Origin: an uncultured virus (IMG/VR IMGVR_UViG_3300044633_000831)
Lineage: Duplodnaviria > Heunggongvirae > Uroviricota > Caudoviricetes
IMG/VR virus record: IMGVR_UViG_3300044633_000831
Direction: 5' to 3' (one strand)
DNA length: 64,000 bases
The notes beneath the pieces are model-generated. The model did not search any database and was not told the origin of the DNA. It saw only the letters and a program-made list of their open reading frames with translations. The position numbers and the translations under genes were made by a program. Each line of letters starts with the position of its first letter. Position 1 is the stretch's first letter. Below are positions 1 through 64,000 of the stretch, in pieces.

Positions 1-370
1 AAAGCAACGTCCATTGACGTCAATGCTTTGTTTAATCGGAATGGTGGTCTAGCTGTATTTGAAAAAGAATACATAGGCTTTAAATCTGTAGAATACTAGT
101 AATAGTAACAATTTTGTAATGATATACAAAGCACCTGAAAGTTATATCTTAAAAATACCTGTAAGTGTTGGTCCGGAGGTAGCCAATAGCAAAAGTCTAC
201 AGTCATATAAATTCTTACTGCAAATTCCATGGCGATGGGGTGAAATCATGCATCTATTTTTATTAGGGTGCATCTGACTTCAAAAGTGATATCTCTTTAT
301 TAAAATAATTAAATTATAAATGAATTAATATAATTTAATTGTTTTTTCATTATTGTTGTTAGAGAGAATA

Positions 371-415
371 GTATTGAGCGATAGCGAAATACAGATGAAC
401 GTTAGTTCATCTTTT
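371..415. other. Two adjacent hairpins (GTATT-GA-GC-GATA-GC-GA-AATAC and GATGAAC-GTTA-GTTCATC + TTTT); possible terminator or origin element
   Basis: Inverted repeats at 371-392 and 394-411; the second is followed by a short T run. Confidence 0.5.
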
Positions 416-478
416 AATATGAAATATATTTTTTAATAAATATTCATATTATATAAGGGATATCCTTAAAGGACTATT

Positions 479-1357
479 ATGAAAGTACGTGAAATTATTC
501 AACCACACCAAAATTTAAATGAAGGATTTACTGATGATTTGTTCTCATCAGGTCTAACTACTGCAATAAAAAATTACATGGCACCTACTGGCGGTAGACT
601 TGATAAATCTATAAAAGTTGGTAGCAGAATACGAACAGGCGGTGTAGCTATTCTTAAATTGTTAGGAGCTATAGGAGTGCCAATTTGGAACTACAACAGC
701 AACATGCTAATCTATGATGAACAGCTAGCTTCAAAAAAAATTACACAAGACCAATTTGACCAACGTCACCAATACGAGATGGGTATGATGGTATCACTAA
801 TTGCGTCAGGAATGGCAGTACGGCTTGTTGGCCAAGCAGCAATAACTGCTATTGGATATTTAGTTAGCGCAGTGCCGCTAGTAGGTTATGTTTTTGGTCC
901 AATAATTAAAGCTTTCTCTCCAGAACTTACCCTAGCATTAATGTATTATATTAATACTGATAAAGGACGCACTATAATTGCAAAACTTATTTGTGCATCG
1001 GTACTGAACGATGATCATGGAATGGAATTTATTGGGTGGAATGCACTTAAAATTTCAATAAATGACGTTAAAGAAATGGTAGCTAAAGTAGTTAAAATGT
1101 CAAAAGAAGAAATTGCAGAATTGACAGGCCAAGATAAACCAACTGATCCGACTGCACCTGTACAACCAGATCCTGCTAAACCAACTGATCCAACTAAACC
1201 AGCTGATCCAAATGCACCTGTACAACCAGATCCAACTAAACCAGCTGAGCCTGAAGTAGATCCAGCTAGTTATGCAAATACAAATGTACCTGGATCTAGA
1301 TATACTGATACTACTAGATTTAAAAGAAATGCTAACGGTGATTTAATATTAAAGTAA
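479..1357 (+). CDS. Hypothetical virion/internal protein with hydrophobic helices and Pro-rich (KPTDP/PVQPDP) repeats
   Basis: 292-aa ORF, AAGGA RBS, ATAAATA at 436-442; MKVREII...LNE N-terminus resembles head-protein leaders of T4-like phages. Confidence 0.65.
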   Translation: MKVREIIQPHQNLNEGFTDDLFSSGLTTAIKNYMAPTGGRLDKSIKVGSRIRTGGVAILKLLGAIGVPIWNYNSNMLIYDEQLASKKITQDQFDQRHQYEMGMMVSLIASGMAVRLVGQAAITAIGYLVSAVPLVGYVFGPIIKAFSPELTLALMYYINTDKGRTIIAKLICASVLNDDHGMEFIGWNALKISINDVKEMVAKVVKMSKEEIAELTGQDKPTDPTAPVQPDPAKPTDPTKPADPNAPVQPDPTKPAEPEVDPASYANTNVPGSRYTDTTRFKRNANGDLILK

Positions 1358-1360
1358 TAA

Positions 1361-1576
1361 TTACATAAGTGGCATACGTGACACTTTTGTTAATTCAATG
1401 TTATCTTTAATTATATCATACATAATGTTACGATCTTCCTGACCTAAATTATATAGAAGATCGTTAATATCTATACCACCTCGCATATACCAACATATTC
1501 TATATAATTCAAGTTTAAGTCGTTTAACATCGTTGTCTAGCCTAGTGAGATAATCACCAATGTCGCCGCGCGACAT
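1361..1576 (-). CDS. T4 gp51-like baseplate hub assembly protein (possibly expressed as a -1 frameshift extension of gp26)
   Basis: Small helical ORF (ELYRICWYMRGGI...EDRNIM..II) directly downstream of the gp26-like gene; no well-spaced RBS. Confidence 0.6.
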   Translation of the reverse strand: MSRGDIGDYLTRLDNDVKRLKLELYRICWYMRGGIDINDLLYNLGQEDRNIMYDIIKDNIELTKVSRMPLM

Positions 1577-1581
1577 TCCAA

Positions 1582-2406
1582 CTAGGCGGGAGCGAAAAAA
1601 TTTGCTTGATCTAAATCAATTGAGACTTTTGAATCATGTCCACATGCTGTGCATTTAACATTAACATCTGGAATTTTCCAAGTGTCTTTATTAACGTTAA
1701 ACTGCGCTCTTATTTTGTCAAAAATATCTTTATCACAATTTGTTAACCAATCAAATATAAAATTAGGTTCTGTAACTACGATATTTCCAGTATCTACTGA
1801 TTCAACACTAGCTGAATAGATATCATTTTGTATAGTGCCCAATTCTTTAAATAGTTGATTAACGATTTCTTTTTGTTTTTCTTCTGGTTCTGAACTTGAT
1901 GCAACTAATCGTTGTTGCAATTTAAAATTACGAAGTGAAAACTCAGTCGTTTGTTTATAAGTTAACGGCTGTAATTTTATTGTTAACGAGCCATGATGTA
2001 TTGTATTTTCGTACTTGCATTTACTAAAATGATCAACCACTGTACCTAAGTCAACATCATAATCATTTTCTTCACCGCATTTCGGGCAATTATGAATAAT
2101 TTCTAAAACATTTCCAAATGTTGCAATTCTTATTGATGTTAGTAATAAATCAGTATCTAACGATGTTATTTCCCATGCATCTTTAACATTTGGGCAACAA
2201 CTGTTAATAATCGAAACTGTACTTTCACCTGATAATAACGCATCAGGTGTTTTTACAATAATCTCATCCATACCTGTCATACTAAAAATTGGCATGTGAG
2301 TTGCGTCGCCTGTTAAACTGCCTAGCTTATTGTATATTCCGCCTGACGGTAGCGAAACAAAGATTTTTGGTTGTCTATAAAACTCTTGTAAAGGATTTTG
2401 TGCCAT
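1582..2406 (-). CDS. T4 gp26-like baseplate hub assembly chaperone
   Basis: N-terminal P...LPS.G, MT..DE, D..LL..IRIA, two CxxC motifs (CPKC, CTAC), C-terminal NFF; GGAG RBS. Confidence 0.8.
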   Translation of the reverse strand: MAQNPLQEFYRQPKIFVSLPSGGIYNKLGSLTGDATHMPIFSMTGMDEIIVKTPDALLSGESTVSIINSCCPNVKDAWEITSLDTDLLLTSIRIATFGNVLEIIHNCPKCGEENDYDVDLGTVVDHFSKCKYENTIHHGSLTIKLQPLTYKQTTEFSLRNFKLQQRLVASSSEPEEKQKEIVNQLFKELGTIQNDIYSASVESVDTGNIVVTEPNFIFDWLTNCDKDIFDKIRAQFNVNKDTWKIPDVNVKCTACGHDSKVSIDLDQANFFAPA

Positions 2407-2418
2407 GTATAACTCCGG

Positions 2419-2442
2419 ATAAATATATTAACCGTATTTATA
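2419..2442. promoter_or_regulatory. Overlapping opposed late promoters: ATAAATA (+, 2419-2425) and TATAAATA (-, 2442-2435)
   Basis: Match to the T4 late promoter TATAAATA in the 61-bp divergent intergenic region. Confidence 0.6.
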
Positions 2443-2467
2443 TACACATAATTTTAGGATTTTTAAA

Positions 2468-5400
2468 ATGGCAAGCGAAATTGAACTACTTCAAGAAATT
2501 AAAGACTTATTAAAAAATAGCAATCGAAGTAACTATAGCACAAATACACCATCTACTAATAGTAATAGTAATAGTAGTAGCGTAAGCGGAGATGGCCCTC
2601 TTGGTAAGCTTACCGGAGTAGCTACTGGAGTTGTTGAAGCATTAACAAACGTATGGAGAGGATCTTCATCTGCAGCCGAAGGTCTTGGCGTATTTACATC
2701 TGCGTTATCAAAAAATGGTGGAATATTAGGAAAAGTAATTGGCGACTTAGGTTCTACTGCAATTAACGCAATGAACGATGTTAACAAATCTAATAGAGAT
2801 TCAGTAAAGTACGGCGCTGATTGGGGCAACAATTTAGGCGAATTTGACAAAGCCATTAAAGGCGCAAGGATGACTCATGAAGAATACAATGATATGCTTC
2901 GTACTTCCACGCGTGAACTAGAAGGTGCTGGATCAAACGCTAACAAAACTCAACAAAACTTTTTATCAGTTGCAAAAGGATTACAAGAATCTGATTTAGG
3001 AAATAGACTAAAACAACTTGGTGTTTCGACTGATGAACTTAATCAAATTACAGAAACTTCACTTGCGTTTAACCAAGGCAAAGACTTGTCTGAAAAAACA
3101 GCACACCGAAACGCAATTGAATCTGCAATCAACATGGCCGCAGCTATGGATGAAAACACGCGGGTTTCTGGGATATCTAGAAAGGAACAAGAAGCTAACT
3201 TAAAAAAACAATCTGAAAAAGCATCAACTCAGATGGCGTTATCTATGATGGATCCAGAGGCTCAAGAGCGATATAAAGAAGCCATGAATCAAATGGCTAA
3301 CGCGCCACAGGCAGTTAAAGATGCATTTACTGAAGAATTTACCGGTGGCCTACGAACTAATGACGGAGCTGCTACTATTGCTGGCATGGGAGATGCTGGG
3401 CCAGAGCTTTTAAAAGCAGCTCGAGCATCTGCAGAAGCTAATTCTCCCGAAGCTAGGCAAGCTTCGCAAAAGCAAAATGAAGAATTTCTAGGTAAATTTG
3501 CCGAAGTTCAAAATTCTACTTCGTATAAGCAAATGGGTGTTTTTGCTACCGGTGCAGCTGCTGATAAAACTAGAGAAATGTATACCGGTAATCTTGAATT
3601 ACAAAAAATCAATGCTAAGATAGACGAAGAAAAAAACAAAGGCAACACCATTGATGCAACTACTGCAAGAAATATGCTGTATGAATCGGCTAAATTAGAT
3701 AGAAAAGGCGTTGACGAATCTGGTAAAAAGACTACCGGCGGTGAACTTGGCCAAACTATAAATCAAGCTGATAGTGCATTAAAAGATATGGCAGCAGGTG
3801 CAGGAGTTGCATTTAACGATCTTGTTAAAAGCACTAACAATGTAATTGCTGCAAATCAAAAGTATGTTGACGCAGTAGCTAGACCAAGAACGCAAGAAGC
3901 CGCAACTCCTGCAGCAATTGGAAAAGAAATCGGTGACGCTATTGTAAAAGCACTGCCATTTGATGCTGGAAAATTAGCTGATGCATACAGTAAAAGACAT
4001 CAAGAATTTCAAGAATCTAATAAAAATCGTGAAGAACTTCCAAGTGCAGCGCCAAAACGTTCAACAGGATCACCATCATTTGAAAGTTTTATTAATGGAG
4101 GTAGCGGATTTAACGATATGTTTGAATCGTTTGATCCAAACGGTGAATTAGTAGAATTGCATGGCAAAGAGTTAGTTGCTAATGAAGCGCAAATGAACAA
4201 ACTCTTTAAAGGGATATCAGAACAACTAACTCCTGATATGAAAAATACAGCAGCAACTGCATCAGATTCATCTGCATTAAATTTTGAAGACGTTAAAAAT
4301 ACAGTTGCTAATCAAGCTAATTCTGCAAATCCTCAAATGACTGATGTTAATAAGACATTTACTGCAGTTAACGCTGAAATGAAAAATGTTACTACGCAGT
4401 TATCTGCAGTTGCTGATAAACTTAAAAATATCAACTTTGAACCAGCATTAAAAAATCTTTCTGAACAAACTGCTAAACTTCTTGAAAAAGTTAAACTACC
4501 TGAAGTTAAACCAGTTGAAGTTAAACTACCTGAAGTTAAACCAGTTGAAGTTAAACCTCCTGTAGCTAAACAAGAAGAACCTAAAAAAGAAGAAGTTAAA
4601 CCTCCTGTAGCTCAAACACAAGAACCTAAAAAAGAAGAACCTAAAAAAGAAGAAGTTAAACCTGCAGAAACTAAACCTGTTGAAGATAAATTTGCAGCAT
4701 TATCTAAGACTATTGAATCAGTTACAAACGAAATACAATCCGGTGGTATTAGAACAAAAGAAGGTGCTGAAAAAATGGCATCTCTCGGCCCAGCTGGTGT
4801 GGATTTAGAAAAAGCAATTAAAGCTCATAAAGATGCAACTACTGATCAGCAAAAAGCCGATGCAATTAATGCTGAAAATACTGCTATTGCAAAAATTAAA
4901 GATTATCAACAAAGTAAAACGTTTATTGAACAGCAGCAACAGCATGCAATAATAACTGCAAAAGCTGGATTTAAAGATATTGATCCAATTAAATCAACAG
5001 AAGAACTTAATAAAAAACTATTTGGTGCATTAAAAGTTGACGGTATTGAGAAAAAAGAACAAACTAAAGAACAACCTAAAGCTCCTGAAAAAGTTGAAGA
5101 GAAAAAAGAAGAAAAGGGCTTCTTTGATACTGTGTCGGATGCGTTTGGCAAAGTTGGATCATCAATATCTGGATTATTTAAAGATGATAAACCGGCGTTT
5201 GCAAAAGGTAATGTAAAATACGAAGAAATTTCGCAAGAAGAAAAAGATGCTGCAGATAAAAGATCTCAAGAAGGTATTGGCAAAGTAGATAATAGTCCAG
5301 AAGCAATTGCAGCACAAAAAGCAGAGCTTGAAAGACAGAAAAACTCCGGAAGATATAAAGAAAAAGAACCAGAAAAACCTAAAACTGATGATCTTAAAAA

Positions 5401-6658
5401 ACCTGCAGAGTCTAAAGAAGACGCACATGTGAAAGACATGTACAAAAAGTTTGGTCTTGAAACGTTTAAAGATTATAATACTAGGATGGATGCAGAATCA
5501 AAAGTTGCAAAACCTGCATTAAAACCTGACGAAGTTAAAAAAGACGAAAAAACTAAACTTGATATTGACACTAACGCAACGCCTTTTGTAAATCCTGAAG
5601 AAATTATTAAACAAATTTCATCTAAATCACTGCAGCCTGACTTTTCTAAACCTTTTGCTAATATAAGCGAACAGATACGTAGTGTTAACAAAACACCGAT
5701 GCTAAGTCATGAAGATATCTTTGCTAAAGCACAAGAAATGTTTAAAACCCCTGATATTAGTAGCATGGTTGGGTCTGCTAGCGATACAATGTCAAAAATG
5801 TTTGACGAAAACAAAATGTTTCCAGACATTAAAAATATTAAAGAAGATCAAGCTAACACTGAGGTAAAACCAGTTTCAGCAGCAGATAGTTTAAAAGATA
5901 AATCTGATGCAATTGCAGATTCAATCAATGGTCTTAAATTACCTACTAGTACAGCAGTTCCTGAAGAAAAAACAGAAGATAAAGGGTTCTTTGATACAAT
6001 TTCAGATACATTTAGTAAAGCCGGCTCGTCAATATCAGATTTCTTTAAAGATGATAAACCTGCTGTAGCTACAGAGGATGTAAAATCCAACCCTGATACA
6101 CAAACACCTGAAGAACAAGCAAAAGTATCAGCTGCAATAAAGAAATTAGACAAAGGTGCACAATCAAGAGCAGAAGCCGAAGCAGAAAAAGCTAAATTAA
6201 AAGATGCTAAAGTTACTATAAAAGAACCAGAAAAACCAGTTGTGCCTGCAGCAGTAGTTAAACCTAAGTCTAAAGAAGATCAGCATGTTGATGCAATGTA
6301 CAAAAAGTTTGGTATTGAACGATTTGATGATTATAATGCGCGTAAATCAGCTGAAATTAAGAGCGCACATGCTCAAATTAAAGATTCAGTAACAGACAGA
6401 TCAGGAATAACAGCACAAGATGTTACCCCTCCAGCACCAACTGAGCAACCAAAACCAGCTGAGCAACCAAAACCAGCTGCCCCGCCAGTAGTACAAGCAC
6501 CTGTTGCTAAAGAAGTAACATTAAAAGATTTGCACGATGCATTAATGCAGTTAAATAAGACTATGGGACAAATGGCTCAGCATACAGATGATATAAGCAA
6601 TAATAGCCGCAAACAAATCCAAGCAACAAAAAGTATATCTGGCAATAGATACGCATAA
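2468..6658 (+). CDS. Tape-measure / gp29-like tail-length protein with internal duplications
   Basis: 1396 aa, helical and A/K/E-rich, contains an ELHGKELV motif; adjacent to the gp26/gp51 chaperones. Confidence 0.6.
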   Translation: MASEIELLQEIKDLLKNSNRSNYSTNTPSTNSNSNSSSVSGDGPLGKLTGVATGVVEALTNVWRGSSSAAEGLGVFTSALSKNGGILGKVIGDLGSTAINAMNDVNKSNRDSVKYGADWGNNLGEFDKAIKGARMTHEEYNDMLRTSTRELEGAGSNANKTQQNFLSVAKGLQESDLGNRLKQLGVSTDELNQITETSLAFNQGKDLSEKTAHRNAIESAINMAAAMDENTRVSGISRKEQEANLKKQSEKASTQMALSMMDPEAQERYKEAMNQMANAPQAVKDAFTEEFTGGLRTNDGAATIAGMGDAGPELLKAARASAEANSPEARQASQKQNEEFLGKFAEVQNSTSYKQMGVFATGAAADKTREMYTGNLELQKINAKIDEEKNKGNTIDATTARNMLYESAKLDRKGVDESGKKTTGGELGQTINQADSALKDMAAGAGVAFNDLVKSTNNVIAANQKYVDAVARPRTQEAATPAAIGKEIGDAIVKALPFDAGKLADAYSKRHQEFQESNKNREELPSAAPKRSTGSPSFESFINGGSGFNDMFESFDPNGELVELHGKELVANEAQMNKLFKGISEQLTPDMKNTAATASDSSALNFEDVKNTVANQANSANPQMTDVNKTFTAVNAEMKNVTTQLSAVADKLKNINFEPALKNLSEQTAKLLEKVKLPEVKPVEVKLPEVKPVEVKPPVAKQEEPKKEEVKPPVAQTQEPKKEEPKKEEVKPAETKPVEDKFAALSKTIESVTNEIQSGGIRTKEGAEKMASLGPAGVDLEKAIKAHKDATTDQQKADAINAENTAIAKIKDYQQSKTFIEQQQQHAIITAKAGFKDIDPIKSTEELNKKLFGALKVDGIEKKEQTKEQPKAPEKVEEKKEEKGFFDTVSDAFGKVGSSISGLFKDDKPAFAKGNVKYEEISQEEKDAADKRSQEGIGKVDNSPEAIAAQKAELERQKNSGRYKEKEPEKPKTDDLKKPAESKEDAHVKDMYKKFGLETFKDYNTRMDAESKVAKPALKPDEVKKDEKTKLDIDTNATPFVNPEEIIKQISSKSLQPDFSKPFANISEQIRSVNKTPMLSHEDIFAKAQEMFKTPDISSMVGSASDTMSKMFDENKMFPDIKNIKEDQANTEVKPVSAADSLKDKSDAIADSINGLKLPTSTAVPEEKTEDKGFFDTISDTFSKAGSSISDFFKDDKPAVATEDVKSNPDTQTPEEQAKVSAAIKKLDKGAQSRAEAEAEKAKLKDAKVTIKEPEKPVVPAAVVKPKSKEDQHVDAMYKKFGIERFDDYNARKSAEIKSAHAQIKDSVTDRSGITAQDVTPPAPTEQPKPAEQPKPAAPPVVQAPVAKEVTLKDLHDALMQLNKTMGQMAQHTDDISNNSRKQIQATKSISGNRYA
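4490..4556 (+). repeat. 30-bp in-frame tandem repeat (VKLPEVKPVE x2) at the start of a longer PEVK/EPKKEE low-complexity tract
   Basis: gttaaactacctgaagttaaaccagttgaa occurs twice exactly. Confidence 0.9.
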
Positions 6659-6677
6659 AGATTAAGGAAATATATAT

Positions 6678-8429
6678 ATGGCATGGCGAAAACACTTTTC
6701 ACCGGTTGACACAAACGGTGAAGTTTCACGTACAGTTGGATTATCAAACAATTCAAAAGCAGGTCCTGCTAGAACTAACTATTCTAGTTACCTGCCTGAT
6801 GTTTATACCGGTAGTCCAAATCGTATTGAACGATATCAACAATATGAAGTAATGGATAGTGACCCAGAAATTAATGCAGCACTAGATATTCTTGCTGAAT
6901 TTTGTACACAAAAATTAAAAGATGGTAAAAGTCCATTTAACGTACGGTGGAATAGTAAAGGTACTAATTCAGAAATACGAATTTTAGGTGAATACTTACA
7001 ACAATGGAACAAATTACAACAATTTGATACTAAAATCTTTCGCATTGTTCGTAATGTATTTAAGTATGGTGATGCATTCTTTGTTAGAGATCCTGAAACA
7101 CAAAAATGGAGTTGGGTTGACCCTAGTAAAATTGTAAAAATTATTGTAAATGAAAGCGACGGAAAGAAACCCGAACAATATATTATTAAAGATTTAGCTC
7201 CTAACTTTGAAAATTTAGTTGCTACACAGATAACTCCTAATATCAATCCTAGACAATCAGGCGGCGGTATGACCTCAGGTGCAGGATATATGGGATCACA
7301 AAGCGCACAACGAGGTGCATCAGGACCGTATCCTAGTGCTAGTTCGGGATCTAGATTTGGTATGGCTGAAACAGAATACGCAATTAATGCCGAACACGTT
7401 GTACATTTATCATTATCAGAAGGTTTAGATAACAATTATCCGTTTGGTAACAGCTTATTAGAGAATATTTTCAAAGTTTATAAGCAAAAAGAGCTTTTAG
7501 AAGATGCTATTTTAATTTATCGTATACAAAGAGCTCCTGAAAGACGTGTTTTCCACATTGACGTAGGTAATATGCCAAGTCATTTAGCTATGGCGTTTGT
7601 AGAAAGAGTTAAAAATGAGATACATCAACGTAGAATTCCAAGTCAAAGTGGAGGCGGTCAGAACGTTATTGACAGTGCATACAATCCATTATCAATAAAT
7701 GAGGACTATTTCTTTCCGCAAACTGCAGAAGGACGTGGTTCTAAAGTTGATACACTACCAGGCGGAACTAATCTAGGTGAGATCGACGACTTAAAATTCT
7801 TTACAAACAAATTATTTCGAGGTTTACGGATACCAAGTAGCTACTTACCAACAGGTGCAGATGATTCACAAGCAAGTTTTAATGACGGACGTGTTGGTAC
7901 AGCATACATTCAAGAGTTAAGATTTAACAAATACTGTGAAAGATTACAAAGTTTGATTACAGAATCGTTTACAAACGAATTTAAAATGTATATGTTCTCT
8001 AGAGGAATGAACATTGATGCTAATCTATTTGAATTAGCGTTTAATCCTCCAATGAACTTTGCCAGTGCTCGGCAAGCAGGATTAGATTCAGAAAGAATTA
8101 ATACTTTTAATACAATACAAGCCGTACCTTACATGAGTAAACGCTTTGCACTTAAGAGATTTTTAGGATTAAATGAAGATGAAATGGCAGAAAATGAAAG
8201 ATTATGGGGTGAAGAACAAGGTAAAGGCCAGCCTACACATACAGATGCTGCAGGCGAACTGCGTAGTGCAGGGTTATCCGCAGCAGGTATGGAGGGAGAC
8301 TTAGGTATGGCAGGAAATCTAGCCGCTCCTGCTGATATGGGAATGGGCATGGATGCAGGAATGGGCGGCATGGGCGGTAGCATGCCTCCAGCTGCACCCA
8401 TGGGTGGCGCTGCTCCATCGATAGGATAA
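6678..8429 (+). CDS. gp20: Portal protein (T4 gp20-like)
   Basis: Motifs LLEDAILIYRIQRAPERRVFHIDVGNMP, EDYFFP..GRGSKVDTLPGG.NLGEIDD, LRIPSS. Confidence 0.96.
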   Translation: MAWRKHFSPVDTNGEVSRTVGLSNNSKAGPARTNYSSYLPDVYTGSPNRIERYQQYEVMDSDPEINAALDILAEFCTQKLKDGKSPFNVRWNSKGTNSEIRILGEYLQQWNKLQQFDTKIFRIVRNVFKYGDAFFVRDPETQKWSWVDPSKIVKIIVNESDGKKPEQYIIKDLAPNFENLVATQITPNINPRQSGGGMTSGAGYMGSQSAQRGASGPYPSASSGSRFGMAETEYAINAEHVVHLSLSEGLDNNYPFGNSLLENIFKVYKQKELLEDAILIYRIQRAPERRVFHIDVGNMPSHLAMAFVERVKNEIHQRRIPSQSGGGQNVIDSAYNPLSINEDYFFPQTAEGRGSKVDTLPGGTNLGEIDDLKFFTNKLFRGLRIPSSYLPTGADDSQASFNDGRVGTAYIQELRFNKYCERLQSLITESFTNEFKMYMFSRGMNIDANLFELAFNPPMNFASARQAGLDSERINTFNTIQAVPYMSKRFALKRFLGLNEDEMAENERLWGEEQGKGQPTHTDAAGELRSAGLSAAGMEGDLGMAGNLAAPADMGMGMDAGMGGMGGSMPPAAPMGGAAPSIG

Positions 8430-8437
8430 ATAGATAT

Positions 8438-8674
8438 ATGATACTACGAGAACTTTTTTACATTGACCCTAACACAAGACATGTTGCAAGCGATATGCGG
8501 TATAATCCAAATGATGATAAATCGTTAATGCAGCGGTCAGATACGCGCAAGACACGGTTGTCTCTCAGACAAATTAACGAATTACGTAAGAGCAGCGAAG
8601 CTCATATTTTAGAACAAGAGGTTGAATTAGCATTTGTTCATTCAATGTATTCAACACCGCCCCCGGCGGCATAA
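8438..8674 (+). CDS. Small head-module hypothetical protein
   Basis: 78-aa ORF between portal and scaffold; ATAAATA immediately upstream. Confidence 0.7.
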   Translation: MILRELFYIDPNTRHVASDMRYNPNDDKSLMQRSDTRKTRLSLRQINELRKSSEAHILEQEVELAFVHSMYSTPPPAA

Positions 8675-8786
8675 ATAATTTCTAAAATATTAAAAAACCA
8701 CCGGTTTGACCCCATATTTACGTTCTTTTTTATAAGTAGTGTAAATATAAGACAGCCTTGTATAAAATTTATCACAGGAGATTAAC

Positions 8787-9632
8787 ATGACTGACCGTAC
8801 AAAATTTGAAGCCATGCTTGAGGCATTGATCAACGAAGATCATGAAGCAGCAAAAGATATTTTTCACAACATTGTAGTAGGTAAATCACGCGAGATTTAC
8901 GAAAGATTATTAGCAGAAGAATTTGAAGAAGAAGAAGATGATGCTGAAGATGATTCTGAAGATGACGCATTTGGTGATGATGAAGAAGGCGAAGACGATG
9001 ACATGTTTGGTGCTGACGACGAAGAAGGCGAAGACGATGACATGTTTGGTGATGACGACGAAAACGATGAATTTGGTGATGACGAATTTGGTGATGAAGG
9101 CGATGAAGGTTTAGAAGACCGCGTTCTTGATTTAGAAGATGCATTAGACGAATTAAAATCAGAATTTGAACAATTATTAGCCGGCGAAGAAGATGAACCA
9201 GAACATGATGACATGTTTGGCGGCGACGAATTAGGCGACGACGACATGGCCGGTATGGATGACATGGGCAGCGACGAATTCGGCGCAGGGGAAGAAGAAA
9301 ATGAATTCCAAAGCATGTTTGAATATGTAAACAAAGTTGCATTACCTAAACATGGTAACAACGGTGATAACAACACAAGTTTGTTTAATAAACCTAAATA
9401 CAATGACATGGGCGGCGTAGCTCCTAAATTTGGTGGCACAGCTTCAGGCGAAGGCACTAAAGGTGGATTATTAAAACCTACAACAACTAAAATGGACGGT
9501 GGAAACCAAAATGTACCTGGCAACGCAAAAGCTCCTAAGTTACAAAAAGTACCTGCAGGACACGGTAGTGAAAGAAAAGGCACTGGCGAAAAAGCAGCAA
9601 ACACAAGAAGTTTGATACCAGGTAGAAAGTAA
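8787..9632 (+). CDS. Highly acidic prohead core/scaffold protein
   Basis: D/E-rich tract with 39-bp tandem repeats (8982-9059); head-module position; AGGAG RBS. Confidence 0.7.
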   Translation: MTDRTKFEAMLEALINEDHEAAKDIFHNIVVGKSREIYERLLAEEFEEEEDDAEDDSEDDAFGDDEEGEDDDMFGADDEEGEDDDMFGDDDENDEFGDDEFGDEGDEGLEDRVLDLEDALDELKSEFEQLLAGEEDEPEHDDMFGGDELGDDDMAGMDDMGSDEFGAGEEENEFQSMFEYVNKVALPKHGNNGDNNTSLFNKPKYNDMGGVAPKFGGTASGEGTKGGLLKPTTTKMDGGNQNVPGNAKAPKLQKVPAGHGSERKGTGEKAANTRSLIPGRK

Positions 9633-9635
9633 TAT

Positions 9636-10262
9636 ATGTTACATCTCCGAGAAAACCTTAGCTTCAACGAAGCACAAATGATCGTTGAATCCGACGACAA
9701 GGAAGGAAAAAGTTTGTATATGAGCGGTATTTGTATACAAGGCGGTATCCGTAACGCAAATCAACGTGTGTATCCTGTGAGCGAGATTAGCAAGGCTGTT
9801 AAAACCCTCAACGATCAAATTCAAAACGGTTATTCTGTGCTCGGAGAAGTAGATCATCCAGATGATCTAAAAATAAACTTAGACCGAGTTTCACATATGA
9901 TAACTAACATGTGGATGGAAGGTCCAAATGGTTACGGTAAACTTAAAATTTTACCAACACCAATGGGACAATTAATCAAAACAATGTTAGAAAGCGGAGT
10001 GAAACTTGGCGTCAGTTCACGCGGATCTGGTAACGTTAGTGATAGCGGATCCGGTGAAGTTTCAGATTTTGAGATTATCACAGTTGATATGGTAGCTCAA
10101 CCTAGCGCACCAGGAGCTTACCCTACGCCAATTTATGAACACCTAATGAATACAAAAGGTGGACTTAAATCTTTTCGCATAGCGGAAGAAGTTAGAGGAG
10201 ATCCTCAAGCGCAAAAATACCTCAAAGAGAGCTTATTGAATATAATAAGCAAACTCCAATAG
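9636..10262 (+). CDS. gp21: Prohead maturation protease (T4 gp21-like)
   Basis: N.N.RVYP, LGEVDHP, VSH, LGVSSRG.G, D.VAQPSAPGA motifs. Confidence 0.95.
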   Translation: MLHLRENLSFNEAQMIVESDDKEGKSLYMSGICIQGGIRNANQRVYPVSEISKAVKTLNDQIQNGYSVLGEVDHPDDLKINLDRVSHMITNMWMEGPNGYGKLKILPTPMGQLIKTMLESGVKLGVSSRGSGNVSDSGSGEVSDFEIITVDMVAQPSAPGAYPTPIYEHLMNTKGGLKSFRIAEEVRGDPQAQKYLKESLLNIISKLQ

Positions 10263-10278
10263 TACAGGAGAATCACAT

Positions 10279-11373
10279 ATGTTGGATGCACTAAAAACTT
10301 TATTTGAAAACAATGTGGTTTCGGCAGAGATCAAAGAGTCTATTGAGCAAGCATGGGAATCACGCATTGTAGAAAACCGTAATCAGGTTGCTCAACAACT
10401 ACGCGAAGAATTTGCTCAAAAATATGAGCATGATAAAAACACTATGGTTGAAGCAGTAGATCGTATGATCTCTGAACAACTATCAAGTGAACTTAGCGAA
10501 TTTGTAGATGATCGTAAACAACTAGCAGAAATGAAAGTTAAATTTGCTAGAAAAATGACCGAAAGCGCAAAGACTGTTAACACATTTGTTACCCGTCAAT
10601 TAGCACAAGAAGTTAAAGAATTACACGAAGATCAAATGTCAATGGCAAATAAATTTGGCACATTAGAACACTTCGTAGTAGAAGCTCTTGCACAAGAAAT
10701 TGCAGAGTTCTATAAAGATAAAAAAGACGTAGCCGAATCAAAAGTTCGTCTGATTCGTGAAGGTCGTCAAGAAATCAAACGAGTAAAACAAGAATTTGTA
10801 AAACGCGCAGCAGTAATGGTTGAAAGTGTTGTAGGTCAAACCTTAAACGCTGAAATTACTTCATTAAAAGAAGATATTGAATCAGCTCGTCGTACAGATT
10901 TTGGTCGTAAATTATTCGAAGCGTTTGCTGCTGAATATCAATCGAGCTACTTGAATGAAAAATCCGAAACTGCAAAATTGCTCAAAGTCATAGACATGAA
11001 AAATTTAGCCATCAATGAAGCTGCACATGCAGTTGTCAAAGCTGACCGAATATTAGAAAGCAAACAAGCAGAAATCGTTGCGTTGAAAGAGTCGCAAGAA
11101 AGAAAAGCAGTTATGAGCGAATTGTTGGCTCCTCTAAACGCTGAACAACGCTCTATTATGGGCGAATTGATGACGAGTGTAAAAACTTCAAAACTTAACG
11201 AAAGTTTTGAAAAATATTTACCAGCAGTAATTTCTGGTAAACAAGCACCACAAAAAAGACAAGCTCTTGTAGAAGCTAAAGAAATAACCGGAAACAAGAT
11301 TGTTTCCACAACCACCCGTAGCAGCGAAGATGAATCAAACATTATTGATATCCGCCGCCTCGCTGGTCTATAA
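10279..11373 (+). CDS. gp22: Major prohead scaffold/core protein (T4 gp22-like)
   Basis: Coiled-coil E/K-rich protein between protease and capsid genes. Confidence 0.8.
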   Translation: MLDALKTLFENNVVSAEIKESIEQAWESRIVENRNQVAQQLREEFAQKYEHDKNTMVEAVDRMISEQLSSELSEFVDDRKQLAEMKVKFARKMTESAKTVNTFVTRQLAQEVKELHEDQMSMANKFGTLEHFVVEALAQEIAEFYKDKKDVAESKVRLIREGRQEIKRVKQEFVKRAAVMVESVVGQTLNAEITSLKEDIESARRTDFGRKLFEAFAAEYQSSYLNEKSETAKLLKVIDMKNLAINEAAHAVVKADRILESKQAEIVALKESQERKAVMSELLAPLNAEQRSIMGELMTSVKTSKLNESFEKYLPAVISGKQAPQKRQALVEAKEITGNKIVSTTTRSSEDESNIIDIRRLAGL

Positions 11374-11391
11374 AAATTTAGGAGAATTTAA

Positions 11392-12561
11392 ATGTCAGAA
11401 CTACTTAATGGCCGTTGGGCAGAAACAAAACAAGCACTTTTAGAAGGCTTGTCAGGTACAAAAAAATCAGTAATGGGCGTAACACTTGAAAATACACGTA
11501 AGTATTTGATAGAATCTCCTACTGCTGGTGCTACTTCTGCTGGAAACGTTGCAACTTTAAACCGTGTAATTTTACCAGTAATTAGACGTGTAATGCCAAC
11601 CGTTATTGCTAACGAATTGGTAGGTGTACAACCAATGACTGGCCCAGTTGGCCAAATCCACACATTGCGTGTTCGTTATGCAGACAGTTCAAATAGTACT
11701 GTAGCAGGCGAAGAAGCATTGAGTCCATTCAAAATTGCAGAAGCTTATTCAGGTAATGATTCAACTTCTAATGCTAAAGCAGCTTCAACTGCAACTTTAG
11801 AAGGACAACCAGGCAAAAAAATGAGTATTCAAATCTTGAAACAAACAGTTGAAGCTAAAACACGTAAGTTGTCAGCTCGCTGGACATTTGAATCTGCTCA
11901 AGATGCTCAATCACAACAAGGTATTGATGTAGAAGCAGAAATTATGGCTGCGTTGGCTCAAGAAATTACTGCTGAGATTGATCAAGAAATTATCACTTCA
12001 TTATTAACTTTAGCTGGTTCAGACGTTGAAACTTATAACCAAGCTGCAGTTTCTGGTACAGCAACTTTTGTTGGTGACGAACACGCTGCATTAGCTGTTC
12101 AAATCAACCGTGTAAGCAACTTGATTGCACAACGTACACGTCGTGGTGCTGGTAACTATGCTGTTGTATCACCATTTGCATTAACAATTTTACAATCAGC
12201 TACTACTTCAGCTTTTGCTCGTACAACTGAAGGTACTTTTGAAGCTCCAACTAACACAAAATTTGTTGGTACATTAAACAACTCATTGAAAGTGTATGTA
12301 AACAGCTATGCACAAGACAGCACTTCAATCTTAATTGGTTACAAAGGTGGTTCAGAATCAGACGCTCCTGCGTTTTATTGCCCTTACATTCCTTTGATGT
12401 CATCAGGTGTTGTTTTAGATCCATCAACATTTGAACCAGTTGTATCGTTCATGACACGTTATGGTTATGTTGAATTGTCTAACACTGCATCATCTTTAGG
12501 TAACGCTGCTGACTATTTAGGTCGTGTTGGTATTACTAACGGTAACGTTAAATTTAGCTAA
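11392..12561 (+). CDS. gp23: Major capsid protein (T4 gp23-like)
   Basis: RRVMP.VIANELVGVQPMTGP, KQTVEAKTRKLSARWT.E.AQD, FYCPYIPL, F.P...MTRYG motifs; strongly biased codons. Confidence 0.97.
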   Translation: MSELLNGRWAETKQALLEGLSGTKKSVMGVTLENTRKYLIESPTAGATSAGNVATLNRVILPVIRRVMPTVIANELVGVQPMTGPVGQIHTLRVRYADSSNSTVAGEEALSPFKIAEAYSGNDSTSNAKAASTATLEGQPGKKMSIQILKQTVEAKTRKLSARWTFESAQDAQSQQGIDVEAEIMAALAQEITAEIDQEIITSLLTLAGSDVETYNQAAVSGTATFVGDEHAALAVQINRVSNLIAQRTRRGAGNYAVVSPFALTILQSATTSAFARTTEGTFEAPTNTKFVGTLNNSLKVYVNSYAQDSTSILIGYKGGSESDAPAFYCPYIPLMSSGVVLDPSTFEPVVSFMTRYGYVELSNTASSLGNAADYLGRVGITNGNVKFS

Positions 12562-12585
12562 GGTTTACTTAACTTTATTTTACAC

Positions 12586-12612
12586 AAAAGGGCTCTTAGG
12601 AGCCCTTTTTTT
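12586..12612 (+). terminator. Rho-independent terminator after the major capsid gene
   Basis: AAAAGGGCTC-TTAG-GAGCCCTTTT followed by further Ts. Confidence 0.92.
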
Positions 12613-12626
12613 ATGGTAAATACATT

Positions 12627-13199
12627 ATGACTACACAATATTATCATCCTAAAATAACTATCGAATATAGAGAACACACTGATTTAATTCAACCTTTAGT
12701 TGAGTGGAATATCAACGGCACATTAACACCAGACAATCCTATTACTAGTAGACAACCACTTCATACAGTTAGTGGACTATGGATGGAAAAATTCCTTAGT
12801 CATACTACTGAATTATGGTTTTCTAAATTTGATATTCCTGATGCAGGATTGAATGTAATTGGTATAGAATTGTATTTAGATGTACATCGACTTTCAAGAA
12901 TTGAAGATTTACGCATACAACTTAGACTCAACGGTGAATATATTGGTGATAATATGGCTAGTCCTGTTGATCCAGTACAGAGTAATATGTATACAGGTGA
13001 AAACAGCCCATTAATTCCTATCATTGGCAATACAAATGTATACGGAAGTGCTGATAACCAATGGGGAACTACCTTAACAAGTGCAGATGTTGCTAATGAG
13101 TCATTTGGTGTTGCAATTAGTTTTAGAAGCAATCAAGTTTATCCGCATCGTGATTTAGTTATTGTAAATCAGATAGGCGTAGGTATCACCTACGGATAA
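12627..13199 (+). CDS. Hypothetical virion protein (beta-rich)
   Basis: 190-aa ORF after the capsid gene; GTAAATA at 12616-12622. Confidence 0.7.
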   Translation: MTTQYYHPKITIEYREHTDLIQPLVEWNINGTLTPDNPITSRQPLHTVSGLWMEKFLSHTTELWFSKFDIPDAGLNVIGIELYLDVHRLSRIEDLRIQLRLNGEYIGDNMASPVDPVQSNMYTGENSPLIPIIGNTNVYGSADNQWGTTLTSADVANESFGVAISFRSNQVYPHRDLVIVNQIGVGITYG

Positions 13200-13202
13200 A
13201 TA

Positions 13203-13276
13203 CTTTGTCAAATAAGTGCCGTAATTGCGGACTTATGCAGTGACCCACTGCGTATGACATAAAACGTCAAAAGGAG
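13203..13276 (+). promoter_or_regulatory. Candidate structured 5' leader RNA (three-way junction) after late promoter GGATAAATACTTT
   Basis: TGTCA/TGACA, ATAAGT/ACTTAT, CCGT/GCGG and GCAGTG/CACTGC pairings. Confidence 0.55.
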
Positions 13277-13283
13277 AAATCAA

Positions 13284-14234
13284 ATGGGACGTCCATTAAA
13301 TAAAAAATATTTTGGTAACCGCAACGTCGGTTCAATATCAACAATTGCTGACGATGGTATCGTTGGTAAAGGTGTAGCTAGCATTCCAGTAACAGCTGCT
13401 AGTTCATATACAGTTCGCCCAACTGTAACATTAACAGGCGCACCAGACTTATTAAACAGTGTAGCTGCTACTGCAACTATCACATCACAAGTTAACACTG
13501 TTAGTTCTTTTGTAGGCGGCACAAATTACAGTCAAGGTGATACATTTACTATTGGTAACGGTACTATTTTTACAGTTGCAACTGTTAATGGTTCTGGTGT
13601 AATTCAAACACTTAACGTTACTAACGGCGGTACATTCCTTTATGCAGATGGTGCATTAGCTACTGGTGCTCGCACAACTTCTATTATTAGTGCAACTAAC
13701 CCATTAGCTACTGGTGCAACTGTTACATTAACATATAAAGCTAAAGAAGTTTTAATTACTGACGCTGGTTCAGGTTATTCAACAACTGTACCAACTGCAA
13801 CTGCAACACAATCTGTAACATTAGGTACTGTTGTTATGACAAGCCCGGTTGGAAATACTGCAGTTACAGGTACTGCTGCTAACCCAGATCCAGGTATCAT
13901 TGCATATGCATTTACTGGTTCAAGCTCTAAACAAGCTGATATCGTTAAACAAGTTGCAAAAGATCGTTACAAAGTTAATACATCTGACACAAGTGGAACT
14001 CCTGTTGTTGCTCAATTAAAATCTTCTGCAGCTACTGCGTTAGGCGAAATGACTATTAATGCAACCGATAGTGCAAACGGCACATATTGGGTTGTTAAAT
14101 TAACTAGCCATAAAGCAACAATCTATCCTAACACCGGTACACAATTTCCATTAGTTAACAGTCAACCACAAGTAGTACAGTGGACTTTTAGTACACCTAC
14201 TGTAGGTGTATCTGTAAAAATCGATAACGCTTAA
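13284..14234 (+). CDS. Abundant virion structural protein (T/S/G-rich; possible head decoration or fibre)
   Basis: 316 aa with its own promoter, strong AAGGAG RBS and own terminator; capsid-like codon bias. Confidence 0.7.
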   Translation: MGRPLNKKYFGNRNVGSISTIADDGIVGKGVASIPVTAASSYTVRPTVTLTGAPDLLNSVAATATITSQVNTVSSFVGGTNYSQGDTFTIGNGTIFTVATVNGSGVIQTLNVTNGGTFLYADGALATGARTTSIISATNPLATGATVTLTYKAKEVLITDAGSGYSTTVPTATATQSVTLGTVVMTSPVGNTAVTGTAANPDPGIIAYAFTGSSSKQADIVKQVAKDRYKVNTSDTSGTPVVAQLKSSAATALGEMTINATDSANGTYWVVKLTSHKATIYPNTGTQFPLVNSQPQVVQWTFSTPTVGVSVKIDNA

Positions 14235-14246
14235 TAAAGATTATAT

Positions 14247-14269
14247 AGAGGGTCGTGAGGCCCTCTTTT
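14247..14269 (+). terminator. Rho-independent terminator
   Basis: AGAGGGTC-GTGA-GGCCCTCT-TTT. Confidence 0.75.
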
Positions 14270-14280
14270 AAGGAATATGA

Positions 14281-15360
14281 ATGTCAAAAATATTAAAAGT
14301 TAGTGAAGGTGATTACAGAATAAAAGTCCCTACTGGTAATTCTATCACATTAGACACTGGTACTACTGGTTCTGTAATTATTACTGGTGATCTTGATATT
14401 AAAGGGCAAACGACAACGATTGAATCGACAAATGCTACGATTAAAGATAACATTATAGTATTAAACAATGGTGAACCACGTACTAATGGTAATGGTATTA
14501 CCTTAGGGTCTGCCGGAATTTCTATTGATCGAGGCCGCGACGGCACTATTGTGTTAACTGCTAAAATGCTGTACGAAGAAGCAGTAACTCACTACAATCC
14601 AATATTAAATGCAACTGAAAACGGAACCTATGTGTTATCAACATCTAGAGATTCTACCAATACACTTGCAAGTTTAAAAGTATCATCAGTTGAGCTTAGT
14701 GCAATTTCAAATAATGGTACAAACACAAATGGTATTGCATTTAATTTACGAAGTACAAATACTACACTAACTGTAATCAATTCAACTTATAACACGGTAT
14801 CTTACGAAAATCGATTAATTGATTCTAGTCTTACTACTAAATTATATGTTAACAGCTACGTAGTTTCTGGAAACTTAAAACCCGCTCCAACGTTTACCCC
14901 GTTTTTAGGTAGTATGGCCGACGTTGACACAATTTATAAAAAAACAGCAGATGTTCCGGGTACTCCTGGTTCTATAACAGCAATGGTTGAAACAACTACT
15001 GCTTCAGAAATAATATTTAAAATTAATACAACGCAACGTGCAATTATTACATCGTCTGGGTTAAGTGTTGATACATTAAATTTATTTGGTACAACTATTA
15101 AAAATACCGGAACTGATCCTTTAATTTTAACATCTGATGCTAACTTAGTCGAAGTAAATGCAGTATTAACATTAGATGATCAAGCATCAAGTCAAACAAC
15201 TGCAATAACAGGTAAAACAAAATTATATTCAAAAGATCTTGAAGGGCCTGGCCGAACAGGTATATATTTTACAAATAATAATACTTATGGTGCAACTGCA
15301 TATAACAATGACGAACTAGTAAGCAGAAATCGAGCAGTACTATTAAGTATGCTTTTTTAA
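14281..15360 (+). CDS. Virion structural / fibre-associated protein
   Basis: TGDL.I.G.TTT..S....I.DNIIVLN.GE and AGI.IDRG motifs typical of T4-like fibre proteins. Confidence 0.7.
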   Translation: MSKILKVSEGDYRIKVPTGNSITLDTGTTGSVIITGDLDIKGQTTTIESTNATIKDNIIVLNNGEPRTNGNGITLGSAGISIDRGRDGTIVLTAKMLYEEAVTHYNPILNATENGTYVLSTSRDSTNTLASLKVSSVELSAISNNGTNTNGIAFNLRSTNTTLTVINSTYNTVSYENRLIDSSLTTKLYVNSYVVSGNLKPAPTFTPFLGSMADVDTIYKKTADVPGTPGSITAMVETTTASEIIFKINTTQRAIITSSGLSVDTLNLFGTTIKNTGTDPLILTSDANLVEVNAVLTLDDQASSQTTAITGKTKLYSKDLEGPGRTGIYFTNNNTYGATAYNNDELVSRNRAVLLSMLF

Positions 15361-15369
15361 GGATAAGAT

Positions 15370-15702
15370 ATGGCAATTTATAACACAGAAGTAACATCAT
15401 CAAACACTACACTAGCGTCAGGATCAGGAGATCGAGCAATTACTACTCTTATTTTCTGCAATACCTCAACCTATGTACCTGCAACACCTACTTTAAATCA
15501 ATCATTATTGTATGTCTACGCAGTACCATCGGGCGGCACAGCAGGTGCTAGTAACATTATTGTTAACGGTCTTCCAGTACCTGCAGGTGAAACTGTTAGT
15601 TTTGATCAAGAAAAAATGGTATTAGGTACTGGAGATTCGTTAGTAGCAAAAACCGATTCACTAAGCAATATCACAGCTACAGTAAGCATATTGGCGGTAT
15701 AA
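15370..15702 (+). CDS. Small beta-sandwich virion protein (paralog of 24285 and 37892)
   Basis: Shared ...I..CN.....V.....I..GE.....K.VL..GD pattern. Confidence 0.7.
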   Translation: MAIYNTEVTSSNTTLASGSGDRAITTLIFCNTSTYVPATPTLNQSLLYVYAVPSGGTAGASNIIVNGLPVPAGETVSFDQEKMVLGTGDSLVAKTDSLSNITATVSILAV

Positions 15703-15703
15703 C

Positions 15704-16732
15704 ATGAGATATTTACGTCAGCAAGTTTTAAATCGTAGAGCCCCATGGGATCAAAGATTATATGTAGACATGACTAATAGTGTTGTTATGACTACTACAA
15801 ACAACGTAACATTACCATCTGGTACTACTGCAGAACGACCCGTAGCACCTATAAACGGTATGATGCGATACAATACTGACATAGTAACAGGTGGTGAATT
15901 AGAAGTTTATCAATCTGGTACTTGGCGTAGTTTGAGATTTAAAGAACCTACACTAATTACACAGCAAAGTTTAGGTGCAGGAGACAGTCTTAATTTATAT
16001 TTTGGACCATTATCGCCTGCTCCGGTAACTACTGTACAAAGTGGAATTACTTGGGATGTAACTCAAATGGCTAAACATATTTTAGTTGTTGTTGAAAATG
16101 TTCTTCAGCTATCAAATACTAATTATACAATTGTACAAAATCCAACTATTGGCGCTGGAACTTATACGCCAAAATTAAGTTTTGCTGCACCATTAGGTTC
16201 AACAACTTTGTATTTTAATAGTCATGTATTAGGCGGAAACGCAACTTGGTCAACAAGTGTTGCAACTCTTGAATTTACAGCGTTAACACAAACACCATTT
16301 GCAGTTGGGTCTTCTATTGTAGTAACTGGATATATGCCAACTGCATATAACGGAACATTTACCGTTACTTCGTCAACTACTAGTTCAGTTAGTTATGCAT
16401 TAGCAGTGTCAAATCCAGGAACATCAACAGTATCTGGACAAATTAAAAGTGCAGATGCAATTTACACCTCATTAGATATTACAGGTGCAACGATCAACGG
16501 ACACGCTAATATACCTAATGGTACAACTATTGTTTCATCAGTATCTGATGCAAATACAGACGCGTTAATTAGTGCAGTGATTAGTAATGCAACCACTACT
16601 AGTACTATTGCAGTGAACACACAACTTACAATTTCTGAAAGTATACAGTCACCAATTGGATATTATTTAAAGTTTAATTCACCTGTGCCATTAGGAAAAG
16701 TAGTTACAGTCTTACACGGCTTTGACAAGTAA
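15704..16732 (+). CDS. Virion structural / fibre protein
   Basis: LPSGTTAERP...GMMRYNT motif shared with other fibres in the window. Confidence 0.7.
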   Translation: MRYLRQQVLNRRAPWDQRLYVDMTNSVVMTTTNNVTLPSGTTAERPVAPINGMMRYNTDIVTGGELEVYQSGTWRSLRFKEPTLITQQSLGAGDSLNLYFGPLSPAPVTTVQSGITWDVTQMAKHILVVVENVLQLSNTNYTIVQNPTIGAGTYTPKLSFAAPLGSTTLYFNSHVLGGNATWSTSVATLEFTALTQTPFAVGSSIVVTGYMPTAYNGTFTVTSSTTSSVSYALAVSNPGTSTVSGQIKSADAIYTSLDITGATINGHANIPNGTTIVSSVSDANTDALISAVISNATTTSTIAVNTQLTISESIQSPIGYYLKFNSPVPLGKVVTVLHGFDK

Positions 16733-16745
16733 TTAAGGAATTGTT

Positions 16746-19700
16746 ATGGGTATTGAAATGGGTAGAGTAAGCGGACCGCTTCTTTCGGAAAACTTATTAA
16801 GAAACGGTGAAGATTTAGCGTTTGAAACAAACTTACTGTATCTAGATGTTAATAACAACAAAATTGGCATTAAAAACGATGCACCAACACGACAATTGTC
16901 GGTTGCAGATGCACGAACATCTTACTTAGTTGTTGATACACAAGCTGATATTGCTAACTTTTCAATACTTACAAATAAGATTCAAAATCCTCTCGGAACG
17001 ATTTACTTACGTCCAAATCAAACTACTGATCCTACAATTAAAGCACCTGAACTTCAGACTGCTAACCTTAGTTTTACTAATCAAAAAATAGAAAATCTTA
17101 CAGTTGATAGTAACATTGAACTTAATCCTAACGGTACCGGAATAGTAAAATTTACAACTTCAACTGTAAATATTGACGGTACACTTCACGCAACTGGTGA
17201 TGTTACGTGGGACGGTACTATTACATTTGGTAATAACAATCTTGATAGCGTAACATTTAATACTGATATTACAAGTAGTATAATACCAGATAATAGTACA
17301 TACGGGTTAGGATCGTTAAGTAAATATTGGCAAACTTTGTACACACGCAACGTTACTGCAACTAATATAACATCATCGTCTGATATTACAATTAATAGTA
17401 TTAATCTAGCGTTATCTTCTGGTAAGACAATTTACGTATCAACTACAGGTAATGACACATTATCTGGTATGCACGCCCATGCTCCTTTTAAAACGATAAA
17501 AGCAGCACTAGCAATCGCAACAGTAGGTGACGAAGTTGTTATCTTTCCTGGAACATATACCGAAATATTCCCATTAACAATTCCTCTAGGAGTTAGTGTC
17601 CGTGGGATGAGTATTCGTGCAGTTGTTATTAAACCAACGATTGCTACAAACAACAAAGATGCATTTTTATTAAATGGTGATACTACTGTTTCTTTCTTAA
17701 CAATTCAAGACTACTTCTTTGATATTGTTAATAATACCGGATACGCATTTAGATTTGCTAACAATTTTAAATCATTAGTTAAAAGTCCATATATCCAAAA
17801 TGTTACAATAATTTCTAAAGGTTCAGTAACTCCAACGAACGATCCGTTAGGATTTAATCAAGGGGATGCTGGTGCCGGCATATTAGTTGACAGTACTGAT
17901 GCAGATTTATCCGGTAACATTGTTCCTTCATTACTATGTTACGCAGTTACGTTAATTACACCAAATCAAGATTCTATAGTTGCAAAAAATAATGTTAGGG
18001 TTGAATGGTTAAACTCGTTTACCTATTATGCTAAACGAGGTAGTTACTTAACTAATGGTGCAGAGTTTAGAAGTATTAACAGCGCAAATATATACGGTAC
18101 ATACGGTGTAGTTGCAGACGGAACAAATACAAGAGGTTATCTAACTGGACATAATTTTAGCTATGTTGGATCTGGTAACATCTCAAGCAACGATAAATCA
18201 AATGTATTTCAAGAAAATGAAATTGTTGCAACCAACGATGCAAGAATCTTTTACGATAGTATGGATCATAAAGGCGATTTTCGTGTAGGTGATATATTTT
18301 ATGTTAACCAAGAAACTGGCCAAGTTGTGTTTAACGCACAACATATTGACTTTGGAGCAACCGGCGGACTAGTTTTTGAAACAGAGTATGGTGTTACAAA
18401 CATCAATATGACTGCAATTCAAACTGGAAACATTCGCATACACGATAATGACATTGATTCATTAGTTGGACCTGTTAATTTTTTAGCTGCATCAACTTCT
18501 ACTTATCTTAATACTAATGTATATGTTACTGGGTTATTAGATGTAACTGGGGAAACAAATGTTAAAGGAAATGTATTCTTAGGTAATGAAGTATTAGATA
18601 CTTTAACTATATTTCCAAGACTGACTCAAACTTTTAAACCAAAAACTACCAGTACTTATACATTAGGCACAAGCGATGTTTCGTGGAAAACTGCATTCCT
18701 AACAGGTCTTAATGTTGATAATGTTACCCAAATAACAAATAATACAATATCAACAATATCAACTGATACTGATTTAAGATTAGTAGCTGCAGGTACAGGA
18801 AAAATTCAGATTTCATCAACTGATGTTGCAGTATCTAACAACTTAACTGCAGTAGGAACTACTACTATCGATGGCGATACATCGTTAAGAAATGTTAACA
18901 TTTCTGGATTAGTCGAATTAACTGGAGACATAAATCAAACAGGAAATATTAGGTTAACTGGTACCTTACACAATACAGACAATTTAATAATAACCGGATC
19001 TACCTCGTATTTACGATCTAATGGTGTTAAAATACTTAACAACCAAATTTACACTAACACATCTGGAGATACGTTATCATTATCTGCTAACGGAACAGGC
19101 GGCGTAGTATTTGATGATAAGATAAAATTTACTAACACAACTATTAGTAATAGATGGTCGATTGCAACTACTAATCTACAAAAGAGCATTGTACTTACTC
19201 CGTCGGGTACTGGTCTTACTGTAATAAATTCTACAGAATATCTAAAATTACCTTACAGTAACGAAACTACTAATTACTTGTCAGCTGTTGGACAAATTAG
19301 ACATAATAGTACAACTAATCTATACGAAGGATATAATATTCCTGATGGTTTAGAAAGTTTTACTAATTTGTATGATACTGATCGTAACACATATATTACT
19401 CCTGAATTAACCCCGGGCGCAAATGACAATACACTTAGATTTGGAATTAATAATACAGTAGTTGCTGAAATTAATTCATCTCGTTTATTTTCTAATTTAT
19501 TAGAAATAGACGATATTCATATTTTAAATAACACTATTACAACTGCATTACCAAATACAGATTTCTTTTTAACACCAAACGGTTCATCAACATCAATTAA
19601 TGTTAATAATTTAGTATTTAAACCTAATAACATAATGCTTAACACCAATCAAGTGTTAACAATGCAAGGAACATCAGCAGGATATTTTAAATTTGGTGGA

Positions 19701-19904
19701 ACATTTGGGTTAGTAATTCCAATAGGTGACAACAGTCAGCGACGGGTAGATCCAGAAATTGGCGAAACACGATTTAATACAGAAATACAGATATGGGAAG
19801 TATTTAACGGAACAATTTGGGACTCAGCTATTGGTTCTGCATCATTTGCAACATCAGACGAGGTAGACGATATTATGAACACATGGGCCATTATACTCGG
19901 TTAA
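16746..19904 (+). CDS. Large fibre/spike protein with a beta-helix (pectin-lyase-like, DUF1565-type) domain; paralog of 20016
   Basis: GRVSGPLL.NL.R.G.DLAFET N-terminus, YVS..G.D...G....PF.TIK.AL, SPYIQNV, repeated NGTG spacers. Confidence 0.75.
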   Translation: MGIEMGRVSGPLLSENLLRNGEDLAFETNLLYLDVNNNKIGIKNDAPTRQLSVADARTSYLVVDTQADIANFSILTNKIQNPLGTIYLRPNQTTDPTIKAPELQTANLSFTNQKIENLTVDSNIELNPNGTGIVKFTTSTVNIDGTLHATGDVTWDGTITFGNNNLDSVTFNTDITSSIIPDNSTYGLGSLSKYWQTLYTRNVTATNITSSSDITINSINLALSSGKTIYVSTTGNDTLSGMHAHAPFKTIKAALAIATVGDEVVIFPGTYTEIFPLTIPLGVSVRGMSIRAVVIKPTIATNNKDAFLLNGDTTVSFLTIQDYFFDIVNNTGYAFRFANNFKSLVKSPYIQNVTIISKGSVTPTNDPLGFNQGDAGAGILVDSTDADLSGNIVPSLLCYAVTLITPNQDSIVAKNNVRVEWLNSFTYYAKRGSYLTNGAEFRSINSANIYGTYGVVADGTNTRGYLTGHNFSYVGSGNISSNDKSNVFQENEIVATNDARIFYDSMDHKGDFRVGDIFYVNQETGQVVFNAQHIDFGATGGLVFETEYGVTNINMTAIQTGNIRIHDNDIDSLVGPVNFLAASTSTYLNTNVYVTGLLDVTGETNVKGNVFLGNEVLDTLTIFPRLTQTFKPKTTSTYTLGTSDVSWKTAFLTGLNVDNVTQITNNTISTISTDTDLRLVAAGTGKIQISSTDVAVSNNLTAVGTTTIDGDTSLRNVNISGLVELTGDINQTGNIRLTGTLHNTDNLIITGSTSYLRSNGVKILNNQIYTNTSGDTLSLSANGTGGVVFDDKIKFTNTTISNRWSIATTNLQKSIVLTPSGTGLTVINSTEYLKLPYSNETTNYLSAVGQIRHNSTTNLYEGYNIPDGLESFTNLYDTDRNTYITPELTPGANDNTLRFGINNTVVAEINSSRLFSNLLEIDDIHILNNTITTALPNTDFFLTPNGSSTSINVNNLVFKPNNIMLNTNQVLTMQGTSAGYFKFGGTFGLVIPIGDNSQRRVDPEIGETRFNTEIQIWEVFNGTIWDSAIGSASFATSDEVDDIMNTWAIILG

Positions 19905-19913
19905 GGATAAATA

Positions 19914-20010
19914 CTTTTACTGCTGGGATAAGACCAAAAATCCCACGAGACGAAACTGTGGTAAACCCGCAATGTAAGGTGGTTAGCCGTGAAACGCGGT
20001 GGTTAAGGAG
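19914..20010 (+). promoter_or_regulatory. Candidate structured 5' leader / ncRNA after late promoter GGATAAATACTTT
   Basis: GC-rich intergenic region with TTAC-TGC-TGGG/CCC-GCA-GTAA, CCAC/GTGG and a GAAA-tetraloop hairpin next to the RBS. Confidence 0.55.
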
Positions 20011-20015
20011 AGTAT

Positions 20016-23000
20016 ATGGCTGTTGGTCGAATTTCTGGTCCGCTCTTAAAAGCAAACCTTCTTCGCGACGGTGTGAATTTAGCTTTTGAGACCGACTTAT
20101 TATTTTTAGATGTAGTAAACGGGCGGATAGGCATTAAGACAGCATCGCCACAATACACACTTGACGTTAATGGTACAACTCGTACTACAAATTTAGAAAC
20201 AACAACTCAAGCTAATATTGCGTCATTTACTATTAATAATAATATTATTGCTAGTAGCAACAGTATTATTAGTTTAGAACCATCTGGTACAAATCCTGTT
20301 GTATATCAAGGTAAATTAATCGTTGATAACAACATACAGATTTCATCAAACATTATACAAGCAACAACAACTGACTCTAATTTAGAAATTAAAACTAATG
20401 GATCAGGTCAAGTAAATATTAATTCAAATGTATTAGTAACTGGTAATGTACACGCTACCGGAACAATTACTGCCGACGGTGACATCATATTAGGTGATGC
20501 TAACACTGATAGCGTTACGTTTAACGCTGATATTACAAGTAATATTAATCCTGATCAAACAAATACATACGACTTAGGTAGTAATCCAACAACTGGCGGA
20601 CAAGAATGGGGCACCAGCTACATTAGTAATATCCAAACTACTAATATTACTGCTGATACATTAAGTGTTAATGGCATTGACTTAATCTTACCTCAAGGTA
20701 ACATATTTTATGTTTCGGTTAACGGTAATGATACTAATGCAGGCGTTCATGAAAATAATCCGTTTGCATCAATAAAACATGCGTTATCAGTAGCAACTGC
20801 AGGTACTACTGTTTACATCTATTCCGGTACTTACACTGAGATATTCCCATTAACTATTCCAGTAGGTGTAACAATCAAAGGTGCAGGTCTTCGATCGGTA
20901 ACTGTTCAACCAACAGTCGGAACAATCGATAACGATGCATTTTTACTAAACGGCGAAACTACAATTGAAGATTTATCTATCGTTGGTTACAGATTTAATA
21001 GTACTAACAATACCGGATATGCATTTAGATTTGCATCTAACTTTTTAGTTTCATCTCGTAGTCCGTACATAAGAAATGTTTCAGTTATTACTAAAGGTTC
21101 TACAACAAGTAGCACTGATCCATATGGATACGACAGTAACGATGCAGGTAAAGGTGCGTTCTTTGATGGAAGTATTGCAAACTCTGCAAGTAAGGAAGTT
21201 ACTGCATTATTTAATTCTGTCACATTTATCACTCCAAATCAAGAAACTCTTGTTGCAACTAATGGTGTTAGGATTGAATGGTTAAATTCATTTACATATT
21301 TTGCCGATAAAGGGATATATGCATATTCGGGTACAACTGGGTTTGCAGGTATAGGCAAAACACGATTAAAAATTAACAATAAAACAGGTACATGGAATGT
21401 AGGTGATACTATTACTTACTATGATACCAACGGCACTACGGTACTTGCAACCGGAGTGATTGATAGTTTTGATGGTAATTTTGTAAACTTAGTAGGCAAG
21501 CAGTCTGGATTTCAAACAATTACAGATAGAATACCAAAAGCAGTGTTTGCAAACGGAAATGCTAAGATTTCTACATTAGAATATAAATTTGGTAATTCAA
21601 GTTTAAATTTAGATGGTACTGGAGACTTTCTTAATGTTCCTAGTCAACCTGATTTTAATTTTAGCAACGGTAATTTTACAATTGAACTATGGGTGTATCA
21701 AACAGTTAATTCTGGAGCAACTCAAATTTTAATTGATATGCGTACTAGTACTCCGCAATCTGCAATCGTGCTATCATTAAATTCTATTAATCAAGTTGCA
21801 TTTACTGTTAATGGTACTGCAGTAATCACATCTACTGATGTAGTTGCAGTGAATACGTGGACACATGTTGCATTATCACGCGCCGGTACATCATCTAAAA
21901 TATTTATTAACGGTGTGCAGTCAGGGTCTACTTATACAGACACTACTGTGTATATTCAAAGTCCTGTACGCATAGGTGCTCGGTTTGATAACACATTAGG
22001 ATTTACTGGATATATTGACGGTGTTAGAATTTGTAAAGGTATTGCAAGGTACACTGGTACATTTGTAGTTCCTAGTTCAGAATCATTAGGCGATTTATCT
22101 ACAGTATTATTATTACATTTTGATGGAAGTAACAACTCGACTACTATTTTAGATAATGGTATTACGTTCCAGGACATTAGATCTTCAGCAGGTGGAACTG
22201 CAAGTATTATTAACTTTGCAGACTATAGCGATTTTGGTGTTGAATTACGATCAATTGGATCTGCAAATATATACGGTACTTACGGCGTATACGCTGACGG
22301 TGACGGAGTTGTACTGTTCTTAACTAGTCACAACTTTTCATATACTGGTTCAGGGAAAGACTCATCAAATACTCCACATAATGAAGGACCTGAAAATCCT
22401 GATGTTGATCCATACGAGATTGTAAAACTTAACAATGCTCAAGTTTATTACACGACTATTAATGAAGAAGGTGATTTTAGAGTTGGCGATAGCTTCTACA
22501 TTGATCAGCATAGTGGTGATGTGTTATTCAACAATCAAAATTTAACAATTACAAGTACTACCGGTGTATCTTTTAGTGACGGAACACATACTACATCTAT
22601 TACATCGCAAGATATTACTACTGGTAATATTAAAATTAGCGGTAACACGATTGAAAGTTTGTCAGGCAATATAAATGTAACTGCAGCAAACGGTGCAATT
22701 AATTTACAAAATAATACATATGTAACTGGTAATTTAGATGTTACTGGTGATGTTACTATTGGCGGAAACATTACAATTGGTGATCAATCTACTGATACTG
22801 TTACATTTACTGCTGGAATCACAAGTAATATTGTTCCAGCAACTACTGCTTTTTATGATTTAGGTACTACTAATTTACGATGGAACAATGCATTTTTAAG
22901 TCGTGCAGAAATAGATGGGTTAGTAATTGACAACAACACTATTAGCACAACATTAAACAATGATGATTTAACATTAACTGCAAATGGTAGCGGACAAGTT

Positions 23001-24281
23001 TATGTACCGTCAAATAATGTACAGATTGATCAAAATTTAACAGTTACTCAAAATTTAACAGTTACGACTGGTACTACTTATTTACAAGATGTTGGAATTA
23101 CTGGTGATATTACTCAAACTGGTGATATTACCCAAACTGGAGACATTAGTACAAGTGGTACAATTACAGTAACTGGAAATATTACAAGCACAGGTGACTT
23201 AGATTTACCAGAAATTACAATATCAAATAACTCAATTTACACTAATGTAACAGATACTGATTTAGAAATTTTTGGAACAGGTACTGGCGGGGTTATTGTT
23301 GAAGGATTAAAAATTACCGATAACGGTATTGCTAGTATCGCAACTAACTCAGGTATAACATTAACTCCACAAGGAACCGGTGGAGTTATAATTGATAGTA
23401 CTACTAGTTTAAAAATTCCAGTTGGTACTACATTAGAAAGACCGTTATTACCTACTAACGGAATGATAAGGTATAATACTACATTATCTAGATATGAAAG
23501 TTATACAGTAAAAGTTCCTGGATCTATACTTTCGGCAGTACAATATGACACCATTGCTGGATTTATTGGACAAACTGATATTGTAATTATCGGTGGAAAT
23601 AATGATGCACGTTGCAGTATTAGTATAACTGGTATTACAATTACAACTCCTGGAACTGGATATACTACAGGCATCGCTACAATCGGCGGCGGAACACGAA
23701 TAGTAATAACGGTTGACGGATTTTGGTTACAACTTAGCGGAGTTATAGATAATAGTGGTAATACTCGTATATTAGCAGAATCATCACCTGGTGCTAACGA
23801 TAACATATTATATTTTTATGCTAATAATCATTTAACAGCAACTATTGACAACGAAAAATTATTTACAGAAAGGTTTCAAACTAATAATTTAGATATTAAT
23901 GGTAATACCATTACTACGTTAGTAGCTGATACTGATATTAATATTACTGCATCAGGAACCGGCGGAGTACATCTTGGGAATTTACGAATTTCTAATGATA
24001 CAATAACAAATGTTTTAGCAAATGCAGTTACTGAATTTGTTAATAGCGGCACTGGTTATGTTAAATTTGCAGGGTCAGGCGGAATAGTTATCCCATCAGG
24101 TGATACCGGATCAACTCGTCCACCAAGTCCTGAAACTGGTATGATACGATTTAATACTTCGTATCAGGTTGTTGAAATTTTTAACGGAGTAACATGGGGT
24201 AGTGTTGCAGGTAATACAGGTGGCGTTACAATTACAGCTGCAAACGAAATAGGATTAGCATCCGCATTAATTTTTGGATAA
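20016..24281 (+). CDS. Large fibre/spike protein with beta-helix and inserted LamG/ConA-like lectin domain
   Basis: Paralog of 16746; FTIELWVY..WTHVAL.R...F.GYIDGVRI.KG.ARY LamG signature at about 21530-22155. Confidence 0.8.
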   Translation: MAVGRISGPLLKANLLRDGVNLAFETDLLFLDVVNGRIGIKTASPQYTLDVNGTTRTTNLETTTQANIASFTINNNIIASSNSIISLEPSGTNPVVYQGKLIVDNNIQISSNIIQATTTDSNLEIKTNGSGQVNINSNVLVTGNVHATGTITADGDIILGDANTDSVTFNADITSNINPDQTNTYDLGSNPTTGGQEWGTSYISNIQTTNITADTLSVNGIDLILPQGNIFYVSVNGNDTNAGVHENNPFASIKHALSVATAGTTVYIYSGTYTEIFPLTIPVGVTIKGAGLRSVTVQPTVGTIDNDAFLLNGETTIEDLSIVGYRFNSTNNTGYAFRFASNFLVSSRSPYIRNVSVITKGSTTSSTDPYGYDSNDAGKGAFFDGSIANSASKEVTALFNSVTFITPNQETLVATNGVRIEWLNSFTYFADKGIYAYSGTTGFAGIGKTRLKINNKTGTWNVGDTITYYDTNGTTVLATGVIDSFDGNFVNLVGKQSGFQTITDRIPKAVFANGNAKISTLEYKFGNSSLNLDGTGDFLNVPSQPDFNFSNGNFTIELWVYQTVNSGATQILIDMRTSTPQSAIVLSLNSINQVAFTVNGTAVITSTDVVAVNTWTHVALSRAGTSSKIFINGVQSGSTYTDTTVYIQSPVRIGARFDNTLGFTGYIDGVRICKGIARYTGTFVVPSSESLGDLSTVLLLHFDGSNNSTTILDNGITFQDIRSSAGGTASIINFADYSDFGVELRSIGSANIYGTYGVYADGDGVVLFLTSHNFSYTGSGKDSSNTPHNEGPENPDVDPYEIVKLNNAQVYYTTINEEGDFRVGDSFYIDQHSGDVLFNNQNLTITSTTGVSFSDGTHTTSITSQDITTGNIKISGNTIESLSGNINVTAANGAINLQNNTYVTGNLDVTGDVTIGGNITIGDQSTDTVTFTAGITSNIVPATTAFYDLGTTNLRWNNAFLSRAEIDGLVIDNNTISTTLNNDDLTLTANGSGQVYVPSNNVQIDQNLTVTQNLTVTTGTTYLQDVGITGDITQTGDITQTGDISTSGTITVTGNITSTGDLDLPEITISNNSIYTNVTDTDLEIFGTGTGGVIVEGLKITDNGIASIATNSGITLTPQGTGGVIIDSTTSLKIPVGTTLERPLLPTNGMIRYNTTLSRYESYTVKVPGSILSAVQYDTIAGFIGQTDIVIIGGNNDARCSISITGITITTPGTGYTTGIATIGGGTRIVITVDGFWLQLSGVIDNSGNTRILAESSPGANDNILYFYANNHLTATIDNEKLFTERFQTNNLDINGNTITTLVADTDINITASGTGGVHLGNLRISNDTITNVLANAVTEFVNSGTGYVKFAGSGGIVIPSGDTGSTRPPSPETGMIRFNTSYQVVEIFNGVTWGSVAGNTGGVTITAANEIGLASALIFG

Positions 24282-24284
24282 CAA

Positions 24285-24614
24285 ATGGCTACATTTTTAA
24301 GAACAACAGTAAAGAAGAACATAGGAACTACTCCAGTACAAGCATTAACACCTGGATCTACTAGCAGTTTTACAGTAATTGGATGTAATTTATCAAATAC
24401 AACAGACTATGATGTTATTGTTAGTATTACGATTACTGACTCGTCAAACGTTGTTGGCAGTTATGTGTCGTCTTTAACAATTCGCCCTTATAATAGTGCT
24501 AAAATAATTACAAATGGTGAAAAATTAATAGTAGCAGGCAGCTGCATTATGACAATTGTTAGTGATACCGATAACAGTATTGATGCAGTAATCAGCTATG
24601 CTGAAGTAATATAA
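24285..24614 (+). CDS. Small beta-sandwich virion protein (paralog family)
   Basis: TVIGCNLSN...I.P.....GEKLIV pattern. Confidence 0.7.
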   Translation: MATFLRTTVKKNIGTTPVQALTPGSTSSFTVIGCNLSNTTDYDVIVSITITDSSNVVGSYVSSLTIRPYNSAKIITNGEKLIVAGSCIMTIVSDTDNSIDAVISYAEVI

Positions 24615-24623
24615 GGAATTATA

Positions 24624-24980
24624 ATGAGTAATTATTTTTTAGGTAATGAAAAATCTGATATTATCGGCGATAGTGCAGGATATTTATATGCATTGCGCAG
24701 AACAGACGACGGTGAATTATATTTTGCAAGAGTTAATCAACTAAGCAGAAATGATTCAATACAAATAAACAACGAAGGCGATCCCGAAGATAACTACCCA
24801 GATTTTGAATCAAATGTTGATTTTTTTGAAGGTAGAGATGTATATCATAATTTAGCTTATGCAAATTTAAATTATGAACAATATCGATGGGATAACAGAA
24901 ACATATATTACTACGTTGACAGCTCTGGTAATTTAGTAATGCGTACTGACACAAAATATCAGTACCCAAGTGGAATATAA
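24624..24980 (+). CDS. Hypothetical virion protein
   Basis: 118-aa ORF, AAGGA RBS, within the structural operon. Confidence 0.7.
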   Translation: MSNYFLGNEKSDIIGDSAGYLYALRRTDDGELYFARVNQLSRNDSIQINNEGDPEDNYPDFESNVDFFEGRDVYHNLAYANLNYEQYRWDNRNIYYYVDSSGNLVMRTDTKYQYPSGI

Positions 24981-24991
24981 CGAGGTAAGAA

Positions 24992-27900
24992 ATGGCTGAA
25001 TTTAAATTAGATAAAATTAGATTTACCTGGAAAGGTGATTGGACTACTAATATTTTTTATACCAAAGACGATATTGTAAGATACGGCGGAAAATCGTATG
25101 TCTGTTTAGTAGGACACACTGCGAGTTCCAATTTCTACACAGACTTAAACTATATCAATAATGCAACTGAACCAGATACTGCTGCTCCAAAATGGACTTT
25201 GTGGTTTGACGGGTATGCATGGAAAAGTAGTTGGAATTTTTCAACTTTTTATAACCAAGGTGATGTAGTTAGATATAACGGTTTCTTGTATATCTGTCTT
25301 ACCTCTCATACATCTACTGCACAAATTAATGCGTTGTCAGGATTAACCACCGATTCATTAAAGTGGTCAGAATATCTTAAAACTGATTATTGGAGAGGCG
25401 ACTGGGTAGCAATGGTACCGTATCAATTAGGTGATATCGTACGATACGGCGGCACTATTTACAGATGTACAAATGCTCATCAGATGTCTGCATTTATTGC
25501 AGTAGGATTGTGGGAAATTGTTACGCAAGGGGTAGATTACAAATATAGTTGGACTCCGTCAACTAATTATAAAGCTAAAGACATTGTAAAATACGGTGGT
25601 GATATTTGGTTATGTACAACTGACCATACTTCTATTGCAACATTTCAAACAGGTAACTGGACATTATATGTCCCAGGTATACGATTTAGAAACGACTGGA
25701 GTTCTACATCATATACCTATACCATTAGTGCGTTGTTACCGGGTGTGCCTTATATAAAAAATGATCTTGTACAATACAATGGCATTATTTACAGATTTAC
25801 AATGAGCGGTACACTTACTTTAGACATTGGAGATATACCATGGATCTTAACAACAACAATGGTAGAAATTGTACCACCCATTGGGGTATATGCTCCTGGT
25901 GATATTGTTGGTTACGGCGGCTACAATTATATTAGTAAAACTCATAATACTGATGCGGTTCCGAGTGTAAGTACAAGTGACTGGACATTATTGACCACCG
26001 GGTTTAAAATTAAAGGTAGCTGGTCGTCAACTACTCAATATTACGTCGGTGATGTTGTAAGACGTAATGGACAGCTTTATGTTTGTATTTTAGATAATCT
26101 AAATACAGAAACTACTAACACTGGATTTTGGACTTTAGTAGTATCTGGTAATGAATGGAACGGAATATGGCTTTCTGGAAACACATATGTAATTGGCGAC
26201 TTGGTGTCATTTAATACATCAACATACAGGTGTATTTTAAAACATGTTTCAGCTTCTAATAATAACCCAATTGCCGATACTTCCGGTACTTATTGGAATC
26301 GATTAGTTGCAGGTGCAATTAACGAACCGATGACTGCAACTGGCGATACGATTTCTTATCAAAGTGCAAATATTGCAATACCAGTAGGAACACTTGCTAA
26401 TACTTATAAAGCAAGCACAGTACCATATTGGGAAAAATTTGGAGTAATATCTAATGTGTTTTATGTTGCACCAACTGGAACTGATTCTACTACATTTGGA
26501 ATATCATTAGAACAACCATTTAAAACAATAAAATATGCTTGTGATTACATTGCAAGTTTAAATGTTCCTAGTGCAACTTTGTTTATTAAAACTGGTACAT
26601 ACAGTGAAATTTTACCGATTACTGTTGTAGCTGGGTTAGAATTAGTTGGAGACGAAATTAGAAGCACAGTAGTGCAACCTGCAAGTGGTTATACAACGTC
26701 AAATATGTTCTATGTTAGGAATGGGTCTGGTATTAGAAATATGACTTTATCTGGATTAGTGGGTACATTAGGTGCTGCTAATGAATATGGCACTAGTCGT
26801 CCGACTGCTGGTGCGTATGTTAGTTTAGATCCAGGTACAGGCCCTGCAGATTCGTCAACATGGATTACAACTAAGTCACCGTATGTGCAAAATGTATCTA
26901 CTTTTGGTACCGGTTGTGTCGGATTAAAAGTTGATAGTACATTACACAATGGTGGTAATCGATCAGTTGTAGCAAATGATTTTACACAAATCTTAAGTGA
27001 TGGTATCGGTGTTTGGTGTACTGGTACAGGTGCATTAACTGAATTAGTATCTGTATTTTCGTATTATGGTCACATTGGTTATCTAGCAGAAAATGGTGGT
27101 AAAATTCGTGCTACTAACGGTAATAGCTCATATGGCACGTATGGTACAGTAGCTGAAGGATATGATCTAACTGAAAGCCCATTAGTCGGTGCAGTTAACA
27201 ATAGAACTCAATATGCTCAAGTTGCATCATCCTTTGCAGGACAAGCACAAGATAAAATTTTAGTGTTAGAATATTTAAATGCTGGACAAGAATATACAAT
27301 GCAGTCAGCACCATCTGCATTATTTACCGGAGCTGGTACTGGTGCATCAGTTGTGTTTGATGAATTTAGAGATAACGCAATATTCGAAGCATTTGTGGTT
27401 GGTTCTACATATAGTGCAGGTGGTAGTGGATATATTACCGGCGGTAATCAAGCACAAAGTGGTTCAGCAACTACTATTACTATTGCGTCTAATGACCAAA
27501 GAACATCTGCTAACTATGTTGGAATGCGTATTATTATAAACAGCGGTACTGGGGTAGGGCAGTATGGATATATTCAATCATATGATGCAGTTAGTAAAGT
27601 TGCAACTATTTATAAAGAAAGTACTAGCGTTGCTGGATGGGATCATGTAATACCCGGAACACTTATTGCATCTGTATTAGATTCTACTACAGTTTACAGT
27701 ATTGAACCTCGTGTTACTTTTTCAACTCCGTTAATTACACTAACTTCAGTTAGTTCGGCCGCAAATACATCCGCAATTGCTTACGGCAACGGAAAGTTTG
27801 TATCAGTTGGCGGTACCGGTACCGGAGTTATTGCATACTCAACAACTGGATCATCATGGACTTCTGGAACTGGTACAGTTGGATTTAATTCACCAACCGT

Positions 27901-30900
27901 TGCATTTGCTGCGGCATCTAACACATTTGTCGCTATAAATGCGTCTGGAAGTGTATATGGTTATTCGACAGACGGTATAGCATGGACAAGCGGTACACTA
28001 ATGTCTTCGAATTCAAATTCAGAAATTATTGCTGCCGGTACTAAAGTCGCATACGTAAGCTTTAATGCCAACCGAACTAATCTATTAGGAAGATCTGAAG
28101 ATTTTTCAAATGCGAGTCGATGGACATTATCTCAAGCATCTGTTATTTCAAATGCAACCATTGCGCCTGACGGAAATATGACAGCTGATAAAATTGTTGC
28201 TAATGCAGTAGCTACATCTCACATTGTAACATCGGCTAGTTATTCTGTAACTGCTAATGTACCATATACAGCATCTATTTTTGTTAAAAATGACGACTAT
28301 GCAAGAAAAGGTATTAGAATAAACATGGCAGGAGTGGTAGCTGATTACGATTTAATATCGTTAACCGCAGTGATGCAATCAAATCCTGGTAGCACAGCGG
28401 TGTCATATTCTATTATCCCGCTAGACAACGGATGGTACCGATGCTCCTTGACATATACCGTAAATACTGACACCGTAAACATGGAATTATGGTTGTCAAA
28501 TGGTTACAACCTTGGTTTTGCCGGAAACGGGGTATCCGGAATGTATTTTTGGGGAGCCCAACTTGAAATAGGTTCATACGCATCTGGATATATTCCTACA
28601 TTCGGATACCCCGCCGCATCAGCAACAACCGAATTACTTTCTTCGTCAAACGGTACATCGTGGACAGCATTAGGTTGCCCTAGTATAACGGGTGGTCCTA
28701 TTGCATACGGTGGAAATACTTATGTATCATTCTTATCAGGTAATACTAACCAACTTGCATATTCGACCAACCAACTCGCCTGGACAACTGTAATATTGCC
28801 AACGACCGCAACATGGGCAAGTGTAACATACGGCAACGGTAGATTTATAGCAATTGCAAATAGTGGAACAAATGCAGTATATTCATTAGACGGTATTACA
28901 TGGGTGTTATCTACATTACCAATCAGTTCCACATGGACAAAAATAACCTACAACCAAGGTGTATTCTTTGCGGTATCTAATTCAGTTAATTCTGCAACCA
29001 CTAATGACGGTGTTATGTGGGTATTACAAACTTTGCCGATCAATCTCTGGAACAGTGTAGCAATTGGTTCAATCTCGTCTGTTCCAACTGCAGTTGCAAT
29101 TGATACAACTGGGAATACCCAAGCAATTACGTTAGGAACCCGAGCATTAGGTAGAGTAATTGCTGCGTCAGGAAAAATCGGCGGTATTAAAATATGGAAT
29201 CCAGGCAGCGGATATTTAACGGTTCCGTCAATATCGCAATTTACAGGAAGTATTACCGGAACTACGTTATCTGTAACTGCTGTTAGTTCGGTAATATTGC
29301 CAACAGTTGGAATGCTGCTGGGCGGCGGTCTTGGGAATATTTTAGCAAATACATCAATAACTGCACAGAATAGTACAACATTTACTGGATTTATTTCTAA
29401 TTTTAGTTTAACTATTACTGATATTACTAGTGGTGTGATTACAACCGGACTAGTGTTAACCGGATTAAGTATTTCATCTGGTACAACAGTAACTGGATTA
29501 GATTCTGCTATATTCACTGGGTCTATATCCGGCACAACGCTAACCGTATCAGCAATGACATCCGGAGTTATATATGCCGGTATGACACTTACCGGTGGAT
29601 CGATACCTACAGGAACATACATTGTTTCAAATATTAGCGGAGCTGGTACTAATAGCACATGGACTGTAAGTACATCAGTAGCTCAATCATCAACTATTAT
29701 TTCTGGTGTAAGATATACCGTTAATATTAACCAAACTGTGCAATTAACCGGAATAACCGGAAATAGTTTTACGGTAAATATATCACAGACCGTTAACTCA
29801 GTTTATATGCAAGGGTTTACTGCAGGTTCTGCAGTAGTAACTATTACAGATCCAAATGCAACAACTGCTGCAATCTTAACTTGTCGTACAGGAAATGGTG
29901 TATTAGGAAACCCCACATTTATATCACGCGGTACTAACTATCAAACATCAACTACTACTTGTAAAATTATAGGAGGAAACGGATATGCCGATGTTAATCA
30001 AACATCAAAATACTTAACTGTTAGTAACCTAACATATCAACCTAGTTTAGGTTCGAGTTTAGTAATTGCAAACGACCCAACTGACTATAAAGTTGTTAAT
30101 GTATCTGCAACCTCAGCTGATCCGTATTTTAATAATGTTGTTCTATTCTTAACCGGTGACGATTTACTAGATCATTCACTATCTAACGTTGCATTATCTA
30201 ACATTGTTGATCGAATAACAGTTAGTACTTTGGAAAAATACACCGGTACTGGTTCTTTATATTTTCCTCCAATCGGTGGTGGTTTTGCACTTCCTCAAAT
30301 TACAGTTTCTGAAGATTTTACTTGGGAAGTATGGTTGAAAAGAACTGTTCCTGTGATCCATGTTTATACTATAGTTACAGCACTAGCAGGCGGGGAATCT
30401 ATTGGATGGTATGGAAATAGCACAACTTGGCGTGTTCAATTTAGTAATGTTTCAGCGAATTTTACCATACCTGATACTATTAACCAATGGGCACATTATG
30501 CAGTTGTTAAATCCGGTAATACAATTCGTGTATTTGTAAATGGTGTTGAATATGGAAGTGTGGGTGCAACATCGGATACTATATTAAAAATTGATTCTAT
30601 TGGTGATACAAGTTTAAAATTTGTTGGCTACATGGATAACTTGAGAATATCAAACATCGCAAGATATACTAAAAATTTTACCCCACCGACAAGTATATTT
30701 TCATCATACACTATTCAAATTAGTCCAACAATTGATCGAGTATTAACGCCAGTACACGGAACATCAGTATCTATTAGACAAAAATACAGTCAAGTTAGGT
30801 TAACTGGCCATGATTACTTGTTAATCGGTACTGGTAATAGAACAACTACTGATTATCCTAATGTTGATATTACAACTGCAGCATCGTTTAAGCAAGTACA

Positions 30901-31360
30901 AGAAAACAATTTAGGTAGAGTATTTGTAACCTCAACTGACCAAGATGGTAATTTTAATGTCGGCGGGTTATTTGGGGTACAACAAGCAACTGGTATTGTT
31001 ACTGTGTCAGCTGATTTATTTAACTTAAATGGAATAACATCATTATCATTAGGCGGAGTTCAAGTTGGAATAAATCAAGTAGCAATTACGCAATTTTCAA
31101 CAGATTCATACTTTGTGGCAAATAGCGATAGTATAGTTCCGACAGAACGCGCAATTAAGAGTTATATTGCTAGAGCTATCAGTGCAGGCGGCTCAAATGC
31201 ACAAACTTCTATTTTAACTGCAGGTACTGTTCAAATTGGACCATATAAAATTAATTCTTCAATTTCAGGTAGAGTTAAGATTAACAACAAAATGAATTTT
31301 AAAAAAGGCATTGATGGAACATTACTAGCAATGAATTATTTTAAACAAAGCTGGCAGTAA
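24992..31360 (+). CDS. Giant fibre/spike protein: CBM5/12-like repeats, beta-helix, BNR-like propeller repeats, LamG domain
   Basis: Repeated W....Y..GD.V.YGG..Y.C...H.S, SPYVQNV, YS.DG..W repeats; LamG at about 30120-30700. Confidence 0.8.
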   Translation: MAEFKLDKIRFTWKGDWTTNIFYTKDDIVRYGGKSYVCLVGHTASSNFYTDLNYINNATEPDTAAPKWTLWFDGYAWKSSWNFSTFYNQGDVVRYNGFLYICLTSHTSTAQINALSGLTTDSLKWSEYLKTDYWRGDWVAMVPYQLGDIVRYGGTIYRCTNAHQMSAFIAVGLWEIVTQGVDYKYSWTPSTNYKAKDIVKYGGDIWLCTTDHTSIATFQTGNWTLYVPGIRFRNDWSSTSYTYTISALLPGVPYIKNDLVQYNGIIYRFTMSGTLTLDIGDIPWILTTTMVEIVPPIGVYAPGDIVGYGGYNYISKTHNTDAVPSVSTSDWTLLTTGFKIKGSWSSTTQYYVGDVVRRNGQLYVCILDNLNTETTNTGFWTLVVSGNEWNGIWLSGNTYVIGDLVSFNTSTYRCILKHVSASNNNPIADTSGTYWNRLVAGAINEPMTATGDTISYQSANIAIPVGTLANTYKASTVPYWEKFGVISNVFYVAPTGTDSTTFGISLEQPFKTIKYACDYIASLNVPSATLFIKTGTYSEILPITVVAGLELVGDEIRSTVVQPASGYTTSNMFYVRNGSGIRNMTLSGLVGTLGAANEYGTSRPTAGAYVSLDPGTGPADSSTWITTKSPYVQNVSTFGTGCVGLKVDSTLHNGGNRSVVANDFTQILSDGIGVWCTGTGALTELVSVFSYYGHIGYLAENGGKIRATNGNSSYGTYGTVAEGYDLTESPLVGAVNNRTQYAQVASSFAGQAQDKILVLEYLNAGQEYTMQSAPSALFTGAGTGASVVFDEFRDNAIFEAFVVGSTYSAGGSGYITGGNQAQSGSATTITIASNDQRTSANYVGMRIIINSGTGVGQYGYIQSYDAVSKVATIYKESTSVAGWDHVIPGTLIASVLDSTTVYSIEPRVTFSTPLITLTSVSSAANTSAIAYGNGKFVSVGGTGTGVIAYSTTGSSWTSGTGTVGFNSPTVAFAAASNTFVAINASGSVYGYSTDGIAWTSGTLMSSNSNSEIIAAGTKVAYVSFNANRTNLLGRSEDFSNASRWTLSQASVISNATIAPDGNMTADKIVANAVATSHIVTSASYSVTANVPYTASIFVKNDDYARKGIRINMAGVVADYDLISLTAVMQSNPGSTAVSYSIIPLDNGWYRCSLTYTVNTDTVNMELWLSNGYNLGFAGNGVSGMYFWGAQLEIGSYASGYIPTFGYPAASATTELLSSSNGTSWTALGCPSITGGPIAYGGNTYVSFLSGNTNQLAYSTNQLAWTTVILPTTATWASVTYGNGRFIAIANSGTNAVYSLDGITWVLSTLPISSTWTKITYNQGVFFAVSNSVNSATTNDGVMWVLQTLPINLWNSVAIGSISSVPTAVAIDTTGNTQAITLGTRALGRVIAASGKIGGIKIWNPGSGYLTVPSISQFTGSITGTTLSVTAVSSVILPTVGMLLGGGLGNILANTSITAQNSTTFTGFISNFSLTITDITSGVITTGLVLTGLSISSGTTVTGLDSAIFTGSISGTTLTVSAMTSGVIYAGMTLTGGSIPTGTYIVSNISGAGTNSTWTVSTSVAQSSTIISGVRYTVNINQTVQLTGITGNSFTVNISQTVNSVYMQGFTAGSAVVTITDPNATTAAILTCRTGNGVLGNPTFISRGTNYQTSTTTCKIIGGNGYADVNQTSKYLTVSNLTYQPSLGSSLVIANDPTDYKVVNVSATSADPYFNNVVLFLTGDDLLDHSLSNVALSNIVDRITVSTLEKYTGTGSLYFPPIGGGFALPQITVSEDFTWEVWLKRTVPVIHVYTIVTALAGGESIGWYGNSTTWRVQFSNVSANFTIPDTINQWAHYAVVKSGNTIRVFVNGVEYGSVGATSDTILKIDSIGDTSLKFVGYMDNLRISNIARYTKNFTPPTSIFSSYTIQISPTIDRVLTPVHGTSVSIRQKYSQVRLTGHDYLLIGTGNRTTTDYPNVDITTAASFKQVQENNLGRVFVTSTDQDGNFNVGGLFGVQQATGIVTVSADLFNLNGITSLSLGGVQVGINQVAITQFSTDSYFVANSDSIVPTERAIKSYIARAISAGGSNAQTSILTAGTVQIGPYKINSSISGRVKINNKMNFKKGIDGTLLAMNYFKQSWQ

Positions 31361-31409
31361 GTATGACAATGGATAAATATAAAAACAACACAGATTTCGG
31401 AGTAGCTAG

Positions 31410-34400
31410 ATGGCTGAATTTAAATTAGGTAGAATACGTTTTATATGGAAAGGTGCGTGGGCATCTTCGACCGCGTATTTAAAAGACGATATCATTAGAA
31501 ATGGCGGTAAAACATATGTGTGTGTCGTTGGGCATACTAGTTCTGCAGATTTTACAACAGATCTTAGTAATGTACCAACTAGATGGAATCAAGTATCTGA
31601 CGGTACTGCATGGATGTCAGATTGGGCAATTAACACATATTATAGATTAAACGATGTAGTAAAGTATGGAGGTAAATTATATATTTGTACTACAACACAC
31701 ACATCTGCAGCAACTACTGCATTAGGGTTAGATGCTAATGCTGCTAACTGGGATGTGTATGCTACAGGTTTTAAATGGCAGTCAACTTGGACTACTTCAA
31801 CAAAATATAGAGTAAACGAAGTAGTAAAATATGGCGGTATTATATATGTTTGTAATACTAATCATGTTTCAGCTGCAACTGCAACATTAGGGTTAGAAAC
31901 TAACATTGGTTATTGGGACGTTTATCATAAAGGTTTTGATTATTTAGGACAATGGAGCGGCAGTTCAGTAAGATATAAAGCCAATGATTTAGTAAATTTT
32001 GGTGCAGATGTTTGGATTTGTATAACATACCATACATCGAGTGCGTCATTTGTTGAGGCAAATTGGTCAAGATTTATCGAAGGATTAACTTACGAAAATA
32101 CATGGTCAAGTGCTACTACATACCAACCAGGCGACATTGTTGGGTATGGCGGTTACTCATATATCAGCAAAACAATAAACAGCAACGCCACTCCGTCTAC
32201 AAGCACTACACACTGGGGATTATTTACTACTGGTTTTAACTTAATCGGTGATTGGGCATCTGCACAATCATATCAAGTTGGTAATGTTATAAGACTTGGC
32301 GGTTATACGTATGTTGCGATTTTAGACCATACATCAAGCGGTTCAAACACACCACCGAATGCAACATATTGGTCACGATTAAATTCTGGTATTAAATGGG
32401 CAAACGTTAATAAATCATATACAGCAGTTGCGGGAACTAATGTTAGTGGGACAGGTTCATCTGCAACATTTAACGTCTCAACTTCTGGTACATCGTACAC
32501 AGTTACCGTAAATGCAACCGGTACCGGTTATGCTGCAACTAACACTATTAAAATCTTAGGAACTGCAGTAGGCGGATTAAGTCCATTTAATGATATTTTA
32601 ATTACCGTTGCTACTATTTCAGGTAGTGCAATTGCTACTATTACATCCACTGGTTATGCTGCAACTTGGGCAACTGCAACTGGATATGTTGCAGGCGATT
32701 CAATTACAGTTGGTGCAAATTCGTACATCTGTATTCTTGCACATACTAGTGCTACTATTAATAGACCAGATAACGATGCATCAGGTACATACTGGAATGT
32801 ATTATCAGCAGGATCGTCAACATCTGTATTAACAACTACTGGTGATATTCCGTATATGAGCCAGTCTGGTCCGGCAAGATTAGGAATCGGTGTAGCTGGC
32901 CAAGTATTAAAAGTTTCATCGGCCTTAGTGCCATCATGGGGTTATGTTGGTGTTATTGATCAAGTTTATTATGTAAGCCCTGCAGGTACTAATAATCCAG
33001 CACCTGATTATGGGGTTACTTTAGATCGCCCATGGTTAACTGTACGTTATGCAACCGAACAAGTCGAACGAGGTTCTTTAATTCCAAATGGATCGTATTT
33101 ACTTGCAAGAAATAGAAGTTATATTCAACAGGAGGTAACTGGGTGGATCGATGCGCAAGTTACTGGTTCAATTGCACCTTATGTTAGTTTTACATACCCT
33201 ACAAGTAAAGCAAGTTACCAAAGCTATATTGGATATGCAGTAGACGCATTAGTTTATGACTTATCACACGGCGGTAATGCTCGATCTGTTGCATTTGCAC
33301 AAACCTATTATGCAAATTCTTCAAGAACACAAGACGTTGCTACGTTTAATCGTATGGTTACTGTCATTAATGCAGTCATTGCAAATACCGCACCCGGTAC
33401 TACCTATTCAGCAATTAACCGTATTAGTGATTCTACTAGAACATTAGAATCAACTGCTACTACATTAGTAACTAATTTAGTAAAAATTATAACTGATGCA
33501 TTAACTGCAGGTGTTAATACTAATATCCCGTCGGTAGTAAATACCAATTATACAATTTTTGTTAAGACTGGAATTTATTATGAAACATTACCTATAATTA
33601 TTCCAGCTAACACTGCAATTGTAGGTGACGAATTACGTTCTTCTAACATCCGACCAAGAAGTACATCTATTCCAACTACTGATACAACTTATAGTTTAGC
33701 AGCAGTGACTAGATTGAGTGCTATTATTGCAACGGTATTAACAAATAGCGCAGTAACGGTGTCATCAGGAAATACAGCAACACAAGTAACTACTCGCCCA
33801 TCGAGTTCAATTTCGGCAAGTACACTTACTACGTTATTTACAAATTATAAAGATTATATCAATTTTTATATTAATAGTAGTGGTTCTGCACCTACATTAA
33901 CTGGTACAGTAGCACCAACTACAGCTCAGGCAAATTATGATGCAGTTGAAATACTAGAGGCAAATAAAGAATTTTTAGCGCAAGAGGCAGTTGCATATAC
34001 TAACGTTACCTACAGCACATCTGTGTCAGCAACTGCTGCTAATGGTAATATTACAGTTACAAGTTCAACTAACTTTGCAGTTGGAATGCCAGTTGTGTTT
34101 AGTGGTACAGTTGGCGCATCAGGTATAGTAGTTGGAACTGTTTATTATGTTAAGACGTCGGCTGCTAACGTTCTTACTGTTGCAGCAACATCTGGCGGTA
34201 CTACGTTAACATGGACTGCTGCATCAGGGTTAACTGCTACTGTTAAATTATCATATGATTCTACAATGTGTGCTCGTGATGTTAGAGAATTAGTAAATGC
34301 TATAAAATATGATTTAGTGTATGTAGGTAACTACAGAACTCTATTAGCTGCTCGTTATTACAGACGCAGTGTTCAAACTTCAGTACTTGAAGATATGTTC

Positions 34401-37400
34401 TATGTACGTAACGCAACTGGTTTACGTAATGTTACAGTTCAAGGGTTAACTGGTACATTAGGAACTGCTAATGGATATGGAACACGACGACCAACTGCAG
34501 GTGCGTATGTTAGTTTAGATCCAGGTTGGGGTGCTGCTGATACGCGTACATGGATTTCTTCACGTAGTCCGTATATTCAAAATGTTACAACATTTGGTAC
34601 CGGGTGTACTGGTTTAAAAATTGATGGTACATTACATAACGGCGGGAACCGTTCTATTGTAGCAAACGATTTTACACAAATTATAAGTGACGGTATCGGT
34701 GCATGGTGTACAGGTACAAAGGCGTTAACTGAATTAGTATCAGTATTCTCATATTACGCACATATTAGTTACCTAGCTGAAAACGGTGGTAAAATTCGTG
34801 CAACAAATGGTAATAGTTCTTACGGTACATATGGTACAGTTGCTGAGGGCGTTGATTCATCCGAAACTACATTAACTGCAACTGTTAACAACCGTGCTAG
34901 TCAAGCAAATATTTCAAATGTTGTAACAAATGCGGTTGATAAAATTTATCGTGTAGAATATTTAAATGCCGGCACTGGATATAACACTGCAACTTACTCA
35001 TTTGTTGGTACAGGATATGGGGTTGCAACAGTAGCTAATGAATTTAGAGATAATGCTGTATATGAAACTCGTTTATTAACAAATGGTGCAAACTATGTAA
35101 CAACATCAAATACCGGACAAGCTGGTAATACAACACAAGTTACTATTGCAGCAACTGATAGTGCAATTAGTTCAGCATATACCGGTATGAGAATTCAGTT
35201 AAATGGTGGTGCTGGTGCTGGACAAAGTGGTTACATTGTAAGTTATAATTCAGGATCAAAAATTGCGCTAGTTGCAAAAGAAAGTTTCCCAGCTATGACC
35301 GCAACTGCTACGACTGCAAGTTCGGATTTAATCACAGTTGCAAGTACAAGTACGTTAACCGCAAACATGCCAATTTATTTTGGTGCAGCACTTGCTAATA
35401 TTTCAGCGAATACTTTATATTACGTTAAAACTATTTCAAGTACAACGCAATTTAGTATTAGTACAATTGCGGCTGGTTCTGTGTTTGATATTACTAGTGA
35501 TACATCATCGCAAACAGTAGCAGTACACGCAGCAGGTTGGGATCATGCTGTTTTGGGTACGCCTATTGTATCTGCGTTAGATGTTACAACCACTTATACT
35601 ATTGAACCAAGAATCGTTTTTTCTTCGCCAACTTATAGTACTGCAGGAAACACAATTTCATCAAACTCATGGATTGATATAGCATATGGTGACACTATTG
35701 CTACATATACTGCAGTTAGTGCATCCGGTGGTTCTGGAGCTAGTGCTACATTTACTGTTGTAAGAACAGGCGTTGCATACTCAGTAACATTAGCATCCGG
35801 TGGTACCGGCTATGCAATTGGTAATTTTCTTCAAATTGCAGGTACTAGTTTAGGTGGATCGTTAGGCAACGTGCTTGGTATTACAGTAACTAACGTAGTT
35901 AGCGGAACTGGTGTAATTACTAATTTTACTTATAGCGGATTTGGTGCAGGCGGTAACTTTGTTGCTATTACAAGTGCCGCAAGTACTACAACATTAATAA
36001 GTACAAACGGTTCATCATGGTCAGCAGGTGGAGCAATACTATCATCAAATTGGGTTGCTATTGCGTACGGTGTAGTAAGTGGTAATGGTTATTGGGTTAC
36101 TGTACAAAATGGTTCTAATGTTACAGCTTATTCTACAAACGGTGGAGTTTCGTGGACTCAAGGCGGGACATTAAGCTCAAATTCAAACTGGGCTTCCATT
36201 GCATACGGTAATGGTAAATTTATAGCAGTAGTAAAAGGATCACCTAGCACTGTTGCTAACATTACCTCAAACGGGGGAGTTAACTGGTCTACAACCGGAG
36301 CTCTTCCGTCAGATACTGGCTGGACTAGTATTGCATATGGTGCAGGTACATGGGTAGTTGTATCATCTGGCGGTAATGCTGCAGCATATTCTACTAATGA
36401 TGGAACGTCATGGACTGCTACGACTACGCCGTCTGTAGTATCATGGCAAAGTGTTACATACGGTAATGGTAAATTTGTAGCAGTAGCAAACGGTACAGCA
36501 GCAGCATATTCATTAGACGGTATTACATGGTATAGTGTAACTTTACCAGTAAGTTCAAACTGGTCAAAAGTTAGATATGGACAAGGGGTGTTTGCAATAG
36601 TATCAAGTTCATCAACTAATACATTATTATCGTCAGAAGACGGATTATTTTGGACTACTAGAACACTACCTGTTACTGCAGCGTGTTATGCAATTGCATT
36701 TGGAAGTTCTACTGCTGGCTCATCTATCACACCATATTGGGCAATTTTGCCGCAATCAAATACATCTAACATGTACTTAATACTAGGTGCAACTGCTAGA
36801 GGACGTGTAAAAGTAACAAATGGTGCTATTAGTGAATTTAGAATCGTTGAGCCAGGTGGCAGTTATTTATCAGCACCAACTTTTACTATTACTGATCCAA
36901 ATGCTACTACTGCATTTACCTATACAGTCAGAACGGGAACTGGTGTATTAGCTAATCCAACATTTACTAATAGAGGAACGCAATATGCATCGTCAACAGC
37001 TACTGTAACTGGTAATGGATATACTGATATGTATCAAGTTGGTAGTTATGTAAATGTATCCGGATTAATTAGTCAACCAATTCCAGGTTCAAATATTGTA
37101 TTTACTGGAAATTCTACTGTTTATAAAGTAGTAGCAGTAACTAATTATCTAAGTTCAGGCGCAGGGATTGCACCATATAATGCAACTATTCAAGTTAGTC
37201 CTGTAATGTCAGCTGCACTTGCTCCTGCACACGCAGTAACCGCAACTATGCGTATTAACTATAGTCAAGTTAGGTTAACTGGGCACGATTTCTTAAACAT
37301 TGGTACAGGTAATATTGCAAATACAAATTATCCAGGTACTCCAAATTTAGCAGTTGATAGTACTAAACAAACTGTTCAATTTGGCGGTGGACGTGTATTC

Positions 37401-37826
37401 TTTACTAGTACTGATCAAGATGGTAACTTTAATGTTGGTAATTTGTTCTCAGTACAACAATCAACTGGTGTTGCAACATTAAACGCTGATGCATTTAACA
37501 TTGCAGGGTTAAACCAGTTAACTATCGGATCTGTAACACTAGGCGGAACAAGTGCTACAATTACTTCGTTCTCAACTGATCCATATTTTACTTCAAATAG
37601 CGACAGTTTAGTTCCAACACAAAAGGCAATTAAATCGTATATTAATAGTCAGATAGGTGGCGGCGGTAGTTCATTAAACGTAAATACACTAACTGCCGGT
37701 GTAGTGTTTGTTTCAGGTGACACTATTTCAACTACAACAGGTGTACAAATTAACGTAACAAGTAAGTTTTATTTTATAGGTGGTGTTGAAGGATCTCCTT
37801 TATCATTATCATACTTTTTAGTATAA
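31410..37826 (+). CDS. Giant fibre/spike protein, paralog of 24992
   Basis: MAEFKL..IRF.WKG.W start; near-identical beta-helix core and QVRLTGHD/STDQDGNF C-terminal block. Confidence 0.8.
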   Translation: MAEFKLGRIRFIWKGAWASSTAYLKDDIIRNGGKTYVCVVGHTSSADFTTDLSNVPTRWNQVSDGTAWMSDWAINTYYRLNDVVKYGGKLYICTTTHTSAATTALGLDANAANWDVYATGFKWQSTWTTSTKYRVNEVVKYGGIIYVCNTNHVSAATATLGLETNIGYWDVYHKGFDYLGQWSGSSVRYKANDLVNFGADVWICITYHTSSASFVEANWSRFIEGLTYENTWSSATTYQPGDIVGYGGYSYISKTINSNATPSTSTTHWGLFTTGFNLIGDWASAQSYQVGNVIRLGGYTYVAILDHTSSGSNTPPNATYWSRLNSGIKWANVNKSYTAVAGTNVSGTGSSATFNVSTSGTSYTVTVNATGTGYAATNTIKILGTAVGGLSPFNDILITVATISGSAIATITSTGYAATWATATGYVAGDSITVGANSYICILAHTSATINRPDNDASGTYWNVLSAGSSTSVLTTTGDIPYMSQSGPARLGIGVAGQVLKVSSALVPSWGYVGVIDQVYYVSPAGTNNPAPDYGVTLDRPWLTVRYATEQVERGSLIPNGSYLLARNRSYIQQEVTGWIDAQVTGSIAPYVSFTYPTSKASYQSYIGYAVDALVYDLSHGGNARSVAFAQTYYANSSRTQDVATFNRMVTVINAVIANTAPGTTYSAINRISDSTRTLESTATTLVTNLVKIITDALTAGVNTNIPSVVNTNYTIFVKTGIYYETLPIIIPANTAIVGDELRSSNIRPRSTSIPTTDTTYSLAAVTRLSAIIATVLTNSAVTVSSGNTATQVTTRPSSSISASTLTTLFTNYKDYINFYINSSGSAPTLTGTVAPTTAQANYDAVEILEANKEFLAQEAVAYTNVTYSTSVSATAANGNITVTSSTNFAVGMPVVFSGTVGASGIVVGTVYYVKTSAANVLTVAATSGGTTLTWTAASGLTATVKLSYDSTMCARDVRELVNAIKYDLVYVGNYRTLLAARYYRRSVQTSVLEDMFYVRNATGLRNVTVQGLTGTLGTANGYGTRRPTAGAYVSLDPGWGAADTRTWISSRSPYIQNVTTFGTGCTGLKIDGTLHNGGNRSIVANDFTQIISDGIGAWCTGTKALTELVSVFSYYAHISYLAENGGKIRATNGNSSYGTYGTVAEGVDSSETTLTATVNNRASQANISNVVTNAVDKIYRVEYLNAGTGYNTATYSFVGTGYGVATVANEFRDNAVYETRLLTNGANYVTTSNTGQAGNTTQVTIAATDSAISSAYTGMRIQLNGGAGAGQSGYIVSYNSGSKIALVAKESFPAMTATATTASSDLITVASTSTLTANMPIYFGAALANISANTLYYVKTISSTTQFSISTIAAGSVFDITSDTSSQTVAVHAAGWDHAVLGTPIVSALDVTTTYTIEPRIVFSSPTYSTAGNTISSNSWIDIAYGDTIATYTAVSASGGSGASATFTVVRTGVAYSVTLASGGTGYAIGNFLQIAGTSLGGSLGNVLGITVTNVVSGTGVITNFTYSGFGAGGNFVAITSAASTTTLISTNGSSWSAGGAILSSNWVAIAYGVVSGNGYWVTVQNGSNVTAYSTNGGVSWTQGGTLSSNSNWASIAYGNGKFIAVVKGSPSTVANITSNGGVNWSTTGALPSDTGWTSIAYGAGTWVVVSSGGNAAAYSTNDGTSWTATTTPSVVSWQSVTYGNGKFVAVANGTAAAYSLDGITWYSVTLPVSSNWSKVRYGQGVFAIVSSSSTNTLLSSEDGLFWTTRTLPVTAACYAIAFGSSTAGSSITPYWAILPQSNTSNMYLILGATARGRVKVTNGAISEFRIVEPGGSYLSAPTFTITDPNATTAFTYTVRTGTGVLANPTFTNRGTQYASSTATVTGNGYTDMYQVGSYVNVSGLISQPIPGSNIVFTGNSTVYKVVAVTNYLSSGAGIAPYNATIQVSPVMSAALAPAHAVTATMRINYSQVRLTGHDFLNIGTGNIANTNYPGTPNLAVDSTKQTVQFGGGRVFFTSTDQDGNFNVGNLFSVQQSTGVATLNADAFNIAGLNQLTIGSVTLGGTSATITSFSTDPYFTSNSDSLVPTQKAIKSYINSQIGGGGSSLNVNTLTAGVVFVSGDTISTTTGVQINVTSKFYFIGGVEGSPLSLSYFLV

Positions 37827-37834
37827 AAACATAG

Positions 37835-37860
37835 TATTGCTACTCCTAGGAGTAGCAATA
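37835..37860. repeat. Perfect 26-bp palindrome in an intergenic region
   Basis: TATTGCTACTCCT-AGGAGTAGCAATA. Confidence 0.9.
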
Positions 37861-37891
37861 TAGCCAAAATTATAACATATGGAGAAATATA

Positions 37892-38212
37892 ATGGCATCA
37901 GGAATATTAGGATCAGCTGATCTAGCAGCAACTACAAATACAACATTGTATACCGTGCCTGCAACTACGTTTACCGTAGCAACAGTCTCAATTTGCAATA
38001 GAGGGACATCGGCTGTATTAGTTCGGTTAGCATTAGCATCTGCTGCATCACCAGCTGCTAGCGAATATATTGAATATGACATAACAATACCACCAAAAGG
38101 AGTTGTTGAAAGAACCGGTTTAGTATTAAATGCAGCTAAACTAATTGTAGTATACTCGAGTGCAGCTTTAGTTTCTGCTGTTGCATACGGTATCGAAACT
38201 TCAACCGTATAA
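37892..38212 (+). CDS. Small beta-sandwich virion protein (paralog family)
   Basis: TLYTVPA..TVSICNR...EYIEYD..IP...ERTG.VL pattern; GGAG RBS. Confidence 0.75.
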   Translation: MASGILGSADLAATTNTTLYTVPATTFTVATVSICNRGTSAVLVRLALASAASPAASEYIEYDITIPPKGVVERTGLVLNAAKLIVVYSSAALVSAVAYGIETSTV

Positions 38213-38237
38213 ATAATAGATAACGAGGAATTTTTAA

Positions 38238-41200
38238 ATGGGTAGAATATACACAGCACCAACAATCAACAAATCAGTAATTAACAACTCAATTACTAGT
38301 ACATTATCAGCTGTATACACTAACGCCACTGGTGCAGGCGCAGAATTACGTGCAGTTAATATTAACGGTTTACAAAATAATGCAACAATAAACACAACTG
38401 CTAGCGGTGCATCAGAATGGACACATTTTGGATCAAATGTTAATCCTATTATTAGTTATAGCGGCCCATCTACATACGGAGTTGGTGAACCATATCAAGT
38501 ACAATTAAGTGCAAATCGTGTATTGTTATTTTTCCTTCCTCATTCACATCACCGTTGTGGAAGTTTAGATTTCTTTGGTGGAAATATGATCCACACACAA
38601 ATCGTTGAATATCAAACTAACAAATATGTGGCTGGACCAATTCAAAATCACACATTACCTTTTGCTTGGTTTTCTGATTTTAGCTATAACTTGTGGTCTA
38701 AACCAGATAGTGGTTCTGGTTCCTGGCAACTACCTTGCTGGAGAGCAACTGCACTTACCGCAAATAAAGTAGTGGTTGTTTGCCAACAACGTAGTACCAC
38801 CAACTCAAAACAGATAATGAGATTTACAATTACTGGAAATACTGTTGATCATACCGTTACAAACTTAGATATGTCAACCCAATTTGGTAACAATCCCTCG
38901 TACCCATTTTCAATAGAGACTGTTCCTGACAATACTAATAAAGTAATTGTTGCATCAGGGACATCGAGTGGTAACTGGAGTGCGCAAGCCTATAACATTC
39001 CTGACACTGGTTCAATTACTGCTGCAGGTTCTATACAAAGTCTTGGTATTGCACAATCAGTATACAATATTGGTATGTGTAAAATGGTAAAAACCGCAAC
39101 GGCAAACATTACACCTTACTTGTTTGCAGTAACAACGGCTGCCACCACTAGCCAAGCAATTGCATTCAACTTTAACTCAAGTACTAACGCATGGACAATT
39201 GCAGCCACCGCTGTAACATTAACCGCTGTCAGCTCCACCCACACTGGATTAGAATGTGCGTGTTTATCCACAGGAACCAACGTTAACGCAGTTATTGCAG
39301 CCACCACTGGAAATGGTGCGTCTGACGGGTTAGTGACTTTCTATCGTCAAACCAGCTCAACGACATTATCTAACACCAGAACCCAGCTTACAACACAACA
39401 CACTAGTATGAAAACTATAACTGAACAATACCAATGGGGTGATGAAAGAGTCGTATTTATAGGTGAATACGGGTGTTTAGTATGTTATGATAGTGCAGGT
39501 GTTGCAACTAATTTAATCAGTGGATTAAATGAAAGTACTAACACAACTCGATATTCAACTAAATGGTATCCGTTTAACAGTCGCCCATTGTATATATATT
39601 ATGATCCTGCGACTATTAATGCACACGCATCCGGTAATTATAAAGCACGTATTAATTCTACTAGCAGTGCTACAAGTGTTGGTCAAACCGCCCACACTGG
39701 TAACTATTTGCCATGGGGCTATAACTACGGTGATGGATATGCGTGGAATGAACCAGCAGGCTGCTGGATGGTATGTCAAGGCGGTAGAATTTATGCAATG
39801 AATACATCTGGTGTTGTATTGAGTGAAGTACTTCTCAGCTCAATGAATGCAACATTAAATTACCTGTATGCCGCAACCCAAATCCAAGTAACACCAACTG
39901 GTAGATTACTAATTGGTATTGAATATGGGAATAGAGTGCATGCAGGTACAAGCTACGGGCCACATAATACTAATGGCACATTTGGTAACAACTGTCTCGC
40001 GTTAGTTACTGAAGCAATGACATCTTACACCCAATTGCCAACTTTAAAATCACAGCAACCTCTAGTAGGTATGAGCGGCGGTGCATTATGTAACATGGTA
40101 TACTTTAGTGAACAAACGAGTGCAACAAACACCACGGAAATGGCGTATTTGCTATACATGGGATCTTCTGGAACATACATTCGTATGGGGTGGTTTAATG
40201 GTTCTACATGGAGTGATTTAGGTAACACTGGTATGAATTTCAGCGATGGAACATGGACTATAGGTTATCGGCCAAATTTCAAATTGATTCAAGATACCCC
40301 ATGTTCAGCAACTCTCTCAAGAGGGCTATGGAGAATAATTGGATCATATTTTCCTAGCAGTGCTGGTAACTATGCCGCACATGGTATGAGTGCTGCATAT
40401 GCTGTTGCCGCAAACCTAGGTAGTTTTACCACAACAACCTACCCATTAAACGGTAGATCCGGTAGTGACAGCCAAGTTACTCAAGGATGGGGTACACCGA
40501 TGCATGTGCATTGTGGTTCTAAATCTGGTACGCAAGTTGCGATGATGTATGACGAATATCTAGGAATGCCAAGAATATATGCGTCAATCAATGGGCGGTT
40601 AAATGATTGGCAAGGTTATTACACACCATGGGCGCCGCAATCAGTATTATCAACTAATTCTACTGGAAATTTAATTTCTGTTGCAAGTACTACTGGTATG
40701 TATACTAACATGGCAGTTAGATTTAATGGTACCGCATATGGTAATATTACTGCTGGTACAACCTACTATGTATTAGCCGGATTTACCGCAACCACATTTT
40801 CAGTAAGTACAATAGTTGGTGGAAGTGCATTAACATTATCATCAGCAACTGGTAGTGCGATGACAGTATCATTGTATACTAGCCATAGATGGGCACAAAT
40901 CGTTGCTTCAAAAATGGGATATGCTGTTACTTTACAAAACACAGCACAAATTGACCAACAAGCATTTAACTATAATTTTAACACCGTTGATTCGACTATT
41001 CATCAATCAACCCAAATTGCAACAATTGGTAGTGGATGGATTGTATTACACAGAACTGGTAAAAATTCATGGCAATTATATAACTCAACCGCATCGCTTA
41101 ATAATACTTACACCGCATACGGATTACCAGACGATGTTAAATTCTATTTAACATTAGATGATAATGCAGGCAACGTATTTTATTTAAACAATGGTCAGAC

Positions 41201-41339
41201 ACTTAGTCCAAGTGACACAACCACCGGATTATTCCGTAGTGAAACATTTTATCAAATACCAAATGGTTATAGTATTAAAGCGTCGTGTGATACACCAAAT
41301 GTTATTGCGATACTATTAACCATTAAGGAGATTCAGTAA
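38238..41339 (+). CDS. Large receptor-binding / beta-propeller-like virion protein
   Basis: 1033 aa, beta-rich and aromatic; TATAAATA at 38208-38215. Confidence 0.7.
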   Translation: MGRIYTAPTINKSVINNSITSTLSAVYTNATGAGAELRAVNINGLQNNATINTTASGASEWTHFGSNVNPIISYSGPSTYGVGEPYQVQLSANRVLLFFLPHSHHRCGSLDFFGGNMIHTQIVEYQTNKYVAGPIQNHTLPFAWFSDFSYNLWSKPDSGSGSWQLPCWRATALTANKVVVVCQQRSTTNSKQIMRFTITGNTVDHTVTNLDMSTQFGNNPSYPFSIETVPDNTNKVIVASGTSSGNWSAQAYNIPDTGSITAAGSIQSLGIAQSVYNIGMCKMVKTATANITPYLFAVTTAATTSQAIAFNFNSSTNAWTIAATAVTLTAVSSTHTGLECACLSTGTNVNAVIAATTGNGASDGLVTFYRQTSSTTLSNTRTQLTTQHTSMKTITEQYQWGDERVVFIGEYGCLVCYDSAGVATNLISGLNESTNTTRYSTKWYPFNSRPLYIYYDPATINAHASGNYKARINSTSSATSVGQTAHTGNYLPWGYNYGDGYAWNEPAGCWMVCQGGRIYAMNTSGVVLSEVLLSSMNATLNYLYAATQIQVTPTGRLLIGIEYGNRVHAGTSYGPHNTNGTFGNNCLALVTEAMTSYTQLPTLKSQQPLVGMSGGALCNMVYFSEQTSATNTTEMAYLLYMGSSGTYIRMGWFNGSTWSDLGNTGMNFSDGTWTIGYRPNFKLIQDTPCSATLSRGLWRIIGSYFPSSAGNYAAHGMSAAYAVAANLGSFTTTTYPLNGRSGSDSQVTQGWGTPMHVHCGSKSGTQVAMMYDEYLGMPRIYASINGRLNDWQGYYTPWAPQSVLSTNSTGNLISVASTTGMYTNMAVRFNGTAYGNITAGTTYYVLAGFTATTFSVSTIVGGSALTLSSATGSAMTVSLYTSHRWAQIVASKMGYAVTLQNTAQIDQQAFNYNFNTVDSTIHQSTQIATIGSGWIVLHRTGKNSWQLYNSTASLNNTYTAYGLPDDVKFYLTLDDNAGNVFYLNNGQTLSPSDTTTGLFRSETFYQIPNGYSIKASCDTPNVIAILLTIKEIQ

Positions 41340-42337
41340 TGTTTTTTAAGCAATTAACAAATTCTTTTGGCTTAACTAATACCACAACTGGATTTACCAC
41401 TATTACAAGTTTTGGAACTGGAAGTAGTGGTACTAGCAGTGTAATACCGTTGACGAAAGATAACTGTGGACAAATCACTTATTTTAGACCAGGTACATAT
41501 ACTTGGGTATGCCCTGCAGGGGTTACCGCTGTATCAGTAGTATGTATCGGTGGTGGTGGTGGTGGATACAACGGTTGGGCAAATGCTGCCGGTTCAGGTG
41601 GTGGTCTAGGCTGGAAGAATAATATCTCAGTTTCGCCAGGGGGATCTTATACTGTTGCGGTCGGTGACGGAGGTACTAAAAATGGCAATGTAGGCGCAGC
41701 TAGTTATTTCATATCTACAAGTGTTGTTGCCGGATTCGGTGGTGGAAACGCTACATCCGGCGGAGACACTAACGGCCCAAATAAAAACGTTTATGGTGGC
41801 GGATGGGTCGGTGATGGTGGCGGCGCTGGCGGTAACGCCAGCTACGCAGGTGGCGGCGGCGCTGGCGGATATACAGGTAATGGCGGCGGCACTAATTCTT
41901 TACCTGCGGCAAACTCAGGCGGCGCCTGCGGCGGTGGATATTATAGTTCAACATACGGTACCGGTGCTGGAGGCGGTACCGGAATTAATGGTAAAGGCGA
42001 AACCGCCAGCGGCTGGTGGCATGGTAATTTATATATTGGTACAACTAATATTTCTTTTAGTACTGACGCAGGTAATGGTGGAGGTGGGCAAGGCGGAAGC
42101 GGTGGTAGTAGAGGAATGAGTGGGCAAAATCCATGGACGAGCAATGGTGAAGGAGCTAACACTAATTGTATGGGAGGATTGTATGGCGGAGGAGGCGGCG
42201 GTCCTGGTACATCCTGGCCAAGTAACCCTGGTATAGGAGGCTGGGGCGCGGTTAAGCTAATATGGACAACTGTTCCCGTTGATTCTAATAATCCAGGAAG
42301 GCTGTTCCCATCAACAAATACGGCGGATATATCATGA
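41339..42337 (+). CDS. Glycine-rich adhesin-like protein (gp38-like polyglycine)
   Basis: PG.YTW.CPAGVT.V.VVCIGGGG, GGGLGWKNNI.V.PG, many polyGly motifs; TAATG coupling. Confidence 0.75.
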   Translation: MFFKQLTNSFGLTNTTTGFTTITSFGTGSSGTSSVIPLTKDNCGQITYFRPGTYTWVCPAGVTAVSVVCIGGGGGGYNGWANAAGSGGGLGWKNNISVSPGGSYTVAVGDGGTKNGNVGAASYFISTSVVAGFGGGNATSGGDTNGPNKNVYGGGWVGDGGGAGGNASYAGGGGAGGYTGNGGGTNSLPAANSGGACGGGYYSSTYGTGAGGGTGINGKGETASGWWHGNLYIGTTNISFSTDAGNGGGGQGGSGGSRGMSGQNPWTSNGEGANTNCMGGLYGGGGGGPGTSWPSNPGIGGWGAVKLIWTTVPVDSNNPGRLFPSTNTADIS

Positions 42338-42939
42338 TTAATTTATATATTAGATTAGAAAACGGCGTGCCTGTTGAACACCCAATTACTGGAAGTAATT
42401 TACAATACTTATTTCCAACTATTGATTTAGAAAATAACTTACCGGAAAATTTTGCAAAATTTCAACGGAACCCTATTCCTGAGTTAAGTGTTTATGAAAA
42501 ATTTGAAGGCACTACTTATGAATTTATTGATGGTGTAGTTCAAGATGTGCATAAAATTTCTAAAATGTCAAAAACTGAAATAAAGCAAATTCAAGATAAT
42601 GTAAAAACAAATTGGAAATCTAATCCTCTTGCATTTAAAAGTTGGAAATTTAATACAGAAACTTGTAGTTTTGAAGCACCGGTTGCGCGTCCAAATGATG
42701 GTAAATTGTATGAGTGGGATGAATTAACCGTAAATTGGAAAATACATGATCCTGCGTCTGTAATTCCATTAACTATTGTAAACAATGAAATAGTTACTGA
42801 GATGATTGAAAACGGAACATTACCAACTGAAGTTGACCCAACAATTGTCAACGACCTAGTAATTAACGAATCTGAAACACTAGTTGATGATGTACCAGTT
42901 AATGAACCTGCGGTAACGGATACACCAGCTGCGGAATAG
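42334..42939 (+). CDS. Tail fibre assembly / chaperone-like protein
   Basis: SW.FN.ETC.FEAPV.RP.DG..Y.WDE motif; ATGA overlap with the adhesin gene. Confidence 0.6.
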   Translation: MINLYIRLENGVPVEHPITGSNLQYLFPTIDLENNLPENFAKFQRNPIPELSVYEKFEGTTYEFIDGVVQDVHKISKMSKTEIKQIQDNVKTNWKSNPLAFKSWKFNTETCSFEAPVARPNDGKLYEWDELTVNWKIHDPASVIPLTIVNNEIVTEMIENGTLPTEVDPTIVNDLVINESETLVDDVPVNEPAVTDTPAAE

Positions 42940-42951
42940 AAGTTTACAATC

Positions 42952-42985
42952 AATCCCGCATATTTAATAGTATGCGGGATTTTTA
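42952..42985 (+). terminator. Rho-independent terminator
   Basis: AATCCCGCATAT-TTAATA-GTATGCGGGATT followed by TTT. Confidence 0.85.
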
Positions 42986-43028
42986 TCAGCTTAAAAACTG
43001 ACTAAATACAGTACAACAATGAGATATT

Positions 43029-43330
43029 ATGAATTTTTCTAATTTTTTTTAACAGGGTTGAAAAATACTCTTAAACTCAAACGAGGGTTAAACTTATCGT
43101 ATACAGGTACTGTAGTTAAAATTCCAGAAGCTACTGTATTTGATAAATGGTCTGTTGGTGATTTTTCAAGTGCAGAATATAAAGTAGTAATTGAATACGG
43201 CCCTAATGACATTGAACATATTAATTTAACAATTACCGCTAGAGTAAATTTTGCTAGTGTGTTAGTGTATGGCAGAATAAATTCTGGAATGTTATCCCAC
43301 TTTAAACCAGTGTTTTCAGTTACTCTATAA
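43029..43330 (+). pseudogene. Frameshifted and truncated paralog of the N-terminal domain of 43777
   Basis: ATG at 43029 after GAGA; a T8 run at 43043-43050 causes a stop (T9 would give MNFSNFFLTGLKNTL); D.W.VGDFSSA.Y...GRI matches 43777; similarity ends at about 43285. Confidence 0.7.
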
Positions 43331-43677
43331 AACATACCAGGATTTGGAACAAATGGATCTTTAGTTTCACTGCCAGGTGCCCAGTACATACCAATTACTT
43401 TTACACCTTGCGCACGTACATGCGATTCTACTGCTTCTGTAAATTTTTGAAGATCTTCGAAACTAACTGGATGTTTTTTAAATTGATTAATAAACAGTAC
43501 AACTGAAATATTTTTTACTTTTAACTTATTAAAAAATTCAGTAGAAATATCAAAAAACGTTAATGTTTCTGTTTTAATATCAGTTAATGATGGATCTATT
43601 AACGTACCATATGGGAACAATCCGATTTGTAACTCATTAGCAACAGATTGATTTAAAATATATTTGTATCGATTCAT
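43039..43677 (-). pseudogene. Truncated, degenerate HAD-IIIA (GmhB/histidinol-phosphatase-like) gene running into the antisense of its neighbour
   Basis: VVLFINQ and PNPGMF motifs; motif I DxD replaced by FPYG; C-terminal GD motif missing after about 43285. Confidence 0.55.
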
Positions 43678-43776
43678 GTAAGTTTCCTATCTATCAGGTA
43701 CTTATAAGTTATTGGTATATCATAGTATTAATAGTGATTATTTTTTTACTAAATACATACAATAATGGAATCTAAA

Positions 43777-45525
43777 ATGCATTTTACTGATTATTTTAAA
43801 CGTGGTACACATAACACTTTGCAATTTAACAACTCGGCTAACCTGTCCTTTAAAGGGCCAGCTACAACAGTGTACGTTGATACCGAAATTGACTCGTGGT
43901 ATGTTGGTGATTTTTCTAGTGCAAGTTATCACATTACTGTAGAATTTGATTCTAACCAAAAAGAAACATTACAAGTTTTAGTTGTTGCTAGACCAGGACA
44001 CGCAAGTTACACAATATTTGGACGAATTAGTATCGATGCTGAACTCATTACACTATCGGCTAGTGTAACAAACAGTAAAATGATCCTAACTGCAAACCCA
44101 GCAGACCCTGAATTTTCCGGTGCTCGTATAATATTTACAGCTACATATTCTGAAACCATTTCACCACTAACATTACCAACTGCAGTATCAACACCATCTA
44201 ATGGCGAGAATGGCGGCATACCTGTTACTATTCAACCGTCGTTTGGTAGCATTTATGTACCAGGTCAAGATAATCTAACTGCTAGTATAGAAACAGATGC
44301 ACTTACTATAATAAATGGATCAGGAATTGCTATTACTACCAACAGTGTTAGCAAATCACTAACAATTAGTTCATCAATTAATTCTTTTAATAACTTTGTA
44401 GTTACAGGATACGCTTCGCTATCACCTTCTACATCAACTGATACGCTGACATTTACAGCAGGAAATGGTGTTTTAATTAACCCTAATTCTTTATCAAAAT
44501 CTATAACATTTTCAGCTCCGATCGCTAGCACAACTGTGTTAGGCAGTGTAAAAGTAGATGGGTCAACTATTACGATTACCAATGGAGTGATTAGTGCTGC
44601 TAGTATTGCAGATAGTTTACCAGTTGCAACTACTTCTACATTAGGCGGAGTTAAAGTTGACGGATCTACTATTACTATTTCTAGTGACGGTGTTATTAGT
44701 TCTGCAGGCGGTTCTGGAACAGGCGGTTCTGGAACAGGCGGATTAATTATTACTTCATTAAAAACTGCAGATTACGTTGCAACGCCATCTCAATTAGTTA
44801 ATGTAGATACAACCGGCGGAAGTATTAGCGTAACATTACCAAGCTTGCCAACTAATGGTACAGTAGTCGGCATTATCGATTCACTAGGAAAATTTCATAT
44901 TAATCCAGTGACTGTGTATCCAGGTGTAGGATCAACTATTGAGACTGACATTTCACTATTGTTAGACGTTATTAACACTTATGTTACATTCATATACGTA
45001 GCTGCTACTACTAATTGGAGAATACAAAGCACTCCATCTGTTACAGTAAATGGAACTAACTATCAATCACTTATCGGTACTATTAATGGAATAGCTAAAG
45101 GTAACGGTGCAAATGCATTAACTGCCGCTACTCCTGGAATAGATTATGTTTCACCTGGCACATCGACTTTATTTACGAAACCACAACGACCTAGTTTATC
45201 AGATGAAATTGCTCCTGCAACAGGGTCGGTTATTTGGGATTTAACATCACACCAAATTTTTAGAATCGTACTAAGTTCTAATATTACTACATTTAACTTA
45301 ACTGGAACTTTAGCGTCGTTAGTTGGATATCAATATGAACTGATTATACGATACACTGGCGGTAGTACAATATCATGGAATACTAATTTTAAATGGACTG
45401 CTGCAACTGCTCCGACATTAACAGGTACATCAGGTAAAACTGATATATTAACTTTTGTTGTATCATCAACAGACGGTGTTAACTTTTATCTAGTTAATAC
45501 TGGTATTAAAATGAATGTGGGGTAA
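43777..45525 (+). CDS. Modular tail fibre protein (start probably 43777; alternative 43765)
   Basis: LGGVKVDGSTITI repeats, DTTGG...TLP..P..G domain, KGNG...TAA motif, C-terminal W......PTLT...D domain. Confidence 0.75.
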   Translation: MHFTDYFKRGTHNTLQFNNSANLSFKGPATTVYVDTEIDSWYVGDFSSASYHITVEFDSNQKETLQVLVVARPGHASYTIFGRISIDAELITLSASVTNSKMILTANPADPEFSGARIIFTATYSETISPLTLPTAVSTPSNGENGGIPVTIQPSFGSIYVPGQDNLTASIETDALTIINGSGIAITTNSVSKSLTISSSINSFNNFVVTGYASLSPSTSTDTLTFTAGNGVLINPNSLSKSITFSAPIASTTVLGSVKVDGSTITITNGVISAASIADSLPVATTSTLGGVKVDGSTITISSDGVISSAGGSGTGGSGTGGLIITSLKTADYVATPSQLVNVDTTGGSISVTLPSLPTNGTVVGIIDSLGKFHINPVTVYPGVGSTIETDISLLLDVINTYVTFIYVAATTNWRIQSTPSVTVNGTNYQSLIGTINGIAKGNGANALTAATPGIDYVSPGTSTLFTKPQRPSLSDEIAPATGSVIWDLTSHQIFRIVLSSNITTFNLTGTLASLVGYQYELIIRYTGGSTISWNTNFKWTAATAPTLTGTSGKTDILTFVVSSTDGVNFYLVNTGIKMNVG

Positions 45526-45528
45526 TAC

Positions 45529-48204
45529 ATGTTTCCAATAGCTTCAAATTCAGAGTCTAGTTCAGAGTCTGATAGTACACTATATGTCGATGATGTCTTC
45601 AGTACACATTTGTATACAGGTACCGGAACAACACAAAATATTAACAACGGCATTGATTTAGCTAGTAAAGGAGGAATGGTTTGGATTAAAGATAGGTCTA
45701 GATCAGGAAAAGGTCACGTACTTTTTGATACCAATGTATATAATTCCACTGTTGGTCGCTATTTTTTAACGCCTTCGGGAACTGATAGTGGGTTAATTGC
45801 AAGTACAGCCGGGGCAACCGACGGAGTACTAAGTACAGGAATTAATTACACGTCTTCTGGGTTTACGTTAGGCACAGATACTGCATATTCAGTTAATAAC
45901 TATTACACAGCTGATAACTATGTTTCATGGACATTCCGCAAAGCCGCGAAGTTTTTTGATGTGGTTACTTGGACTAGTACTAATTCATCCACACAAAGAA
46001 CTATATCTCATAATCTGGGAATTACTCCTGGAATGGTAATTATAAAATCTATCAATACTAATACTAATTCTTATAATGAATGGTATGTTGCTCATAGGTA
46101 TAATTTAACTGCTCAAGGTTACTTAAATCAAAGTTATGCTTTTGCTGCGGGCGTTCCTATCATTACAGCATGGACTGACACGACTGTTACATTTGCTGCT
46201 AATTTCAATGAGGGGTCTGGTAACAGTTATATTGTTTACCTATACGCTCACGACACGTCATCAACTGGGATTATTCAGTGTGGGTCGTTTACGACAAACA
46301 GTTCAACAGATTCATTTGTATCCTTAGGTTGGGAACCGCAATATGTGTTAGTTAAAAATACAGCGGTTGGCGGGTGGATTTTGTGCGACTCAATGCGAGG
46401 TATGCCTGTAGGGTCGGCAGATGCTTATTTGATGCCAAATTCAGCCAATGCTGAATCTACGAGTAACGATTATATAAACCCTTCGGCAACAGGTTTTTAC
46501 CCAACATGGTTTAATTTAAATACAACAAGCACTTACATCTACATGGCAATCCGTCGTCCAAATAAACCTCCTACAACGAGTACGCAGGTGTTTAAGCCTT
46601 ATACATATACAGAAACCATTAGTGGTGAACAAAATGTAGGGTTTACACCTGATATGGGTATTCAAATTAGGAGGTCAGGAGAAACTCACATATTATGGGA
46701 TAGATTGCGTGGAAATACTGCCACACTAAGTACAGACAACACTGCTGCTGAAAATGGAGTGTATAGTGGTGTTGCTTATCCATTTGGCGGATTTACAAAC
46801 AATGGGTTTATTTCGGGTTTTCTTTTTAATAATACCGCAGGTGCATTATCTGAATTACTTTGTTTCAAACGCGCTCCTGGATTCTTTGATGTGGTTTGTT
46901 ATAAGGGGACTAGCACTAATACAACACAAGCGCATAATTTGACCGTTGTACCAGAGTTGATGATTGTTAAATGCAGAAACAATGGTAACACTTTATGGAG
47001 TGTTTATAATAGTACATTAGGAGCAACCAAGGCGTTAGACTTAAGCTCAACAGCCATTCCGGTTACAAGTTCAGCATATTGGAACAATACAACCCCCACT
47101 GCATCTATTTTCACTCTTGGAACCATCTCGTATGTTAACGAATCCCCTTTCAATTACGTTGCCTACCTATTTGCCACACTAGCTGGAATCAGCAAAGTTG
47201 GTTCTTATACAGGTAATGGTTCTAGTCAGAATATTAACTGCGGGTTTTCTTCAAAGTATTCCGCATTTGTTTTAATTAAACGTACAGACAGCACAGGTGA
47301 TTGGTATGTATGGGATACTGCTAGGGGTATTACAACAACTAATGAGCCGCATTTATCGCTTAATACCACTGCTGCAGATGTAACAACCGATAATTCTGTA
47401 GATTTAGCAACCGGAGGTTTTACTGTTATTCAAAATTCTGCTACTAATATCAATGTATCTAATGCAACGTATATATATCTAAGTATTGCAAGCGGTATAT
47501 CATTATCAGAAGCAGTATTTACTACACCCGGAGCAACTAATTGGACTTGTCCTGCAGGAGTAACATTAGTATGTGTAGTATGCGTCGGAGGCGGTTCTAC
47601 TAGTTCTTGGAATAGCGGCTACGGATATGCATCGGGCGGTGGCGGGCTCGGATGGAAAAATAATATCGCAGTTACTCCTGGACAAGTTTATAGTGTTGTA
47701 GTTGGTTCCGGAAGTGGGGATAGATCTGTTGCAGCATCTGCAGGTAACTCGTATTTTATAAATTTAGCAACAGTTGCCGGCCTTGGCGGAAGTAGTGGAG
47801 AAAGTGGAAGTAACGGCAACGGTGGTGGATTTGTCGGTGATGGCGGCGGTAATGGCGGGCACGGCGGGTCTCAGGTTCCAAATGAATGGGCAGGAGGTGG
47901 CGGAGCTGGTGGTTATTCCGGTACTGGCGGAACTGGAGGAAACGGAGGCGGATCCGGAACTGCCGGCTCGGGCGGAGCAGGCGGCGGTGGTTCCGGAGGA
48001 TTTCAGGGAGGAGGAGGAGTTGGGTTATACGGTCAAGGCACTAACGGAGCAGGTGGTGGCGGTGGTGGTTCAAACGGTATTTCTGCATCCTCAACTACTG
48101 GCGGATTATACGGTGGTGGCGGTGCAGTCAGTGGCGCAGGCGGCGGCGGTGCTGTTAGAATTATCTGGGGGACTGGCAGGTCGTTCCCATCAAATGCAGC
48201 ATAA
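45529..48204 (+). CDS. Receptor-binding fibre with repeated FDVV.Y.G / P.MVW.K.R domains and a C-terminal Gly-rich adhesin domain
   Basis: 891 aa; C-terminus homologous to 41339 (GGGGLGWKNNIAVTPG). Confidence 0.75.
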   Translation: MFPIASNSESSSESDSTLYVDDVFSTHLYTGTGTTQNINNGIDLASKGGMVWIKDRSRSGKGHVLFDTNVYNSTVGRYFLTPSGTDSGLIASTAGATDGVLSTGINYTSSGFTLGTDTAYSVNNYYTADNYVSWTFRKAAKFFDVVTWTSTNSSTQRTISHNLGITPGMVIIKSINTNTNSYNEWYVAHRYNLTAQGYLNQSYAFAAGVPIITAWTDTTVTFAANFNEGSGNSYIVYLYAHDTSSTGIIQCGSFTTNSSTDSFVSLGWEPQYVLVKNTAVGGWILCDSMRGMPVGSADAYLMPNSANAESTSNDYINPSATGFYPTWFNLNTTSTYIYMAIRRPNKPPTTSTQVFKPYTYTETISGEQNVGFTPDMGIQIRRSGETHILWDRLRGNTATLSTDNTAAENGVYSGVAYPFGGFTNNGFISGFLFNNTAGALSELLCFKRAPGFFDVVCYKGTSTNTTQAHNLTVVPELMIVKCRNNGNTLWSVYNSTLGATKALDLSSTAIPVTSSAYWNNTTPTASIFTLGTISYVNESPFNYVAYLFATLAGISKVGSYTGNGSSQNINCGFSSKYSAFVLIKRTDSTGDWYVWDTARGITTTNEPHLSLNTTAADVTTDNSVDLATGGFTVIQNSATNINVSNATYIYLSIASGISLSEAVFTTPGATNWTCPAGVTLVCVVCVGGGSTSSWNSGYGYASGGGGLGWKNNIAVTPGQVYSVVVGSGSGDRSVAASAGNSYFINLATVAGLGGSSGESGSNGNGGGFVGDGGGNGGHGGSQVPNEWAGGGGAGGYSGTGGTGGNGGGSGTAGSGGAGGGGSGGFQGGGGVGLYGQGTNGAGGGGGGSNGISASSTTGGLYGGGGAVSGAGGGGAVRIIWGTGRSFPSNAA

Positions 48205-48227
48205 AATAAAGATAAAGGAAATAACCA

Positions 48228-48902
48228 ATGACAATATTCCGTAGAATGACAGACGGTGCTTATCCAATAGGAGAGCAATTTATACGTAATGAAACCCCAA
48301 ATACATCATTTCCGATCAACATTCCGATTGATGTATTTTTAGACTTAGGATACGAACCGGTATTTGAAGTACCTAAACCTGAAGTAAAACAGTGGCAAAT
48401 GGCTGTCGAACTTGCTCCAGTAAAAGATTCTAAAGATAAATGGATAATGGCATGGGACGTAGTTGATATGCCATTTAATGAAATTACAGATGAAAATGGA
48501 GATATACTTAAATCTAGTGATCAAGTTAGATCAGAGTATGTCGAGTATCTTAAAACTAATTTAAAAACACAAGTAACTAATATTAGATATAGCAAAGAAA
48601 CTAACGGAATTACTTTAGACGATCATAATATTAAGACAGATCGTGAAAGCCAGACTATGTTGAATAACGCGTATGCTGCATTAAAATCTGAATTAATTAC
48701 ATCTACCGATTGGAAAATAACTGCAGATAATTGGATTACTGTTACGTTAACAGAATTAGAACCGATTGCAAAAGCAGTTGCAGTTCATGTGTCAGCTTGT
48801 TTTAATGTAGAAAAAACACACCTAGAAGCGATTGCAGAGTTATCTACTTTTGAAGAAATAGATAAGTATAACATTAACGCTAATTGGCCACAAGGAATAT
48901 AA
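48228..48902 (+). CDS. Tail fibre chaperone-like protein (DUF4376-like C-terminus)
   Basis: RY.KE..GI....I.TDRESQ...WK.....W......L..I...V..HV..CF.VE. Confidence 0.7.
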   Translation: MTIFRRMTDGAYPIGEQFIRNETPNTSFPINIPIDVFLDLGYEPVFEVPKPEVKQWQMAVELAPVKDSKDKWIMAWDVVDMPFNEITDENGDILKSSDQVRSEYVEYLKTNLKTQVTNIRYSKETNGITLDDHNIKTDRESQTMLNNAYAALKSELITSTDWKITADNWITVTLTELEPIAKAVAVHVSACFNVEKTHLEAIAELSTFEEIDKYNINANWPQGI

Positions 48903-49538
48903 ATGTCAATAAGTCAAAAACCTTTACGATCTGAAGCAGGATTTTCTAGTCCGGGATTTAATGTTGATACATCTGGTAATGTTAATATTACTGGATTGTT
49001 TAAAATAAACAATGTGTCAATTGCCGGCGGCATATCGCTACCCAGTACAACTATTTTTAGTAGTTTAACTAGCGTAGGTACACTTACAAATCTCACAGTT
49101 AGTGGAAATACTACTATATCAAATGGTACTGTTACGATTTCGTCAACAGGTACAATTACACTAACTTCTAGTGTAACTGGATCAATGAATAATGTTGCAA
49201 TTGGAAATATATCACCATCTACTGGTGGGTTTACTACATTAACAGCAAGTACGATAACAAATACAGGTGGATTAACTATCAGTCCTAATGCGTTAACTAT
49301 CAGTCCTAATGCGTTAACTATCAGTCCTATAGCTAGCGGTACTATAAATAACGTAAATATAGGTAATACAGATCCAGGAACAGGTAAGTTTACTACGCTT
49401 ACTGTTACTTCTATCCCAACAAATAACACAGATGCTACAACAAAATTATACGTAGATAACTCAGTTAACACGTTAGAAACTACTATAAAATCGTATGTAG
49501 ACACCAAATCAATTGCATTAGCAGTTGCGCTTGGATAA
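48903..49538 (+). CDS. Short fibre/adaptor protein with a 21-bp tandem repeat
   Basis: SSLTSVGTL..L, G.INN..IG...P..G.FTTL, ATTK.YVD, IALAVALG; repeat at 49272-49329. Confidence 0.7.
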   Translation: MSISQKPLRSEAGFSSPGFNVDTSGNVNITGLFKINNVSIAGGISLPSTTIFSSLTSVGTLTNLTVSGNTTISNGTVTISSTGTITLTSSVTGSMNNVAIGNISPSTGGFTTLTASTITNTGGLTISPNALTISPNALTISPIASGTINNVNIGNTDPGTGKFTTLTVTSIPTNNTDATTKLYVDNSVNTLETTIKSYVDTKSIALAVALG

Positions 49539-49552
49539 TAATGGAGAAATAA

Positions 49553-52500
49553 ATGGCAAAACAAAAAATACAGGATTACGTGTTTTTACCGGGAGTATCT
49601 AGTAATAGTAATGCTTACCCAAATGCGTATTCTTTAATAAAATCAAATAGATCTTTTATATTAAAAGAAACAGTAGCATATATTAATGCTCAAATAGCAA
49701 TCGATACGGCATCGAATTTATATCCAAATGCAGTAACCTTATTAACTAACAATAAACAATTTATAATTGATGAAATTGTCGCATGGATTACAAATCGTGT
49801 AACTAACAGCATCGCGCCATTTGCAGGTTATACAGTTAGTCAACCAACCTGGCGTCAAAATATTGGTTTAGTAATTGATGCATTAATATACGATATTAGA
49901 TACGGTGGCAATAAAAAAACAATTGATGTCTCTAAAACGTTTTGGACGGGCGGTACTGCTCAATTACTTTCTCCTACTCAAGAAATTGCAGGATTTAATC
50001 AAATCTTTTCATTAATTATTAATAATATTTTACCTAAAGTAGCATACTCTAGTCAACAAAGTCCTGTTACCTCAACACAAAATACAACAGGAAGTGCAGG
50101 TGAATCTGCAGTTCCTACTATTATAACTAATTTACAAGCAATTATTATTAATGTAATTCCAAATGGATTATCAGTATTGCCTGCAGTAACATATTCGACA
50201 ACAGTTTATGCAGGATACATATACGACTATACACGATGTGATCGTGATATCGGTATGGTAGTAGATGCATATTTACATGATTTGAGATATGGCGGAAATG
50301 CTAAGACACGGTATGTATCTTCAAGATTTTGGAATGGTTCAGTTCCGCAAATCGTAGGTGACAGACGTCCTGAGATTACTGCTCAACAATTTGTTATAAC
50401 ATTAATTACAACTAAATTGTTACCACAAGCACCTTATACACCGTTACAAACTACTGTTTCTAGATATACTAACAATGCAATTGCATACGAATCAGTTAGT
50501 GTCACTAGAATAAATTCATTATCTTCTAGTTTTATAAGTGTATTAACTAACGGTTTAGGAAGTTTACCAACACTAGTCAACGGTGTAACTACTATTAAAC
50601 TACAAGGCAGACATAAATTAGAAACATTATTGATGATTACTAATACTACTAGTAACCAAATTTTGTATAATTTTGTAGATCCGACACTTGGCGGTGCAGT
50701 TACTATTGATACAGGATATGTTAGTAACGATTATTATCAAGATGACGATTTCCAATCATATAGAAACATAACCGATTATACTACTACATTAATACTCGAA
50801 GCTGATACATCAACTGCATCAATAGCTGATGATATTCAAATATTTGTTGAAGCAAAAGAACAACGCACTCGCCCATATGATTTTGGTACAGATGCTATTG
50901 AAAGACATCGTGTTGCTCAACCACAATCAATGCTTGACGCTGACTTTGAGTACGGATTACAGCCAACAAAGTGGCAATCTTTTGGTTTATCTAGAGGATA
51001 TCCGTCAGTATTTGAAGTTCCGGGTACAGATACCCCAGTAGTTACTGTAGTAACTGATGCAAGTACTGGTACTGGCGGAACAGGACAATCATTAATTACA
51101 GTTACAACTACTGCTCCTCATGGGTTTACAGTAAGTACGCCGATTACTATTAAAGCATTAGCAAACAGTATTTCTGGATTTTCAAGAGCAGAAGGTACAT
51201 TTTTAATTAGTTCAGTTCCGACTACGACAACATTTACATATTATGCAGTATCAAAAGTAGGTGCAAATAACGGTGATGTGTTAGCTACTTCATATACACA
51301 ACTAAGAAGAGGAAGTTTCTATACTGGAGCATCAATCGGATCTCCGTCTTTTTCAGTACTAAGTAACGGATCCATTACAACATTTACATCTTTTTTAACT
51401 ACAACAGCTGGAACTAATCAAATTACGTATACCGGAACTACTCCTAGTATCGGAGCTCCTTTATCCGGAACAGGTATGCGATCTGGTACGCAGGTAACTA
51501 GTGTAATCGGAACAGTTAATGTTGTTTCGACTATTCAAACCAACGTTAACATTAATGACACAGAAATTAACGTAGTAGATGCATCTGGTATTTTAGAAGG
51601 AATGGCAATTGATAATGGGTCAGGTACTGCAATTTTTGTAAGCAGCGTAACCGGAACTACTGTTAATTTAAACCAACCGGTTACTACGTTTAGATTAGGA
51701 AATACTACAACTTATACAAATGTATCAGGCACCAACATAACATTTACTGGAACAAATGCATCATTTAATGTTAGCCGAGTAGATGGTGAATATGTAGTCA
51801 CTATTGCAAATGGCGGGTCAGGATATCAATCTGGAAATCGTGTTAAAGTATTAGGAACAGATTTAGGAGGAATTTCACCAATTAACGATTTAATAATAAC
51901 TGCAGATATTACTAGTAACGGTGAAATTCAATCGATTACTACTGCAGGAACAAGTGTAACTGGTGATACTTCTTATATTTTAGAAGCATCGTTTAGCAAT
52001 ACTCTAACAGGTGTTGATGCAGAATTTGGAATAACATGTTCAAATTCCGGCTATACACTTAACATTGTTAATTACGGTTCGCTTTATCAGCCAGGTGAAA
52101 CATTAACCTTTTTAGGTTCGTCGTTAGGCGGCACGTCTCCAGAAAATGATCTAGTAGTAACAGTTGAAACAATTAATCCTAATAACAATGAGATTTCTAC
52201 ATACTCATTTGTTGGAACTCCCAGATCTAGTGATACGTCATTTGGTACTCAAAATAGCGTAGTAATTGACCCAATTGGCGCAAATGGAACATTTAACATC
52301 GTAAGGTCTAATTCTGCATATACTGTTACAGTTAATGGCGGCGGAACTAATTATTATAAAGGTGATCAAATTTTAATATCAGGAACTAGCATGGGCGGAA
52401 TTAGCCCAGACAACGATGCAGTATTGATAATATCAGATGTTAGCTCAAATGTTATTACCGATGCAACGATTACTGGTACCGGAGCCGCAGGCACAGCAAT

Positions 52501-55201
52501 AACATTCTATCCAGCATTAGGGATCAGTGAACTTACAACTGTTAATATACCTGGTGGTACTACTATTACTGCAGCACCGATTGCAACAATTTTAGTTACT
52601 TTTTTATCAAATCACGGATTAATACCAGGAGCCGGTGTTTCGATTGACATTACTAGTAACGGCACCAACCATGCATTAGCTAGAGGACCTTTTTACGTTG
52701 AAAAAGTTCCATCGTTAACTACCTTTGTATATACTACTCGAGCAGCAGGAACTGTTGATATAGCAACAACCATGACAGGCGCAGTATATACTCGATCTGA
52801 CAGTTTCTTTGTTCACAGACCATATGACGGCGGTGTTATGTTAGGATCAGGTGGTCCTCAGCATAGTGCGCAAGCTGTTCGTATGAGTAAAAAATATATT
52901 AGATATCAGTCAGGTAAAGGCATTAACTATTGTACAGGTGCGTTATTTGCTCCAAGTTTTAATATACAGAGCATAGTTGCTGCTAATGTAACTATTGGAT
53001 CATATATTACAATTACAATGGATGATGTTGACCATGGATGTCAACCAGGAGGGATAATTAGAATATCAAATGTTGATACTATTGGGTTTAATGGAACTTA
53101 TACTGTATCTGATGTTATATCAGAACGTGTACTAAGGGTTCAAGCTCAAACTGTGTTAACAGCAACTACTGCAGTTATTACAACTTCTGCAATTTTATCT
53201 CTTGTAAAATGGCACGGCTCAACTGTACGAGCAGGTACGTTTGATGATCAAAATGGTATTTTCTTTCAATACAATGGCCAAGAATTTGCAGTTGGCCGTA
53301 GAACTGCAACGCTTCAATTAGCAGGAGTGGCTAATGTTACGAGAGATACTAACTTAGTAACTGGCACAAACACTAGATTTAGAGATCAAATTAAAGCAGG
53401 TGATCGAATTGTAATTAAAGGAATGACACACGTAGTAACAAGTGTAACTAGCCAAACTCGAATGACAATTAACCCGGACTATCGCGGAGCAACAAATGCA
53501 GTGCAAGCTAAAGTATGTTTAGTGCAAGATGTTATTATACCACAAAAATATTTTAACATTGATAAATTAGACGGAACTGGGCCAAGTGGTTTTAATATTG
53601 ATCTTACAAAAATGCAAATGGTCGGAATGCAATGGTCATGGTATGCAGTAGGATTTATTGATTTTATGCTACGAGGAAGTGACGGTAATTTTGTATTCTT
53701 CCATAGAATTCGTAATTCAAATGTTAATACCGAAGCATATATGCGTACTGGTAACCAAGCCGTTCGGTATGAAGTTATTAATGAGAGTGGACAAAACAAA
53801 TTAGCAAATTCGATTACTGCGTCGCAAACTACTATTCCTCTAGTTGATGCATCATCATTTCCAGATGAAGCAGGTACAGTATACATCGATAACGAATTAA
53901 TCGAATTTAGTGGTAAATCTGGAAATAATTTAATAGGGTGTACAAGAGCTGCTCCACAAATATTATTTACAGGTGGCTCACGCCGCACATTTACAGCTGG
54001 CGTTGCTAGTACACATGAATTTAATACAGGAGTAATACTAGTTAGTAATACAGTTAGTCCAATTATTAGCCATTGGGGTTCTGCGATGATAACTGATGGT
54101 AATTTTGATACTGATAGAGGATACTTATTTAACTATGCGTCTACTGGTATTAGCGTTTCGACTACAAAAGTTACTGCGTTCTTAATTCGATTAGCACCAA
54201 GTGTATCAAATGCTATTGTAGGAGATTTAGGAGACCGTGAATTATTAAATCGTGCGCAACTGTTATTACAATCAATTGCAGTAACATCAGATACAAGTAC
54301 CGGTGGTATCGTTGTTGAGGGAGTATTAAATCCACAAAATTACCCAACTGATCCTGCAAACATTGCATGGGGCGGGTTATCTGGATTGTCACAGGGTGGC
54401 CAACCTAGTTTTGCACAAATTGCACCAGGCGGATCTGCTAACTGGTCAACTGGGGCTACACAGACTACTTCAACTGCAGCTACTTCTGCACAATTAACTG
54501 CATCTGTTACTACAGTATTTAGTGTTAGCAATAACACAAGCTTTGTATATGTTGATGCAACATCGTGGACAACATCAGGTGGTGTAGTTGGATCAGGTAT
54601 ATCAGAACCAGGTAATAAAATACCGGCAGGTGCTACAATTACAAGTGCAGTTAGCGGAGGATCGTATTATGTGTTATACTTGTCTCAAAATACTACAGGT
54701 AACATCGCTAGCGGAGTTGTTTGCTCACTAACGTTAGGCGGAACATTAACTAGAACTAATTTTCTGTACTTTACAAAAGCAGTATGGGAAGGGGTAGGTG
54801 CAAGTGTTGGTCAATCACTTGCACCTACTGAAACAACCTTTCCGGCCGGAACGCGTGTTCAGACAATTAGTAATTCGTTAACATTTGGTAGTACACAATA
54901 TTATCGTATTAACTTTACACAAAATTCAAATACAAGTATTGCAGCTGCTACAACAATTGCGTTTTCTTTTGGACAACCTCCGTACGCGTTACCAGGAGAA
55001 ACTGTATTTTCGTTCATTAGTGCTCCAGGATCTACTTCTGTACTTGATTTAACTGATTTGAAAGAATTAACTAATACTACACTAGGCGGACGAGGAACAT
55101 ATCCAAATGGGCCTGACGTGTTAGCAATTAACGTGTACAAGGTATCCGGTACTGCAACTCCTGCTAGTATTGTATTAAGATGGGGTGAAGCGCAGGCTTA
55201 A
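49553..55201 (+). CDS. Very large virion structural protein (fibre/baseplate hub-like)
   Basis: 1882 aa; C.RD..DL.YGGN helical repeats, DADFEYGLQPTKW, YIRYQSGKG motifs. Confidence 0.75.
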   Translation: MAKQKIQDYVFLPGVSSNSNAYPNAYSLIKSNRSFILKETVAYINAQIAIDTASNLYPNAVTLLTNNKQFIIDEIVAWITNRVTNSIAPFAGYTVSQPTWRQNIGLVIDALIYDIRYGGNKKTIDVSKTFWTGGTAQLLSPTQEIAGFNQIFSLIINNILPKVAYSSQQSPVTSTQNTTGSAGESAVPTIITNLQAIIINVIPNGLSVLPAVTYSTTVYAGYIYDYTRCDRDIGMVVDAYLHDLRYGGNAKTRYVSSRFWNGSVPQIVGDRRPEITAQQFVITLITTKLLPQAPYTPLQTTVSRYTNNAIAYESVSVTRINSLSSSFISVLTNGLGSLPTLVNGVTTIKLQGRHKLETLLMITNTTSNQILYNFVDPTLGGAVTIDTGYVSNDYYQDDDFQSYRNITDYTTTLILEADTSTASIADDIQIFVEAKEQRTRPYDFGTDAIERHRVAQPQSMLDADFEYGLQPTKWQSFGLSRGYPSVFEVPGTDTPVVTVVTDASTGTGGTGQSLITVTTTAPHGFTVSTPITIKALANSISGFSRAEGTFLISSVPTTTTFTYYAVSKVGANNGDVLATSYTQLRRGSFYTGASIGSPSFSVLSNGSITTFTSFLTTTAGTNQITYTGTTPSIGAPLSGTGMRSGTQVTSVIGTVNVVSTIQTNVNINDTEINVVDASGILEGMAIDNGSGTAIFVSSVTGTTVNLNQPVTTFRLGNTTTYTNVSGTNITFTGTNASFNVSRVDGEYVVTIANGGSGYQSGNRVKVLGTDLGGISPINDLIITADITSNGEIQSITTAGTSVTGDTSYILEASFSNTLTGVDAEFGITCSNSGYTLNIVNYGSLYQPGETLTFLGSSLGGTSPENDLVVTVETINPNNNEISTYSFVGTPRSSDTSFGTQNSVVIDPIGANGTFNIVRSNSAYTVTVNGGGTNYYKGDQILISGTSMGGISPDNDAVLIISDVSSNVITDATITGTGAAGTAITFYPALGISELTTVNIPGGTTITAAPIATILVTFLSNHGLIPGAGVSIDITSNGTNHALARGPFYVEKVPSLTTFVYTTRAAGTVDIATTMTGAVYTRSDSFFVHRPYDGGVMLGSGGPQHSAQAVRMSKKYIRYQSGKGINYCTGALFAPSFNIQSIVAANVTIGSYITITMDDVDHGCQPGGIIRISNVDTIGFNGTYTVSDVISERVLRVQAQTVLTATTAVITTSAILSLVKWHGSTVRAGTFDDQNGIFFQYNGQEFAVGRRTATLQLAGVANVTRDTNLVTGTNTRFRDQIKAGDRIVIKGMTHVVTSVTSQTRMTINPDYRGATNAVQAKVCLVQDVIIPQKYFNIDKLDGTGPSGFNIDLTKMQMVGMQWSWYAVGFIDFMLRGSDGNFVFFHRIRNSNVNTEAYMRTGNQAVRYEVINESGQNKLANSITASQTTIPLVDASSFPDEAGTVYIDNELIEFSGKSGNNLIGCTRAAPQILFTGGSRRTFTAGVASTHEFNTGVILVSNTVSPIISHWGSAMITDGNFDTDRGYLFNYASTGISVSTTKVTAFLIRLAPSVSNAIVGDLGDRELLNRAQLLLQSIAVTSDTSTGGIVVEGVLNPQNYPTDPANIAWGGLSGLSQGGQPSFAQIAPGGSANWSTGATQTTSTAATSAQLTASVTTVFSVSNNTSFVYVDATSWTTSGGVVGSGISEPGNKIPAGATITSAVSGGSYYVLYLSQNTTGNIASGVVCSLTLGGTLTRTNFLYFTKAVWEGVGASVGQSLAPTETTFPAGTRVQTISNSLTFGSTQYYRINFTQNSNTSIAAATTIAFSFGQPPYALPGETVFSFISAPGSTSVLDLTDLKELTNTTLGGRGTYPNGPDVLAINVYKVSGTATPASIVLRWGEAQA

Positions 55202-55240
55202 CTATAAATACTTATAGTTAATCAAAACAAGGAACAATTG

Positions 55241-57388
55241 ATGTCATTAATTCTTTCAAATTTACTAAGAACAACAATCACTGTGGTAACTCCGGTATCA
55301 CTCGGGGGTACCGGAGTTACATCGATCGCTGGTTTAGTAAAAGGTAATGGTACAGCAGCATTTACTGCAGCACAAATAGGAGTAGATTTTATAGCTCCAA
55401 ACGGCGCATTAGGAAATCCAATAAGTGGTGACTTGTTGTCATGTACTAATGCAATTGCATATGGATTAAAAACATCGTCGTCTACAATAAGTATCTCGAC
55501 TGCAACTGCACCAACGACCGGTCAAATGCTAACTGCAACTAGCGCAACTACTGCAATCTGGCAAACTCCGACCGGTGGCACCGTTACTAACGTATCTGCA
55601 TTATCTATTGGCTCTAATGGCACTGATGTGTCGTCTTCTGTCACAAATGGATCAAGCACTCCTGTTATTACGTTAAATATTCCAACCGCATCGAGTACTG
55701 TTAGAGGTGTTTTAAGTACAGCAGATTGGGTTACTTTTAATAGCAAACTTGGTTCAGTACCGATTGCAAGTAGTACAATATTAGGGGGTGTAAAAGTTGG
55801 TAGCGGGCTAGATATTAACGGATCAGGCGTTCTCAGTACCACATATACATTACCGACGTCAAGTACCTCGGTATTAGGGGGTGTAAAAGTTGATGGTACT
55901 ACTATTACAATTAATGGCAGTGGCATAATTAGCGTAAATGGAAGTTCATTACCTGCATCAACTACTTCTACCTTAGGAACTGTAATTGTTCCAGCAGTTA
56001 GCACAAGTGGAATAACTAATACTAGCGGAACTATTAGCCTAGCAGTTGCTAGTAATACACAACTAGGTGGTGTTAAAGTTGACAATAGTACAATTACAAT
56101 TAACGGTAGTGGTGTTATTAGTGTAGTGTCATCGTTTACAACTGGATTATCTATCGGAACTTCATTAACGATTCCAACAGGTGATACTGCATCAAGACCA
56201 ACTGCTACTCAAGGTAATTTAAGATTTAATACGAGCCTTGGAAAATTTGAAGGTTATTATGGTAGTGCATGGGGTGCAGTTGGCGGAGGATTGAGCCCAA
56301 CTGCAATACAAACTAGTAATGGATATATTGCTAAAGCAAACGATCTTGTTAGATGTAATACTACCGCAGGTGCATTTTCAATTACATTACCTAGTAATCC
56401 AGTAGACGGTGACATTGTAGGCGTAATCGATACTCACAAAATGTTTGCTGTTAATAATTTAACAATATTAGTTGCTGGTTCTAAACAAATAGAAGACGAT
56501 ACCGCATCACTAATACTTGATATAGCCGGTTCTTATATAGCATTAGTTTATAACGACGTTAACAGTAATTGGAGAATATTAGAAACTCCACTCGGAACCG
56601 GTATTAGTTCTACTAGTATTATAACTACTAATGGATATGTTGCATCAGTGAACGACCTAGTAAGATGTGATACAACAACTGCTGCATTCTCAGTAACATT
56701 GCCGTCAAATCCAATTGATGGAAGTATTGTTAATTTTGTAGATGTAGCAAGTGCTGGATCTTTTCTTACAAATAACTTAACTGTTTTACCTGGTATTGGC
56801 AAAACAGTCGAAAATGACACATCATTATTGTTAGATGTTAATGGAACTTATGTTTCTCTAGTATATAATCTAAGTACATCTAACTGGAAAGTATTACAAG
56901 CTCCTTACTGCTTATTAGGAAACGTAACAACATCTATTACACTAAGCGGGTTAACTAAAGGTACTGGCAATACATTAACTAACGCGGTTGCAGGTACCGA
57001 TTATCAAGCTCCGATCGGCACAATTAGCGGATTAGTTAAAGGTAATGGTGCAAATGCATTAACTGCAGCTACTGCTGGTGTTGATTATATGCCAGCTGTT
57101 ACATGGGTTATAAAAAATACAACATACAATCCTGCTGTAGCAGGAGATCATATTTTAGCAAATACGTCTGGCGGAACATTTACTATTACATTACCTGCCT
57201 CTCCGGCTGCTAGCAATACAATAGTCATTGCTGATTATGCCGGTACATTTGCAACAAGTAATCTTACAATTGCATCAAATGGTAATAAAATACTAGGAAC
57301 AGTCCAGGATTTAGTGCTGAATGTATCAAATAGAAACGCCACTCTAGTCTACACCGATAGCACTAGAGGTTGGATAATACTTTTTTAA
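55241..57388 (+). CDS. Modular tail fibre protein
   Basis: TATAAATA at 55203-55210; LGGVKV repeats; three T..G.F.ITLP..P..GD domains. Confidence 0.75.
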   Translation: MSLILSNLLRTTITVVTPVSLGGTGVTSIAGLVKGNGTAAFTAAQIGVDFIAPNGALGNPISGDLLSCTNAIAYGLKTSSSTISISTATAPTTGQMLTATSATTAIWQTPTGGTVTNVSALSIGSNGTDVSSSVTNGSSTPVITLNIPTASSTVRGVLSTADWVTFNSKLGSVPIASSTILGGVKVGSGLDINGSGVLSTTYTLPTSSTSVLGGVKVDGTTITINGSGIISVNGSSLPASTTSTLGTVIVPAVSTSGITNTSGTISLAVASNTQLGGVKVDNSTITINGSGVISVVSSFTTGLSIGTSLTIPTGDTASRPTATQGNLRFNTSLGKFEGYYGSAWGAVGGGLSPTAIQTSNGYIAKANDLVRCNTTAGAFSITLPSNPVDGDIVGVIDTHKMFAVNNLTILVAGSKQIEDDTASLILDIAGSYIALVYNDVNSNWRILETPLGTGISSTSIITTNGYVASVNDLVRCDTTTAAFSVTLPSNPIDGSIVNFVDVASAGSFLTNNLTVLPGIGKTVENDTSLLLDVNGTYVSLVYNLSTSNWKVLQAPYCLLGNVTTSITLSGLTKGTGNTLTNAVAGTDYQAPIGTISGLVKGNGANALTAATAGVDYMPAVTWVIKNTTYNPAVAGDHILANTSGGTFTITLPASPAASNTIVIADYAGTFATSNLTIASNGNKILGTVQDLVLNVSNRNATLVYTDSTRGWIILF

Positions 57389-57401
57389 TAGGATTTAACA
57401 T

Positions 57402-58079
57402 ATGAGTTTACTAATGAGTACATTATTAGGTGCCGGCGGTGCTGGCGGCGGGTGGAATCGTTCTCAAACATTTACTAGCAGCGGTACATGGACGCGGCCA
57501 TCTGTTACAGTGACTGAATGTATGGTTGTTCTGCTTGGCGGCGGAGGTGGTGGAGGTTCTGGCGGTTATGGACAAGATACTACTAAACTAACTGGCGGCG
57601 CTGGAGGCGGTGGAGGCAGTGGATATTTAACCACTGCAATTGTTCAAATTACGTCAAATTTAACCGTATCTTTAGGCTCAGGGGGCGCAGCAGCTACTTC
57701 TGCTGGCGCAGGAGGCGCTACAGGAGGAACGTCTACAGTTACAGGTACAGGCGTGTCTTTATCCGCTTCCGGCGGAACTGGTGGAGGATATGGTGATTTC
57801 TTTCAAGTTAATGGTAACGTATATCGTGGTTTTGGAGGACTTGGCGGCCTTGGAGGGAATAACGGAGCTACAGGCTCTAACGGGTTTATTCTAACCGCTG
57901 GACAAACAGAGTCTTTATATGTTATAGGAGGTACTGGCGGAAGCTCACCTTTAAATAATGCTTTTGGATACGGCGGTCAAGGCGCTAGAGGGGTAAGTAA
58001 CCAATCTAGTTCTAGTAATTCATTTATTAACATTACCGCAGGTACTGGTGGGTATTGCCTTATTTTTTGGAGAGAGTAA
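57402..58079 (+). CDS. Glycine-rich adhesin-like protein
   Basis: FTSSGTW..P..VT...V...GGGGGG...G.GG...I.W pattern. Confidence 0.75.
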   Translation: MSLLMSTLLGAGGAGGGWNRSQTFTSSGTWTRPSVTVTECMVVLLGGGGGGGSGGYGQDTTKLTGGAGGGGGSGYLTTAIVQITSNLTVSLGSGGAAATSAGAGGATGGTSTVTGTGVSLSASGGTGGGYGDFFQVNGNVYRGFGGLGGLGGNNGATGSNGFILTAGQTESLYVIGGTGGSSPLNNAFGYGGQGARGVSNQSSSSNSFINITAGTGGYCLIFWRE

Positions 58080-58462
58080 TGAGATACGCAAAAATATTAA
58101 ATTCAAAAGTAGAAAACACTATCGTTTTGCGTGATGAAGATGTACATTTGATGCCTAGCGATTGGGTGCTTGTTAAATCAGATACAGCAAACATTGGTGA
58201 CGAGTATCTTAACGGCGTTTTCATTCCTCCCGCACCTGTTGTACCAGAAACGCTACCAAAACGCTTATCCTTAGACGACATCCGCAATGCACTAACACTT
58301 GCTGAAAAGATCAAATGGGACAATAACAAAACCGATGAAATCACGACTGTAAAAGTTGAATTTTCAACTCCGTTACTTGTTGCCGATGCAGAACAATGGC
58401 TACAACTGCTAGTCGACAGTGGTTCTATTTCACAAGAGTCGATTGATAAAATTTTAGCATAA
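58079..58462 (+). CDS. Small fibre-associated chaperone-like protein
   Basis: TAATG coupling; MRYA.I....V.N.IV...A.IG..Y..G.F..P pattern. Confidence 0.65.
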   Translation: MRYAKILNSKVENTIVLRDEDVHLMPSDWVLVKSDTANIGDEYLNGVFIPPAPVVPETLPKRLSLDDIRNALTLAEKIKWDNNKTDEITTVKVEFSTPLLVADAEQWLQLLVDSGSISQESIDKILA

Positions 58463-58480
58463 TATAGAAAAGGAAACTAA

Positions 58481-59377
58481 ATGGCAAAAAATCTTTCAAA
58501 TATAATACGAGCAGGATCTGGAAGTAATCCATTGCCTATTACATACGGCGGTACTGGCGCAACTACACTTACAGGTGTTTTAAGAGGTAACGGAACAGGA
58601 GCAGTTACTGCTGCATCTGCCGGAACAGATTACCTAGCGCCACCGACAGGAACATCGTTATTGAAAGCAAATTTAGGTGGCGCGTTAGCGAATGCGGTTG
58701 CCGGAACGGATTATTTTGCTGCGGTTGCTCCGGGCACATCTGGTAACGTGTTAGTATCTAACGGCACTACATGGGCATCTAGTGCTCCAGCAAGTGGTGG
58801 TTTTTCTAATCTAGTTGTATTCACTTCTTCTGGAACGTGGTCAGTCCCTGCAGGAGTTACTAAGTGTAAAGTGACTGTTACCGGCGGTGGTGCCGGTGGC
58901 GCCTCTAGTGGGAGCAGCGGTAATGGTGGTGCTAGTGGCTCCGCCGGTGGTACAGCAATTAAGGTTGTTACATTGAGCAGTGGAACAGCAACAATTACTA
59001 TTGGCGCAGGCGGAGGAGGAAGCGCCGCTGGTGGAGCTAGCAGTTTTACTTACTCTACAACTACGTTAACCGGTGGAGGAGGAGCAAGCAGCGGTACTTT
59101 TGTTGCCGGTGCGGGAGGTGCAGCATCCGGCGGTGACCTAAACATTAGCGGTGGTGGTGGCACAGGAATCCTAGGATCGGGCTCCATTCAAGTTGGCGGA
59201 GGCCCAGGAGGGAACTCGATATGGGGAGGCGCAGGCGGCGGAGGAAATGCTAATCCAGGTCAAGGAACTTCTAATGGGCAAACTGCTGCGACGAATTCCG
59301 GTAGTGGCGGTGGCGGTCCGGGATCAAACGGTTCAGGCGGCTCAGGTGCTGCTGGCATTGTAGTAATTGAATATTAA
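58481..59377 (+). CDS. Short fibre with a C-terminal glycine-rich adhesin domain
   Basis: GGTGATT, G.SG.VL.SNG..W, FTSSGTW.VPAGVT..KVTVTGGG...GIVVIEY. Confidence 0.75.
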   Translation: MAKNLSNIIRAGSGSNPLPITYGGTGATTLTGVLRGNGTGAVTAASAGTDYLAPPTGTSLLKANLGGALANAVAGTDYFAAVAPGTSGNVLVSNGTTWASSAPASGGFSNLVVFTSSGTWSVPAGVTKCKVTVTGGGAGGASSGSSGNGGASGSAGGTAIKVVTLSSGTATITIGAGGGGSAAGGASSFTYSTTTLTGGGGASSGTFVAGAGGAASGGDLNISGGGGTGILGSGSIQVGGGPGGNSIWGGAGGGGNANPGQGTSNGQTAATNSGSGGGGPGSNGSGGSGAAGIVVIEY

Positions 59378-59390
59378 CGGGGGTAGAGAT

Positions 59391-59639
59391 ATGGCACATT
59401 ATGCAGTAATCGAAAACGGCAATGTTGTAAACACTGTTGAAGCAGATGCAGAATATGCATTACAAAACGGATGGGTAGCGGCTGAAAAAGAAGTGTGTAT
59501 TGGTTGGGTTTATTTGGATGGAAACTTTATAGATGAAAGACCAATTGAAGCACTAATCGATGATACGCCTGTTCAACCAACTAAAGAAGAACTTATTGCA
59601 CAGATTGAACTTTTAACTAAGCAAATTCAAGCACTGTGA
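59391..59639 (+). CDS. Small fibre-associated protein (paralog of the 58079 N-terminus)
   Basis: MAHYAVIENG.VVN.V...IGW.Y.DG.F plus a C-terminal coiled coil. Confidence 0.65.
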   Translation: MAHYAVIENGNVVNTVEADAEYALQNGWVAAEKEVCIGWVYLDGNFIDERPIEALIDDTPVQPTKEELIAQIELLTKQIQAL

Positions 59640-59685
59640 TAGTTATAAATAGTTTATTATTTGACTAATCATACAAGGAAACTAA

Positions 59686-60393
59686 ATGTCAAAAAATTTA
59701 TCAGCACTGTTAAGAACTGGTAGTAGCACTCCATTAACAATTGCTAGCAATTCAATACTAGGTGGTGTAAAAGTTGACGGAACTACTATTACAATTAATC
59801 CATCAACTGGTGTTATTAGTGGTGCAAACACATACTCATTAATTGCTACAACTACAACAACATTAGGTGGTGTAATTATACCAGTAGTTGGAACTAGTGG
59901 TATTTCTAATTCATCAGGTACAATTGGGTTAGCAACTGCAAGTACTACACAATTAGGTGGTGTAAAAGTTGACGGAACTACTATTACAATTAACGGTAGT
60001 GGTGTTATTAGCATAACAGAACCAACTACTACACTATCAAGTACTGCAACTACCCTTACTATTGATTTAACTACAACTACTACGTCAACAATAATTATTA
60101 CATGTGATACTACTGCTAGTCAAGCAAAAACTTTTAATTTTACTGGCACTCCTGCTACAATGATTAGTACAAACATATTCTCAATAAATGTTATTGTTAA
60201 AAACAACGTAGCAATTTCTAGTTTAACGTGGCAACGTGCAGGAGTCGCAGGTAATGTTAAATGGCCAAATGGTGCAATTCCTCCTGCCACATTGACTGCA
60301 ATTGGTACCGGGGGTTATGATGTTTGGACATTTTTTACAACAGATGGCGGTACAACGTTTGCCGGAAGTTTATCAATGTATGGAGTTAGATAA
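59686..60393 (+). CDS. Short tail fibre protein
   Basis: TATAAATA at 59644-59651; LGGVKVDGTTITI repeats; C-terminal VKWPNG..P...D...F.T.DGG domain. Confidence 0.75.
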   Translation: MSKNLSALLRTGSSTPLTIASNSILGGVKVDGTTITINPSTGVISGANTYSLIATTTTTLGGVIIPVVGTSGISNSSGTIGLATASTTQLGGVKVDGTTITINGSGVISITEPTTTLSSTATTLTIDLTTTTTSTIIITCDTTASQAKTFNFTGTPATMISTNIFSINVIVKNNVAISSLTWQRAGVAGNVKWPNGAIPPATLTAIGTGGYDVWTFFTTDGGTTFAGSLSMYGVR

Positions 60394-60395
60394 CC

Positions 60396-61211
60396 ATGAT
60401 TGGCAAATTTTTTGGGAAGTTAATTCGTGAAATAACTCCTGCTGATATGACTCCAGTTACTATTAATTCGTCCGGAACTTATAATCCTAGATACGGAAAA
60501 CAACGTATTTTCATATCCGGAGCCGGTGGGGTAGGAACTTATATTCCTGGAAACTTTTACGACAATTCGTATACTAATTCTGGATATACAAATCCAGCTG
60601 TTAATAACTCGTATACTAATCCTGGATCTACTAATGCAGCGCAAAACGGTGTACAAGTCGGAGTTTATTATGTAAACTGGAGTCCAAGTACCTGGTATGC
60701 TGATGCTTCTGGGCCTCCGGGAAATTGGAGTTGGTATTATAATGTAGTTACCCAGTCTGTTACATATTATAACTTTTATGCATATTATTCTCCGTATCCG
60801 AGTAGTGTTAATACAATGGGCGGGTATAACATGCCAGGCAATGGTGGTACTACTCCATCTAGTCCGTATGCAGTCGGAACTCCTGGGGCGGGACAACTTT
60901 ACGGTAATGTGCCAGCATATTATCAACCGGGCAATTACGTTCCGGGCAATTACGACCCAGGAAATTACGTTCCGGGGAATTACGTTTCAGGAAACACCGG
61001 AACAAATGCAGGTACTACAAATACCGGATCTACCTTTAATATATTTGGAGTATCATTACCAGGAGGTGTAGGCGGCGCTGCAACTGCAATACCCCCAACG
61101 CTTGGAAGCTTTACAAGTTATTATACAAGCTACTATACAGTTTATGATACTTCGCCTATAACAGTAACAGTGCCCACAGGCGGGTACGTTATAATTACAT
61201 TCACACTATAA
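60396..61211 (+). CDS. Tyr/Asn/Pro/Gly-rich repeat protein (candidate fibre tip / adhesin)
   Basis: YTN repeats and YxPGN-type x5 repeats flanking an aromatic core. Confidence 0.7.
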   Translation: MIGKFFGKLIREITPADMTPVTINSSGTYNPRYGKQRIFISGAGGVGTYIPGNFYDNSYTNSGYTNPAVNNSYTNPGSTNAAQNGVQVGVYYVNWSPSTWYADASGPPGNWSWYYNVVTQSVTYYNFYAYYSPYPSSVNTMGGYNMPGNGGTTPSSPYAVGTPGAGQLYGNVPAYYQPGNYVPGNYDPGNYVPGNYVSGNTGTNAGTTNTGSTFNIFGVSLPGGVGGAATAIPPTLGSFTSYYTSYYTVYDTSPITVTVPTGGYVIITFTL

Positions 61212-61216
61212 AAATT

Positions 61217-61810
61217 ATGTATACAATACCAGATATTCACACTGCATTAGAACCATTAGTTTGTTGGTCAGGTGCATTTACAGAAGAAGAAATTAATAAA
61301 ATAATTAAAATGGGAGACGAATTAGCGTTCCAGCGAGCAAAAGTTGGTTCAAAAAATTCTGAAGATTTAAAAATTAGAAATAGTACAGTATCTTGGATAC
61401 AACCAAATGAAGAAACTAGTTGGCTATTTAATAAAATGGCTGAAATAGTTGCTAGGATTAATACTGACAAGTATCAATTTACATTATCTCATATAGAAGC
61501 ACTACAATATACTACATATGAAATTAACGAGTTTTATGGTTGGCATATTGACGGAGCAGCAAAGGATACGTTTGGACCACATCATAGAAAATTAGGAATT
61601 TCTGTTATATTATCAGATCCGGATAGCGAATTCACCGGCGGAGAATTCCAGATTATTCCTGACGGAAATCCTAATAATGTAAATAGTACAAAGCCTAAAA
61701 AGGGAGATGTAATAGCATTTCCGTCGTTTGTTCCCCATCAAGTTACAAAAGTTGAATCCGGAAAACGGAAAAGTTTAGTTTGTTGGGTACTTGGGCCAAA
61801 ATTTAAATAA
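61217..61810 (+). CDS. 2OG-Fe(II) oxygenase (prolyl-4-hydroxylase / PKHD-type)
   Basis: QYT.Y...FYGWHID, RKL...IL, F.GGEF, FPS..PH.V..V..G.RKSLV.W (HxD...H...R). Confidence 0.92.
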   Translation: MYTIPDIHTALEPLVCWSGAFTEEEINKIIKMGDELAFQRAKVGSKNSEDLKIRNSTVSWIQPNEETSWLFNKMAEIVARINTDKYQFTLSHIEALQYTTYEINEFYGWHIDGAAKDTFGPHHRKLGISVILSDPDSEFTGGEFQIIPDGNPNNVNSTKPKKGDVIAFPSFVPHQVTKVESGKRKSLVCWVLGPKFK

Positions 61811-61820
61811 AAGAGGGTAA

Positions 61821-62540
61821 ATGTCGCTTATATCAATTTTTAAAGATCCACTAATAGAGTTTTTAACTTCCGAACAACATTCTACAGTATTAATCCCGCC
61901 TGGACCTGCTAATAAATTTATACCGGAATGGTATAAATCTATTCCTGCAGTTAGTAAATCTTTTAGAGACGTGAAAGGTGCACACGGAATGACTGCTAAG
62001 AAGTGTTTACCGATGTTAGATGCAATGACACACGGCTACATTATTCCACTAGCAGGCGACATACATGTAAGGACAAATGAAGACGCAACTATAATTGATA
62101 TTACTGAAAATCCGTATGTTCGATTAACAGACGAACACGACCCAACTCAAGTAGGACCAAATTTTCCGTATCCTGGAAAACATTTAATTAAATTTTTAAA
62201 TCATTTTGTTATTAAAACTCCTCCAGGATATTCGTGTTTATTTACTGCACCGGTTAATCATTTAGAATCTAGATTCTTAACATTAGGTGCAGTGGTCGAA
62301 ACCGATATGTATGATAGAGAAATTAATTTTCCAACTGTGTGGCTAGCTAATAATTTTGATGACATTTTACCTGCAGGAACTCCGTTAATACAATGTATTC
62401 CGTTTAAACGCAATACTAATATTGATAAGTACACTGTTAGACCATTTACTTCTAAAGAATTTAATCAAAGAGAAATAACAAGAATGAAACAAGATAATCA
62501 GTGCAGTTATTATGTTAATAATATTAGAGTAAAAAAATAA
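61821..62540 (+). CDS. Conserved phage hypothetical protein (DUF6065-like)
   Basis: PEWY, KKCLPMLDAM..GYIIP, KF.N...IKTPPGYS.LF..P, GTPL.Q.IPF.R. Confidence 0.65.
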   Translation: MSLISIFKDPLIEFLTSEQHSTVLIPPGPANKFIPEWYKSIPAVSKSFRDVKGAHGMTAKKCLPMLDAMTHGYIIPLAGDIHVRTNEDATIIDITENPYVRLTDEHDPTQVGPNFPYPGKHLIKFLNHFVIKTPPGYSCLFTAPVNHLESRFLTLGAVVETDMYDREINFPTVWLANNFDDILPAGTPLIQCIPFKRNTNIDKYTVRPFTSKEFNQREITRMKQDNQCSYYVNNIRVKK

Positions 62541-63292
62541 TGTCTATAATATCAACTATTAAATCGTTATTATTTGAAGCATTTGATACAACTCCTATGA
62601 TTTCTTTCAAGTGTGAAGTTCCAGGATATGAAGTAGGGCAACCTGTAAAACGCGCAGTAGATATTAAACCAGACTGGATGATTGATCAGCAAAAAGAAGC
62701 GACCCATCATGGAACTCATAAATTCTCTGCGTGTCCGGGTATGCACGATTTGTATAAAACAGGATACATCATTCCTGCATGGGAAGATTTTGAAATTATT
62801 GTTACGGAATCTACTTTTAAAATTCAAATCGGTAGAGGCACTACATTTCCATGTTTACCTCATCAACCATTATCGTACCACGTAGTAAAAGACATAATTG
62901 CGCTCGATGAAGGTATGACAGGACATGCTATAAAATTTCCATCTCCATGGAAGGCGTTTACTAAGCCAGGGTATTCTGCGCTTGTTATGCCGGCAATGTA
63001 CCATTCTCCGTTTCTTCGTGATTTATTTGTATATCCGGGTATTAATGATTACGACACATTTCATCATTTAAATTTAATGGTTACTCCAGTAAAACCGATG
63101 CACATTAAAATATATGCAGGTACTCCGTTATTGCAAGTAATTCCGTATAAACGAGAAATCATTACTGCCGAAGTTGGTTTAGCTAGTGCTAAAGATATTG
63201 CGTTGGCTAATTTTACATACCGAACTAGTGCTCCGGGATTTTATAGAAAATGGTTATACAAGAAAAAAACAACAGACATTAAATATATTTAA
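62540..63292 (+). CDS. Paralog of 61821 (DUF6065-like)
   Basis: PDW, CPGM.D....GYIIPAW, KF.SPW...T.PGYS, GTPLLQVIP..R; TAATG coupling. Confidence 0.65.
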   Translation: MSIISTIKSLLFEAFDTTPMISFKCEVPGYEVGQPVKRAVDIKPDWMIDQQKEATHHGTHKFSACPGMHDLYKTGYIIPAWEDFEIIVTESTFKIQIGRGTTFPCLPHQPLSYHVVKDIIALDEGMTGHAIKFPSPWKAFTKPGYSALVMPAMYHSPFLRDLFVYPGINDYDTFHHLNLMVTPVKPMHIKIYAGTPLLQVIPYKREIITAEVGLASAKDIALANFTYRTSAPGFYRKWLYKKKTTDIKYI

Positions 63293-63304
63293 AGGATTTT
63301 AAAC

Positions 63305-63721
63305 ATGAATACAATTTTTAAAGTAAGAATTAATCAAGACGGTTCGATTAATTTATTAAAACAAATAGTTGCAATAAACAGTGATGATACTAATTGGAGA
63401 CCTGCGGTTGAAATAGAACCAGAACCGACAGTAACATCATTAGAGAGAGTTATTCCTCAATACGATTTAACTACTGATCCAATCGGTATTACTTATGTTG
63501 TAATTAACATGACTCTTGCTGAAAGACAACAACATGAAATTCAAAAAATTAAACAAAAGCTAATATCGTCAGTTACTACAATGGTACATTCTAATTTTGA
63601 AGTAGATCCGTCGGCGTTCGATACCGATGTACTTACACAATCAAAATTAGAAGTAGACTCTAAAATTGCAGCTATTACTGCAGCAACTACTCACGAAGAG
63701 TTAACTGAAATTGTTAGATAA
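63305..63721 (+). CDS. Hypothetical protein, fibre-chaperone-like C-terminus
   Basis: 138 aa; ends ..IAAITAATTHEEL; AAGGA RBS. Confidence 0.6.
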   Translation: MNTIFKVRINQDGSINLLKQIVAINSDDTNWRPAVEIEPEPTVTSLERVIPQYDLTTDPIGITYVVINMTLAERQQHEIQKIKQKLISSVTTMVHSNFEVDPSAFDTDVLTQSKLEVDSKIAAITAATTHEELTEIVR

Positions 63722-63733
63722 AACGTATCTTAA

Positions 63734-64000
63734 TTATAAACTATCAATAATATCAATAACAGTTTGAATCTTAGTTTGTATAATTTTATTACGCAAGCTA
63801 AGATTTAACCCGCGATGAATAGGTTTTGGAAGTGCAACTAAACTAAACCAACCCCATGCAATGTGTTCATTACTTAAGGTTGGAACAAATTCATTTTCCA
63901 CTAAACAAAAATATGTATGAAAATTGAAAACACTATCATTAGATACAAACTTTTCTAATGGTAGTGTTTTTTTAATGACTGGGAGAAATCCAATTTCTTC
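63734..64000 (-). CDS. Nudix hydrolase, C-terminal part (5' end outside the window)
   Basis: Manual translation EEIGFLP...FHTYFCLVENEFVPTLSNEHIAWGW...LPKPIH: end of the Nudix box plus L..EH...W. Confidence 0.75.
   Translation of the reverse strand, partial: EEIGFLPVIKKTLPLEKFVSNDSVFNFHTYFCLVENEFVPTLSNEHIAWGWFSLVALPKPIHRGLNLSLRNKIIQTKIQTVIDIIDSL

Follow-up and report, generated by a model that had tools for sequence, protein, structure and literature searches.

The nearest known system to the RNA leader described here is the pseudoknot in the gene 32 leader of phages T4, T2, and RB69, an autogenous translational operator of the gene for a single-stranded-DNA-binding protein. There, a tract that is rich in A+U, lacks structure, and carries UUAA(A) repeats runs from the knot over the ribosome-binding site, and gp32 spreads along it. 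The alpha-operon (S4) leader pseudoknot is a protein-stabilized operator at the initiation region that blocks or traps the 30S subunit. Small H-type knots by the Shine-Dalgarno (SD) sequence in 5' leaders are also found in the preQ1-I/II, SAM-II/V, and guanidine-III riboswitches, with preQ1-II carrying a hairpin in loop 3. The E. coli rpsO (S15) leader is a pseudoknotted operator at the initiation region as well, stabilized by protein to block or trap 30S, and is mentioned in the relevant part of PMC3014915. That part describes the gene 32 pseudoknot as perhaps the sole viral pseudoknot with a role in translational autoregulation. Little is known of how T4-type structural genes are controlled post-transcriptionally, beyond the RegA, gene 32, and gene 43 operators and a small number of hairpins at start regions that the same review describes. 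In T4 genes e, soc, and 49 and in I-TevI, a hairpin hides part of the initiation region, and a TATAAATA late promoter lies just upstream; in the e/soc/49 type the late promoter is inside the 5' strand of the helix, and late transcripts are made without the inhibitory helix (same part of PMC3014915). The baseplate wedge gene 25 of T4 has a conserved start-region mRNA structure, a hairpin between the SD sequence and the AUG that shortens a 27-nt spacing and activates translation (section on gene 25 in PMC3014915).

We analyzed a locus in a 64-kb stretch of DNA from an uncultured virus (64,000 nucleotides, referred to here as the window). The window holds the late structural module of a T4-like myovirus, with genes for a baseplate hub, portal, prohead protease, major head protein, fibre-assembly proteins, and giant baseplate-wedge and fibre proteins. 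Many metagenome runs from lake water contain near-identical DNA. Related contigs are as long as 353 kb, with an estimated completeness of 98%, indicating that these are giant phages. Two adjacent genes flank the region of interest, as follows.

16746-19904, + strand: upstream paralog P0001, 1052 aa, baseplate-wedge-like (phrog_13163, E 1.3e-81)
20016-24281, + strand: downstream paralog P0002, 1421 aa, baseplate-wedge-like, with an inserted Laminin_G_3 domain

Both proteins match PHROG 'baseplate wedge subunit' families, and a search of solved structures and NCBIfam gave no name for either. They are paralogs, as the preliminary description had proposed, with 48% identity over the first 442 aa and collinearity up to a shared C-terminal domain; the Laminin_G_3 domain is extra in P0002 relative to P0001. 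P0001 is without a structured leader, and the gap to the gene before it is only 13 nt. The SD sequence of P0001 lies in the loop of a small hairpin (window 16733-16748, AAUU-AAGG-AAUU). In a distant clade of homologues (L061-L064, ~1470-1503), the SD sequence of the first paralog is likewise in a hairpin, ACUGC-AAGGA-GCAGU, with a compensatory variant in L062 (ACUAC...GUAGU).

Between the P0001 stop codon (19902-19904) and the P0002 ATG (20016) lies a gap of 111 nt (19905-20015). The earlier claims that this gap measures 111 bp, is unusually long, and is GC-rich were borne out, and the promoter named at its start matches a late-promoter motif. Of the 39 gaps in the window only four are larger, and within the same-strand run 13284-42939 it ranks first; its GC content is 0.45 to 0.48 versus about 0.25 to 0.40 in the flanks. 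It contains two signals.

19907-19913, + strand: ATAAATA, T4-type late-promoter motif, assigned from invariance, position, and literature
20005-20012, + strand: Shine-Dalgarno sequence AAGGAGAG

The gap opens with GATAAATA at 19906-19913, and GGATAAATAC contains TAAATA (19908-19913). The T4-type late promoter is given as TATAAATA/NATAAATA in the parts of PMC2984593 and PMC3014915 that concern it. The gap motif has this form, (T/N)ATAAATA shortly upstream of a late gene. TAAATA is invariant in all 68 aligned leaders described below and recurs ~10 to 45 nt upstream of many other genes in the window, including many structural genes. As a 7-mer, the motif is not enriched in the AT-rich window overall (25 found versus 27.7 expected), and the argument for a promoter therefore rests on position and not on count. 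From motif and position, transcription is inferred to start a few bases downstream of TAAATA. The SD sequence ends 3 to 8 nt before the AUG, with no hairpin between them. Contigs of relatives (<90% identity) in RNA libraries, from three metatranscriptome runs belonging to two studies, include the leader, and one of 2570 nt reaches from the end of the upstream gene through the leader into the downstream gene; as contigs, they cannot show transcription, strand, or ends.

Other gaps in the window also hold TAAATA. A second, putative long late leader occupies 13197-13283, with TAAATA at 13197-13202, then ~80 nt, and then ORF 13284-14234. Its predicted fold, in which an outer stem encloses two hairpins and which includes GCAGUG-ACC-CACUGC, has an MFE of -21.8 kcal/mol (z -2.29, 5 of 200 shuffles as good). 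Larger gene-free gaps are found at 8430-8786 (357 nt), 59378-59685 (308 nt), and 1-478 (478 nt), each with TAAATA near the downstream gene.

A homologue search with the first 240 residues of P0002 yielded 64 loci on viral contigs, with 35 to 100% identity. The full leader was found directly upstream of the P0002 homologue at 59 of the 64. At one further locus, L027, the leader is truncated (~1330-1500): its 5' half, with the promoter motif, P1, and S1/S2a, is gone, while P3, S2b, P4, and the SD sequence are kept (helices are defined below). At the searched site, the remaining four loci (L061-L064) show nothing more than a promoter and a short hairpin at the SD sequence. These contigs form the distant clade, in which the first paralog is leaderless and a covariance model built from the leaders (R1) finds the leader ~3.4 kb further downstream, before the second paralog. 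A pattern scan of viral contigs with a 16-mer added loci, with at least 120 matches listed. Among these listed matches, about half are unrelated conserved phage coding sequence with the same 16-mer (L065, L066, L072, and ~60 others), and we take the sharing of this 16-mer between the leader core and unrelated coding sequence as coincidence. In all, at least 112 instances of the leader, at least 68 of them distinct, were collected from uncultured phage contigs, plus the more distant clade.

The distinct set of 68 was realigned with R1 (alignment A2). R1 recovers 68 of 68 distinct leaders at 58 to 121 bits; it has a single match in the 64-kb window, and five contigs of 210 to 353 kb each have one strong match. 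The leader is thus present as one copy per phage contig, and its location is constant, between the late-promoter motif and the SD sequence of the same gene. Its sequence is kept where the N terminus of the encoded protein is only 35 to 50% identical, and ~45 nt are nearly invariant.

The leader is absent from the RNA catalogue searched (Rfam 15), in agreement with the earlier statement that no known Rfam family was recognized. There were no matches at the gathering score in the 64-kb window. At E<=10, the gap region gave only a chance miRNA match outside the leader, and 20 diverse loci gave only two unrelated weak matches, also outside the leaders. By these comparisons the leader fits no named RNA family. 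A pattern search of 185,579 genomes of bacteria and archaea gave 17 matches, none of which had the leader architecture when inspected by eye; four had weak R1 scores (19 to 28 bits). Among phage isolates, blastn of the region gave no match, and tblastn of the N terminus gave only five weak partial matches (Melnitz and CRP-603 phages). The nearest record, G001, lacks the leader, but this record is a 20-kb fragment and is uninformative. No description of the leader was found in the portions searched of the literature on novel structured phage and metagenome RNAs and on baseplate-linked RNA motifs.

The predicted fold has the following parts.

19924-19945, + strand: P1 hairpin, UGGGAU (19924-19929) paired with AUCCCA (19940-19945), loop AAGACCAAAA
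19946-19955, + strand: joiner between P1 and the pseudoknot, CGAGACGAAA, variable in sequence and usually ending in AA or GA
19957-19971, + strand: 5' part of the pseudoknot, consisting of S1a UGU (19957-19959), L1 GGUA (19960-19963), S2a AACCC (19964-19968), and S1b GCA (19969-19971)
19972-19978, + strand: purine-rich pseudoknot loop L3, AUGUAAG
19979-19984, + strand: pseudoknot strand S2b, with G19979 paired to C19968, U19980 bulged, and GGUU (19981-19984) paired to AACC (19964-19967)
19987-19999, + strand: P4 hairpin, CCGUG AAA CGCGG

As a nested structure, the whole leader has a minimum free energy no better than that of shuffles (z +0.38; other strand, z +0.29), and the evidence for the fold is therefore comparative and not thermodynamic. 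A MAFFT alignment (A1) was useless for P1, with 61.6% paired, and was replaced by the R1-based A2. A2 and the counts made from it are fitted to the nested helices of the model, which favours P1 and P4, whereas the pseudoknot and the loop-to-gene pairs were not in the model. For the whole structure, 94.5% of cells are paired versus 79.3% in shuffles. Covariation, which the preliminary description had named as a check on homologous leaders, is 0.380 versus 0.118 in shuffles, with none of 500 shuffles reaching the observed value, and versus 0.04 to 0.10 with slid partners. Four predicted parts are supported by covariation, namely, P1, the pseudoknot, P4, and a loop-to-gene pairing.

P1 corresponds to the GGGAT/ATCCC pairing that had been offered as one of two alternatives. 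All 68 distinct leaders fold a hairpin between the promoter and the core (mean z -2.9; 54 of 68 below -2), although the stem sequences are unrelated among versions. Compensatory changes occur in all eight modelled pairs, with four to six pair types each in A2. In the window P1 starts 10 nt after TAAATA (19913 to 19924), and the motif lies upstream of P1 in 68 of 68.

The core is best modelled as an H-type pseudoknot with S1 (C)UGU:GCA, L1 GGU(A), and S2 AACCN:N'(U)GGUU. In a mutual-information scan, the seemingly bulged N of CC[N]GC proved to be paired to a base that lies two positions ahead of GGUU (MI 1.07). This N:N' pair is C-G in 45 leaders, A-U in 21, and G-C in 2 and is thus canonical in 68 of 68; all five S2 pairs are paired in all 68, and in L045 the second S2 pair is changed from A-U to G-C. 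The outer pair of S1 is U-A in 67 of 68 leaders and A-U in one, and it is C-G in the distant clade. The distant clade also gains C-G and U.G pairs at the far end of S2, and its N:N' is an A.C mismatch (two distinct sequences). In other phages, L3 carries one or two inserted hairpins (P3), some of them capped by GCAA or UUCG. The P4 hairpin had been proposed with a GAAA tetraloop (CCGT-GAAA-CGCGG); as CCGTG-AAA-CGCGG it covaries: C-G is replaced by G-C in 10 of 68 leaders, and the whole stem is replaced in three lineages, L118 (UUGGGU GUGA UACCCAA), L045, and the distant clade (GGGA/GGCA CAGGA UCCC/UGCC). P4 ends 6 to 12 nt before the SD sequence and ~20 nt before the start codon. The bases on either side of P4 (A2 columns 124 and 138, window 19986 and 20000) covary in a non-Watson-Crick manner (A/G 42, U/U 13, G/U 6; MI 0.75), and they may form a noncanonical closing pair. 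The stem bases of S1/S2 and P2 are almost frozen even though they are free to covary.

The other helices that had been drawn for the gap did not survive comparison. The long-range helices TTAC-TGC/GCA-GTAA and CCAC/GTGG are 71.0% paired versus 71.2% in shuffles, and 449 of 500 shuffles reach the observed value. The two copies of GGTGGTTA described as flanking P4 are present in the window, but the second copy is found only in the subfamily of the window, in 5 of 68 distinct leaders. Overall, about half of the base pairs proposed earlier were wrong, namely, the long-range helices and a GACCA:TGGTT pairing considered below; P1 and P4 were right.

A further helix joins the loop of P1 to the start of P0002.

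19932-19937, + strand: GACCAA in the P1 loop, 5' strand of the loop-to-gene helix
20023-20028, + strand: UUGGUC, nt +8 to +13, codons 3 to 5 (V-G-R), 3' strand of the loop-to-gene helix

GACCAA is the exact complement of UUGGUC, and codons 3 to 5 encode I/V-G-R among homologues. In the first set, the two leaders with a GUCC loop were the only two with the glycine codon GGA. As a test of the predicted pairing, viral contigs were searched for starts with a non-GGU glycine codon, ignoring the loop, with at least 120 matches listed. Among the listed matches, eight carry the leader; seven of seven in the main class combine GGA with a GUCC loop, and the eighth has GGG and belongs to a subclass without a complementary loop. 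Across 75 rows, the combinations are GACC with GGU in 52, GUCC with GGA in 7, GGCC with GGU in 4, and GAUC with GGU in 1, and GUCC with GGU does not occur. The helix exceeds 500 of 500 shuffles in both the percentage of cells that are paired and the number of cells with changes on both sides. Three joint changes of loop and codon are seen on the best tree, although the well-supported branches force only one origin of GUCC/GGA and not three. The third base of Gly codon 4 has 0.20 bits, the lowest third-base entropy of codons 2 to 11, compared with 1.11 bits for the next Gly codon. We read this as a synonymous position constrained by RNA pairing.

The loop GACCA had instead been thought to pair with a TGGTT within the leader. 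The bases of that pairing are invariant or changed on one side only, TGGTT pairs with AACC(N) in the pseudoknot, and the GUCC lineages and L045 (GGCU) contradict it; the covarying partner of GACCAA is UUGGUC in the gene. A complementary P1 loop is missing in 10 of 75 rows, which keep the pseudoknot and P4, indicating that the loop-to-gene helix is not needed for core function. This subclass comprises L057, L081, L083, L090, L106, L118, L124, L139, and L164 (and L318). In the nine of these leaders that were checked, the upstream gene is not a paralog and ends in ...GFD..., like the window ORF 15704-16732, indicating that the loop-to-gene helix goes with the tandem-paralog layout.

An additional helix between the SD region and the gene was considered and did not pass its control.

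20042-20047, + strand: GCUCUU (+27 to +32), candidate helix P5 with GGAGAG(U/C) of the SD region, complementary in most homologues

P5 (SD:+27..+32) is 84.0% paired versus 83.2% in shuffles (47/500) and is kept as a possibility only. Codons 9 to 11 (CCG CUC UUA, window 20040-20048), which are complementary to the SD region, show little synonymous change, with CUC in 57 of 64 despite the AT-rich phage.

Taken together, the comparison shows a predicted fold that is sense-strand, single-copy, and doubly knotted and runs from just after the late-promoter motif to codon 5; as judged by homologous loci, the leader RNA is real, strongly conserved, and knotted. Read from the other strand, the conserved U.G of S1 and the numerous G.U pairs of P1 would turn into A.C mismatches, indicating that the element is sense-strand specific. 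The same G.U pairs, mismatched on the opposite strand, and the preservation of helices through compensatory changes make it most improbable that the region is merely a DNA-level signal (an extended promoter or protein-binding sites) or a small hidden ORF with no RNA structure. The late-promoter motif does fall within the conserved block, and some versions have an ATG-TAA or a short ATG-started frame in L3. However, such short frames are missing from the long-insert class and from ACG variants and have no SD sequence, and the pattern of variation is not codon-like.

The preliminary description had left a choice between a cis-regulatory RNA and a small noncoding RNA. The latter, as a free-standing molecule, is unlikely because the fold enters the coding sequence and is not followed by a terminator. 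A compact fold with a pseudoknot, invariant bases at the junctions, and a place between two phage genes would suit a self-cleaving ribozyme that splits read-through transcripts into their two cistrons. We nevertheless consider such a ribozyme very unlikely: with a promoter motif at the 5' edge, no processing is needed to give a monocistronic 5' end, the fold continues into the gene, and there was no Rfam ribozyme match at E<=10 (hammerhead, twister, twister-sister, pistol, hatchet, HDV-like, and others). A cis-regulatory RNA, on the other hand, fits the comparative evidence of sense-strand specificity, single copy, position from promoter to SD sequence, and pairing to codons 3 to 5.

We place about an even chance on the leader being a cis-acting element of translational control, a function suggested by the comparative pattern. 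It would form the 5' leader of a late mRNA for the second of two paralogous baseplate-wedge genes in an uncultured lake-water T4-like giant phage. The transcript would first form the P1 hairpin, then the H-type pseudoknot, whose purine-rich L3 tolerates inserted hairpins, and then P4. In most members, the P1 loop would pair with codons 3 to 5, closing the leader and the start region into one knotted domain. P4 and the knot would sit at the 5' edge of the ribosome landing site with the P1 loop covering +8 to +13, and the loop-to-gene helix would keep part of the 30S landing site shut. At 6 bp, this helix may be too weak alone to block the ribosome. We infer that the leader acts in cis on translation initiation; it probably controls the amount of the second baseplate protein that is made, and the earlier proposal that it controls spike stoichiometry is plausible as a putative role.

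Part of the same evidence could be explained by an mRNA stabilizer or fixed throttle that needs no effector, the 5' hairpin and knot blocking 5'-end-dependent decay and fixing the translation rate relative to the upstream paralog. P1 begins ~10 nt after the promoter motif and so would lie near the transcript 5' end, and bacterial mRNAs such as ompA are stabilized by 5' stem-loops; the leader also separates two paralogs whose required amounts may differ. Protection needs structure, however, and not ~45 nearly invariant nt across phages with 35 to 50% identical proteins, and the almost frozen bases of the P2/S1/S2 stems point to specific recognition. We therefore regard an effector-free role as unlikely. 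The ~45 nearly invariant nt, which include stem bases free to covary, favour specific recognition, by a protein or ligand, over mere stability.

In the translational control that we favour, the pseudoknot-P4 core beside the ribosome-binding site would be the part recognized by an effector, most likely a protein, for example, an unassembled virion protein or a phage repressor. The core could instead be a metabolite or ion aptamer, as in a small-molecule riboswitch, with the ligand setting the opening of the start region. Invariant joining nucleotides, an H-type knot with a purine-rich third loop, and a hairpin of variable length at one fixed site are typical of aptamers; several riboswitch classes are H-type pseudoknots beside the SD sequence, and riboswitches occur in phages. 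Against this, each phage has a single copy of the leader, invariably ahead of one structural gene, and the leader is not seen ahead of metabolic or transport genes. The 3' strand of S2 is not the SD sequence, alternative expression-platform pairings are without support, and no Rfam riboswitch matched at E<=10 in the window or the 20 diverse loci. A riboswitch therefore seems somewhat less likely still than the effector-free role. Similarly doubtful, as a specific elaboration of translational control, is a candidate assembly- or metabolite-sensing riboregulator in which the core is an aptamer (e.g., for unassembled wedge protein) that sets the P1 loop on the look-alike UGGUU or on codons 3 to 5, switching synthesis of the second paralog during virion assembly.

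The leader is an uncatalogued RNA, supported by covariation, that would combine a pseudoknot with a leader-to-coding-sequence helix in one copy before one baseplate gene of many uncultured giant phages from aquatic habitats. Should it prove to sense a protein or ligand, it would represent a new class of regulatory RNA and a handle on how the numbers of virion parts are set. Compared with the riboswitches built on H-type knots, the leader differs in its virion-protein gene context, in a knot whose 3' strand is not the SD sequence, and in having no Rfam match. The rpsO and alpha-operon leaders belong to cellular ribosomal-protein operons, and their knots include the SD sequence or the AUG, whereas the knot here ends >20 nt upstream; their Rfam models gave no match in the window or the 20 loci. 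As in the hairpins of T4 genes e, soc, and 49 and I-TevI, a helix here would hide part of the initiation region, and a late-promoter motif lies just upstream. Unlike in the e/soc/49 type, the promoter motif is upstream of the whole fold (68 of 68), so late transcripts should carry the fold, and it is +8 to +13 that would be masked, by a loop-to-strand helix with its partner ~90 nt away. The T4 gene 25 hairpin also concerns the start region of a baseplate gene, as here, but our leader has an ordinary SD-AUG spacing that contains no hairpin. In contrast to the gene 32 operator, the hairpin P4 and a spacer of 6 to 12 nt lie between the knot and the SD sequence, there is no UUAA(A) tract, a 5' hairpin pairs into the gene, and the downstream gene is baseplate-wedge-like and not gene 32. 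The likeness to the gene 32 operator is one of kind only, with no sequence homology, and lies in the H-type pseudoknot that both leaders have on their 5' side.
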